A DNA stretch of 63,906 bases, the filler included, from Globobulimina sp. (taxonomy: Eukaryota), in NCBI GenBank assembly GCA_003354225.1. It is 56 parts of 56 records of this genome, joined end to end, with 100 filler letters (N's around TTAATTAATTAA, not from the genome) between each part and the next. Parts side by side here need not be neighbours in the genome. Positions count along the whole stretch, not along the records: positions 24,016 to 25,058 come from PIVH01025005.1; 55 more parts are not named here. The stretch is one strand, 5' to 3'. Every line of letters starts with the position of its first letter. The stretch's first letter is position 1. A program made the position numbers and the translations under genes. Positions 1 through 63,906 of the stretch are shown piece after piece. The notes beneath the pieces were generated by a model. That model had not been told where the DNA came from. It ran no database searches and worked only from the letters and a program-made list of their open reading frames with translations.

Positions 1-254
1 CAAAAAATGTAGTAATACTCGTGGGGCGGAACAAAATTGTTTCTGATATTGACGAGGCGGTCTTACGGATAAAGAACTTTGCAGCACCGGCCAATGTAAT
101 GCGCCTGGATAAAAAAAATCCCTGTGCAAAAACGTCTTATTGTGAAGACTGTAAAAGCCCGGATCGTATATGCAATACATGGACAATTACGGAAAAATCC
201 TTTCCAAAGGGCAGAGTAAAGGTTATTCTGATCAACGAAGACCTTGGCCTGTAA
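1..254 (+). CDS. LUD (lactate utilization) domain protein, C-terminal fragment, bacterial
   Basis: Motif GRNKIV..A..R...AAP.N..RL..NPC...C.DC.SP.RIC...R..VIL..E.LG, typical of anaerobe YkgG/LUD proteins. Confidence 0.85.
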   Translation, partial: KNVVILVGRNKIVSDIDEAVLRIKNFAAPANVMRLDKKNPCAKTSYCEDCKSPDRICNTWTITEKSFPKGRVKVILINEDLGL

Positions 255-601
255 TAAATTTGTATTGAACCTGAAGTAAACCTGAAATAAACCTGAAATA
301 AAAATGATCGGCTTTTTCACCGATAGGGTCTGTAAGCCGTGATTATATTGACGGTGCCGGAGCCAAAAAATTGGCGACAACAGGAAAAATATTGTTTGCC
401 ATGTAAATATTTGGACATGAAAAACCGGCCTTTTGTGATAAGGATACGTTTTAGCGCATTATTTACATGCTGTACAATGGCCGTGAGCAAACGAGATAAT
501 ACTGCAATCAGATGGCATATTATTTGCTTCGATTGTATTGTTAATAAAAGAACAACGCCTTGCCGGACAATACTTTATGACAACAAAACGCACGTGCAAT
601 A

Positions 602-757
602 TTGATGAACTCGTAAAAAGTATAACCGATGGCTAAGTAAAAATCTTCATATACAAGGAATAGTGTTTGGTCAGGCGTGAAGGCATACATGTAGTATGTC
701 GAACGTCTGGCCAAACACTATAACGCAGTAGATGGAGACTTTTTACGACGACATCAA
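602..757. repeat. Nested palindromic intergenic element (REP/MITE-like), bacterial
   Basis: Terminal IR TTGATGAACTCGTAAAAAGT (602-621) / ACTTTTTACGACGACATCAA (738-757), 17/20 match; inner stem TAGTGTTTGG..CCAAACACTA (661-720). Confidence 0.8.
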
Positions 758-759
758 AC

Positions 760-787
760 TTGACAGATTTTTTAAATGTTATATAAA
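760..787 (+). promoter_or_regulatory. Putative sigma70 promoter
   Basis: TTGACA 760-765, 16-nt spacer, TATAAA 782-787; downstream AAGGAGAG RBS and ATG at 872. Confidence 0.45.
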
Positions 788-871
788 ACCTATAGAGTTG
801 AGTAGTCAGATGTATGCAGTTATTTTCAAATTTACGGCTTGCAGCAGCACTGTTTTAAAAGGAGAGAAACA

Positions 872-1044
872 ATGTTCAAATTAATTAAGAAGATAAAAAA
901 ACGAACCGTAACTGGATATCCGTTACAATGGGTATTGGGATTGTTTTTGCGTTGTGCCTGGTTATTAATACCGGATGTGACAGCGGTTCACCGTCCCATA
1001 CGGATATAGAGAATCCCACCTCGGAAACGGTTTCGCAATATCCA
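872..1044 (+). CDS. Putative lipoprotein, N-terminal fragment, frameshifted in an A7 run
   Basis: RBS plus ATG 872; adding one A to the run at 895-901 gives MFKLIKKIKKTNRNWISVTMGIGIVFALCLVINTG-C, a signal peptide with lipobox. Confidence 0.5.
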
Positions 1045-1144
1045 NNNNNNNNNNNNNNNNNNNNNNNNNNNNNNNNNNNNNNNNNNNNTTAATTAATTAA
1101 NNNNNNNNNNNNNNNNNNNNNNNNNNNNNNNNNNNNNNNNNNNN
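1045..1144. other. Artificial contig-joining spacer N44-TTAATTAATTAA-N44 (first of 55, recurring about every 1143 bp)
   Basis: Identical 100-bp linker with six-frame stops between every ~1043-bp segment; segment lengths fall monotonically from 1044 to 1042. Confidence 0.99.
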
Positions 1145-2188
1145 CGAAACTGATATTAATTTAGCGGTGAATATAGCGCAATATCTAAGCGATCGCATGA
1201 ACGTTGTGGGCGATTTGTTATTTCCCATTCCCTGCCACGACCATACCATGGCCTTTGCCAATGATTTATATTTCAACGACGCGCCGTGGATAAAAACCAA
1301 AAAGAAAACAAAAATAAAATTTGTGCATCCTAAATTGAGCATAAATGTCTGCAAGAAATTGGGTGTCAACTCGTTTCGGGAATTATTTGTCAGTAAAAAT
1401 TCCGAGTCATTGAGCTTTGAGTTTAATAATCAATTACAAGGCACCAAAGCCTTCGGACAACACGAATCGTTAACTCGTAGATTGAAGGATATATTACGTG
1501 CATATCCCGAGGGACCGTCCATTATTTATGAGTTTATACAAAACGCAGACGATGCGAAAGCCACAAAAGTTATTATTTTATTGAATGAAAAGCAGTATAG
1601 CACCGATTCATTGTTATCCAGTGAATTGAAACAGTTTCAAGGGCCGAATTTAATGATTTATAATAACAGCAAATTCGATGAGAGAGACTTTATAAATCTG
1701 AGCCGGATCGGTCAAGGCTCAAAGCTGCAAAAATTAGAAGCAACGGGGCGGTTTGGTTTGGGCTTTAATTGTTGTTATCATTTAACTGATGTACCGTCAT
1801 TGGTGTCGTCCAAAAGTATCGTATTTTTTGATCCGCATACTACGCATTTGCCGAATGCGAGCAGCAATGCTCCGGGGATACGGATTAATTTCTTGCAAAC
1901 GGATTTAGTGAATACTTTCCCTGATCAATTCAGACCATTTCAGGATTTTGGTGATATATTCGATTGTAAGTTAGACGAAGAATTCAATGGCACTTTGTTT
2001 AGATTTCCGTTGCGAAATGCTGACATTGCAAAGAATTCGGAAATAAAATCTGAAATTACATCCGTGGAAAGCGTGAAAGAAATTATTTTAAAATTTTCTA
2101 AATTTGCAAAGGAAACGTTATTGTTTCTACGCTATGTCTGTTGTATACAGCTAATGATTGCCGACAAAGATGGCAAAGTTAATAACAT
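1145..2188 (+). CDS. Sacsin-like protein fragment (HSP90-like ATPase SRR domain)
   Basis: FGQHESLTRRLKDILRAYPEG..EFIQNADDA, QGP.L..YNN..F, G.FGLGFN..YHLTDVP and GTLFRFPLR are sacsin repeat motifs. Confidence 0.93.
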
Positions 2189-2288
2189 NNNNNNNNNNNN
2201 NNNNNNNNNNNNNNNNNNNNNNNNNNNNNNNNTTAATTAATTAANNNNNNNNNNNNNNNNNNNNNNNNNNNNNNNNNNNNNNNNNNNN

Positions 2289-2823
2289 ATTCATAATTAT
2301 TTGTAAATGGGATGGATTGTATATGTCCGTGCACTTCGAATGTACGAATATGTTTGAACTCTCCTGTTTGTTTTGTATGCGGTCCTTTTATATCTGTAAT
2401 ATGCCGTGAATCGAAGTAAATATTCCCTCCGATAATGCATCGATAATCATATAAATAATATACATAATCTCCAGCCATTGGTATTTCGTTCCTCAGTGTA
2501 TAAAAATCTTGGGCTGTTCCAAGCATTCTGTTGCTCCATGGTCTGCGTAGTAACACTGTTTCTATAACGGCAATATAATAACTGTCAATTAAATAGTTTC
2601 CATGTAATGGTGCCGTGAAATTCCATTCCAAATGTAACCATGCTGCGGATGGCGACCATCGTTTCTTGGTATTTTTTGCAAACGGTATTTGATTATTATT
2701 CACAGGTTTGTCGGGATTGGAGTTACTTGATTTTGAGTGTTGCGTTAAGTATATTGCTATTGCTGCAGTTACAATAGTTAAGAATGCAGGTTTGAGAAAC
2801 CATGATTTTATCATTTTAAACAT
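2289..2823 (-). CDS. Hypothetical type II membrane or secreted protein, fragment
   Basis: Open frame with N-terminal hydrophobic anchor (AFLTIVTAAIAIYL). Confidence 0.5.
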
Positions 2824-2880
2824 TGTACAAAACACACTAAAACTTTTCCTCACTAACCTTTAAAACACAAACTTTTCCTC

Positions 2881-3332
2881 ATGACAGCCAAACTTATGAT
2901 GTTTGCTTTCATAGCCTTCATTATTTCGACCACAGCAATGACATCATCACAAGATATTTCATCCGCGGCCGAATGGCGACGACGAAAACCTGGACCAACA
3001 CCATCAACAACCAACGATTGTTCTGACGAATGTACCGGTGTTGAAATGCCAAATTTCTGTGATTATGCCGCCCATTTATGGGATAATCCAGCAACGCCTT
3101 TAGAAGAGCGCAATAATATTGGCATGGCACAATATTTAAGCTCAACAAACACATTAAAAGCATTGGCATTGGGCAAATTAGGTAAAACGTACAAATTATC
3201 CTACAAATATACAAATTCTATGCCGGCATTTGGTGGACGTTCGTGGTACACAGCATTACGGCATCACGGTACGAGCGCATTTGGTGTTGTTCCGGATTAT
3301 TATGAGTATGATACAAATAATAACACCCAATG
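2881..3332 (+). CDS. Hypothetical secreted protein, fragment
   Basis: Signal peptide MTAKLMMFAFIAFIISTTA; frame stays open to the contig end. Confidence 0.55.
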
Positions 3333-3461
3333 NNNNNNNNNNNNNNNNNNNNNNNNNNNNNNNNNNNNNNNNNNNNTTAATTAATTAANNNNNNNNNNNN
3401 NNNNNNNNNNNNNNNNNNNNNNNNNNNNNNNNAAAAAAAAAACTTTAAAGACTTTTGAGTC

Positions 3462-4476
3462 ATGAATAACGACATTGATGAAACAGCCAACGAAGGAGAA
3501 GGCGATTTTAATTTTGATGCATGGGTTCATACGAATAATTTAGCAGAAATTAAAGATTTATTCATTAAACACAAAGCAACAACACCACAATCATTAAAAT
3601 TTACATCACAGCAATTTAAAAACTTAATGGTTGATCCACAATTATTGGCAAAAAGTCATATGATTCCTCGTGTTTGCGATGCGATGCAGAAAATCCGTGT
3701 ACGTGATGATCAGCCAAAACAACGGTAATTATATCCTTGCACATCGTATACATATATGTATTGTTAATATGTATATATTTGACAGTGTTGTCATCACCGA
3801 AGACGAGGAAATAGCAATGGAAGAAATGAAAGAAAATCTAAGAAAAGCAAAAGATGTTGAAAAAGAATTGAATGATTTAAAAGAAAAATACCCGAAAAGT
3901 TTAAAAAGAATCAAAGATGTAAAATTAAGAGAAATTGAGCAAACTAAAAATAAGATAAATAAATCATTTCAAGATCTAAAGAATGCATTGAATGTTAAAA
4001 AAGAAAATTTACTCAAAAGAGTGCAACAAATTGAGCAACAACAAGAGAATGAAAGTTGTGATGATAACAAAGAAAATGATGTATTATCAAATTGTGCCAA
4101 AGATTTAAGGTCAGAAAGACAATCAATATCAAAGGCATTGCAAATATGTAATAATATGATCGATTGCGGAATAAATAAAAATAGAAAAAAAAGAAAAGAA
4201 GACATTAAGAAAATTGCTAAAGACACAAATGATAAATTCAATCACACCAAAAATGAAATTAATAAAAACGTTGAAATTGTACAAAATATGATTGATAAAA
4301 ATGATAAAAAAATTGTTAAAATAAATTTTGAAATAAACAATAAAAAATATGATAAGATATTAAGTAAAATAAATACTTTTGGTATAATTATAAATAAAGA
4401 GTTTGATCCAGATATTCCACAAGAAAATAAATTAAATAATGAATGGAAAGAAGACGGCGATGAGTTAAAAATAAAA
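3462..4476 (+). CDS. SAM-like plus coiled-coil protein; intron 3725-3785
   Basis: GTAATT..GACAG 61-nt intron joins QPKQR to VVITEDEE in frame; long K/E-rich coiled coil follows. Confidence 0.7.
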
Positions 4477-5062
4477 NNNNNNNNNNNNNNNNNNNNNNNN
4501 NNNNNNNNNNNNNNNNNNNNTTAATTAATTAANNNNNNNNNNNNNNNNNNNNNNNNNNNNNNNNNNNNNNNNNNNNTCGGTTCAAAAATTCTGTATTCAT
4601 TTTGATTTGAGGAAGATGTTGAATTTGATTTGTGTTTGGATTTTGATTTTTTCTTTGCTTTTTTGCCTGTCTCTGCATCAGCACTGCCACCAACTACAGG
4701 TTGCAATACCTGCACTGCAGAACCTTCTTCAATTGCTGCTAATGGACCTTTCGGAGCAGTAAAAGTCATAATATCTAGAACAGAAAACAAGTAAACTCTC
4801 CTATCCTATACTAACAAATAATTGACGAACCTGTTTTGTATGTTGTATGGTTTTTCGATTATTTTGCGTAATTAAATGCTAATTTTTGTGAGAATAATTC
4901 ATAATTCCGCAGATTTACCGCAAACTAATTGTTGTGGGAATGATTCATAATCGCAGCTGATTAAATTATCATACAACATACTTCACGTTTTTTAGACGAA
5001 TTCACGTATTTTTGATACAATGTCAACTAAATAATAATTTTGAATCGGCATTAATATTTACA

Positions 5063-5620
5063 ATGTTATCACTGCACAACAACCTTATTCCATCAATATA
5101 TCTGTTTCTATTTTTAGAAACGTTGCTACCCATTCAAGCACAAACACAAATAAACGAGAACTGTGAATGTGACACTTTTGAATGTGATGAATATAGTCAG
5201 TATTCACCACAGTTTAATGACTGTATTACTAATAACCCATTATGGATATCAATAGCACCAATACAATGTACCCATTGTATTTCCTGTCATATATCGAGCA
5301 ATAACGCATCACAAAGCATCTGTTCATGTGACTCTCGATCTAATTGCAGCTCACTCACTAATTCAGATGAAAAAAACACTGTTTTTTGGTGGATAATAAT
5401 CGGTGCCACAATAGGTGTAATATTAAGTTCATTTATTGCATTTATCGTATATTTTTTGTGCAAAGTGATACGCGATGATCAACAATTGGCCATGAAACAT
5501 ATTCAAAGACATAAAAAATCATTTGTTGATGATATAGATTCCAACGACAACACAAACAACAATAAAAACTCTGAAGTGGATGCACTGAAAACGGATGGAA
5601 TATGCCATAAACAACTTGTG
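5063..5620 (+). CDS. Cys-rich single-pass membrane protein, fragment
   Basis: Signal peptide, Cys-rich ectodomain and TM segment (FWWIIIGATIGVILSSFIAFIVYFLC). Confidence 0.6.
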
Positions 5621-5720
5621 NNNNNNNNNNNNNNNNNNNNNNNNNNNNNNNNNNNNNNNNNNNNTTAATTAATTAANNNNNNNNNNNNNNNNNNNNNNNN
5701 NNNNNNNNNNNNNNNNNNNN

Positions 5721-5967
5721 CTAAATTAAAATCACTCACTGAATCTGTTATATGTTGTTTAATATCATAATTTTCATCAATATCCTCTGCCTCAGGTACA
5801 ATATCTTCAGCTGCTTTGCTATCGGCCTCCAAAATGATAGATCCTGATTCTTCATCAAATAAATCAGTTATGACTGGATCTTCCGTTGTTTCTGGTTTTT
5901 TTGATTCCAGCAATGGTGCTGTTTGATCCTGTGGAACCTTTCGGCATTGACTACAGCAAAGACCCAT
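5721..5967 (-). CDS. N-myristoylated/palmitoylated protein, possibly LAMTOR1/Ego1-like
   Basis: MGLCCS acylation motif followed by a DQTAPLL dileucine-type sorting signal. Confidence 0.45.
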
Positions 5968-6227
5968 TGTTTTAAGCTGATCAGTTCAGTAATTTAAATC
6001 TAAGATATTTCTGGCACTCACTGGCAGCGCACAGATTGTAGGAAAAAAATGCAAAAATATGAAATTAATTAAATCAAACAAATGCTAGAATTAATAAAAA
6101 AATAAATATAAATGAAAAAAAAAAATGCATAAATTAATAATTGGTGATAATTTAATTTTGTTAAACTTCAACACGAGGTTCACTCAGAAACTGTACAAGT
6201 CATATGTATAATATTAATATTATAAAA

Positions 6228-6701
6228 TTATTGTGGTTCATAAAATATATAAGTAATAAAATCTCTAACTTTTTTCTGTTGTTTTGTTTCAATTTGATTG
6301 TAAATGACAAATCCAACCACAATGCCACCACAGCCACAAACACAGCCTACAATGGCACAAATTGCTGAAAATAAAAATATTAATAATATCAGACTCACTC
6401 CATCATATTTAAAGCCATCATATGTTTCATATCCATATCCATTAAATGAAGAATGTTCTGCCTCATCATCATCATAATAGCCATCATCATAATAGCCATC
6501 ATCATAATAGCCATCATATAATATATCATCATGAAGTGCATGAGCCTTTTTTCTTTTTTTTGTTGCATGTTTTCTAAGTTTTTTTATTGCCGTCCCAGCT
6601 GCCTGCTGTGTTGCCGCTGTTCCCGCAGCAACCGCTGCCTGCTGAGCCATTTTCTTTGGTGACCCTCCTCCGGATAATAGCTGTTGAGCTGCTGCAGTCA
6701 T
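6228..6701 (-). CDS. Low-complexity membrane protein with YYDDG repeats, C-terminal part
   Basis: 15-bp tandem repeat (about 6465-6520) encoding YYDDG, plus a C-terminal TM segment. Confidence 0.55.
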   Translation of the reverse strand: MTAAAQQLLSGGGSPKKMAQQAAVAAGTAATQQAAGTAIKKLRKHATKKRKKAHALHDDILYDGYYDDGYYDDGYYDDDEAEHSSFNGYGYETYDGFKYDGVSLILLIFLFSAICAIVGCVCGCGGIVVGFVIYNQIETKQQKKVRDFITYIFYEPQ

Positions 6702-6864
6702 CGCAATGTACTAATAAGTAATTTTTGTTTTCCACGTCTTTTTTAATTTTATATATTCTTCTATNNNNNNNNNNNNNNNNNNNNNNNNNNNNNNNNNNNN
6801 NNNNNNNNTTAATTAATTAANNNNNNNNNNNNNNNNNNNNNNNNNNNNNNNNNNNNNNNNNNNN

Positions 6865-7700
6865 GCTGATAAATCAATTTGGATGTATTTGGTGAGCATT
6901 TTGAAGGAAATGACATTAAATTCAGTTTCAAACAACTCGCGATATTTGTGTCTCGGGCCTGGAATATCTCGCATGACATAAACATTCGGTTCATGCAACA
7001 ATAAGGATAGCAATATCATATCAGCATCGTTGCTGAATAAGATATGTGAATCAGAAACGTTATAATTTTTGGAATATCTTAAATTGCGAATAAAGTCTAA
7101 TATTTTATGTTCTCCTTCGCCGGACACACTGGAATCGCTGATTATGATTTTAAATTGTTTGTTTTTGGAGTGTTTTAAGGTGTTTTGAGCGTATTCTCGT
7201 AAACCTTTTGTTACTTTGATCATGAACGAGGTGCCTGGGGTTATTTGATTTGAATCCCATGTTTGATGGAATCGTGTTTTTTCTTTGTTTTTGTTGTTTT
7301 TGTTTAGTTTGGCTTCATAATCTTTAATGAATCTTCTCTCTCTCTGTTGCATCATTTTTGCGCGCGGTGGCGGTCCATCGATGGCAATGAATAACACTTG
7401 TTTTGGTTCAATATATTCTAATAACATATCAATGTAACGACACATAAAACTGATCTGTTCTTCCTCACTTTCTGGTTTTGGATTTAGCTGACAATGATAA
7501 AAGGTAATTTTAATTATTTATTTGAGGGAAATCAAACTTAGAAATAAATTAACTTTTCCTTCAGGATGACAACATGGGTGAATAATACCATTCATATCCA
7601 AATAGAAGTAATCGCAAATGACTTTATTATTTCTGGATAAGTATCTCGCCATTCTGGGGTATTTTTCCTTTAGCCAGGAAAAGAATGCTGGAACACCCAT
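6865..7700 (-). CDS. 5'-3' exoribonuclease (XRN1/XRN2 family), N-terminal part; intron 7488-7553
   Basis: MGVPAFF.W, YLDMNGIIHPC.H, AIDG..PRAKM.QQR.RRF, DSN.ITPGT.FM, GEGEHKI and DAD.I.L.L..HEP; the 66-nt GT-AG intron joins the exons in frame. Confidence 0.95.
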
Positions 7701-7707
7701 GCTTTAA

Positions 7708-7889
7708 GGGAATGTTGGTAAATTACGTAATTAAAATTTGACCCTAGGTCCTACATTGTTGCAATTTGTTACAATGTGAAAAATCTGCTTCAACTCCTTT
7801 ACAATCCTTTAAGAAAAAAAGTTTGAATTTGTTGCAATTGCGATGGGACCTAGGGTCAAATTTTCATTACGTAATTTACAAACATTCCC
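7708..7889. mobile_element. Tourist/PIF-Harbinger-like MITE, 182 bp, TAA target-site duplication
   Basis: 44-bp TIRs (7708-7751 / 7846-7889, 42/44 match) starting GGG; TAA at 7705-7707 and 7890-7892. Confidence 0.88.
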
Positions 7890-8008
7890 TAACAGCATGT
7901 CTACTCCTNNNNNNNNNNNNNNNNNNNNNNNNNNNNNNNNNNNNNNNNNNNNTTAATTAATTAANNNNNNNNNNNNNNNNNNNNNNNNNNNNNNNNNNNN
8001 NNNNNNNN

Positions 8009-8129
8009 CTTCGTGTCTGTTTGTAGAAAAAATACTAGCATCGCACTTATCCAAAGAAATTGCACTAATTTTGTTTAATTCACCACGCATCAACCTTTCG
8101 TAATCTAAACCTGTATATATATAAATCAT
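8009..8129 (-). CDS. Hypothetical protein, N-terminal fragment (prokaryotic or phage)
   Basis: AGGAGGT SD then ATG 8129; MIYIYTGLDYERLMRGELNKISAISLDK is open to the contig end. Confidence 0.6.
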
Positions 8130-8139
8130 ACCGACCTCC

Positions 8140-8754
8140 TTAAAATTTTATATCTGACCATAGGCCAATGTTTGTACCAATCTTATAAAGCAGTGACTTC
8201 TCTTCAGGGTCTATTCTTCTTCTGACACATTCTGTTAATCTTGATATTATTGGGTAGCCAGTGGTTTTAGTAAGATTATAAAGATCTTTGCTTAGATTGA
8301 GAATGTGTTGAGAATTGTCTCCAGTTATATGACTACTTATAGAAATATGGTTGTATCTGTGACAATTTATACTATCTATAGAATTGGGCTTATCAATTAC
8401 AAATGCGGCTATATAATTGTTTTCAGTATGGTTTGTGCTAATCCCAATACCAAGTAGATTTGCCATATCTTTATACATTTCAAAATATTCACTTGAATTC
8501 TTAATTGTAAAAATCATGGTTTTGTTAGAAAAGTCTTTTGATCCAACTCTTTCAACCAGCCTCTTTATTCTACCAAATAAGCAATTACTAAAACCATCAC
8601 GAACACCATAGTACTTTGAAATATTAGGTATAATATTGCCCATTTCAGACGCCCCTTTTGATTCAATGTCACCATCATTAAAAAACCATATAGATTCACT
8701 GGTTTGCACATTGATCAAGGCAAATTCAGCAATTCTATTGTCACATGTTTCCAT
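8140..8754 (-). CDS. Hypothetical protein, paralog A (phage-like)
   Basis: AGGAGGTG SD 6 nt before ATG 8754; C-terminus VRRRIDPEEKSL..NIGLWSDIKF. Confidence 0.8.
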   Translation of the reverse strand: METCDNRIAEFALINVQTSESIWFFNDGDIESKGASEMGNIIPNISKYYGVRDGFSNCLFGRIKRLVERVGSKDFSNKTMIFTIKNSSEYFEMYKDMANLLGIGISTNHTENNYIAAFVIDKPNSIDSINCHRYNHISISSHITGDNSQHILNLSKDLYNLTKTTGYPIISRLTECVRRRIDPEEKSLLYKIGTNIGLWSDIKF

Positions 8755-8773
8755 ATTATACACCTCCTATGTT

Positions 8774-9052
8774 TTAAAATTTAAGATCTGACCAGAGGCC
8801 AATATTATTACTAGTGTTACTAGGCAGTGATTTGCCTTCAGGATCTATTTTCCTTCTCACATACTCTATCAATCTATCTACCAAAGGAAGTTTAGTAAGA
8901 CCGTGTAGCTCTTCGCTTAAATTAAAAATATGCAGATTTCTATGTGGCAATGTGTTTGCAGCCTCTTTCAATGAATCATTTACAACAAATCCTCTATATG
9001 TATAGTGTTTTATACTATCGAAGCTATTAAGGGAATTACACACGATGGCTGA
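8774..9052 (-). CDS. Hypothetical protein, paralog B, C-terminal fragment (phage-like)
   Basis: C-terminus VRRKIDPEGKSL..NIGLWSDLKF is homologous to the adjacent ORF. Confidence 0.78.
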   Translation of the reverse strand, partial: SAIVCNSLNSFDSIKHYTYRGFVVNDSLKEAANTLPHRNLHIFNLSEELHGLTKLPLVDRLIEYVRRKIDPEGKSLPSNTSNNIGLWSDLKF

Positions 9053-9152
9053 NNNNNNNNNNNNNNNNNNNNNNNNNNNNNNNNNNNNNNNNNNNNTTAA
9101 TTAATTAANNNNNNNNNNNNNNNNNNNNNNNNNNNNNNNNNNNNNNNNNNNN

Positions 9153-10196
9153 TGAATATATCCATTTTTTGAATTCATTCAATCCATTAAAATCTTCATC
9201 TGTATCACTACAAAAAGTTTGTATAATTTCAATGCCATTTACCGGGCCAATCCCTTTTATTCCGTCCGTATAATCACTGCCTAATAACATCGCAATGGAT
9301 ATCAATTTGTTTTGGGTTAAACCTAGTTTTGATTGGACCAATGTGTCCGTATATTTCTCGACATATTTATTCAAATGAAACAAATTTTTATAAATAACTT
9401 TGCCACCAAACAAAAATACATCCGAGTCATCGGTGATTATACCATCCACTAAACCCAATTTATTTAATTCCGCACATTGTGCTTCGGCTTCTGATGGTGA
9501 TGTAATGTATGGAATGCCGAACATGTCCAATAAGTGGAGACATTCATTGATCATTGCTGGCGTCACATGTTCTGAATTACGTATTGCATTGGCTTGGTAC
9601 TGTCCCAATAATATATTTTCTTCGATTAAATTATTTTCCATATTATGCAGTCTCTGTAATGAATTCTCCACACTCACCGTATCATTTTCATTTAATTTTC
9701 TTTTTTTTGCATCATTGTCTTGTTCGGAAATAAAATCGGTGTCATTTAATTTACGTTTTTTATTTCTTGCTCTTGGTCTGCGAAGGGGTTTATTTCTGTT
9801 GTTGTTATCATTTGCATTTCGTTGATTTGCAGTAACTTCCGCCAATGTTTTGGACATTTTTGCTGGATCGGATATCTCAATCAATTTTTCATCCTCTTCA
9901 TCATAGTCCGATGCAATATCATTTGCTGGGATTGCATTGTTAAATTGAGCAATTTCTAATTTTTCAGCTTGTTCTACTTCTTCAAATGTTGGTATTTCAA
10001 ATAAAAATGAATCTGGTACTTTGTTATCATTCCCATCATCTTGCTCCAAATGCGTTGCTGCTGTTGCAGTGCTTGCAGGTAATGGCGATGGTGATGGCGA
10101 CACAGATTGTATGCGAATTTCCAATTTATTGCCAGGAGCTTCATTGTAACCCGGAGGTTTAATATCCATTTCAGCGATAATATCATCATCAGACTC
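9153..10196 (-). CDS. XPG: XPG/RAD2 family endonuclease fragment (spacer plus I-region, H3TH)
   Basis: LL..FGIPYI.SPSEAEAQCAEL...LVDGIITDDSDVFLFGG and LLGSDYTDGIKGIGPV; a long acidic spacer before the I-region favours XPG over FEN1. Confidence 0.9.
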
Positions 10197-10296
10197 NNNN
10201 NNNNNNNNNNNNNNNNNNNNNNNNNNNNNNNNNNNNNNNNTTAATTAATTAANNNNNNNNNNNNNNNNNNNNNNNNNNNNNNNNNNNNNNNNNNNN

Positions 10297-10699
10297 GTTG
10301 GAATTGTTTAAATTTAATTTGTTGATGTATTGGATTACTAGTATTTATTGGTGACGGTGAAGGAGAGTAAGTTACGGATGGTGTTGGTGATGGTGATGGT
10401 AAATTTTTATCGATCACAAATTGAGAGGATGCGGTATTATATTCTTGTTCTGTGATAAGATTTATTTTTGTGCTTCGATACCATCCATATTTGCCATTTT
10501 TAAATGCGATTAAATATGAATTTTTATCGCCTGTTTTCTTTACAAGACCAACTCCTTCTTTTTGTTTACGAATGCAAATATATGCACCAACTTCAAATGC
10601 TTTTTTTGATGTTTTTTTGTTTTGCTGTCGATGTCTGCTCTTTCGATTGCGTTGGTTGCGTTTGTTTAATTTGTTATGTCTCCTCCGTTTGCTAGACAT
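10297..10699 (-). CDS. Hypothetical protein (basic N-terminus, small beta-barrel-like domain, SP repeats)
   Basis: ATG-started open frame running to the contig end. Confidence 0.5.
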
Positions 10700-11440
10700 T
10701 TAAAAGTAAATGATAATTTTCCAAGTGTTTTCAACTGCACTGCCTGCTTGAATCAGCATGTCAAGCCTAGAATTAATTACATCCACACAACAAAAGAATG
10801 TTATTTCATAGTTTAAAATTAGAGTAAGACGTTTACAACAAATATACAACAAAAAGAATAAAATTGGAACTATAGAAAGATGGATATAATACAAATTGAT
10901 CTAAAAGATAGATTGAGAACAAAATAATGCAAAATAAGGTAATAGAACCAATCAGAAAAAAATAATATAATAAATCCAAGAAATAGAGACTTGGAATACG
11001 ATTATAAGTATAACACAAATAAAACAAATGTAATATATTGTGATCAATAAATTGATGAATATAGATTGTGATCAATAATACGAGTATACAAAGATAGAAA
11101 TATATCAATAATGATCGATCAAATCAAAAAGAAACAAAATTGAATGTATATAATGTAAAGATTCCGTTTGCTAGACATTCCCCTTTTTTTTCCGTTCAGC
11201 TCCCTCCCGCAGTTTTGCACTATTCCGCCTTATCGTATTGCGATCTAATCCGTATTGCGATGTATTATCTACAATATCAGCATCCGATGAGTCATCGGAA
11301 GAGGGAGTTCCTGGGCTTTCTGCTATATTTTTATCGGATANNNNNNNNNNNNNNNNNNNNNNNNNNNNNNNNNNNNNNNNNNNNTTAATTAATTAANNNN
11401 NNNNNNNNNNNNNNNNNNNNNNNNNNNNNNNNNNNNNNNN

Positions 11441-12046
11441 ATCACAGACATCTATTGATGGCGGATTACTGAAGACGGAATAACAGGATGTTGTCTTTCC
11501 AGGACCGAAATCGGGAAACCATTGGGACATTTTCCGATTTAATTCGACAACCTTCATATCCCGGTCAATCATAACCACACCAACATTGAGATTATTCATT
11601 ATGGCAGTAAGTTTTTCAGTTCGATGTGATACTTTTTTCTCGAGTTCGATTTTGCTGGCATTCATATGTTGATCCAATACCAGATGTCTCAAAGCATTTT
11701 CCACAGTTATGAGTACTACATTTTTAGTTATCGGCTTAATGACATATCCATACACACCGACAGTCATGATTTCACTTGCTATTTCATGGGAGTCAAGTCC
11801 AGTGATCACAACCCGACCGATATGGGGGTACTGTTTTTTTGTATATTGTAAAAGCTCTAGCCCCGACTCTCCCGGCATTTTCAAATCGCTCAAAAGAAGA
11901 TCGAAGGTATTCGAAGCTAGAATTTTTTTTGCTTCTTCGGAACTTCCACAAGTGCGACACTCATATTCTGCACCTGCCAGATATTTGGTCAAGAGTTTCT
12001 GTGTGGGAAGTTCGTCATCAACAATTAAGATTTTTGCTCTCATCAT
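11441..12046 (-). CDS. Response regulator receiver plus PAS domain protein, N-terminal fragment (bacterial)
   Basis: KILIVDDE..DLLLSDLKMPGESG..ITG..KP then PAS (LTAIMNNLNVGVVMIDRD..N); ATGA overlap with the upstream gene. Confidence 0.93.
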
Positions 12047-12484
12047 TTGACTCCTTGCATATTCTTTGCCTCATCCAAGACCCTTCGTACTGTTTTTGCC
12101 AGATCCTCTTGAATAATCGGTTTTTTGGCAAGTGCTTTGATACCGATTTCTGACGCTTTTCTCTCTGAAAGTCTTGTACTATAACCAGTATACAGAATGA
12201 TGGGGATATCCGGTCTGATCTCTATGAGTTCTTTGGACAACTGATCTCCAGTCATTTGAGGCATAGTCACATCACTAATTACCAGATCAAAATGATTTGG
12301 TTTCGATTTGAATAACTCTAAAGCGTCTACACTACTTGTTCTTGTTGTAACAGAATAACCGAGTTGGCGGAGCATCCGACTGGTAATTTTGACTATCGGG
12401 GCCTCATCGTCGACAAATAAAATTCGTTCCTGACCTGTAGGTAGCTCATATGATTTGAATTTAAGAGGAGTATTACTCACTCTG
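12043..12484 (-). CDS. C-terminal receiver domain of a hybrid sensor histidine kinase (bacterial)
   Basis: LPTGQERILFVDDE..FDLVISD.TMP.MTG..L..EL..IRPDIPIIL.TGYS..KP..VRRVLD, characteristic of deltaproteobacterial hybrid kinases. Confidence 0.92.
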
Positions 12485-12812
12485 NNNNNNNNNNNNNNNN
12501 NNNNNNNNNNNNNNNNNNNNNNNNNNNNTTAATTAATTAANNNNNNNNNNNNNNNNNNNNNNNNNNNNNNNNNNNNNNNNNNNNTTTGTATTCCAATGGT
12601 TACGCCATTCGGGTCTCTTATTTGGCTGGACGAGTTTCCGTGTATTTTGTTTTTATTTGTATCTAACTTCGGTGTCCCTGTGGTTGCAGTGTCCCAGGTA
12701 GTCAGTGTGCAACGATTCCATCGACTCTTGATCATCAATAAAGCGATTGCACACGCGAAGATGAAACAATTGAATAGAAAAAGACCCGAAATTATGTTTC
12801 GTAACGCCATCT

Positions 12813-13628
12813 TTGATGAAACAACCATTAAAGAATTCATCGGCGTCTCCCACCAAATATTACAAAGAAGACTATGAAGAAATGCTCCATTATGTGAAAA
12901 CCAGTAAATTGGTATATATTATGCCAACCCAATCTTCAACCTATCAAAACATATTGGATCGAATGAAAAAGAAACACGCGGCTGCTATGCCACGACCGCA
13001 AGACGTTACACGCCCTGTAAAAGAATTACTGTCTGCTTTCTGCAAACAGGTGGCAGTGAGTAAAGTGGCTGCTTTCCGAAAAGGGCGCGATTGGGTAAAT
13101 TACAAGAAATTGGTGTTGCATTATGATCTACGAACCTCTCCCTTTATTGCGTCTGCAACAAATAAAAATACCAATACCAACACAAATGATAGTGATGAGA
13201 ACGAGGACGATCATAATGCAGATAAAGAAGGAGAGGATACCGAAGACGGCGATGAATTAACCATCGATGCGGCATATACTCTCTCCCAAAATCCTGAGTT
13301 TGGCGTTACTGGGTCGCATTCGCAGCAATCCAATCCAAACGTTTTAGATCTCAGTGATGAGCATAGCACAGCGGATGCCAAGGAATCAGATAAAAAGGAG
13401 CGAGATTGCGATAGTTCGGCATCGCAACATACAAATGCAAGAACGCGAAACCATAGAAACGCCCGTTCAGTGATCCGAACAACGCAAACCCAGCAAACTG
13501 ACCAAACTGAGCAAACCCAACATGATTATACAGATGTTACTGATCCGCAACACCCATTTTACTCCACCGATCTCTCAAAATTTATGATTGATGAGAGTCC
13601 GAAACGATGCCCGATGAATTTCGATGTC
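12813..13628 (+). CDS. Hypothetical protein fragment, possibly frameshifted continuation of 12596-12877
   Basis: Long open frame overlapping an upstream ORF in another frame; no recognisable domain. Confidence 0.45.
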
Positions 13629-16112
13629 NNNNNNNNNNNNNNNNNNNNNNNNNNNNNNNNNNNNNNNNNNNNTTAATTAATTAANNNNNNNNNNNNNNNN
13701 NNNNNNNNNNNNNNNNNNNNNNNNNNNNGATCTTGTTTTATCTCTTGATGGCTTATTTAATTCTTCGTATACTCTCTTCATTTCCTGTTGATCGATGACA
13801 TAAATTGATGGCATTTGGTTGTTTGGATGTTTTTCATTGTAATGTATATTGATATTTGGTCCATTTGATGATGGTGAATACTTACTTGATTTTAGCTTTT
13901 TTCGAGTTAGCTTTTTTGACGAAGAAAATAAAATAAATTAAATAAAACTTGTTTTGACAACCAGTTGTGATTCGACTGTTGCAATTGATTCGAATTTCAG
14001 CCGATTTAATGATATATCCCATTGGATACCCCAACTTCGTTCCTTCTCCACGATTAGATAACACTTTTGGATAAATGTGTGTAAATATTTACAAAGAAAT
14101 GCAGCTGAAACGTAGGACATTTTGTTCAAAATGTCCTACCTGAACTCATAATCAGCTTAAATTAGTTACAGTAGTGTTCCTGACTAATATATATATTATT
14201 TGAGATAATTAAAGAAATGGTGGGATTTAGTCAACTGTGGTGCGATTTAGAAACGATGAGAAACAGATCTAGATAGAAATGATAGAAAAAGTTGTGATGT
14301 GTGTACACAAATTCGTTTTTGTTATGTGGCATTGTATTATATTGATATTGTGAGTTGTGTTGTGAAACTTTTTAAATCCAGCCAGACAGCATCCATGCTT
14401 GATTTCTAAATGTTAAGATTTAATAGTCACTAAAACTGTGAGCTATTTGCATGAAGTCGGAACATCAATGACAGGCCTTTATAATTCTATCGCTATGCCA
14501 TTCCCATTCCATTAATTGAAGCATTTTGCAATGGATACTCGCTTCGCTTCGGATCGACAGCTAGCTAGTTTAATATTATTATATAGTGATTGGTCGCATC
14601 AGATCGCAAATATATTCATTCTCAGATATTGTAGCTAGCACATTCATGTTGTTCCAATTCAATTCAATTCATTCAATTCTAATAATTGCATAAAAATGTC
14701 ATGCAAAATATTTCATTCAATGTTGACAAATCATACATCGAAAAATCATATATTACATTGAGATTGGTGATNNNNNNNNNNNNNNNNNNNNNNNNNNNNN
14801 NNNNNNNNNNNNNNNTTAATTAATTAANNNNNNNNNNNNNNNNNNNNNNNNNNNNNNNNNNNNNNNNNNNNGACATGTACAGCAATAAACAATTAACGAA
14901 CTTTTATATATATATTATTGTAGCCATTTGTTTATTTTTTTACGTCTGAAAATTGAGTATCCATCGTATATTTGCAATTGGCAGACATACAGATTGCATA
15001 TAAAAATTCCTCGCCTTAATTCATTTGCAAAATGTCCAATATTCAACAAAAAGCAAGCAACTGTCATACCAATTGGAATAATGGCATATGAATATGAAGA
15101 GAGTCAATGATATGTAATATAATTTAGTCAATGCTGAGTGAGATATGTAATATATTTTGATGGCTCTCAACAATACACAATGATCGACTCAATATTATTA
15201 TTACAATGAGATAGAATAGAATTGTTTTGTCCATCTCATTGCACCATAATATATCAAACATATGCAACCAATCATAAACAGCAGCATTATATATTTTTTA
15301 TATTCTTTATTTTTGTTATAATTGTTGGCAGTACGCATAAGAATGTCCATTAATTTGATAAATGGATATGACATAATTTACAACATAGTTAAGAAGGGCA
15401 AAAACCATAACCAGCCAAAGCCAACATGAATAAAACATTTTTTCCAAAAATCAAAAAATAAAAATTGAATATTAAAATGATATCATTTTTTTGTGTTCAG
15501 ATCCATTTTTTAAATGTAATACCCGTTGTTTTAGATACATGGCAGGAATAAAAAATAACAGAGTTGATATAAGTAATGGAATGATTAGGTATGAAATACG
15601 ACATATTAAATTTAATATTATATTGCCTTTTTTTAAGTCCTTTCACCATGCCACTGATCATAAAAAATAATGGTAAGCCAACAGATTTAATTCATGCTCA
15701 ATTGGGCCTTTTTTACGATAGTTTAAACTGTTTAATACCCCTTATTGTTAACACTCTTGAAGTGATTCTTCGACAGTCTGTAATTTTTGTAATTATTAGT
15801 GTTAGTTCCGTCGTATTTGGAATATAAAACCATTGAAAGTATCCTCCCCTCGGCGCGAGAAACATTTGTTTTCAGCAAAAAGTTGAATATTTGCGGCGTG
15901 ATAGTGGCCTCAGANNNNNNNNNNNNNNNNNNNNNNNNNNNNNNNNNNNNNNNNNNNNTTAATTAATTAANNNNNNNNNNNNNNNNNNNNNNNNNNNNNN
16001 NNNNNNNNNNNNNNAAGCGCCCCGTTTATATCTAAACCTTGTGCTACTTTTGCCTGTTTTTCTAGATCGCTATGTATAAGCTGATGCCTACTTATCAGTT
16101 CTTGAATGGAAG

Positions 16113-17057
16113 TTGTATTTCGATGAAAGGAATAATGTTCGAAAAACGAGATTTAGTTTTAAAGGGAAAGAGCATTCCTATGATTATGTAGAAAGTTTAT
16201 CGCGTTCATTACAGCACAGTAGTTATGAAAGGAGAGATTTGTTGCTTTATTGTGCACGAATATCGTTTGAATTTAATGTTGACGCAATACAAAAGTGTTT
16301 GAATAGTTTGAATGTGATGAATTGTTATAACTATATTATATCTAAACAATTTGAGAATGAATGCAAAGAAACTGAGAAATGGTATGGTACAAAATATAAA
16401 ACCGACATATTTGACAGAGATTTGATAAACAGAATCAATAATATTTGCGGTGAGGATAATATTGGAAACGAATTACATGCACCATTTCCAAATAAATATA
16501 TTGCTGAAAAGTTTGAAATCATTCAAGCTGAGCCTGCTGAGGAAAAAAATGCTGATGCTGCAGGGCCAAGAATCGTTCATTCAGATAGTAAATGTATTGT
16601 ATATTTCAAGAAAGATAATATTTTTCTTAGACCCAAACTTTGTTTCTCGATAAAGATTATTTCTCCGTATTTGGATGAAACCGTTTTATCGCAGAATTTA
16701 ACCAATTTATTATTTTTAATATTTGATGATGAATTAAGTGAAGATATTTATGATTTTACTGAAGCGGATTTGTCCGTTGTTGTTAAATATTATGGACAGA
16801 ATTCAATATATTTAGCATTCAATGGTTACAATGATAAATTACACGTTTTGGTTGAAACTGTGTTGAATAAATTTGCAAATTTTAAAATAAAAAAACAAAA
16901 ATTTGAAATCAATAAAGAAAGACTACGGCAAAGTTTGTGTTCCAAATTATCAGTTGACGCATATAAACAAATTGGAATAATTGGTGGATATTTGTATTAT
17001 AAAAAAACAAATTCAATTTTTGAATTAATTGATAATATTCAAAATAGCAAAGAAATA
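16113..17057 (+). CDS. Insulysin/pitrilysin (peptidase M16) fragment
   Basis: ETEKWYGTKY, LH.P.PNKYIA..F, YFKKD..F..PK and F.GYNDKL..L match the IDE middle/third domain. Confidence 0.9.
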
Positions 17058-17486
17058 NNNNNNNNNNNNNNNNNNNNNNNNNNNNNNNNNNNNNNNNNNN
17101 NTTAATTAATTAANNNNNNNNNNNNNNNNNNNNNNNNNNNNNNNNNNNNNNNNNNNNTATCGCAGGATATTCCATGACACAGAAGCACTTGAATTTTGTA
17201 CATAAATCCAAAATGCCATCGCAAATGCCATCGTGATGTCTGTTTTTAAAAAAAGGATTGTTTTTACTTACTAACTCAAGCTGAATCCAGCTTCAATGTA
17301 TTGCAAAGTTGAGATTGTTTGGTAGAAATGCATAATGATACGAATATGAGGATCGATTGCAATATTTATTATAAAGGAATATGGAAGAAATAAGTAGATT
17401 AGTAGAAGGACAAGTGGTCGTTGGTACTGGTGGCGTGAAGGTGTTTGTTATGAAAGATATTTATTTAAATATAATTTATCGTATTT

Positions 17487-17620
17487 TTATTTAATTTATC
17501 GTATTTGCGCAAAAATGCCGCAATTTTCTTTTGATATTAATGAATTGTCAACAGTTTCTAAGGTGCAAGGATGTATCAAAAAATTGCGGCATTTATGCGC
17601 AAATACGATAAATTAAATAA
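17487..17620. repeat. Long inverted repeat (fold-back), inner arms about 47-50 bp
   Basis: TTATTTAATTTATCGTATTTGCGCA.AAATGCCGCAATTTT..TTGATA (17487-17536) against its reverse complement at 17574-17620. Confidence 0.88.
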
Positions 17621-18300
17621 TTTTGATGTAAACGATCCTTGCAATTAACAAGACAACTTTCTTGATCAATCATCTTTCAACACCTTGTCCCTTTAATTTA
17701 TATACCTATTTCTTCCATATTCCCATCACAAATTCCTTATATATATAGATCCCAATTTCGCTGGCCATTGATAGCAAAATATTTATGCGGATATGCGTAT
17801 GATGCAATATTGCTATATGGCACATCCCAAATAATTAATATCACAACTATCCATACGTATAGACGCAATATTTCATATTTCCATATAAGTTTCAAATCTG
17901 TAGATAATGTCCTGGATTTTAGTAGATATAATGTCATGAGATGACCTTTCGATTCCAGTCATTCCACATTCAATGTCTTATTTACGCGCTGCCAGTGGCT
18001 TGACATTTCCTCATAAAGTCTGAAAAACGTCACTGGGATGGCATTTTAGAAAACTAGTCGAACAAGGATGGCATTTTCAAATAGTCAATATCGTGTCGCA
18101 AAAAAAACTGGGACAACGCAATGTGTATCGATTTGTATTTGCACCGATATGATTACATTTTGGTAACCGCCGCATATACGATATGAATCAATTCGAGCAT
18201 NNNNNNNNNNNNNNNNNNNNNNNNNNNNNNNNNNNNNNNNNNNNTTAATTAATTAANNNNNNNNNNNNNNNNNNNNNNNNNNNNNNNNNNNNNNNNNNNN

Positions 18301-18695
18301 CACTCGTTTTAGATCATGGTGAATATGAATGGAAATTTAAAATTAAAAAGGTGGCAACATGGTTAATGATAGGAATTTATAATGAAAGTAATAACAATCC
18401 ACAATCATGTCTTCAAACTAATTTAGGTTACAAGGAATATGCATATACATTTTATTCATATGATGGTAATCCCAATGTGACTGATGATAAAAATTGCAAT
18501 GAGTGGATAGAAACATATGGTGTAGGATTGAAAGATAATGATACTGTTGTAATGAAAATTGATTTTGCTTCTTTATGCTTATCATACACTATAAATGGAA
18601 AAGATTATGGCAAAGCATGTAATTTTAAACAAGGCAAATACAGAGCTGCAATAAGTGCAGCTTACAGTGGATGTGCAGTAGAAATAATTGATTGA
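18301..18695 (+). CDS. SPRY/B30.2-like domain, C-terminal fragment
   Basis: YEWKFKI..MIGI..YG..LK.ND.V.M.IDF...LSY.INGKDYG.A....GKYRAAIS. Confidence 0.8.
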
Positions 18696-18897
18696 TTGAT
18701 TGATTTGTGTCATTATGAGAGAAACTTCAGAGTGAATTGTTTGTCTATGTTTGAACGACTTGATTTAGGCGAATATCAAGGCTCTACACACCAACAATTT
18801 AAAATAAAATTACAAAAATGGAAACAAGAATGTGATCGAAGAAAATAGTTGTAATCAAATATATAAATTTATAGAAAATTCAAAATTCAAAATCGAA

Positions 18898-19343
18898 TTA
18901 ATGTTTTTTATTATGATTAATTTCCATAAAATAGATGGCGTCCCACACACCAACTTCCCTCAAATATTCATAAGCGTCTTCGAACTGTATCACCACCGAT
19001 TCTTTCAATATTTTATGGTCGCCCAACTCTTTCACCAAAGTGCAAATCTGATAAAAAAACTGCATACAACATTGAATGGCAAAGTGCATCCTTGTAAACA
19101 CAGGAAACGTTTTCGATAAACGCTCCAATTCGGCACACAACAATTCATATTTATGAGTATCCGATTGCGACTCAGTAATATCAGTCCAATTCAACAATTC
19201 AAAGTTGACTACAAACTCATTGATCAATACACCAACACCACTGCACGGCTCTGGCGGTAATTGCTTCAAACTCAACGCCAACTCTTTCAGAAACAGAGGG
19301 GAAATCATCTCATTATTCTCCAACGGCTGGCCATGGCAATACA
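18898..19343 (-). CDS. Hypothetical protein, C-terminal fragment
   Basis: Open frame of more than 140 codons, convergent with the SPRY gene. Confidence 0.5.
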
Positions 19344-19660
19344 NNNNNNNNNNNNNNNNNNNNNNNNNNNNNNNNNNNNNNNNNNNNTTAATTAATTAAN
19401 NNNNNNNNNNNNNNNNNNNNNNNNNNNNNNNNNNNNNNNNNNNAAAAGTCGTTTCTTGCAAAAAGTAAATCGGAAAGGGTCGATTTTAGATTGTCCCAAA
19501 TGTGATTTCTGTTTCGTCGTAGAGACTTTTAGATGAAATTCTCTCGTAAAAATCATATTTAGGATCGCCAATCTAAAAGACAGTGGAGACATGGTAACGG
19601 TCTCGAAAAATGGTTAGTTGGACATTCTCAATTATCTTAGAAAACTTTAACAAGTTTGCA

Positions 19661-20467
19661 ATGGCGTCTTCAAAAGCTAGTACTAGCAATCACAGTGTAT
19701 TAGCAACAAAATTAAACAATGAGTTAGAATATTTAGTGATTGGTTATATTCGATCCAATATCGAGGAGAATAAAAGATTTAACTTAAGAAAGATTATTCC
19801 GAATGGAATAAAATTATTATTGGCAAAATTTTATGGTTTAGGTTGGATTTACAGCTCCATTATAAATTTCAATGAAATGAACATGTTATCATCATTATTG
19901 TCAACACGGCTTAACATAAATAATACGTTTTCATTGAAGTTATTGTATAGAAGTTCTCGCGATGGATGCAACTCATTCACATTCCATGCGCTGTGCGATA
20001 ATATTCCGGCGACGCTCACAATTATACATTCAAAAGAATTTAATCATGTTTTTGGAGGATTTACAAGTCAGCCATGGATAAAACAAAACAAATCAATTAA
20101 AAAAAATGACATTAAAGATTATAAAAATGACACTTTCTTATTTCTATTAAGATCACACTGTGATACAATGAAGACATATCTACCTCGAATATTTGAATTG
20201 AAACAAGCAATAAAAAATCCTGTCATTGTGCAGCATGGATGTTCATTAGGTCCTTGCTTTGGATTTGAAGATATTCATATTTTATCCAATATGAGTGATA
20301 TTCATACTTATTTCGGTGGATCATTCGATTTATTGTACAATACAAGGAATACGAAAACACTGCCATTAAGTGGTAGAACCGAACATGGCCCACTTCAACG
20401 AGGATTTGTAGACCATTTTCAAGCATATAAAATTGAAGTTTTTCAGTTAACCATCCAAAAAAAATAA
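19661..20467 (+). CDS. TLDc domain protein
   Basis: LLYRSSRDG....FHALCDN..TLTII.S....VFGGFTS.PW, FLF.L, GPCFG..DI and IEVFQL. Confidence 0.92.
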   Translation: MASSKASTSNHSVLATKLNNELEYLVIGYIRSNIEENKRFNLRKIIPNGIKLLLAKFYGLGWIYSSIINFNEMNMLSSLLSTRLNINNTFSLKLLYRSSRDGCNSFTFHALCDNIPATLTIIHSKEFNHVFGGFTSQPWIKQNKSIKKNDIKDYKNDTFLFLLRSHCDTMKTYLPRIFELKQAIKNPVIVQHGCSLGPCFGFEDIHILSNMSDIHTYFGGSFDLLYNTRNTKTLPLSGRTEHGPLQRGFVDHFQAYKIEVFQLTIQKK

Positions 20468-20768
20468 TATTTATATAGTATAGGACNNNNNNNNNNNNNN
20501 NNNNNNNNNNNNNNNNNNNNNNNNNNNNNNTTAATTAATTAANNNNNNNNNNNNNNNNNNNNNNNNNNNNNNNNNNNNNNNNNNNNTATATATTAGCTGT
20601 ATAATATATAATATTAGTACTAATATGCGTACCTCTTATCGGGAACACTACTGTATCGACTGCATGACATTTCTGACTGGCCAAATGCTCTCGTAGCATG
20701 TTGGAAGTGTCTATGCCCCCTTTTTTATTTTCACAACACACGGATAACTTTTAGTTAACGTATGAAGC

Positions 20769-20904
20769 TGTTGACGCGCTCAAAGTAGCACCCCCTTTTT
20801 AACAACACACGTTTTAAACAACGGTCAAAGTGTTGACGCGCTCGAAGTAGCACCATTATTTGTATGCTCAAAGAAGCACAAATATATACGCGCTCGAAGT
20901 AGCA
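20769..20904. repeat. Four degenerate direct repeats of (TGTTG)ACGCGCTCRAAGTAGCACC
   Basis: Copies at 20769-20792, 20831-20854 (23/24 identical), 20864-20879 and 20888-20904. Confidence 0.8.
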
Positions 20905-21756
20905 AGGGTACCCACACGGACTATAAATAGTCTTTGTAAAAAATGAACGTTCAAATGAATTAAAATTAAAAATAAATATGAACAGAATTTGGTGGAGCAA
21001 AACAAAGCTCTGATATTAGAAAATCAAAAACAAACAAAATTACCCAGCGATGCATTATTACAAATCCACAATAATCCATCAAAAACACCCGATTATACAC
21101 AGTTCATATCCATGAAAAAAGCATATTGGATAAATTTACGGTGAGATTCCCGGCAGAAAATGCCGATGTCTTCGAGTATTTCACTCGCATCGACCTATAT
21201 AAAGTAAAAAATCCGAATGTAATGAATCGCCTCTTATTTGGTAATGTGATCAAATCTTTGCCGACTAAATGCCGAGGTCGCGATTGGAGGAATGGATAAT
21301 TTATCGTAATGAGCAGCTGTATGACAAGGTTGCCTCACATCCACATTTTGACGTTTTATAGGAGGCAGAACAAACCAACGTTCGTGCAAACTATTTGCGC
21401 ACAATCAACTTCGACGTCTATAAAAATTGGATATTATCCATTTTCACCATAATCGCTGACCATACCACATTTGAGTCATTGTTCCAATGCATTAATATTC
21501 GATATCATGAAAATCCATCGGATTTATTACGTCGCCTTCAACAATATTTCATCCAAATTACCGCTATCGTGGAAATATTGAATAGTACGACGTACAGTAA
21601 AACCACCTATAAGGCTGCGGACCGGTCACNNNNNNNNNNNNNNNNNNNNNNNNNNNNNNNNNNNNNNNNNNNNTTAATTAATTAANNNNNNNNNNNNNNN
21701 NNNNNNNNNNNNNNNNNNNNNNNNNNNNNCCACTGTTCAGATCCACAAAGATCAGA

Positions 21757-22557
21757 ATGTTGTTGACGAAGATGAGTCGGTTTGTTATTGATAAAGTATT
21801 GAAAAATGAATGGGATGGAATTGCTGCCACTAAATGGACGGAATTAGAAACAAATACGTTTTCTTATACCTTTAGTCCGCCCCAAATGAGCAAAATGGTG
21901 AATTTCCCGTTGGATTATATCAAATCTGAAGACATATTGTTTGAAGATATAAACTCAAATAAAATTGCAATCAGTGGCGAGAAAATGATATTTGTTGACA
22001 GAGTGATTAGGTTAAATACGAGCATTAATGTAAATGTGCGGGTGGAAGCATTGCCGGATATGGATAGTGAGGCGAAGCAACATCATGTTGTGATTATTGG
22101 TGTTACAGTTTGTGATCAGCATAAGAATGAGTTAGATACTGTTTATATATCCGACCGGTGTGTGATTTATAGAAATAACTGTTATTTGAATATGTTATCC
22201 TCAGCGAACCATATAATGTTGGAAAATGATTCTGAAATTGGAGTGAATGTGGATTATAGAGCCGACATAACAAAAATTAAATTTTTGCATTTGTGTAAAG
22301 GTAAACGTTATAAGCACAATGAAAGAGAACTTGTTTTGGATGATTTGGTGCATAAAAAACACTCGTTTTTGAAAATATTTGTTCATCAATTTTATGGTAA
22401 AGGTATTTATTCAATTTATGAGATTTTGCCCATTCAAACGGAAAAGTCGAAACGAATTGCAATGAAAAAAGAGAAAACTAATAAAAAAGTGATAAGAAAA
22501 TCTGGTAATAAATCAATTAGAAATGTAATGAATAGAAAACGCAGAAAAAGTGTTTGA
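21757..22557 (+). CDS. Hypothetical protein, 266 aa, basic C-terminus
   Basis: Complete long ORF; no confident domain. Confidence 0.6.
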   Translation: MLLTKMSRFVIDKVLKNEWDGIAATKWTELETNTFSYTFSPPQMSKMVNFPLDYIKSEDILFEDINSNKIAISGEKMIFVDRVIRLNTSINVNVRVEALPDMDSEAKQHHVVIIGVTVCDQHKNELDTVYISDRCVIYRNNCYLNMLSSANHIMLENDSEIGVNVDYRADITKIKFLHLCKGKRYKHNERELVLDDLVHKKHSFLKIFVHQFYGKGIYSIYEILPIQTEKSKRIAMKKEKTNKKVIRKSGNKSIRNVMNRKRRKSV

Positions 22558-22872
22558 TAGAAATATTGTTAATTTGTGTATCTTTAATTTGAAATATTTG
22601 TGTAAACGAATATAGAGAATTACAATTTAGTTTGTAAATGAAAAGGCTTCCCTTTCTCAGTACTTTGTGTGTATTTTAATTTATTTTAATTTACAGTTTT
22701 TAAAGTTTTCGTTTTTTCGCCAGTCACCAAAAACGGTTTGCTTGACGTTTCTTCGACCGTTGCCAAATAACANNNNNNNNNNNNNNNNNNNNNNNNNNNN
22801 NNNNNNNNNNNNNNNNTTAATTAATTAANNNNNNNNNNNNNNNNNNNNNNNNNNNNNNNNNNNNNNNNNNNN

Positions 22873-23915
22873 CTCTTTGAACAAACGGAAAAAATCAAGA
22901 AAAAAAAGGAGAACGCCCCAAAAAGGTATGGACAAATCGGCAGTGAACTTTGTCACTGATTTACCAGCGATTGTATGGACCATTCATAATTTACTAAATT
23001 TGTATTATGATTTTAAAACATTCACATTAAACAACGAGGAAAATGTCAAACTATTTATTTCCTTTTTAAATATAGCACAGATTACATTTAATTTACTTGA
23101 CTTTATCACACCGCTACAATATGGATATCACATTGCATTTCCATATGAAAATATGGATAATATATATAATAATTATTACCTACACACATTTAATAAATGG
23201 TGTGGTGGCAATTTATTATCAAACATCTCGGCAATAATATCCCTATCGACTTATAAAATATGTTTAAATGATTATTGTATTTTAAGTAAATATTTATTAC
23301 AAATCATTCGACATTTTCCTGCCAACAAACAACACCAAATATGGAGCAATTTAGGTTTAATCACCGTGGATAATAATATTTGCGATACAAATATTATCAG
23401 TTTGTTATATAAAAACGTGTTTTGTAAATTTAATATCTTGTCACATAAAGACTGGCAATCGATTATGAAGCAATATTTGAATGGATATGCCGCGTTATCT
23501 TATTTTCAACAGAAAAAAAAACAATTATCGCATGATGCAATCAATGAATATAATTCAAGCGTATCTTCCTTGCAAGAATGCACTAAATGTATGCAGATAT
23601 TTGAGTTATTTTTACATGGAATCAATTATTTTCTGCGTATCATTGATGACGAACAATTTCATAAATATAATATTCCATTCACCCCCGATATTTGGGTCGT
23701 ATTTATTAACACATTTAAATATATTTCTTTTGTATCGTATTGGAAATATTATAGCTATTTTAACAAATTCCATGCATATTTTAAACGCATTTCACAGAAA
23801 AAATATAAAATACCGCTATCTGCATTGAATTTATTAGAGATTTATAACGAGAAATTCGAGCAATTTGTATCGAGTGTAACCTGTGTTTTTGCCTGTTTAC
23901 GTGATAGAAATTCAC
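22873..23915 (+). CDS. Probable UBE3B/UBE3C-type HECT ligase, region upstream of the HECT domain
   Basis: L.IIDDEQF...PF and the terminal V...LRDRNS resemble the conserved pre-HECT segments (LDD.EF; L..RD.RR) of UBE3B/C. Confidence 0.55.
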
Positions 23916-24016
23916 NNNNNNNNNNNNNNNNNNNNNNNNNNNNNNNNNNNNNNNNNNNNTTAATTAATTAANNNNNNNNNNNNNNNNNNNNNNNNNNNNN
24001 NNNNNNNNNNNNNNNG

Positions 24017-24891
24017 AAAAATGAATGTCTCCGTCAGCTGGCTAAATTGTGTTTGAATAGTTTCTGGGGGAAATTTGGTTAACGCAACAACATGTCCAAA
24101 ATGGAGTATTATAATGACCCAGCAACATATTTTGAATTGGTGTGTGATCCATCTAATGAAATCTCAGCGATTCGAGTGATCAGTGATGACATGGTGGCCG
24201 TTACCTACAAAAAGTGTGACAAGTTTGTGGAATCCCTCCCTAATACAAGTGCTGTCCTTGCTGCTTTTGTAAGCGCACAAGCACGATTGAAGCTCTACTC
24301 ATACATCGAACAACTCCAAGATCGTGTTCTCTACTTTGACACAGGTGATAAGAAGTTTGAACTTGCTTTTTTTATACTTGAAAACTAGAGTTTTCTTCTT
24401 CAGATTCTGTTGTCTATGTTTCCCGGCCTTGTGATAACTTTGAACTGCCAACTGGTGATTTCCTCGGGGATTTGACTGATGAGCTTAGTGATTATGGTCC
24501 TGGATCATACATCTACGAATTTATCTCTGGTGGTCCCAAACAATATGGTAATAATTGTTTGGTTGCTATTGTTTGCATTATTATTAATGGGATTCTTACA
24601 GGAATGAAAATTTGGTCAACCAAAGAGCAGAAGTACAAATACATTGTGAAGATCAGGGGATTTACAATTAATTCCACAACAGCAAACATCCTCAATTACA
24701 AGAACTTGCGTCGTTTGGTTAAAACACTTATCAGATCTGGTGTCCGAGATGAACTTCGAGTTGTTATTCACAGAATAGAAAGAAATGCCGACCGAGAAGT
24801 TTTTTCCACTACTACAAGAAAAACATATAGAACCATTTATGATAAGAGGCGTCTTTTGAGAGATGGCAGTACTCTGCCTTATGGTTATTGA
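24017..24891 (+). mobile_element. Protein-primed DNA polymerase B (Polinton/Maverick-type), C-terminal part; introns 24345-24403 and 24548-24601; in-frame TAA at 24080
   Basis: AKLCLNSFWGKFG, AAFVSAQARLKLY, VLYFDT|DSVVY, G.FLGDLTDEL, EF.SGGPKQYG, KIRGF and YDKRR...TLPYGY. Confidence 0.93.
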
Positions 24892-25158
24892 TTTGTTGCT
24901 ATTGTGCCAGTATTGTTATTGTTTTTCCATTGTTCACTCTGTTTTTGAAAGTAAAGAAAAAAGCCAGAAGGCAATCCAATATCTTATAAATCAACATAAA
25001 CAGCCCACATTTGGGCTAACCCAAACAGCCCTTGTCAGGGCTATAAATAGTACCAGTTNNNNNNNNNNNNNNNNNNNNNNNNNNNNNNNNNNNNNNNNNN
25101 NNTTAATTAATTAANNNNNNNNNNNNNNNNNNNNNNNNNNNNNNNNNNNNNNNNNNNN

Positions 25159-25409
25159 GAAAATGTCAATATCCCAAAAAATAGCATATAAACAGATGAT
25201 GTAAATATTGCGCGACGTACTGGGCGTATGGCAAATCCTATGAAGGGCGTCAAAACTCCTATTATTTCATACTGGTAATTTACTCGCACCATTCTCCGCG
25301 AACAATCAACTTCTTCTGGCTTCAAGTAATATTGTTTCGCCCTAGAATTTTCAAGAAAATATGCTGTTCTATATTTTAAATATGCATGTTCTAAACTGAC
25401 GTGCTCCAT
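25159..25409 (-). CDS. Hypothetical membrane protein fragment
   Basis: Open frame with a hydrophobic segment at the contig edge. Confidence 0.4.
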
Positions 25410-25534
25410 TTGTCGAGTGTCCTAAACACGTCGGATTCACGCATTCCAGGGAAATGATCGCGTAGCCAACCCATTGCAATTGCCTATGACATATTGTGTA
25501 AGTAAGTTAAACGCACAAAAAAAACACTCAACCA

Positions 25535-26201
25535 TCATTGTTCCACCTTTAATGCTTCTCTATTATCATATTCCCAGAATCCTTTAACATCCGTTAATAT
25601 ATTAATCACTGTACTAAACATTTTAGAATTTATTAAATCTTTTTTAGTAATTTTTTCCGTATTCTTAGGATGTACCATATCAAATATTTCATTAAGTACA
25701 TCTTCCGCATTTACTGCATCAAGACCAAAAATACCCATTTTCTTTTGAACAGAACGAAATAACGTTTGCATTGTTAATGTCGTCAAATATCCGTTACCAT
25801 CCAAATCAAGAATGTCCCAAAAATAATCTAAAGATTGTATCAAATGTTTATGTTCAACGGCTAATACAAAATTTAAAAATTCTTTGTAATCCATTTCTTG
25901 ATCCCATGTTTTTTTGTATTGAAATATGCGTTGTATGCATAAATTTGATAATGAAGATTGGTTAAATTGCAACATTTCTTTTTGTGATAATGTACCATTA
26001 TGATCCGCATCCAGCGCTAAATACTTTTTGTAAACTCTTAAAGCAGTCTGCACAGAGAACCAGTTATTTTCCGCTGCAGCCGTATTGTTACTAAATCGAA
26101 ATTCATTAAATTCCCGAAATGTATCTGAACATATTATTTTTGTGACTTGTATCCGTTTTTTTGAATTCCGATTATTATTTAAAAACATAAATTTCCGCAC
26201 C
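25535..26201 (-). CDS. PPP2R3C: PP2A regulatory subunit B'' gamma, C-terminal fragment
   Basis: VRKFMF, NWFS..A.RVY..YL.LD.DHNG.LS, EMDYK.FL.FVLA.E, EDV.NEIFDMV.P and IL.D..GFW.YDNRE. Confidence 0.92.
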
Positions 26202-26316
26202 NNNNNNNNNNNNNNNNNNNNNNNNNNNNNNNNNNNNNNNNNNNNTTAATTAATTAANNNNNNNNNNNNNNNNNNNNNNNNNNNNNNNNNNNNNNNNNNN
26301 NTCTTATAAGAATTGC

Positions 26317-27174
26317 ATGGTTTGTTTGCAAGAAATGAGAAAATGCAATGTCGGCATACTGAATTCAAATAAAATTATTAATGACACAAAGGAAACATTT
26401 GTTGATATAGTTGGATTTGGAACAATTCAGTCATTGAATTATGAACGTTATCCATCATCAACGCCATATCGCGACATGTTACAAAAACAGGCAGAACGCT
26501 ATGATATTCCTGAAAAATCACAATTGTTGTACAGAATTGTTGAGCTTCAATCAATTTCTGCTTTTTGTAAATTTGGACAGGATACAATTGTACGCCATTT
26601 ATATGAGAGAGACTTTTTTTTGTTGGACAAAAGACATTTAATTATTTATGATAAAGCTAGTGATTTGTTTGCGGCAATGGGCGATAATGATTCATGTATT
26701 GCTAAAAGGACATGCGAGTACAAATTAGTAGCAATAAAGTGGTTTGATATATATTTTCAGAAATTAACTATAGTGCAATTTATGGCTATCAATGTAACGG
26801 AATTGACAATAGCCAGATTACTGCGATATATTGGACGTCAATTTATTGTTACTACAGCATATCAGGCCAAATGGCATAAATCAGTCATGTCATATTTGCA
26901 GGAAATGAGGCAACACTCAGCAAATGAAACAACTTTGATAGTGCATAAAGAAGCAGTTGTCGAGGATTCAATTGCAGGCTTTTCAAATGCTACAATTCAA
27001 GCAACTCAAAATGGAGATTTATCATCAAGACGCAAACAAAGATTGATTCTTGTCTTCCAATTAAATCCCAATCATACATTGTTTGCTAAATCAAGATTTG
27101 CCACAATTGGCGAAAAACATAGGTTGCTTTGTGATGATTTGTCAGCAATTTGTTTATTTACTGATTTGTTTTGA
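26317..27174 (+). CDS. Hypothetical protein, weak resemblance to USP7 C-terminal UBL region
   Basis: Long ORF; LVAIKWFD..QKLT resembles the USP7 L.FLKYYD..Q.L motif. Confidence 0.4.
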   Translation: MVCLQEMRKCNVGILNSNKIINDTKETFVDIVGFGTIQSLNYERYPSSTPYRDMLQKQAERYDIPEKSQLLYRIVELQSISAFCKFGQDTIVRHLYERDFFLLDKRHLIIYDKASDLFAAMGDNDSCIAKRTCEYKLVAIKWFDIYFQKLTIVQFMAINVTELTIARLLRYIGRQFIVTTAYQAKWHKSVMSYLQEMRQHSANETTLIVHKEAVVEDSIAGFSNATIQATQNGDLSSRRKQRLILVFQLNPNHTLFAKSRFATIGEKHRLLCDDLSAICLFTDLF

Positions 27175-27713
27175 CACATACTGACCAAGAAGACGTGGAC
27201 GTAAATCAGACCCCAAACTCACAGTCTGCTATATTTTAATATTTAATCAGCTGCGTATTTCTAGCTACTTTAGAATACTACCTTTTGGAAACACCGCGTG
27301 TTTGAACAATTACAAATCCGATGGAGATTTACATGCAGTGCAAGNNNNNNNNNNNNNNNNNNNNNNNNNNNNNNNNNNNNNNNNNNNNTTAATTAATTAA
27401 NNNNNNNNNNNNNNNNNNNNNNNNNNNNNNNNNNNNNNNNNNNNTATAACGAAAGCATTGAACAAAGTGAAGAAAATCTCTGATTTATCATGAAGTCAGA
27501 CAGTAATTTTATACCAGTAGTGTTTTGTGTTTGTTGTCAATTTAGTCTACAATTTAACTGTACGACATTTAGCATCAAGATGGTAAATGTATTATTATTA
27601 TTGGTGCTGTCAAGTGACATGTTTTTTTATTTTGTGTCTTGCATGTGTGTGCTGGTATATCTATTTCTAGTATGTGTAGTATTTTTAGAAAATTTATCTA
27701 TCTTAAGACATTA

Positions 27714-27822
27714 TTTCAATTTCATACAATTTCATACAATTTCTGCAATTTCATACAATTTCATATAATTTCATGCAATTTCTTACAATTCCATGCAATT
27801 CCATTCAATTTCTTGCAACTTC
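27714..27822. repeat. 10-bp degenerate tandem repeat (CAATTTCATA-type)
   Basis: About 11 consecutive units overlapping the 3' end of the MATH gene. Confidence 0.85.
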
Positions 27823-28487
27823 TGTGAAACAGATTTAATTCCAGTACTCAATTCATTCATTTTTGCTGTAAGTGTAGTAATATTTGTTTCTTTTGATTGT
27901 ATGGATGCTGCGTTTGTAGTAATTTTATTTTCCATTGCATCCACTCGTAATGTTAAAGAATTCTGCCTCTGCTCCTTCGCTAATTTCACTTTTACCGTAT
28001 TTGTATCAACAGGTTTTCTTGAGATTTCTGCCTGTTTTTTCTCCTCATCATTATCCACAGTCTGCTTTATGAACCGATTCCAATATTTCTGTTTTATTTC
28101 ATTTCCACTGTTATTGTATATACGTAATATATCTATATTCACACGCAATGTAATTGCATTTGCATTACGTACACGTTTTTTAAAAGTATCAAATAATATT
28201 ATCCGACCTCCATCATTTCGTTGTCTCATATAAAAGAAAGCTGCCCCGTTTATCTTAATTTTTTTAACCTCGTCACATTCAGCACTCCATTTAACATATA
28301 CTTTGGATACATTTGGTGGCAATGCAATAAGTTGTAGATATATTTCAAAAGACGATGAATATGAGTCACGTGGTGCAATTTGCAAACACCACATATTATA
28401 ATAAAATGGGGACTCAAAGCGTTTTTCGGGTTTAATGGCATGAACCTTCATTTGTTGTAATAATTGTTTGTTTATATTCCATTCAAA
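27783..28487 (-). CDS. MATH/TRAF-like domain plus coiled coil, fragment
   Basis: FES.F...WCL.I.P....IYLQL..LP..V..V.V and LRV.IDILRI. Confidence 0.7.
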   Translation of the reverse strand, partial: FEWNINKQLLQQMKVHAIKPEKRFESPFYYNMWCLQIAPRDSYSSSFEIYLQLIALPPNVSKVYVKWSAECDEVKKIKINGAAFFYMRQRNDGGRIILFDTFKKRVRNANAITLRVNIDILRIYNNSGNEIKQKYWNRFIKQTVDNDEEKKQAEISRKPVDTNTVKVKLAKEQRQNSLTLRVDAMENKITTNAASIQSKETNITTLTAKMNELSTGIKSVSQKLQEIEWNCMEL

Positions 28488-28714
28488 NNNNNNNNNNNNN
28501 NNNNNNNNNNNNNNNNNNNNNNNNNNNNNNNTTAATTAATTAANNNNNNNNNNNNNNNNNNNNNNNNNNNNNNNNNNNNNNNNNNNNCAAAAAGATTATT
28601 TTAAGTGGTTACAGGCCAATGTTACCAACAAAAAAGAAAAAAAAACATCATTGCTGGGTATGTACTGCATTATTTATATTTTGTTAAATTGCAAGGTTTT
28701 TTTATTGGATTTGT

Positions 28715-29602
28715 ATGCGTTATGCAGAGAAAATGGGCATTGCCGGGATGTTTACATCAAAACAAAACTTATTAAAAACACTCAATAACAGTAATAACAG
28801 TGATAATGATGGAGATGAGAACCATTTTATTGATATTGATAATGCCTGGAAGAATATGGTTGCTGTCACTCCAAATTGTTCAGATAAATCCAAAACGCCC
28901 ACATCCAAGAAAAGTGCCACAATTCCTGCAGTCACACCATCTGTACATGTGACTGTAAGCAAATTTAATAAAAAGCTACAAAATATATCACAGAAACAGA
29001 TTGTTGCTGCAAATTCTCCACCAAAAAATACTGAAACTGCCGCCGTAACTAAGTCGCAACCAACTGTCCCGATATCATGTGGAGCACCACCTGAATCATT
29101 AAAAAATCGTGGTATAACATCTCAAAAATCGCAGAGGGCAAAGGTTGGAAAAATAGGCACTTCTCCACCGCAACAAATAGAAACACAAACAAATGAACCG
29201 CCGAAACCTAAAAAAAACAAATATTTACAAATGATTAAAACGAAAATACCGCCGATTTTAAATTTCGAAGCAAATCATCCACCAAAAAAGGCTCAAACAA
29301 CAACAGCAAACCAAGCACCGCCTGAATTACTAAAATATTTGAAAATGTTAAAAATGGGCCTCCCGGAAGTCGCGGTAAAGCATAAGATGCGAAAAGACAA
29401 AATCAACGTTGACCTATTAACGCAATATATGGAAAATGGGGGTTCTATCGACGTAAAACCCGCAAAATCTGTGGAAACGGATAAAAAAACACATGTACAA
29501 CCAAAAGAGCCACCGGCTGAGTTGATGAAATATTTACGAATGCTTAAGATGAAGATTCCAATGCATGTGGTTACCAATAAAATGAAACAGAATGGATCTT
29601 AA
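28715..29602 (+). CDS. Protein with two CCDC53/WASHC3-like C-terminal motifs
   Basis: KYLKMLKMGLPEVAVKHKMRKDKINVDLL and KYLRMLKMKIPMHVVTNKMKQNG. Confidence 0.75.
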   Translation: MRYAEKMGIAGMFTSKQNLLKTLNNSNNSDNDGDENHFIDIDNAWKNMVAVTPNCSDKSKTPTSKKSATIPAVTPSVHVTVSKFNKKLQNISQKQIVAANSPPKNTETAAVTKSQPTVPISCGAPPESLKNRGITSQKSQRAKVGKIGTSPPQQIETQTNEPPKPKKNKYLQMIKTKIPPILNFEANHPPKKAQTTTANQAPPELLKYLKMLKMGLPEVAVKHKMRKDKINVDLLTQYMENGGSIDVKPAKSVETDKKTHVQPKEPPAELMKYLRMLKMKIPMHVVTNKMKQNGS

Positions 29603-29758
29603 CTTTCACATCAAGTTTCTTGCCGAGTGTNNNNNNNNNNNNNNNNNNNNNNNNNNNNNNNNNNNNNNNNNNNNTTAATTAATTAANNNNNNNNNNNNNN
29701 NNNNNNNNNNNNNNNNNNNNNNNNNNNNNNATAACAAAACTTAAAAAAAGAAAAAGAT

Positions 29759-30712
29759 ATGAACAACAAAATTGTTATAGTAGATGATGAAGAACCTATT
29801 CTCAAATCATTAAAACGCTTATTCATGGATGAGGATTATGAAATATTTCGTAGGTTATGTTTATTAGCGAATAGATTGCTGAGTAAAGAGAATAAGATAT
29901 TTAATGATGAGCAGAAGGAGGAGGATGATGATGAGGATATGTGCGATGAGGAACTATTATTTCCATTCAGTTCATTATGCCAATTATTAGCAACATTTTC
30001 AAGTTTAAATCCCGTGCAATTTGCGCCAATTTTAAAAGCAAATATGTTTCAAAATATTGTAAATTCATTGCAAAATGCAGATAAATTAAATAGTGATGAT
30101 GTAGTCGCACGATTACAAACCATTAATTTTCTAATTTTGCATATTGATGTTGATGAGATGTATTTTTATAAAGTTTTAATTGATTTACTGCTGAATGAAT
30201 ATGAGCCGGTCTTAGTTTTAAATACAAAATGCATCGTTTATTATATTGCAAAATTAAATGATCAAAAAAAAGAGAAAAAATATTTATTATATTTACAAAA
30301 GACATTAAGCGATGATGATTTTCGACATTTCACGGAACATTATTTTGCAATTTCAAACGATTGCGATTGGAATGAGACTGAAAATGAGATTGAAACAAAA
30401 TTGTTGATAGATTTTGTAGTTTGTGTGATTCAAAATGGATTGGATGATTTTTTTTTCTCTTCGGATTTAAAAGTATTAATTGATATATTTGAAAGGACGT
30501 TGCATAATTTAAATATGGAAGCAAATGTCGTAAATTATTTGATTGAGGCTATTCATGTCTTATTCAATTGGAATAAATATAAAAATGAGTTAAATGGTTA
30601 TCATTATCAGGAACTATGCCTTGAAATACAATCCTGTATAGATCATGCGATTGAAAATCAATTATTTGAACTTGCTGCGCGCTTAGATCCTTTGTTGAGA
30701 ATTCCACAGTAA
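29759..30712 (+). CDS. SPIN90/Ldb17 (DUF2013)-like protein with a bacterial receiver-like N-terminus (probable chimera)
   Basis: FF.SDLKVLIDIFER.L.NL matches the SPIN90/Ldb17 motif; the first 30 aa (KIVIVDDEEPILKSLKRLFMDEDYEI) are the start of a receiver domain. Confidence 0.7.
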   Translation: MNNKIVIVDDEEPILKSLKRLFMDEDYEIFRRLCLLANRLLSKENKIFNDEQKEEDDDEDMCDEELLFPFSSLCQLLATFSSLNPVQFAPILKANMFQNIVNSLQNADKLNSDDVVARLQTINFLILHIDVDEMYFYKVLIDLLLNEYEPVLVLNTKCIVYYIAKLNDQKKEKKYLLYLQKTLSDDDFRHFTEHYFAISNDCDWNETENEIETKLLIDFVVCVIQNGLDDFFFSSDLKVLIDIFERTLHNLNMEANVVNYLIEAIHVLFNWNKYKNELNGYHYQELCLEIQSCIDHAIENQLFELAARLDPLLRIPQ

Positions 30713-30873
30713 ATATACAGTGACAGTTAACTGGTCATTGTATTCCTTTTTTTCTTTCAGTTCGTGGGGATGANNNNNNNNNNNNNNNNNNNNNNNNNNN
30801 NNNNNNNNNNNNNNNNNTTAATTAATTAANNNNNNNNNNNNNNNNNNNNNNNNNNNNNNNNNNNNNNNNNNNN

Positions 30874-31916
30874 ATCATATAATTTTATCCAATTTGCGAC
30901 AATATGATTACATATTATTTCATCATTATTATTTTCAATAGTTTTCTTTACAGATTTAACTCTAAATTCTGGTATAAAAAATGTTAATATCTTTCGTGTT
31001 GCAAATTTTATTTTCGATCCATTTTTCAATATTTTCAATTTATGATTTAAGTTTTTATTATTAAACACCAGAAACGCTCCATTTTCAACTATAATATCCT
31101 GATTATGTGAGGCAAGCAGCGAACCACAAACACCGCGCGTTTCTGTATTAATACTAAACACGTCATCTTGGATAAATTGTGACTTATCAAAATAATAAAT
31201 ACCAACACCTTCAACGGTCTCTTCCCGATATCCTTCACGATGCAAACCTCCATAAAATATCTGTTCTGGATATAATTGATAATCTTGTATGCCAACAATA
31301 ATCTCAATCTCTTGATTTCGCAGTTTAATATCACCCAAAATCCATTCAAATGATGGTATCATACATTCAAATATTTTGCAAATAACAGGATACAAATTAT
31401 TATATTTCATCCGCGGCAAATTATGTATCTCCGATTGTATGCTCACTTTCGACTCTTTGTCAATATGAAACGTCGACGGAATCCAAAATCTCTCACTGTT
31501 TAATAACGGATCGATTAAGTCTTGAATCCGTATCTTCCATTTTGAATATTCATCGTGATGATATTTCATTATCTCTCCATAATCATATTTAGATGTTTTT
31601 GATGCAATTCCATCCATATTTTGTGTCCTTTCGCTACCACATTTGCTACAATTTGCTTCTTGAGATGTATTTCGCCAAAAACATGCATCGCAAAACCATT
31701 CACCGCTATCACTTTGTTTGCTAGCAATCACTAAATCCTTTGTCGGATATCGATAATCCAAATTATTTCGTTGCAGTGCGTTAATACCATTTATAAGTTG
31801 CTTTTGTAGCGATTTATCGAATGTGTGATCATAACAAATCATCGCCATTCGTTTCTGTATTTTCTGAAGATTGGTAAACATATACTTCACAATGTCCCCG
31901 CTGCATTCCTCGCTGA
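30874..31916 (-). CDS. RanBP2-type zinc finger plus DUF4246-like (2OG-Fe(II) oxygenase fold) protein, fragment
   Basis: W.C..C...N.....C..CG finger; FWIPS.F, S.IHNL...Y..LY..I..IF..MIP.F, H.EG..E, GIYY, F.N...H and RKIL.FF. Confidence 0.75.
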
Positions 31917-32016
31917 NNNNNNNNNNNNNNNNNNNNNNNNNNNNNNNNNNNNNNNNNNNNTTAATTAATTAANNNNNNNNNNNNNNNNNNNNNNNNNNNN
32001 NNNNNNNNNNNNNNNN

Positions 32017-33059
32017 ATGAAATATAATAACATGTGGAATGACAATATGGTGGAGCCGAATAAATTATATTTTTTGCCGGATGGCTCTGTTTATCCTTAT
32101 TTGTGTGATCCGAAGAGCAGAATCTTTGGAATTGGGGGGTGTGCAGTGGTTATCTACCTTGGATTTGATATAATTGACACCATCACACTGCCCCTATCGA
32201 TACGTACGCATATAAACGTAATGGAATTCTATGTTATATTACATTCTCTCAAATGGATAAATGATCCGATAAATAAAGCAAAATACGTCGATAAGTCCGA
32301 TGGCATAGCAATAATAACAGACAGTCAAAACTGTCTAAACATCATAGCACAGAAACATTCCCCATCCGATGATGTAATAATTGGTTTATATATGATGTTA
32401 GACGCTGAGATCACAAAAATAATAAATTTTAATTATTGTACCAATTTTATACTATTTTATTGGGTACACAGCCATTCTGAATCGTGCATGAATGACATTG
32501 TTGATTTATTGGCAAAATGTGCGGCGGGAACGGTTAAAAAATGCTTTACAATGGAATTAAAACAAGATAATGACTGTAAACAGTCCCGTATCCAAACAAT
32601 AGAAGACAATGAGTCCGATACCGACTTATTTGCCACCAAAAACGATCATATTTTACACAATGATCCTAAAACATGGCTGAATCCTAATAACATGATCGCA
32701 TATAAAACAATCAAGTCCGAAATCCGTTATTTGGCGAACAAATTCGACGAACAAACATGGAATAAAAACAGATATGGATTACATTATAGCACATATACAT
32801 ATGGCTGGGGACGGCATTATTATGAATTGAAAGTAAAATGGAGTCCAAAAAAGTACGCCCAAGTCATTCCATATCTGTCTGCCATTGAAAACGATATAAG
32901 AGTCATGTGTATGGCCGATCAATTGCCATTAAATACATATATGGCATTTAAAGCCAATGACCATTCGTATGAACCTTATTGTACACAACATAGTGAATGC
33001 CACACACAGCAATATGACGAAACATTAATGCATTATTTCGTTGAATGCCAAGCTGAGCA
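32017..33059 (+). mobile_element. Non-LTR retrotransposon ORF2 fragment: RNase H plus start of C-terminal zinc knuckle
   Basis: RNase H residues in DGS, E in NVME, TDSQ, WV.SH...N..VD.LAK; terminal C..C....ETLMHYFVEC. Confidence 0.82.
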
Positions 33060-33159
33060 NNNNNNNNNNNNNNNNNNNNNNNNNNNNNNNNNNNNNNNNN
33101 NNNTTAATTAATTAANNNNNNNNNNNNNNNNNNNNNNNNNNNNNNNNNNNNNNNNNNNN

Positions 33160-34202
33160 TGATTTTAAAACCCATCGAGAGTGTATTTCACTGAAAAAAA
33201 GTGATAGGAACACAAATACCATTCGAGTGATGTCATATAATATCTTAGCACCTGATCCATGTGGAATTGATAAAGATCAATACGCAATGAGTGAAAAACA
33301 TAATTATTGTCCACGGAAATATAGATTGTGGACCTATCGATTGCCGCGTATTATGGCACAAGTCGCAGCATACAAACCAGATTTTGTTTGTTTACAGGAA
33401 ACGACTTCCCATTCATTTAGAAATTATTTATTAAAAGAATTCCATAGCTTAGGCTTTGAAGGATGGCATGAAAAGAGATCATTGTCAATTGTTAAAGCAA
33501 CAGAAGCTGTGTTTTGGAATAAAAATAAATTTGAATGTTTACGTAAAAAAGTTATACGATTTAATCAAGTTTGTGATGCATTTGATAATGCAAAATATCT
33601 CGGCATTAAAGATGAAAACAATGAGTTTTATAATATGTTAAAAAACAGAGGTGATATGATTATGGTTTTATATTTGCGAAATGTTTTGAATGGAAAAGAA
33701 TTTATATTATGTTCATCGCATTTATTTTATGACCCAAAATGGAGTGATATTAAACTGATACAATGCCTGTTATTAAATAAATCTTTGTATGCATTAATTG
33801 TATCGGAATGGAAATTAAATGTGAATGACATTGGTATTATATTTGGTGTTGATGCAAATTCATATTCTATTAAAACGAAAGCAGATATATTTGATAAAAA
33901 TATAAAAGGAAATAAAGGAATGAGATCCGGTGTTTATCAATTAATGACGCAAGGGATTGTAAGTAAAAAACACAATGATCATCCTTCAAAAAGAGTATTT
34001 TTAAGAAATGACGAAAATGAAAATAAATTAAAACAACAAATTAGATTTGTTCAACATATTAATGATTATAACTATAATGAGTATGGTAGAATGTTATGGA
34101 AATCTGCATATAATATTAATGGGAAAGAACCAATTTATTCAACAAAAACGGATGCATTTCGTGCAACAATTGATTATATTTTTTACAGTGGTAATGTTGA
34201 GA
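33160..34202 (+). CDS. CCR4/nocturnin/Angel-family EEP deadenylase, fragment
   Basis: VMSYNILA, W.YR, PDFVCLQE, SHLFYDP...D.KL.Q, D.NS, SAY..EP..T..F..TIDYIFYS. Confidence 0.92.
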
Positions 34203-34302
34203 NNNNNNNNNNNNNNNNNNNNNNNNNNNNNNNNNNNNNNNNNNNNTTAATTAATTAANNNNNNNNNNNNNNNNNNNNNNNNNNNNNNNNNNNNNNNNNN
34301 NN

Positions 34303-35150
34303 AAGCCAAAAAAATCAATAAATAATCTGCCCAAAATTGCGAAATGAACATAAATAATTAAACATGATTTAATTCCTTTATCTGTGCTTTCATCAATTTC
34401 TATTGTATGTACAGGCGATTTAATTATATCGTTAACAATTATCTCTCTCCGAACTGCTGAAATACATTCAATTATTTCCGTAAAATGATTTTGTGATTTA
34501 CAATAATCCAAAATTTTTGGATCATCCATTTTTTGTACAATGTCTTGCAATTTTTTGTATGATCCACTAACGTCTTTTAAAAATTGTTCAAATATTTGTA
34601 TTATTTGTTTATTTTTATATTCGTCATTCAATTTTAATTCTAATATTTTCTTTGAATATTTTAATGAAATGGCTGTTAATTGTTTCATTATTGTACCACT
34701 TACCATGGATTTAAATAATTTTATCATTTCATGAATAATACATGGCAATAACTCATATTTCAATGCTTTAAATTTGCGTATAGCGATTTGGTTATTTGCG
34801 ATAAAAAATGCAATGGCAATTAATGGTAGCATCTCATTTTTAAATTTTTCAGCTGATTTACTTTCTTTTTTTTCATCCATTTTCTTTGTATAATTATTCA
34901 ATTTTTGTACGTTATTTTCATTATTTAAATTTGCGTAAAATTGTTCAGCTTCTTTGTGGCCCGCTTTCTTTGTATGTGCTTTTAATTTAGTATATGAAGT
35001 AGAGTATGAATATAATGGTGTATCATTTCTTAATGATAATAAATTCCTGGCTGCACGGCATGATATACAATGTCCATAATCTTTCTCTACCTTCCACCAT
35101 TTAAATGTTGTGAATATTTCTTCTTTTTGGAGTATGCTTCCTTTTTTTGC
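34303..35150 (-). mobile_element. hAT-family transposase-like (ZNF862/DUF4371 type), N-terminal fragment
   Basis: IEIDESTD....L.IYV.F; the same frame upstream of the ORF-track start encodes FKWW..HCISC..LKAH.....H (TTF-type zinc finger). Confidence 0.75.
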
Positions 35151-36135
35151 ACATCCATCGTGTTTTATTTTTGTTTTTGGTTTTATTTCAGATTAGAATT
35201 AGTGCATTTAACTGAATTGAAAGCAAAGTCGATAATTCAGTTGATTTTATCCGTCTCACTCTATATTTATCAGACTAATCGAATAAATGTTTAATTATAT
35301 CAATCATATTTATGTTGAAAAGGATATAATACAGAATTACCTACANNNNNNNNNNNNNNNNNNNNNNNNNNNNNNNNNNNNNNNNNNNNTTAATTAATTA
35401 ANNNNNNNNNNNNNNNNNNNNNNNNNNNNNNNNNNNNNNNNNNNNAATTTTGGCCAAAAACCTCAAATTTTGGCTTCGGTCGCAGTTTGGCTCAAGACCC
35501 CTACATAAGTGTAATTCACCCTGAAAATATCTCTGGAATATCTCAAACCACTAAAAAATAAGAAACCGAATGTCTATTGTTGAAATTAGATAATGTACTC
35601 AAATTGACCATATTAGCTATGAATATGATATAACTGTATGTATTTGATTATTTTCAAAACACTTGATCCAGATATCATTTAAACTTTGTGCATAACAAAA
35701 TATGTTGTATCCATGACCCATTCGTGGGATGGCATTATTAGTGGCCGAAATGTGCTAATCAGGATGTTATCAAACATAAATTTAGAATCTGATTTGACAT
35801 TTCTGATAATTAACCATTGTCTGTTAATTAACAGTAACACCGGTGTAAATAAAATACCACCAGATAGATACTACTAACCATACTAATATGCCTTTCCTGT
35901 TTTATAAAGATTAAATAAGGCATATCCTGTTATTAACAATGTTTTGCTTTGTTTTATTTTATATGGCAAATAATTTTCAATTCAGATAATACCAATTGAT
36001 TAGGAGGTAAACACACAGGTGTCAACACATAATTAGTATTCAACCCACTTTGAAAAATAAATCACATTTGTGGTCAGAATATCATTAGATATCATACTGA
36101 ACAGATATATATTTTAGATAGAACAAGATTTCACT

Positions 36136-36488
36136 ATGTTCAAAAAGTTGTTATCTTTTCTAAACTGTGCTAGTTGTAAAACAAATAAAGATGCCAACAT
36201 CAATGCACTTTTATACAAGCCACTTCGACGCCGACGTGCTGGATTCGCAGCAGTTCATTTTGATTTAGACCTTCTCCAAAGACAGCTCTCTGAGGCTATT
36301 GTATCAGGAGATGCACAGAGCCTGAGCTATAACCTGCTCTACTACAAGGATTCCACCCCACTGGAGTATCTGAACCAAGGACAACTGTTGGCGCAGGCGT
36401 CATGTACAACAACATCGGATGTCAATATTATCTCTATCGTATTGGGTCTTCCGCTCGGCCGGGGGGACATTTTTTACGGCCACGCTAC
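36136..36488 (+). CDS. Hypothetical protein, N-terminal fragment
   Basis: ATG-started open frame to the contig end. Confidence 0.4.
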
Positions 36489-36588
36489 NNNNNNNNNNNN
36501 NNNNNNNNNNNNNNNNNNNNNNNNNNNNNNNNTTAATTAATTAANNNNNNNNNNNNNNNNNNNNNNNNNNNNNNNNNNNNNNNNNNNN

Positions 36589-37631
36589 AATATAAGCAAA
36601 TATATCGGCGTTGAGGACGAGGATGAGATTGAGGAATATGATGAGAATCTATGTAGAGATGTTCTCGTTGCGTATAAAGAAAAAAAGGACATCGCGGATA
36701 ACTATGATGGCGACGAGAAGGAAGAGGAAGAATATGGCGATTATAGCGAGGCGAACCAATATTTAATCTTAGTGCAAAAGTGGAGCAGTGGCTGCACGGA
36801 GGAGTTATATCGAAAAAAGGATAAATGTTTGGATGAATTCGATTATTCGGACAGCAACGAACGCATTTTTTTCACCGATTTCTATGTGCAATTAAATAAA
36901 TTCTTTTTCTGTGCGCAGATCGTGGCTGCTACGTTGGAGGTATTTGCCGACGATATCAAGGCCTTAACCAATAAAAAGAGGATATCGGCGGTGACTTTTG
37001 AGGATTTGGCGACGAAGAAAGCGGCGGAAGAGGAGGAGGAAGACGACAGCATTACAGTTTGGAGGGCGATTTATGAGGATTTGGATTTTGTGATTGAAGA
37101 ATTGGGCAATTTGTTCAGTCCCTTTATGCGCAGTAAGCCGTTGCAGGCTTTATGCAAATTGATGGCGGAGTTTATATCCGTGTGTTATGCGGGGAATTAC
37201 CCCGAATTTAGCAAGTTGTTATCCCATTATATTTGTCAGATTATTATTGAGGAGGAGATATCGGCGAATCCGATGCATTTATTGGACGATGCCTGCGGTG
37301 GCACCATATTGGTGTTGAACGATAAGAGGGCCTTTTTATTGAAATTGTATACGAGTATGGCGGACAATGCTGTGGTGAAACAGTACGATGAGGCGGAGGA
37401 AGATGACGAGGCTGAGGAGGCTGCGACGAGTGAGGAGGTCGGGGATAAGTTTGAGCAGATTGTGGCATTAATGATTGTGTCGATCTGTCAGTTGGATTGC
37501 TTGGGCGGCGAAACTATATTGGACGATGCCTGCGGTGGAACCATATTGGTGTTGAATGATAAGAGGGCCTTTTTATTGAAATTGTATACGAGTATGACGG
37601 ACAATGCTGCGGTGAAACAGTACGATGAGGC
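36589..37631 (+). CDS. Acidic hypothetical protein fragment with an internal duplication
   Basis: Long open frame; LDDACGGTILVLNDKRAFLLKLYTSM.DNA.VKQYDE occurs twice. Confidence 0.7.
37280..37631 (+). repeat. 115-bp direct repeat, period 237 bp
   Basis: 37280-37394 against 37517-37631 with about 4 substitutions; the second copy is cut by the contig end. Confidence 0.92.
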
Positions 37632-38014
37632 NNNNNNNNNNNNNNNNNNNNNNNNNNNNNNNNNNNNNNNNNNNNTTAATTAATTAANNNNNNNNNNNNN
37701 NNNNNNNNNNNNNNNNNNNNNNNNNNNNNNNAATTTTATGGGATTATTGCCAAACAAACAATTGCATACAATAATTTCTTTGATGATATTAATTGTTTCT
37801 ATCATTTTATTCTGTGGCATAATCCCTTTTGTTTGCAAATGGATATTATATTATAAATATGTTAAAATCATTGATACTGACAATCAAAATAAACACGATA
37901 CTGAATCACAAACAATAAAAGACCTTCTTGTTAATGAATTACGTCCGTTTTTTGTGAAACAATAACGACATCAGTATTGTACATAGTTAATGTAAACAAT
38001 TTAACCGTTTCTAT

Positions 38015-38656
38015 GTGCTGGTGCATTTTGTATACTTTATTTGCGACGTCAGACGTCCGTTGACCATGGCACAAGAAGTAGAGAAAAAAAAGCAAGATAA
38101 GGATATTAACCACATCCAAGTGTATTTCACCTTGGATGGGAAAAATGTATCACCGGCAACACATATATTACTTAAATCATGGGATTCATCTGAGATTGTG
38201 TTGGAATCTGCCGATTTATTCATTCAATGTGTATTTAAAATTGCACAACGTCGATTTCATTTAGTTCCAGCATCAAATTGGTTAAGAAATGAGAAAATGC
38301 ATTGCAAAAAATCAAATGATGGATCACGATGTAGAATTCCTATTATTTTAGGAATATGCACACAAATGTTTGATAGATTAGGATTTAAATATAATGAAGA
38401 TAGCAATTGCAACAATCAAATCGGTGTTGTCACAAAAGTAAAATATGAGAGCGATGTATATATTCCTGGAGTTGATGAAAATGCGATAAAATTGGTGGAC
38501 AATGCATTGATTATTGCTGCAAACGATAAAAATATAAAACAATTTATAACTGAAATCAATAACAATTTACTCAAACAATTTAAAATAGCTACCAAAAATA
38601 TTGATGATACTACAAAAGAAATTACATTGCCACTTGAAACTTGCTTGAATCTATAA
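38015..38656 (+). CDS. Hypothetical protein (probably an exon of a membrane protein starting at 37738)
   Basis: 213-codon open frame following a TM-containing ORF. Confidence 0.45.
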   Translation: MLVHFVYFICDVRRPLTMAQEVEKKKQDKDINHIQVYFTLDGKNVSPATHILLKSWDSSEIVLESADLFIQCVFKIAQRRFHLVPASNWLRNEKMHCKKSNDGSRCRIPIILGICTQMFDRLGFKYNEDSNCNNQIGVVTKVKYESDVYIPGVDENAIKLVDNALIIAANDKNIKQFITEINNNLLKQFKIATKNIDDTTKEITLPLETCLNL

Positions 38657-40089
38657 ATGCTGTGTTATTGATACTATTTATCTTTATTAGTATCAGTATC
38701 AGTATCGTTTCTTTTTGATGATAACAATTGTCTCGATCTATTATGAAAGTTTGTTTGCGACGCAAATGTTGGTTNNNNNNNNNNNNNNNNNNNNNNNNNN
38801 NNNNNNNNNNNNNNNNNNTTAATTAATTAANNNNNNNNNNNNNNNNNNNNNNNNNNNNNNNNNNNNNNNNNNNNGTTGTACAAAACATTTGTTTTCAGAA
38901 ACGCTCTCCGAACCTAAAAAAGATAAGAATTTTAAGCAAGATTTTCGCATTGCAGTAAGTCACTTCAAATCATCTTCTTTTGTGTTTTATCATGGCACAC
39001 AGACAAGTAACTTATCCCTCGAGCTCATCTCACCACGGTGCCACATTTCAAGGAGATTTTTCAGCACGTGATCATGTTGATTTTTCGCAGGATAATCGCA
39101 TTCGCAACATTTACCGGTTTAGTAAACACAATAAATCAACGCGCGCAGCCGATCAATCCCAAACCTTACAAGAAATGATACCGACTTTATTGGGGAATAT
39201 GTCCGTATTTAAACAAAATGGAATTGTATTGCAATTCGTAAATCTATTTATGAGTAAAATAGATAAAAATAATAAATATGTATTTGTGGATTCTGCGAGG
39301 AATGTATTGCTTGAACATAATAGTAATCATAAAAAAGCAGTTGTATCCATCGTTGATGAAGCGATGGAAGCGGGCATGTCCGGTGGGGATGGATGGCGAT
39401 GTTATAATTCTATCAAAAAACAAGTGAATCAAAATATATTTAACGTTTTGTGATATATTTATGTTAAATATGGCGGGCTGTTGGTACTACCTTGTTGGGC
39501 GGTGTCCAAATAAAACCATTTGGAGGTTGGTAGTCCTTGAAAACTACTTATTGGCAATACACTTATTCTAAATAAATATACACATATTGACCCAATAAAT
39601 ATAGGAGTCATTTCGCTTGGATTGTGATTTAAAATCGTTGTTGGACTCAGACACATGTCATGCAAATAGAAGCAGAGGGAGCGAATCAAGAGATGGCGAT
39701 GGAGATAGACGGCGAGTACGAGGAGGAGGGCGAAAACAAAAAAGAAATAGTTCTCGTTCAAGATCGCGTGATCGAGGTAAATATATAAATAAATATAAAA
39801 ATAATAATAATTATTCAAACAATTATGTGAATAAAAAACAACATAATAATTCGAATGTGCGCGGACACGATATTAATGATACAAATGTTGTGCAAAAGTA
39901 TGATATTAATGTTGTGCNNNNNNNNNNNNNNNNNNNNNNNNNNNNNNNNNNNNNNNNNNNNTTAATTAATTAANNNNNNNNNNNNNNNNNNNNNNNNNNN
40001 NNNNNNNNNNNNNNNNNTTCACGTATAATGACCTTATTGATGTAATAATTGATAAGGTTTTTTATTTTTAAAAATAAAGGAGATATAAA

Positions 40090-41060
40090 ATGTTTGACAA
40101 AGAAAAAATGTTTGATAGTGACGTAGTGATCAAAATTATTTCGAAAGATGAATATGATGAATTGAAAAATTGGTGTGATGATGAAGGTATCAGCATTACC
40201 GGATACCCAGGAATGTATCGTTGTATCAGGTTTGAAGATAATGATTGGGGTGCACGACATGCAGAAATAGAATATTATAAAAAGAGAGGAAAAACTATTT
40301 TATCTTTAGATGATATAAGAATGAAAGAGGTTGATTTTGATCTTATTGTATTTGAAGAAAATAATGTTGTTCATTGTGAGACATTAGAACAACATCAAAA
40401 TTTAAAAAAATGGGCAAAAGATAATCACGATAAATGGATTGCTGATTGGTATGCGAAAGAAGATACATATATTTCTCTTGTTTCAGGTGGATGGGGAAAT
40501 GTGTTAACTAATTCATCAAACAGAAATATTTTAAAATATGAGGATGTTATTATCGGACAAAAATTGTATACACTTGAACAAATAAAAAATGAAGATATTG
40601 CTGTTCATTGTGATACAAAAGAAAAAGCAATGCAATTTGACAAATTTACAAACAGATCAGACGCACCATCTGAAACATGGACCAGCTACAGAGAGCATAC
40701 TTGTTATGAATTAAATAGTTTTGATAGATGGGTGTTTTGTGACAAAAATTACTATGAAGAACACAATTACACAATCATTAGCATTGATCAAATAACAGAA
40801 ACAAAAGAGGAGAATTACAAAATGAAATACAAACTCATTAAAGAATTGACCGGTAAAGCAATTGTTGAAACAGCATGTACAGGTGAATTTAACCTATTTG
40901 TTAAAAAATATGGTTATACAGAAAATGTTATATGGAACGAAGAAAATGAAAAATTTATTGTAGAGCAGAATGGTTGGATTACCTTGTTTCTTGATAAAGG
41001 TTTTATTGTAAAAAATGAACCAAAAATTGTTTATAATGAAAAAGATATTTATGTTATAAA
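40090..41060 (+). CDS. Phage-like hypothetical protein with three ~70-aa repeats (VHC.T.E motif)
   Basis: AAGGAGA SD before ATG; repeats start DVVIKIISKDE / NVVHCETLEQ / IAVHCDTKEK and end ILSLDDI / ILKYEDV / IISIDQI. Confidence 0.75.
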
Positions 41061-41162
41061 NNNNNNNNNNNNNNNNNNNNNNNNNNNNNNNNNNNNNNNN
41101 NNNNTTAATTAATTAANNNNNNNNNNNNNNNNNNNNNNNNNNNNNNNNNNNNNNNNNNNNGA

Positions 41163-41229
41163 ATATTCAAGTTCGAGTTGAATTCATTTGAGGTGCATAC
41201 CTCAAATCAATTTAACTCAGCTTGAATAT
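41163..41229. repeat. 67-bp hairpin
   Basis: ATATTCAAG..GAGTTGAATTCATTTGAGGT-gcat-ACCTCAAATCAATTTAACTC..CTTGAATAT. Confidence 0.8.
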
Positions 41230-41375
41230 GGCTGCATCAACAGAAAGTTGCGTGTAATCACGTTTTTAATCTCATTTGTCTATTTGGTGCAGTCAACATT
41301 ATAAAAACGCCCATTGATGTTATCACTGTTTAATAGTTAACGTTTATATTCCATATGCATAAAAAAATATTTTCA

Positions 41376-42203
41376 CAGAATATACCGCAATTAATCGTGC
41401 AGAGTTTATTTTTATTAAAAATTGGACAATTTAATAAGATTGCAATATCATCCATGGTTTTTTCAGGTATTTCAATTGTTGTGGCCATAGTATCCATGAT
41501 AACTGCAAAGCAAATATTAAATGGTTCTGGATACGTAATTATTGAGTTTGAAGTGACTGCCTCTTCAGTAGTACAAAAACCAAATGCGTATAAAACTCAA
41601 GTTTCTAAAATAAGAAGTCAAATATCAGCCGTTTTGGGACTAAATCAAGAAAAAATGGTTGAAGTGATGAAACCAACCATAATTCCAAATGGATTAAAAT
41701 TAAAAATGCATATTCGTTTAAATGGTGTACAAAGAAATATAAATTATAAAATGTTATTGGATAAATTTCAACAAAGCGGCCAATTAGCACAAATTATACA
41801 AAATTCTTGGAAATTAAAAACTGTTCCTGTCTGTTCACAGATTGTTTTTACTGTTGTTGATCAATCAAAAAACAGGAAAACAAATACAGTTTCTGTCAAG
41901 GTTGACAGTGACAGTGATTTTATTATTAATAAAAATATTCAACTCTCAAAGGTGATGATTGGTTCTGTAGATTCAATAGATCTTAAACCAATGCCCATGG
42001 TGCGGCCGCTTCACTTGATACCAACAAGAGGTGGTAGTGGCAGCTACAGTGAATCTGAGGATGATGGAAATGAATTAATATATGAAGTCGAAGGAGATTA
42101 TAAAGATATGGATATGGGAAATATTCCAATTGGGAATGGAGGCATAGAAATATTAAATCAAACAGCAGCTAATATGGACAAAGAGGATGTAATTGTAAAT
42201 CAA
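41376..42203 (+). CDS. Multi-pass membrane protein, C-terminal exon
   Basis: TTTTCACAG acceptor then NIPQLIVQ..TM..SM.FS.ISI; long open frame. Confidence 0.6.
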
Positions 42204-42303
42204 NNNNNNNNNNNNNNNNNNNNNNNNNNNNNNNNNNNNNNNNNNNNTTAATTAATTAANNNNNNNNNNNNNNNNNNNNNNNNNNNNNNNNNNNNNNNNN
42301 NNN

Positions 42304-43328
42304 TCGGTGTTTACACATTTCACTTCATTCAACTGCAAAGAATGCGATGTTTTGATTGTTTGTGGAGGCTTTTTTGGTTTCTTTTGTTTGATTGGTTTTA
42401 ATTTATTTTGCTTTGAAATATTAATTTTACAGCCATCAAAAAATAAATTCTTTGACGAAGATTGAGTTGGACTCAATTGCAGATTTTGTAGCGATTCGTG
42501 TTCTTTTTTCTTATTTTTCTTTAATAAAATGAGAGACTGCGATTGTTTCCGTTGTTTTATATTTTTATTCATTGTTTTTTGTAATTCCTTTGAATTAAAA
42601 GTATTTGAATTTGGTGTAACAAACCATTGCTGAATTAATAATAATTTATTTTTATTATCCATTGAAAGCATTTCCTGTCTTTTATTTGGTGCAATATTCA
42701 ATGAATCCATCATGGAAATTAATGTCTTATTTAAATAGTTATTATCATATGGATCGATATCATTTTTTTCTTCTTTTTCCTCCATTTTCTTTTCTTGGCC
42801 AAAATAAATCTCTGTTCGTGTTGGTTTTATTTGGTTTTGTCGCACAAAAATAGATTTATTTTCATCGCAATCAAAGTAATGGAATCTGTTAATTTCTTTA
42901 GTGGACAGTATACGCAATGCATTATTTTTTGTATTGTACTTGGATTTGCGTCTGGAGGACAATGGTTTTTCTAATTCAATTCCAAACCAATAACTGTTTC
43001 CAAAATGTGTCATTCCAACATATTTTATGATGCCAAGACCAATATTTGTAACAACAACAGTTTGGTTATAATGGAATGAGGCTGAGATTGTATACTTTTT
43101 GGTTATTTCAGTTATGTCAGGTTTTTCAACAAAGATTCCATATTTGTGAGGACATTTGAAATATCGACGGCTATGCATACTTCCATCATGCGAACCGTTG
43201 CTTTGTTTTAAATGGATGCCATAATAAATAGTCTTTTTTACTGTAGTACGACCAATAAATTGTATTGTTCCAATACGAGAATCTTTTAAACGAACGGTGT
43301 CACGAAATGCAATGCACAAAGAAGACAT
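42304..43328 (-). CDS. Two CAP-Gly domains plus a formin GBD-like segment
   Basis: G.IQFIG....YYGI.L..G.HDGS..RYF.C...GIFV, a second degenerate copy, and MDSLNI...KR..M..M....K..LI.Q. Confidence 0.88.
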
Positions 43329-43504
43329 TTTTTAGAGTTTAAACATNNNNNNNNNNNNNNNNNNNNNNNNNNNNNNNNNNNNNNNNNNNNTTAATTAATT
43401 AANNNNNNNNNNNNNNNNNNNNNNNNNNNNNNNNNNNNNNNNNNNNCTCCTGTGATGGTGGTGGTTTCGGTTGCATTGGGATATGAGGATCAGTAATCTT
43501 TTTT

Positions 43505-44408
43505 ATGCAAACTCCTGCGAGTCAGAGTCGGGTCGCCATGGCATCCCCAAAAGATAAATTTAAACGCAAAATGAGTGTCCAATCAGAAACACGAACATCA
43601 CAACAAAAAAAAGCATTTATTGGTTGGGTAAACGCTCATTTACAGCAACGCTCAATGCACATTGACAAATTAGAGAATATATCACAAGTATCCCCATTAA
43701 TACATTTATTGGAAATATTAGAAAAGAAGTCATTAAATAAAATCACTAAAAACCATAAAAAACCACGCAATAAATTCGATAAAATGGAGGGAATGAGAAC
43801 ATGTTTAAATTATATCAGATCGAAAGAAAGCCGCAATGTCAACCCATTCGATGTTGAGAGTTAAACATATCCAAAAATTACCAAATTAAATATTATATTC
43901 CATTCTATCATACAAAATACAAATATCTAGCTTTAGTTTCTGGGAAAGAAGTCAAAATCTATCTAGCTTTAATATGGCGAATCATCACAAGTTATGGCAT
44001 TGCGACAATGAATGACGATGACGATATCATTGACGATAACAAAATCAATAAAAACGAAAATAAGGACAATGACATGAATGATATCAAGAAGCAAGAACCG
44101 CAGAAGCAAAAGAAAACAAAAATTGTGAAATCAGCTGAACAATGTTTAAGACATTGGGTCAACAGCCGGTTATCCAAAGAATTACAAATCACTATGGGAA
44201 GGTTTTAATTCATTTAATGAACCAAGCTTTGGCTAAAAATAATCAAATGAAGCCTGAAAGCATTAACAATATGGATAATACACAATTATTGCATAGCATA
44301 CTTGAAATTAATGACAAACTCTTACATATCCCACAATTATTAGACCCAAAAGATTTAGTAACTGCGCCAAATAAAGAAGCTGTTATGACTTATGTTTTGT
44401 TGTTATAA
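43505..44408 (+). pseudogene. Tandem calponin-homology (actinin-type) actin-binding domain; intron 43860-43930; CH2 disrupted
   Basis: QKKAFIGWVN.HL and LIHLLEILE; splicing gives LVSG..KIYLALIWRII; the frame changes near 44195 where the expected NF..W.D is missing before GKVL; IPQLLDP.DL..VMTYV follows. Confidence 0.7.
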
Positions 44409-44589
44409 TCAGCCATTCAAAATTGCGACGCGCGCAAACAAAATGAACCAGGTATCCAAATCAAAAATATTTTTCCTGTCAGCTATCCANNNNNNNNNNN
44501 NNNNNNNNNNNNNNNNNNNNNNNNNNNNNNNNNTTAATTAATTAANNNNNNNNNNNNNNNNNNNNNNNNNNNNNNNNNNNNNNNNNNNN

Positions 44590-45059
44590 GATTTAGACAA
44601 TATTTTTAATGATTTTATTAGTTTGGGTGACATTGAAATTGAAGGACGGGGAAATATTTTCTGTCGCGGAATACGTTGTTTGGTGTAATAACATCCTCGC
44701 AATATATATTCGTAGCAAATCAATTGGAAAAAAGCAAATGCTGTGAATACTAAATAAACAAAACCCAACGCAATATTTGTAATTAAATTCTTTGTCAAAA
44801 GACATCCGGTAAAGTTGCAAAGATCACCAATTACCCATAATAACCAAAACCAAAATGACTGAGATTCCGCAGCTTTGTTTTTACAATTTGTTACTATCTG
44901 TGGTAACAAAGCAAATGTCCATATTATCACTGATAACCAGCCAACACCAAAGGAAAGTTCATCGAATGTATTATAAACACAGCTTCCTAATGACTCTGTA
45001 AATGCCCATCGTAATGGTTCGTTGTACACATTGTGCAAAGGACAAATTCCAGCGTTCAT
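44590..45059 (-). CDS. PQ-loop (PQLC2/YPQ-like) transporter, N-terminal fragment
   Basis: SF.VGWLS..IW.FA.LPQI..N..K.AE..S..F...W.IGD..N..GC.LT. Confidence 0.88.
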
Positions 45060-45732
45060 TAATTTGAAGGAGAGCAGTGGAAAAAAAAAAGATGTGTAAC
45101 TTGAAGTAGTTATTATTTTCAAACATTTAGGGGAAAGGTATAAAATTAAGAATATCAGATTGTAATTAACCAAAATTCAAAAAATTATTTGTTGTTGTTT
45201 TTGTCTGTTTTTTTCTACATTTTGATTTTTTTCGTAACATTTTATATCTTTTTAACGGCATATTTTGTGCATTTGGATCCGGAGGTGATAAAATCGATAA
45301 ATCTTTGTCAGTTTCTTCAATTTCTATTTCCTGCGATGAATGTTCTAAACATGGAACTGAAACATTTCTCTCATTTAATGTCTCATTATCTGTGATACCT
45401 TCATTTGTTACATCATAGCTTATCAATTTATTATCATCATTATCATTGTCATTGTAATTATTATTATTATCCTTTCCATCCTCTGTTTTCTCACTGTCAT
45501 CATCTTCATTTTCATTCGAATTCCCATCTTTTTCCTGTTTCGTTAAATCCAAAATTTGAGATTGTCCATATTTATGTGTTTGTTTCCTTGCTTTTAATTT
45601 TTCAATTTCTTGTTTTAATGCTTCAATTTCTTNNNNNNNNNNNNNNNNNNNNNNNNNNNNNNNNNNNNNNNNNNNNTTAATTAATTAANNNNNNNNNNNN
45701 NNNNNNNNNNNNNNNNNNNNNNNNNNNNNNNN

Positions 45733-46489
45733 ATCAAAACAGCACAACAAAAATATGAAAAAACTAAAAAAAAACATGATTCATATCTTAATGTCAATAA
45801 TGTAAATAAAATTGCAACCAATGTTGCTAAGTTAGCTCAACAAAGCCCTGCGCTGTTAACAGCCATACAAGAGAATCCTGAGCTTTTGCAAGAAGCAATG
45901 CAAGATTCAAATATGTTAAGTATTTCTATTCGAATTAATATTACCGCAACCTATGTTTTTTGACAGATTACGGTCATTAATGGAAACAGACGACGATGAT
46001 ACAACCGGAGAAGAAAAGGACAATGCATCCGGTGCCTATTTATTATATGCTGTGGGTATTACTGACAGAGAAATCGAAATGGATATCTATCAAAAATGGA
46101 TAGAATATGCCATGACTGACCGCAACATAAACAGCGAGTATCTAGTAATCCGACATGAATATAAACAAGCAAATAAAACAGAATTTGAAGTGGTAAAACT
46201 CGACAAAGGTATTGAAGATATCGTGAATAAATATGCTGATTTTGAAAACGTATTTGTTTGGAATAAAACAACTCGCAAATTAGTCCTAATTGAAACAACC
46301 CAAAGTTTGAGCTCTCAGGGCATTTCCAGTGGTGATATGTTGGCTATTTTTTGGACTCCGACGCCCAAACCAAAGTATCATGGCCTTATGGATGGTACAA
46401 TGATGATTTATGTTAAAACATTGACGGGGAAAACAATCGATGTACGCTGCAATCCAATGGACACCATAGCAATCATTGGTATACTATAA
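45733..46489 (+). CDS. STI1-like plus ubiquitin-like domain protein, truncated; intron 45915-45966
   Basis: LAQQSPALLTAIQENPELLQ; MMIYVKTLTGKTI.V..P.DTI followed by an early stop. Confidence 0.65.
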
Positions 46490-46506
46490 ATGTTTAAAGA
46501 AAAACA

Positions 46507-46775
46507 CATGTAATTACATGTAATTTTCATGTAATTTTCATGTAATTTTCATGTAATTTTCATGTAATTTTCATGTAATTACATGTAATTTTGTCTAATT
46601 TTTCGTGTAATTACGTGTAAATCCATGAAATAATTTGATAATAACTATATTTTTTTCATTTTCATTGCCATTTCCATTGTCACGAAAATTTAATGAAATT
46701 TTCATCTAATTACGTGTAAATCCATGAAATAATTTGATAATAACTATATTTTTTTCATTTTCATTGCCATTTCCA
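46507..46775. repeat. CATGTAATT(TT/A) tandem array plus 69-bp direct repeat
   Basis: About 8 units of 10-11 bp at 46507-46591; 46608-46676 repeated at 46707-46775. Confidence 0.9.
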
Positions 46776-47626
46776 NNNNNNNNNNNNNNNNNNNNNNNNN
46801 NNNNNNNNNNNNNNNNNNNTTAATTAATTAANNNNNNNNNNNNNNNNNNNNNNNNNNNNNNNNNNNNNNNNNNNNACAAATCCTGCTTCGTAACATACAA
46901 AACCTAATTGCATGATGAAGATTTGACTCGCTGTGGTTCCAAGCCAGCCATATGTGACTTGGGATGCGCTGTTGTCGTAAGCAGCTGCCATTGACAAGTT
47001 GAATTATTGATTGTACTTAAAACTGTCCACTCAAAAACTATTGACCAAGTATTTAGATCCTTTCGTCCATAGGTCGCCCCTTATACTCTGCTTATATTAC
47101 GTTAGCCGGATTTGGTACAACATCGCGCCGTCCCACAAAAACAAGCAAATTCCAACACAACCAAAGGTGGTGAATCAAGTCTCATCACACCTCGACCACA
47201 CAGTTAATATTGATGTATTTCAACAAAGAAAGAGCATTTCATAAAATATCATTATATGTAATGAACGAGATGGTGTTGCATATTTTTTTGAGTTTGAAAC
47301 GGCAAACGAAACCATATGCATACAATATTTGTTTGCTTTAATAATAATATCCATTCCAATGATTGATATTATGTTTGTTTGTGGATATTATTTGTGAGTT
47401 TATTATGGTGACTGATGTACCAAACAATTTATCCAATGATATGAATGCGTATAATGCAAATACACAAAGAACGTGTTCACTTTGTTACAGTTACTAATAA
47501 ACTCACTCAAAATAATAAGCACAAACAACCATTCATAATATCAGAGCTTTCTCAGTTAACACACCTCACCACATTTGATTTTTTGTTTGTTTTATACAGA
47601 AATAGTGAGGATTTTCATTTTAAAAA

Positions 47627-47918
47627 ATGGCAAACAAAGAAACAATGGTAAAAGCCGACGCCACAGTGACTGAAACAGAGAAGTCTGATTTTCAAATATT
47701 CAAAACAGACACAACAAACTGTAATGTTGATGATAATAATAAAAAGAACGAAGGTGAAATGGTAAATAATTGCGACCATTTATTGCGAATTGCATATTAT
47801 TTGCGATATTATCAGTTATTATGTCAGAAAGAGAGTGACTTGAATGCGCAACAAATATTGATTGAGTTTTGCAGTAATTCATATTTAATGTGTTTGTCAG
47901 ATTATATTCATTTAATGA
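47627..47918 (+). CDS. Hypothetical protein, N-terminal fragment
   Basis: AAAAAATG start; C.HL.RI...L.YY..L.DYIH; open to the contig end. Confidence 0.55.
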
Positions 47919-48090
47919 NNNNNNNNNNNNNNNNNNNNNNNNNNNNNNNNNNNNNNNNNNNNTTAATTAATTAANNNNNNNNNNNNNNNNNNNNNNNNNN
48001 NNNNNNNNNNNNNNNNNNTTTTGTGGGTATTGAGAAATTTTCGGGAACACAAGATTTTGAGTTGGTGTATATTGTGTTTTTGTTTTGTAG

Positions 48091-48871
48091 AAAAAGAGAG
48101 ATTGAAAATAGAGAAGAAAGCGGCTGCGGCAGCTGCGAAAAAGAGGAAATTGGACAAATCCAAAATGACCATTTTTCAGCGAATCACGCATAAAAAGAAG
48201 AAAGCAGTGGAAGTGGAGGAAAAAGGAAATTTGTTGTTTTTGGATATTAAGAATGCTGCGAATGAGTTTGCCAAACGTCAGGAAGAAATGGCGCAGAAAT
48301 TAGAGTCGACATTGAAGGAAAAAAAAGAATTGGCAAAGGGCAAAGTATCTAAATCTGCGCAGAAAGATGCCATTAAACGAAGGGTATCGGCGCAAGTTAT
48401 GGATGGTGGCAATGATAGTGTCGGTGGCTTGGATATGGAAGAAATTAAACGTTTAAGGTTTTCAAACTAAAACAATATATTTTATGTTCTCAGAATGTTG
48501 TCAGAACAGCAAAATAAATGTGTTTTTGTTTTAAATTAAGAGCGATGAATTTAGGCGGTGCGGCAAATAGTGGTCCAATGGGTAATAGTTTGATGATACC
48601 CGGAATGGAGATGGATGAGATAAAAAATGATGATATACAAATGGAGCAAAATGATTACGGGGCATTGCAAGAGCCACAAATGGAAATCAATGAACCTGTA
48701 CCGATACCGGATAGTGATCAGCAGGAAAATGGGCAAATGCAAGAAATACAAGAAGCAGAAGCAGAAGAAATAGAAGATATGAATCAAGATATTGATGTTC
48801 AACAACCTGAAACAACAAATGTTGAATTGAATGAGACTCAAACCACCCAATGGGATGATGATGATTTTTAA
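48091..48871 (+). CDS. Coiled-coil/acidic hypothetical protein, final exons
   Basis: Two ORFs separated by an AT-rich GT..AG stretch (about 48458-48540). Confidence 0.55.
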
Positions 48872-49456
48872 TTTTGTTTTATTGCATATATTGTTTTTTT
48901 TTGTTTTGTGTTGGTAGCATTTTTTTATAATTGTATTTGGGTATTTGGGTTATCGCGTTCTTGTATAAATAATAAATGACCTTTGTTTGCAAACCAATTA
49001 CCTATAAAATGAAATAATAAGCATCCAATATTTATCCTAGCTTTTATAATGTAAAAACAGNNNNNNNNNNNNNNNNNNNNNNNNNNNNNNNNNNNNNNNN
49101 NNNNTTAATTAATTAANNNNNNNNNNNNNNNNNNNNNNNNNNNNNNNNNNNNNNNNNNNNCAAGCAAAGAGTACTAAGTTCATGATGGCAGGTATTAAGA
49201 GTATGATCCAGGAATTACTGTTCCGAAATGGTGTTTTTAAGAAAAGAGGAGGTTTTAGTTGATGTTTTTTTAATGATTTGCCAGCTCACTTCAAGAAAAT
49301 CTTTAAATCAGACATTCCTAAATTCCTAAAAACTATGCAAAAATGCCTATTAATTGTACTTTATGAAAATACCTAAACAATTCCATTCAACAAAAAAAAC
49401 AAAAACAAAACAAAAACATCTACAAAATACTATACAATTTTGAGAAATTGAAAATT

Positions 49457-50202
49457 TTAAATTGATAATTTAAGAAAAATCCCCAAATGGTCGGATGGAT
49501 ATATTTTAATGGGAGTGCCCTGATGTGAGGAATCTTTATAATTCCTCCCAATTAGCCGTATTTTGTTAATATTCACAAAACAATTGCTTTTGATCCAAAT
49601 ATAATCTTTTGTAATTTTATTATTTTTATTCTCATCCCTAGCTCCAACCGCATCCTCCTCCGCTTCATATCTATCATATTTCCACGTATCCGTAGGGAAC
49701 GTCCACTGTTCCTTTCCTTGCTTGTTGGCCACCGCCGATTTATAGCCATTCTGCAGCATAATCCGATAAATATTCGAGTTGGGCGTCGCATTAAAATCGC
49801 CACAAATAATGGTCGCGTCTGCTTTGCATATCTGATTCTGCGCGTTTTCCATCCACTCAATAATTTGCGTAACTTGCTGCGCTGCGCTGTCACCCGCAAC
49901 TTCCTCCGCATTCGCACTCTCATTCTGCTCATGCGATGGCGATAAATGCGTGCATACAATCCAGATCTTCTTCCTTTGCTGTTTCTTAATCCTATTATTC
50001 TTCTCATCCTTTTTCATCGTCACCGACAACCTCTGTCCATACGACGACGTACGCACTGATTGCTGCTCCTTGCTATCTTTCAAAATGTACAAAGCGCGCA
50101 AAGCAATTCGTCGATTCCCGGGTTGCAACGGGATGTACGACCGAAATAACTGATGATTGTTCTTAAACACAATGGCATTGCCAATCTGCGCAATGATGCC
50201 AT
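49457..50202 (-). CDS. Endonuclease/exonuclease/phosphatase (EEP) family protein, C-terminal fragment
   Basis: IGNAI, THL, IICGDFN, TFP, DYIW and PSDH motifs. Confidence 0.88.
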
Positions 50203-50302
50203 NNNNNNNNNNNNNNNNNNNNNNNNNNNNNNNNNNNNNNNNNNNNTTAATTAATTAANNNNNNNNNNNNNNNNNNNNNNNNNNNNNNNNNNNNNNNNNN
50301 NN

Positions 50303-51344
50303 TACACCATCTTTGTCTGTGTTAAATACAATATTGCCTTTCATATAAAAATCATAAACACTATCTACTTTTACAAGAGTTTTTGCACTATTGCTCTTCG
50401 AATAAAGGTCTCCTATTCTTAAATTTTCTACTTCTATATAATTTGTGTTGTTTATATAAAGTCCTGATTCATCAGATTCAGACGGGTCAAAATTAAGCAT
50501 AGCCCCAGAAGACATAGTACCATTATGTTTTTGTGAAACATATGATTCCTGAGGTGTTGATGGTGCAAATATTCTTATATAATTATCAGCATCGCACAAT
50601 ATATCCTCAAATCTAACAGGTCTTTGCAAAGAGTTTTCGTCTCCATAAATAGCTATACCAACATTTGCCTGACTCGAAAACAAAGAATCTGAATATTGAC
50701 TTGATATAAATTGCCTAACACTAAATGCATCGTCGAATGGAATAGAAATTGATGAAACAGTTCCAGACCTGTTGGCTATCGGGCCCCCATTGGTGTCAGA
50801 AACTCTCACTATTGTTGGAGAAAGTATCTCAGATATATAGCAATCGTTTAAAAATGAATTTGAAATATCCAACACCTGCATTCCAACACCTATTTTTTCT
50901 TGAGGTATTGATAGAAACATTTGACTTTCTACAATATCATATTCAGGATTTCCAAACTTTAAATCAGTACCAGTATCCCCTGTAGCAAATACTGCTTTTT
51001 TTGATACAAAATCCCAAGCAGACCTACTTGTGTTTCTGTTTCTTTTTTTACCAGTACAATCTACAACATTATCTTTTAAAGGGGTTCCTGTGCCTCTTTC
51101 GTCATCAATAGATAGGCTGAAATCAAATGATATTGGATTTTTGCAAAGTGTTGGCACAAAATTTTTATTTTTATTATCAAATGTCTCAACCAAAACATCT
51201 TCTCTATCATAAGAATATGTAACATTGTCTGCCTGAAAATAGGAGTTGGAAAAATATGGTCCAGATGTGTTGTTTTGAGATGAGCAATTAATAACCATAT
51301 CGCCATATATGTTGTGTATACCACTCGATCATTATTATTATTAT
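50303..51344 (-). CDS. Large structural or beta-helix-like protein fragment, probably phage or prokaryotic
   Basis: Intronless frame; DADNYIRIFAP....SQKHNG leading into beta-helix-like repeats (NYIEVENLRI; YMKGNIV). Confidence 0.5.
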
Positions 51345-51444
51345 NNNNNNNNNNNNNNNNNNNNNNNNNNNNNNNNNNNNNNNNNNNNTTAATTAATTAA
51401 NNNNNNNNNNNNNNNNNNNNNNNNNNNNNNNNNNNNNNNNNNNN

Positions 51445-51973
51445 GTCGTTGAATAATCGCAATACAAAAATTGAATGGATTCTACGTGACACACAGGTTA
51501 ATACAACAACCCATAATGGCAATTTCCGTGTATTGTTGATTAATAATTTAATGAATGAATATATAAAGAATACGTGTAATAATAAGAATACATATTGTGC
51601 TTTGAGTATATTTGTATCATTATTTGTCAGAAAATATAAAATTGAATAAATATACACAAATCCTCCTGGGTATACTAATGGTCCTGTGTCTCCTTTTAAG
51701 TTTTTGTAATCAAAATCACCTTCAATTACTCCTCTTACTTCTTGCATATAAGCAATCCAATCAATTTCAGTATCTTTTTTGGTATTTTATAATTAATTAT
51801 TATGAAAATAATCAAATTTTCGCAAAAGTGGTCATACATGGTATTCTTTGGATGATGAGGTAACTGAAAATTGTTTCAAATATTATTATGGTGCATAGTG
51901 TTATTGTGGGATAATTATTAACGTTGATATTGGGAATTTTCAGTAATTTTGTCAGGAGATTATCTTGTGCCAT
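51445..51973 (-). CDS. ALG3: Alpha-1,3-mannosyltransferase ALG3, N-terminal fragment; intron 51774-51837
   Basis: Spliced II.RIPYTEIDW.AYMQEV, DY..LKGDTGPLVYP.GFVYIY and SRRIHSIFVLRLFND. Confidence 0.96.
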
Positions 51974-52627
51974 GATTACAAAATGTTTTTGCATATATGC
52001 AAACAGGAAATGCAGTTCAAAAAAAGTAGCTCAAGGACTTTTACAATGTCAAATAATATCAGTTGTAACGGTACATACAATTGCAGTTGCCAACCGTCAT
52101 GGTTATGCTGCATTTTATTGAGTGTGGTAAACACTACATTATATGTGCTTATTTTATATATTATATGTGCTTATATTTCAATGCAAACATCAAACATTAA
52201 AATACAGTTTTCATTACAGATTTTTATGATACATTACATCAACGCTCTAATCAAAAATGATGTGAAGGACTACACTCAATTACTGTCATCATCAGCAGAC
52301 TCAAAAAACATCACAATCAATATTTTGGATGTTCAAAATTTACAGATTCAAATACCAAAAAATAAAATATTTTACGAGGTCAAAAACAATGCAAAATTTT
52401 TCACGGAAAATAAACATTCTCCGCATCTGGATAAATTATATGGAACCGATGAATTATCAAAAGAGGAAATACATAGAACATTAAGANNNNNNNNNNNNNN
52501 NNNNNNNNNNNNNNNNNNNNNNNNNNNNNNTTAATTAATTAANNNNNNNNNNNNNNNNNNNNNNNNNNNNNNNNNNNNNNNNNNNNGACTGGATTCGACC
52601 ATCTTCGCGCGGTGGATGAAGTATATT

Positions 52628-53026
52628 TCAAGTATTCTCGCTGCGTGAAATCTCTGGGTCCAGGTATTCAAATGCTGCCGTGAAAATACTCATCCGAGTC
52701 TCAATATCAAGGTCTTGAAATGATGATGAATTTTTGATATCTTCGTAATGGTCAACGAATAAATGTAATTCAATCAATAATTGATTCCGCAGTGATGATG
52801 ATTGATAAACCATGGGCCATGAGGGCGACTGAATCACTTCTACCGCGTTCATCAGAATAAATTCGACAGCATTAGCTTTCAAAGCCTCATCATGACGATC
52901 ATCAGAATCCAGCAACACTTCGACAACATTCTCCACGGTGAGATTCACGTTGCGCTGCGAAACTACTGATCCATTTGGGGAAGTTTGTCCAATATTAACC
53001 CTGGGTGTTTTCCTAGTCCTGGCCAT
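52628..53026 (-). CDS. Small protein with a histone-H3-like N-terminus and a SPOP/BACK-like helical segment
   Basis: MARTRKTPR start; LTVENVVEVLL.SD.....LKA.AVEFI..NA.EVI.S..W resembles the helices after BTB in SPOP-like proteins. Confidence 0.65.
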   Translation of the reverse strand: MARTRKTPRVNIGQTSPNGSVVSQRNVNLTVENVVEVLLDSDDRHDEALKANAVEFILMNAVEVIQSPSWPMVYQSSSLRNQLLIELHLFVDHYEDIKNSSSFQDLDIETRMSIFTAAFEYLDPEISRSENT

Positions 53027-53061
53027 TACGTATTCGGATTTATGAGTAGCTCTCTCGAGAG

Positions 53062-53187
53062 GCCGCCCGGACAAGACCGTGGGAAGGAAGATTTTCCAAA
53101 CAGCTACTGGACTCGCAATTTATGACTACGAACTCGATAGTGTCAACAAGCCGCCCGGACAGGACCGTCGAAAGGAAGATTTTCCAA
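53062..53187. repeat. 38-bp direct repeat, two copies, period 88
   Basis: GCCGCCCGGACARGACCGTSGRAAGGAAGATTTTCCAA at 53062-53099 and 53150-53187 (35/38 identical). Confidence 0.9.
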
Positions 53188-53294
53188 TCTGCTGAAGCAT
53201 TCACAAAATAAATTTCACCTACTAATATTCTCTATCTGCGGAAAAAACGATTTTGCATTGGCCTCTGAAAATGTTTTACTTAGTTGTATTAACG

Positions 53295-53628
53295 TCATTC
53301 AATCCATTGATTTCCGAGGCATCTAGCACAGGTACCATCTTGAATAATACACTTCCCATGAACAAAGCCATTACAATCCTTGCAAGTAACACGTTGTTCC
53401 TCATTACCCAAGAATAACCCATGGTCATTTAGGCATTGGTCCTTCGTGCAACACAAGCAATCTTTGCAGTACTTGTTACCGTCTATATCTGTCGTTTTAT
53501 GTCCGAGAAAATCTTCAAGGCACTGTGCATGAAACCTATTTGTGCAACGATGACAAGTCAAATCGGGATCATTATCAAAATTGCCACAAAACGAGCAAAT
53601 AATACTAATACGAGGAAGAGGGTCAAGA
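53295..53628 (-). CDS. Tandem PHD-like zinc finger protein, C-terminal fragment
   Basis: C..C...FH..C......YC..C and C....C...C..C...VH..C......C..C. Confidence 0.7.
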
Positions 53629-53728
53629 NNNNNNNNNNNNNNNNNNNNNNNNNNNNNNNNNNNNNNNNNNNNTTAATTAATTAANNNNNNNNNNNNNNNN
53701 NNNNNNNNNNNNNNNNNNNNNNNNNNNN

Positions 53729-54770
53729 CAAGACATGGAGGGTATATGCGTGAACTGTGAACAACCGGGTCATTTTATTCGAGAATGTTCAAATCCAACG
53801 AAGCCCAACAGTCCGGTGGATAAGATGCAACGGAATAAAGCTATATATGATGCTTATGTGGCAGGGTGCCCGAGGTACTTATATGGACACAGTCAAGAAA
53901 GAACGTTTATGGCAATACCTGTGACACATTCTACAATAGCACAAGAAGAACCGAATACATTCTGTTTATTGCCACCGCAAACTTTCTTTTCTGAAAAGAA
54001 AAGTATAGTTGCAGTAATGGTAGCTACAACAACAAGGACTGATGAGTCAAAAGAACAACAAGAATCAGTAGTAGTGAGACCACAGACTACTGAATGCCCA
54101 CAACAAGAAAGTAACGGCCAACAACAACGAGAACAAAATTCGCCAGGACAGTTGACGGATACATCAATACAAACAGACGACATGACTAGGGAGAATGTCG
54201 ATGATTGGTTACATCAACAACCTCAAGGAAGCCGACAGAGAACATCGATCAGAGGAAGAACAGAAAGAGAAGAGTACAATGCTGAGATGAAATGGTTGAA
54301 TCGACTGTCAACGGATTTGGAGGATTTTTGGTATTTACAGAAACCGAAAATTCCATTTGGCAGACAAGACCGTATTGAAGTATTGGACGAAACAATGGGA
54401 TTGCCAACACCTACTGGAAGGACAGGTTCGGTGAGATGCCCATGTCAACCGGTTATAAGTGGTAATGTAATGGACGATGGAAAAGAGTCAAAATGGTCAA
54501 TTATGCGACAGTTAGTCGAATTGCAAGAAATGTATCAGACGAAAGGATACAGTGACCCAAAAGAAATAGAACGATTGGAGAAGATTTTGAGATCAATGGG
54601 GGGAAGACAAGAAACACCCAAGACGTATGTGGCAGAACAGGAGGTACCAAGAATTAGAAACCTCAAACGAATGTGTAATCCAGACACCTTAGAATTGAAA
54701 GCCCCAAGTACTCGAGAAGAAGCACATAAGCTGGGACCTGCAAAGACATTACAGTTGCTAGGTATGGAAA
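53729..54770 (+). mobile_element. Retroelement Gag-like fragment with a CCHC zinc knuckle
   Basis: CVNCEQPGHFIREC (CX2CX4HX4C) in an intronless, purine-rich frame. Confidence 0.65.
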
Positions 54771-54870
54771 NNNNNNNNNNNNNNNNNNNNNNNNNNNNNN
54801 NNNNNNNNNNNNNNTTAATTAATTAANNNNNNNNNNNNNNNNNNNNNNNNNNNNNNNNNNNNNNNNNNNN

Positions 54871-55442
54871 AGGAGGAAACTTTGAATGAAGACAAAATCA
54901 TTTATCATTCTGTAGGCTGTGCAGGGATTCACCGATATCATTGATAACTGTGCCATTAAATGTTGATCATATTTCTCAAAATCCGATGTGGAAACAGTTA
55001 ATGGCATAACATCTGTTTCTTTACAGGTTATGAATTGTTGCCAGGTTCCTAAAAATGGTGTTGACGGAATCACAAATTGACCAATGGATGGCGAGTTTAA
55101 TGAACATGCTTTGCCCTTATTTGTGACTTCAAATATTCCTTCATTACCACAATAAAAATTTGGTGATAATGACTTTGGTAAAACTCCGTATTTGCCTTCA
55201 ATTATATTGATATCGGATGGATTTATTGGCGATGCATGAGCTTTTAATAACAAGTCATTCGATTTGGTATTAAAATCGATGTCATTTGCAACTATAGAAC
55301 AGGTATTTAATGGGGCACCATAAGACGTTATCGAACAACCATAAGATGTGATAGAACTACTCAATGACCGATACGATTGAAAAAAATAGCTGCATTTTGT
55401 TCGGTTTGTAGAGAACAGTTTAGCCACACGCTTCAGTGCCAT
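54871..55442 (-). CDS. MECR: Mitochondrial trans-2-enoyl-ACP/CoA reductase, N-terminal fragment
   Basis: Transit peptide; SPINPSDIN.IEG.Y, GNEG..EV, G..VIP....GTW and SVNPCTAYRMI.DFV. Confidence 0.92.
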
Positions 55443-55536
55443 GATGACATCAGATGTACTACGCTTTGGCAGTTTTTTTCTGTATACATAATTCAATCCT
55501 GAATTCCTGAAAAGAGGTAAAACACACTTTGGACAG

Positions 55537-55912
55537 ATGAAGACTTTGCTGTTGTCGCTTGTAACTATATATATATTGCCTCCATTGGTGGTGTGAATTG
55601 TGGATTTGTACGGGATTTGCCAGCCTTGAAGAATGAATGGATGAGATTATACGCAGAAAGTGATTGGAAAGGCTTGACAGATTTATATTGGACAGATTGT
55701 AATATGATGCCACCAAATGCACCGACTATGTTTGGCCATGAAGCAGTAAAAAATATATTCAGTAGAGCCAAATCGTCAGGAATTGAAAGGGTCGAATTGC
55801 ATTCGGGTTTTGTTAAACAAATTACTTTTGATAATGGTCTTGATAGAGGACGCTATTTATTTTGGAATAAGAATGGTGAGATTGTTGATGCTGGGAAATA
55901 CATGATTTGGTA
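55537..55912 (+). CDS. Secreted NTF2-like (DUF4440/YybH) protein, frameshifted at a (TA)n tract
   Basis: L..LY..D...MPPNAP...G.EAV..F..G.Y.....G...D.GKY..W; deleting one TA at 55566-55576 fuses it to the signal peptide MKTLLLSLVTIYIASIGGVNC. Confidence 0.7.
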
Positions 55913-56012
55913 NNNNNNNNNNNNNNNNNNNNNNNNNNNNNNNNNNNNNNNNNNNNTTAATTAATTAANNNNNNNNNNNNNNNNNNNNNNNNNNNNNNNN
56001 NNNNNNNNNNNN

Positions 56013-56525
56013 GATTTTGGATCGATCGGTTTTTCGGCCAAGATTCTTTCTGTTGGGGAAATTGTCAAAACTGCATGGAATGAGCGAGTGAAGAGAGCTG
56101 AGATGAAAGCCATGGAGAAAATGAGAGAAATGAAGCACACTCAGCCAAAAACTAAAAAACCGGGATTTTTTAATTTTGGGGGCAGTGGGACTGCGAATAA
56201 GGGCAATATGGATATTGGTGCATTGCTACAACAAATGAATCGCGGCGATGTGAAAGGAGATGAGTGGAAAGGACCAAATATCAAAGGATTTGATTATGAA
56301 AATTTGAGGCAGTTTGTTGATGAAATGATGGAATATCAAGCGAATGAATTTGAAAAGAAATTGGAAAATGAAACAAAGGAAACAGGTTTAATTGCGAGTG
56401 GCAAACAAAAATTGAGACACAATGCAGAGAGAGTTTTGTTTAATTTCACGCATAAAACGAGAGGTATTATGGCAAGGGGAATGTTAAGGAAAATGAAACA
56501 AGATGAAGACAAACATAATAAATGA
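56013..56525 (+). CDS. Hypothetical protein, C-terminal fragment
   Basis: Open frame from the contig start to TGA. Confidence 0.55.
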   Translation, partial: DFGSIGFSAKILSVGEIVKTAWNERVKRAEMKAMEKMREMKHTQPKTKKPGFFNFGGSGTANKGNMDIGALLQQMNRGDVKGDEWKGPNIKGFDYENLRQFVDEMMEYQANEFEKKLENETKETGLIASGKQKLRHNAERVLFNFTHKTRGIMARGMLRKMKQDEDKHNK

Positions 56526-57596
56526 TCTCTTTGTACGTACTATGACTGCTATCTTTGTTGTGACCGTAAATCAATGTAAAATAAGTAACGTAGTGTTGTT
56601 ATAACTATTTTGCAGAAACACCTCAAAATAAGAAAAATACACATAACTAATAAAAACGCAGTCAATTTATAGATAATTGTTTTATTAAAAAGAAATTCTG
56701 ATTCTGTGTAGGTTGGACATAAATATTTACTGTCATTTCTTGATGGGTTTCATTTTCTGGTATTTTAAATTGAATTTCTTTGATATTTTTACAATAAATA
56801 AAATTATAAACATGATTAACATCAATCGCCAATGTTTTCAAACGTTGGTTGGTGATAACGACTTTGTCATAACAACCAATATACATTCAAAATGCTTTTT
56901 TTACAAATGTAACAACTTTATATAAAACTAAAATGTATTTAACTTTTTTAGCTTAGTTTCGTTTCGTTTCATTTCAACGATTAGCAAAGTTTTTGGGTTA
57001 GCTAGAGTGGTTTTCAACCTAGTATTCGATGACCTAGGTCAACTTTGAATACTANNNNNNNNNNNNNNNNNNNNNNNNNNNNNNNNNNNNNNNNNNNNTT
57101 AATTAATTAANNNNNNNNNNNNNNNNNNNNNNNNNNNNNNNNNNNNNNNNNNNNCGGCTATTTAGTACATATTGAGAATGACTGTTCCGTCGCTTTTTTA
57201 ATTAATCAAGATTTAAATATTCAGACTGTTGGTTTGCAAATCGTTGCAAAGCATCAAAATATCAATTTAATGGTTGAGTCATCGACACCAATTTTAATAC
57301 CCACTGCTTTTGGCTATATCACACAAACATGTATATTCAATGTGAATTTCAACCAACGGACCTCGCCCCAAAACCAAGCAGCACCCTTTTATTTGTCCAA
57401 TATTTTCGATCAAGTTAATATTTCAACTGAGGATATAGAAGCAACTGATATTCAACAAACTGGATATCAATTAACATTATTAATTGTTACTAAATCATTA
57501 GTAGCCAATCACAAAGAGCTTCATGTTATTTATGGTAACATACCATACGATTTAGCTGAAGTATGTACTAAAACTACTAGTTTGGTTTGATAATTT

Positions 57597-58196
57597 TTGT
57601 GTGTTTGCATTTGTTTACAGAAAACTACATTAAATTCATTCGAAATTGCGCAAATAAGAAGATTATTAATTGGCATAGCAACAGGTACAAAACAACAAAG
57701 AGTCGCGGCAAAACGCGTAAAATATAAAGTAGATATTCCATACTCGTCTAAAACACCACCAATTGTCATGACCCCCAACACAAAGTCAGCTAAAGTCAAA
57801 AATGCAAAACCCGCAATCAGTCAATGTGATGTTGTTTTTTCTTTAAGTAAGGGCACAACCTGCACAATCAAAGGAATATTATATCAAATTTTACAAAAAC
57901 TTGGATCTGGCAGTCATGGGAATGTTTACAAAGCATTTCAATATTCAAAGTCTCCAGAAAAGATCACCACTGTGGCTATCAAGAGCTTTACAAATAAGGC
58001 AGTGTTTGTGACTGAAAATACAGTATTCGCTGAATTTAAAGGTGTTCATGGTGTGGTACAACGTATTGATGCATCATTAGCCACAGCGCGTTCGTTGCGG
58101 TATCTGATTGTAATGGAGTACATTCCGAGTGGTGATTTAGAATTGTTTATGGATACTGTAGAGTTTCAATTCACCACTCAACAAATAATCGATATT
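57597..58196 (+). CDS. Ser/Thr protein kinase N-lobe, fragment
   Basis: LGSGSHGNVYKA, VAIK, E (alphaC) and LIVMEYIPSGDL. Confidence 0.88.
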
Positions 58197-59611
58197 NNNN
58201 NNNNNNNNNNNNNNNNNNNNNNNNNNNNNNNNNNNNNNNNTTAATTAATTAANNNNNNNNNNNNNNNNNNNNNNNNNNNNNNNNNNNNNNNNNNNNATTA
58301 AATCCATTGCAGAAGCTAAAGGGATGAAAGGTGCAGACAGAGATAAATATTTGAGTGCATGTATACGGAATGACAAAAGATGCATTTGGGAAACAGCCTG
58401 GTTGGAAACAAAAACAGCAGAAACAGAAAGCCGTATTTTGGTGATTTGGGATTTTCTGCAGTCGTATGAATAGACATAACTGTAAATACTATAATTAAAT
58501 ACGCGCACAGCTACAATTTTGGCTGATTTTCAGACATGGCAAATCAAAGCACTCAAAACGACCTAAAATATGAAATGTCTTATTTTTTCGTTCATATCAT
58601 TAATAAACAAGTCATGTAACAATATTTTAACTTTTATAAGACCTTTGGCAAGAGACATCACATATTCGCACCTTTGATCATTGTATACATATCTGAACAA
58701 TTTGAACTTGTTTTCGTTTCTATTAAAAGTGTTTGCAATGAATGTCATTGGTCGAGTTGTGTGATATGTAAAGAGCTTCTTTACATCAATACGTGTATTA
58801 TTTGTGTCTCGATACGTATGTCAAATCACGAATGAAATTATATTTCTATATTGTTTTTTAGTCTCGTATTTTCTTTTTTGTGCAGATGATTAATTGTGTA
58901 ATATTGTATATTATGTAAAATTAAAAGCAAAACGTATCAGATCGGATTCAGACAAATTACATCAATATAGTTTGATACCTGTACTTTTCCCGTGAATAAA
59001 AGACTTTTAAACTTGTCATTGGTCTTGAATTGATCGTCCTTGTATCACAATATGAGATTCATCCCTCATTTGGATTCTGTGTATACACAACACTGTCGCG
59101 TGTGACAGTGCAGTGTTTTTTATTTTTACTGAATGTTGGTTTGAAATCTTGCTTCATGTTCATGTCACCCTTATTAGGGGGTCTGGAGAGTTCAAGCATA
59201 CAATTAGAAACAAATCAGAATAAACATATCCAGACACAAATATATCACTGTCACATTCTGATAAAAGCTGCAACCGTTATCTATTAAAAAGAAACAAGGT
59301 TACGTTGCATATTTTACTCCTATGTCATATCACAAGTANNNNNNNNNNNNNNNNNNNNNNNNNNNNNNNNNNNNNNNNNNNNTTAATTAATTAANNNNNN
59401 NNNNNNNNNNNNNNNNNNNNNNNNNNNNNNNNNNNNNNAAATTCATCAGTGAGGTTGTCAATGAATTAAAAATCCTTTGGAAATACCTTATCTTTAGCTT
59501 TCTTTATATCATTGAGCATCTCAACATTCCTTGCTGTACTGGGGAGCTGCTCCTTGAAAGCAGACCTCGCGAGCCCACTAGGAAGGTGCCTTATACACAG
59601 ATACAGGTTTC

Positions 59612-59945
59612 ACCGACGGAGATACCGGATAGCGGATTGTTGTGCGATTTGTTGTGGAGCGACCCTTTGGCGGATATTAAAGGATGGGACAACAATGAAC
59701 GAGGCGTCTCGTATACGTTCGGCAAAGATATCGTGTATAAGTTTTTAAAGAAACATGATTTGGATTTGATTGCCCGCGCACATCAAGTGGTGGAGGATGG
59801 ATACGAGTTTTTTGCAAAACGAAAATTGGTGACAATCTTTTCTGCGCCAAACTATTGCGGCGAGTTTGATAATTGTGCCGGCATTATGTCGGTGGATCAG
59901 ACTTTGATGTGTTCCTTTCAGGTTTTACAACCGCTAAAGCAATAA
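59612..59945 (+). CDS. PP1: Protein phosphatase 1 catalytic subunit, C-terminal fragment
   Basis: [59 protein letters not shown]. Confidence 0.96.
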
Positions 59946-60176
59946 TATTTATTGTGTCTGTCATGTTTTTGTTGATCTTTTTTTCTCTCATTTCCTAACA
60001 AGTGTTTCAAATGTTAAAAACTGCGGTGTGCACAATCCAATGAATACTTTAGAATAGGACCTGTTTGAAACACTTTCTTTGCACTGCGGCAGGATTTTAA
60101 ATAATACTTGTTTTCTTGAGGTTTTGTCACTTAAACAAAATAGTGTTACAATCACAACAACCAAAGTCGTTACTTT

Positions 60177-60480
60177 ATGTCTGACACCTTTCAATATTTT
60201 GTAAAGAATTCATTCGCCATCAAAGATAATGGAAAAACAATCAGAAAAAAGGATGATGATGATGATTGGCGAACTGTGTATGGTGGGCAAGTCGTGAAAG
60301 GAAGTGGCATTTTTATATGGCAAATAAAAATAAATAACTTGTGTAATTGTGTAATCGGAATCGACGACGCAAATCATAAACATACAAAAACACGCTTTTA
60401 TGGTCAATCTGATTCAACCATTCATTATGGATATGATGATGAGGGTTATAAATGGGATTCAAATGGTAAACGTAGTGAAT
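60177..60480 (+). CDS. SPRY/B30.2-like domain, fragment
   Basis: D.F......I...GK.I....W.TVYG.......F.W.IKI......IGI. Confidence 0.65.
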
Positions 60481-60588
60481 NNNNNNNNNNNNNNNNNNNN
60501 NNNNNNNNNNNNNNNNNNNNNNNNTTAATTAATTAANNNNNNNNNNNNNNNNNNNNNNNNNNNNNNNNNNNNNNNNNNNNTTTTTATA

Positions 60589-61622
60589 ATGAATTATAAA
60601 TCTGACCGATTTAGGCCTAATATTAGCAATCCAACATTGAACATTTCAACAATGGACTATGAATCCGATAAAAAACATGCCCTCAAAGAGGCATTAAAAT
60701 TAGATTCATTATCCTCAAAATCATTACTTGCTGAATCCGAAAACAACGCAGTTCCCGATACTTATAACCAATTATTAGATGATAGTGCGTCGAGTATGGA
60801 CACAATTCATAATCAACATTCCGACATTGCCGAAATGACCGAAGAAAATGTTGTTTCTTTGTCGCATCATTTCTCAAACATGTTTAGAATATTTATTGTT
60901 TTATTAATCGCAGCCACTGTCGCATTATTTATTTGGTCAAATTGCAGTGACGGGGCAATGGTCACATTGCAGGTTCATTCATTATCGCCATTCGATTCAA
61001 ATGATTTGCATTCTTTTTTGAATCAACACAACGTATCAAATGTATCATTATCAAATGCATTGTCATCTGAAAATGTTTCTGATGTTTCCAGCATTTTGCA
61101 TATAAACACTGAAATATGTTAAGTCTACATTTACAACGTCATCACTTTTGTATTTTGTGTTTTTTTTTTATGATTTACAGTTAGTTTTTCATTGTTTTCC
61201 TCTGTGAAAACCTTTTGGAGCGCCGGTGGTTACGGATTAGCGCTTTTAATCGCAATTTTTAGCGGGATCTGGCCGTATATTAAATTAATTTTATTATTGT
61301 TCTGTTGGATACTTCCAATGAAACAGAAAAAGCGTGAACAGATTTTGGTATTTTTAGATCAAGTTGGAAAGTTTTCATTTATTGACTTATTTGTGACGTT
61401 GTGTATGGTGCTAGCATTTTATGTGAATATTACTGAACAATTCAAAGGCTTTGGTCTGAACTTAAAGGTTGTGGTCGAGCCGGATGTTGGAATAAATACG
61501 TTTGTGATCGGTACTGTTATTTCCATGCTATTTTCTCGTGTTTTTCTATATTTCCATGCAAAATATGCAAACAACAAATCAATGGACGAACAAAGTGATT
61601 CCTGGCATATTGGATTTAGTAA
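60589..61622 (+). CDS. PqiA-like (paraquat-inducible A) multi-pass membrane protein; intron 61118-61180
   Basis: Spliced IFSFSLFSSV..FW..G.Y.LA.LIA.FSGIWPY.KL and LD..GKFS.ID.FV. Confidence 0.78.
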
Positions 61623-61722
61623 NNNNNNNNNNNNNNNNNNNNNNNNNNNNNNNNNNNNNNNNNNNNTTAATTAATTAANNNNNNNNNNNNNNNNNNNNNN
61701 NNNNNNNNNNNNNNNNNNNNNN

Positions 61723-62764
61723 CAATAATAAGTATGCTTGGAATTGATATTTGGCTAAAATATGGTCATTCACTTTTAATCCATGTTTAACTCTTTCATT
61801 TGGAATGTCATACATTAATTTATTTAAACATATTTTAATTTGATTTTCCGATTCTTGATCAAAATCAGTTGAAGCTATAATATTTTCAATTATTTTCAGA
61901 TAGCATCTTGAGATAAGATGAAAATTTTTATAATCTGGAGATATCTTTTTTATTTGCACCATTTCTCTCCAAAACATGAGGATCAGTGATAACTGACTGT
62001 CATACTGAGGCTTTTCATTATATTCATAATCATTCAATAACCCCTTCATTAAGCAGCCATATATTATTCTGTCACCATAAAAATTTAGTTCTTTGCTTAG
62101 CAATTTCCATATTTTCATCATTTTTTTAATATCACCCTTTTCTGCATCATAATTAGAGGCAAATCCATTGACAACGTCAGTTGTTGCGGACATAAATGGT
62201 TTCCAATATGGCAAATTATGAAGATCATTGCGATTGGAATTGTGTACTGACGATTTGTAAGTTTCGTACATTTGTTTCCATAGAAAATAAGCTTTCTTCA
62301 ATTTATAGCATTTGATATAAATTCGAATTAATTCTGAAAAACACAAAACATCTGCTTTTATATGGTAGCTCTTAATTAGTTTTTCAATTTGTTTTACTTT
62401 ATGAATATCAATATCAATCTCATCGTTTTCTATTCTTATCCCTCTGCATAATGTACCGCAAACAATTGAATTCGGGGCGATGTTGTCTTCATTTATCATT
62501 TTGTGGAGATATGTAAAACATTCATCCACTAAATGCGCTTTGACCAAACCAGTGAATAAAATGTTGTATGTTTTTGCTGATCTTTTGATGTTTTCCTCAT
62601 ACATGACGTTAATGATATTTTTCGCAGAGTCTATGTCATCCAATTTGATACATTTTTGAATAGATTGACCCCATAATTGTGTATTTTGTGGACAGGATTT
62701 AGATATAAATTTAAAAACTTGTGCTGCCGAATCAAAACCATCAATTATTTTCGATACGTTTTTA
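61723..62764 (-). CDS. Pentatricopeptide-repeat (PPR) protein fragment
   Basis: TYNILFTGLVK...VDECF..L..M.....I.PN.I, IKADV..FSELI..Y.K and FWREM...ISPD. Confidence 0.8.
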
Positions 62765-63100
62765 NNNNNNNNNNNNNNNNNNNNNNNNNNNNNNNNNNNN
62801 NNNNNNNNTTAATTAATTAANNNNNNNNNNNNNNNNNNNNNNNNNNNNNNNNNNNNNNNNNNNNAATAAAAAAAAAAAAAAAAAAGCCTTTTCGAATAGT
62901 CAATTTGGGTAAATATAGAAACGCATTAAATATACTCAGAAAAAAAATGTACTGAAAGTATTTACTTAGTAAAATGTTTTATATCCTTGCACAATGTATA
63001 CATCAATTATTCAGTTAAAAACTCACTTGTCCTCCTAAGCAGCAATGGATGAGTCAAAGGAGCCAAAAGTCGCAAAATACCCTTCGCTTGCTACAGCTGC

Positions 63101-63215
63101 ATCAAGGTCAAGATCAAGATCAAGGTCAAGATCCAGATCCAGCTCAACGTCAAGATCCCATCTTCAAGGAAGTATCCAGCTCAACGTCCAGCTCAACGTC
63201 AAGATCCAGCTCAAC
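63101..63215 (+). repeat. 6-bp-unit low-complexity repeat (TCAAGA/TCCAGC)
   Basis: Encodes SRSRSR or QDQDQG runs within short ORFs. Confidence 0.75.
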
Positions 63216-63463
63216 GAATATCTTTGGCAAAGCATGGCTCTCTCTCATTTTAGGTACTTGATTTTGTGCTTTATTTGAACACAGAACGTAGCATACACTC
63301 ACACATTCAGCATATAAGCCGTCGTTGGTTCAAAGCTATCCGAATTTATCCGAGGCAATCCGTGCCCTCGTTGCAATGCCACAACAATTATGATGTTTAT
63401 CTGAATAGTGCGAATTGTCGCACTGATAATAAAATTACGTAATAGAATTACGTAACATACATA

Positions 63464-63853
63464 ATGACATCTAATAATGAACAACAAGATTGGAGAGCAA
63501 AATATATCGAGTCTCAAAAGGAAAAAGCTCTTTTGCGGAGACGTATAGCCCAAACAGAGATGAACGTTGAACAATTGCATCAAGCCTACGCAAACAGGGT
63601 TGGTGCACTACAATCAGAGTATGAATCAAAAATACAAGTATTAAAACAAAACCCAAATGTATTTTATAATATTATCGGAGAAATGATGCAATCGAGAAAT
63701 AATGAATTGGAGCAAAAATTATTATCTGAAATGCGATTTATGTTCCAGTTATTTACATCTACTCACAATGATGTCGAAGACAAAGAAGTCGATGAAACAG
63801 ATAGCAAATTCAACGGTACCAGACCAAAACAAAAAACACATTTAAATAATTAA
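63464..63853 (+). CDS. Small coiled-coil hypothetical protein
   Basis: Complete 129-aa ORF with heptad character. Confidence 0.55.
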   Translation: MTSNNEQQDWRAKYIESQKEKALLRRRIAQTEMNVEQLHQAYANRVGALQSEYESKIQVLKQNPNVFYNIIGEMMQSRNNELEQKLLSEMRFMFQLFTSTHNDVEDKEVDETDSKFNGTRPKQKTHLNN

Positions 63854-63906
63854 TCTTTAATGGGTTTTTTGTTATTTGTCAAATGCACAAATTAAAAAAT
63901 GAAAAG

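Follow-up and report, generated by a model that had tools for sequence, protein, structure and literature searches.

We consider it likely that one contig of the window, by which we mean the whole 63,906-nt stretch of DNA analyzed here, carries the 3' portion of a polymerase gene from a Maverick/Polinton element, interrupted by two spliceosomal-type introns. Of these, the first splits the catalytic DTD motif and appears to have been inherited within a clade of related elements, and the copy itself bears a premature stop codon. This reading draws on the exact fit of two GT-AG segments to the edges of conserved coding sequence, on an intron at the same nucleotide in a related element from a metagenome, and on the constraint acting on the spliced frame.

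The polymerase gene and its contig

The window (1-63906) is a pseudomolecule in which linkers of 100 nt (N runs around TTAATTAATTAA) join 56 contigs, each 1042-1044 bp long and placed in order of length. Because these are separate contigs, those next to the polymerase-bearing contig at 24016-25058 are not physically linked to it, and their adjacency is biologically meaningless. Most of the other contigs had a GC content of ~0.30-0.35, compared with 0.38 for the polymerase contig, and ordinary eukaryotic genes were recognized on them (Sacsin, XRN_N, XPG_I, peptidase M16, TLDc, CCDC53, CAP-Gly, and ALG3). In homology searches aimed at the host taxon, the peptidase M16 fragment had one hit, at 59% identity, the TLDc protein had 8, the best at 70%, and the XRN fragment matched only broad clusters, so that the host can be described as an AT-rich eukaryote. 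No Maverick genes were detected on the other 55 contigs, either by Pfam at an E value of 1e-5 on 144 window ORFs or by tblastn with the proteins of L003, the related metagenome contig described below. Bacterial-type domains were present on the contig at 11441-12484 (GC 0.40), whose minus strand encodes two response-regulator receiver domains, and at 61174-61620, which matches PqiA; these could be contamination, transferred genes, or protist or fungal two-component genes. Long open frames on two contigs (33161-34201 and 49460-50200) matched Exo_endo_phos and may be endonuclease domains of non-LTR retrotransposons.

Table 1. Features of the polymerase-bearing contig, in window positions
Feature	Position	Strand	Description
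Polymerase-bearing contig	24016..25058	.	1043 bp, GC 0.38, linker on each side
Exon 1	24017..24344	+	KNECLRQLAKLCLNSFWGKFG, stop, RNN...RVLYFDT, and first base of the split Asp codon; open at 5' end
Polymerase motif B (KLCLNSFWGKFG)	24044..24079	+	Equivalent to phi29 KLMLNSLYGKF; the relatives' profile aligns to phi29 residues 371-399
In-frame TAA stop	24080..24082	+	Directly 3' of motif B; sole stop in 253 spliced codons
Motif C, first half (YFDT and G of second Asp codon)	24332..24344	+	Aligned to phi29 Y-C-D-T-D-S, 454-459, via the relatives' profile
Intron 1 (putative)	24345..24403	+	59 nt, GTGATA...TTCTTCAG, phase 1, GC 0.29; splits DT/DS
Exon 2	24404..24547	+	(D)SVVYVSRP...EFISGGPKQY and first base of Gly codon
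Intron 2 (putative)	24548..24601	+	54 nt, GTAATA...CTTACAG, phase 1, GC 0.28; in frame, stop-free, private to the contig copy
Exon 3	24602..24891	+	(G)MKIWSTKEQ...STLPYGY; TGA stop at 24889-24891; conserved C-terminus of the family
3' flank to contig end	24892..25058	+	No further gene; sub-threshold Rfam matches only

The features of the gene are collected in Table 1. Its 5' end is cut off by the start of the contig at position 24016, a truncation that had not been seen in an earlier note on this DNA. Exon 1 starts with KNECLRQLAKLCLNSFWGKFG, a stop, and then RNNMSK, and it ends with a lone G after RVLYFDT. The spliced codons span motif B, motif C, a KxY motif in exon 2 (24538-24546), and the C-terminus. 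Rfam matches in the 3' flank (25022-25058 and 24937-25003), to the histone 3' stem-loop at 17.1 bits (gathering threshold, 34) and snoZ7 at 23.1 bits (gathering threshold, 43), are probably due to chance. The sequence TATAAATA lies near the contig end. The same Rfam scan of the contig placed no family in either of the two introns.

The earlier note had called the gene a Polinton-type protein-primed DNA polymerase, and this assignment agrees with a Pfam match just under the cut-off, with a profile match to phi29 DNA polymerase, and with the gene neighbors in L003. When the stop was read as X, exon 1 matched positions 367-462 of the 468 in the Pfam profile DNA_pol_B_2 (PF03175) with an E value of 2.4e-5 and 23.9 bits, the cut-off being 25.8. 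In single exons searched without such read-through, Pfam returned nothing relevant. The relatives fared better in this check, since P0003, P0015, P0022, and exon 1 of L003 all passed the cut-off. Exons 2 and 3 lie beyond the end of the DNA_pol_B_2 profile and had no Pfam match. A search with exon 1 returned 25 proteins at an E value of 0.001 or better, including predicted mollusc, sawfly, and nematode proteins, and those with a Pfam label carry PF03175. In IMG/VR, no close relative was found, and the family profile recovered only one distant locus.

A profile of eleven relatives matched a single PDB structure, phi29 DNA polymerase (1xhx and 7 further entries; E value, 0.0014), and the match covered both motif B (KLMLNSLYGKF) and motif C (YCDTDSI). 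From the match at both motifs, the split motif can be recognized as motif C of a protein-primed PolB, with its catalytic DTD. The likeness to phi29 DNA polymerase consists of motifs B and C; the phage enzyme is distant and intronless, and the exonuclease domain and the regions that define protein priming lie upstream of motif B, where the contig starts. On the contig, the pattern Kx3NSxYG of motif B occurs as KLCLNSFWGKFG, with the stop directly after it. The pattern YxDTDS of motif C, with both catalytic Asp residues, appears only once 24345-24403 is removed, which joins YFDT to DSVVY.

The in-frame TAA had been overlooked in the earlier note. In a 24-row alignment, its column holds an amino acid in all 12 of the relatives that cover it. 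That agreement is what a TAA read as a sense codon in the source organism would give, and the polymerase contig could come from a different organism than the other contigs. We find a reassigned codon scarcely credible, however: on our reading of the ORF list, 14 of the 56 window contigs have frames of 325-348 codons that are open under the standard code, such long open frames would be unexpected in DNA of ~30% GC if TAA were a common sense codon, and the rest of the gene has no other in-frame TAA. Most likely, the contig copy is a recently disabled member of a multi-copy family; alternatively, the stop arose from a low-coverage assembly error.

The sequence of the polymerase contig was found in one DNA run, and no RNA run was among those listed for it. 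In Logan contigs of this probable source run, its depth was ~3 to 4.6, and the only exact contigs came from there, so that the TAA stop and intron 2 are known from that run at that depth. The same run contained at least 12 pieces (12 of 16 records) less than 90% alike to the polymerase contig, and X2 and X3, two more runs made from that sample, had no pieces matching it. The pieces are probably a family of diverged copies among which the contig copy is dead, and the TAA-bearing copy may never have been expressed as protein.

Two GT-AG segments in the coding sequence and the counterpart of the first in L003

GT-AG segments had been described at 24345-24403 (59 nt) and 24548-24601 (54 nt), and their removal was said to restore YFDT-DSVVY and GGPKQYG-MKI. 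The coordinates proved exact, and the restoration holds along the whole gene fragment: with both segments taken out, 252 of 253 codons could be aligned without a gap to the polymerase of L003 in its spliced form, with an identity of 74.2% (73% between the two exon 1 sequences). Both segments have GT-AG ends, and the removal of both restores frame and homology. This observation is confirmed as far beyond chance, and from it we infer that both segments are spliced.

Intron 1 interrupts the codon for the second Asp of DTDS after its first base, in the context ACA G/gt...ag/AT TCT, and shifts the frame by 2. Exon 1 encodes the first Asp, and the second is encoded by G/AT across exons 1 and 2. Without splicing, the frame reads YFDTGDKKFELAFFILEN and then reaches a stop 14 codons into intron 1, ahead of the second catalytic Asp. 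Intron 2 follows closely on the KxY motif. It keeps the frame and contains no stop, which is why it appears in the ORF list as translated sequence, NNCLVAIVCIIINGILT, and the unspliced translation is GGPKQYG[NNCLVAIVCIIINGILT]GMKIW. A BLASTP comparison with the intronless relative P0003 (E value, 5e-61) contained one gap, of exactly 18 residues, at intron 2. Covering rows of the 24-row alignment had no residues at either insert, except for P0002 and P0007, which have an insert at DT/DS. The two introns are poorer in GC (Table 1) than the exons, at 0.40. Their donor sites, GTGATA and GTAATA, agree only loosely with GTRAGT, the usual consensus.

We considered whether the introns belong to a set of repeats or introners and rejected this, since neither has a second copy in the window or in 81 loci, where the sole matches were chance ones of 9-16 nt.

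Intron 2 could be read in another way, with only intron 1 being real and 24548-24601 being a lineage-specific coding insertion of 18 residues, or a retained and translated segment, after the KxY motif. It is 54 nt long, in frame, and stop-free, the ORF at 24382-24891 reads through it, and it is found in no relative. Even so, GT and AG fall exactly at the edges of the 18-residue gap, the GC content is 0.28 versus 0.40 in the exons, and the 3' end, CTTACAG, is pyrimidine-rich. Its translation would put the hydrophobic string NNCLVAIVCIIINGILT beside a conserved motif, at a place where the other rows are empty. A GT-AG intron of the relative L041 lies only 8 nt downstream, which shows that members of the family can have introns close to this site. 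Taken together, these features make a coding insertion unlikely, and we treat the segment as a second putative intron.

A further comparison comes from the nearest relative, L003, a 7118-bp contig that was the closest of 80 loci from a metagenome scan. It has a GT-AG intron of 52 nt (L003:1139-1190) whose nucleotide site and phase are identical to those of intron 1, in the context ACA G/gtatgt...ttccag/AT TCT GTT, and its spliced polymerase has 0 stops. The sequences of the two introns are unrelated (36 matches across 59 and 52 nt). L003 lacks intron 2, and its GGPKQYGMKIW is uninterrupted; across the relatives, the site of intron 1 is conserved and that of intron 2 is found in none. In the probable source run, one of the pieces less than 90% alike to the contig matches it up to 24348 and then continues into unrelated AT-rich sequence. 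On a soft reading, this junction may mark a paralogous copy that has an intron of its own at the intron 1 site.

L003 also bears on whether both segments are products of decay or assembly, that is, random insertions in a dead copy. Such an origin would suit a copy that is already broken by a stop, has low coverage, and occurs in no run other than the probable source run. Against this, an independent metagenome contig has a GT-AG insert at the identical nucleotide and an intact spliced frame, both segments have canonical ends, and no residual indel is left after their removal. A Logan contig of 613 nt, although from the same run, also spans both segments with 0 differences. We regard an artefact as extremely improbable, and introns remain the reading that we follow here.

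The gene content of L003 is that expected of a Maverick/Polinton. An ORF downstream of the polymerase has a weak match to Pox_A32 (E value, 0.0076), as for an ATPase. The other strand carries compact ATG-started ORFs, a capsid ORF with a weak double-jelly-roll (DJR-like) match (E value, 0.004), and an integrase with rve (E value, 4e-11) and a chromodomain. One L003 ORF starts with MTISEFYLTLPSN, a start that we take to resemble those of penton proteins, and no protease gene was identified in L003. The remaining L003 genes look uninterrupted at the junctions inspected. Neither L003 nor the polymerase contig includes element ends. With its packaging ATPase, DJR capsid gene, and rve integrase, L003 indicates that the lineage is a genuine Maverick/Polinton rather than a gene domesticated by a host. 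These linked genes are present in L003, and none is on the 1043-bp contig, which holds the 3' end of the polymerase only.

A viral polymerase being domesticated in a eukaryotic host had been put forward as one of two explanations for the introns. Introns are typical of resident host genes, a host gene domesticated from a Maverick would have gained them in the same manner, and no other element gene lies on the contig or on the other 55 contigs of the window. A contig of 1 kb cannot be expected to show linkage, whether it exists or not. The closest relative has the same intron inside a full element, several pieces less than 90% alike occur in the same run, as in a repeat family, and the contig copy has a premature stop; we judge domestication to be very improbable and did not retain it. 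The other explanation, an intron-bearing Polinton lineage, is the one that the data favor, with the DT/DS intron at the same nucleotide site in L003 and implied in P0002 and P0007.

Proposed expression and comparison with known elements

Between the window copy and L003, pN was 0.163 and pS was 0.761 (saturated), indicating that the spliced frame has been under purifying selection since the two split. By parsimony, the lineages under this selection already held intron 1, which makes it indirect but real evidence that intron 1 is removed.

We propose that a small clade of elements owes intron 1 to its common ancestor and that intron 2 may be a later gain by the contig copy or its near kin, an order of gains suggested by the distribution of the two sites. 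The element would be transcribed in the nucleus, after which the host spliceosome would rebuild YFDTDS and GGPKQYGMKIW. An active polymerase would thus be expected only after nuclear transcription and host splicing. Unspliced RNA would be translated as far as the stop in intron 1, 14 codons in, and would give a product without the second catalytic Asp. Because Mavericks are copied as DNA, introns would pass to daughter copies, which would result in a conserved site with free intron sequence.

An intron in the catalytic motif of a replicative polymerase implies that the lineage would have to be expressed in the nucleus via the host spliceosome. Nuclear, splicing-dependent expression would set it apart from relatives that replicate in giant-virus factories. 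The common DT/DS intron site also offers a simple marker for tracing the clade. A more ambitious proposal is that this Maverick clade has kept an intron in the catalytic DTD through ~25% protein divergence under purifying selection, with the elements active and their replication gated by host nuclear splicing. We offer it tentatively and think it doubtful as a whole. If it were true, intron retention would yield a truncated, dead polymerase, so that the intron could be an on/off control, and the intron could also mimic a host gene toward defences that target intronless invaders.

The polymerase belongs to the same family as those of vertebrate and nematode Mavericks/Polintons and shares their C-terminal signature (...VYDKR...PYGY). 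Barreat and Katzourakis 2021 (PMC8097293) report that the ORFs of intact vertebrate Mavericks are free of introns, "in agreement with" Kapitonov and Jurka 2006, and in nematode Mavericks the core genes are described as intronless, with introns only in cargo (Widen et al., bioRxiv 10.1101/2022.07.12.499685). Compared with these elements, as reported there, the window differs in that the polymerase itself is intron-bearing. According to the earlier note, Polinton/adintovirus pPolB genes are usually described as intronless or intron-poor, which fits what the vertebrate and nematode papers, and the surveys cited below, say in the parts that touch on introns.

The article text searched contained no description of introns in Polinton polymerase genes, with Repbase annotations, Kapitonov and Jurka 2006, and supplements lying outside that search. 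An intron-bearing Maverick polymerase is modestly new relative to the papers that call core genes intronless. Some invertebrate or fungal Polinton entries, in Kapitonov and Jurka or in Repbase, may carry annotated introns.

Introns have been described in other mobile elements. Spliceosomal-type introns (introners) occur inside dinoflagellate eupolintoviral and polinton-like elements (Mob DNA 2025, PMC12166617). Those introners are repeated and transposon-derived, whereas the window introns are only 54-59 nt long and have no other copy in the window or in the 81 loci, with one site conserved across diverged elements. In Ginger1 DNA transposons, the enzyme gene has 1-4 introns, mostly GT-AG, and some positions and phases are conserved (Mob DNA 2010, PMC2836005). 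Ginger1 elements are cut-and-paste and have a transposase only, without polymerase or capsid genes, unlike a Maverick. Adenoviruses are nuclear double-stranded DNA viruses whose PolB is protein-primed and whose genes are expressed via host splicing. They are exogenous and lack an integrase, and their splicing joins leaders and alternative exons.

Other relatives and the distribution of introns

In a quick ML tree (23 rows, 249 columns), the window sequence and L003 formed a pair with an SH-aLRT value of 97. They fell in a five-row clade (SH-aLRT, 94) together with P0002, P0007, and P0003, in which four of the five rows have an insert at DT/DS. P0003, among the closest relatives, is intronless and may derive from DNA or cDNA. 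P0002 (258 aa) and P0007 (158 aa) have in-frame inserts of 16 and 23 residues between YFDT and DS. These start with G-K and end with L-D, which fits G/GTAAA...TTAG/AT, both being represented by proteins only, as gene-caller products. The same two proteins have another insert in common, after FVSG. P0024 and P0005 also paired in the tree (SH-aLRT, 96) and have a common insert after GNFLG.

Introns were also seen at the DNA level in L041, which has four GT-AG introns of 64-79 nt (298-365, 496-559, 1037-1115, and 1205-1269). One of these follows GNFLG, and one is 8 nt downstream of the intron 2 site. L041 (60-1600) is a more GC-rich pPolB relative from a different metagenome, and hand translation gave an in-frame TAG near 596-598; its sequence is apparently that of another intron-bearing, decaying copy.

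Among the 80 loci, DTDS was uninterrupted in 75, was replaced by DTDL or DTDY in 3, and was split only in L003; L041 escaped the regular expression. The one split-motif locus in 80 is not a frequency, since RVLYFDTD, one of the two patterns used in the scan, favors an uninterrupted DTD. The polymerase of a more distant relative has an intron of ~148 nt (L009:966-1113; GTATGT...TTCATTCAG) at a site that is not shared with the window.

Two surveys justify prokaryote-style ORF calling by the view that such viral genes are without introns (PMC9356565 and PMC10120064). Surveys use prokaryote-style gene callers because papers state or assume that core genes are intronless. P0002, P0007, P0024, and P0005 look like products of such calling, being short pieces or having read-through inserts. 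Intron-blind calling is thus likely to leave intron-bearing lineages under-counted and mis-annotated, and the present finding is a warning for surveys of this kind.

Two smaller observations concern motif B in other relatives. P0005 has a 17-residue read-through insert inside this motif (LN/RYDINPCGFFKLASCPS/SFWGK), which suggests yet another intron site of the family, in a different motif of the catalytic domain. P0009, P0011, P0013, P0014, and P0016 are gene-caller products of 225-233 aa that all begin at a Met just after motif B, and their upstream frames may be interrupted at a common place.
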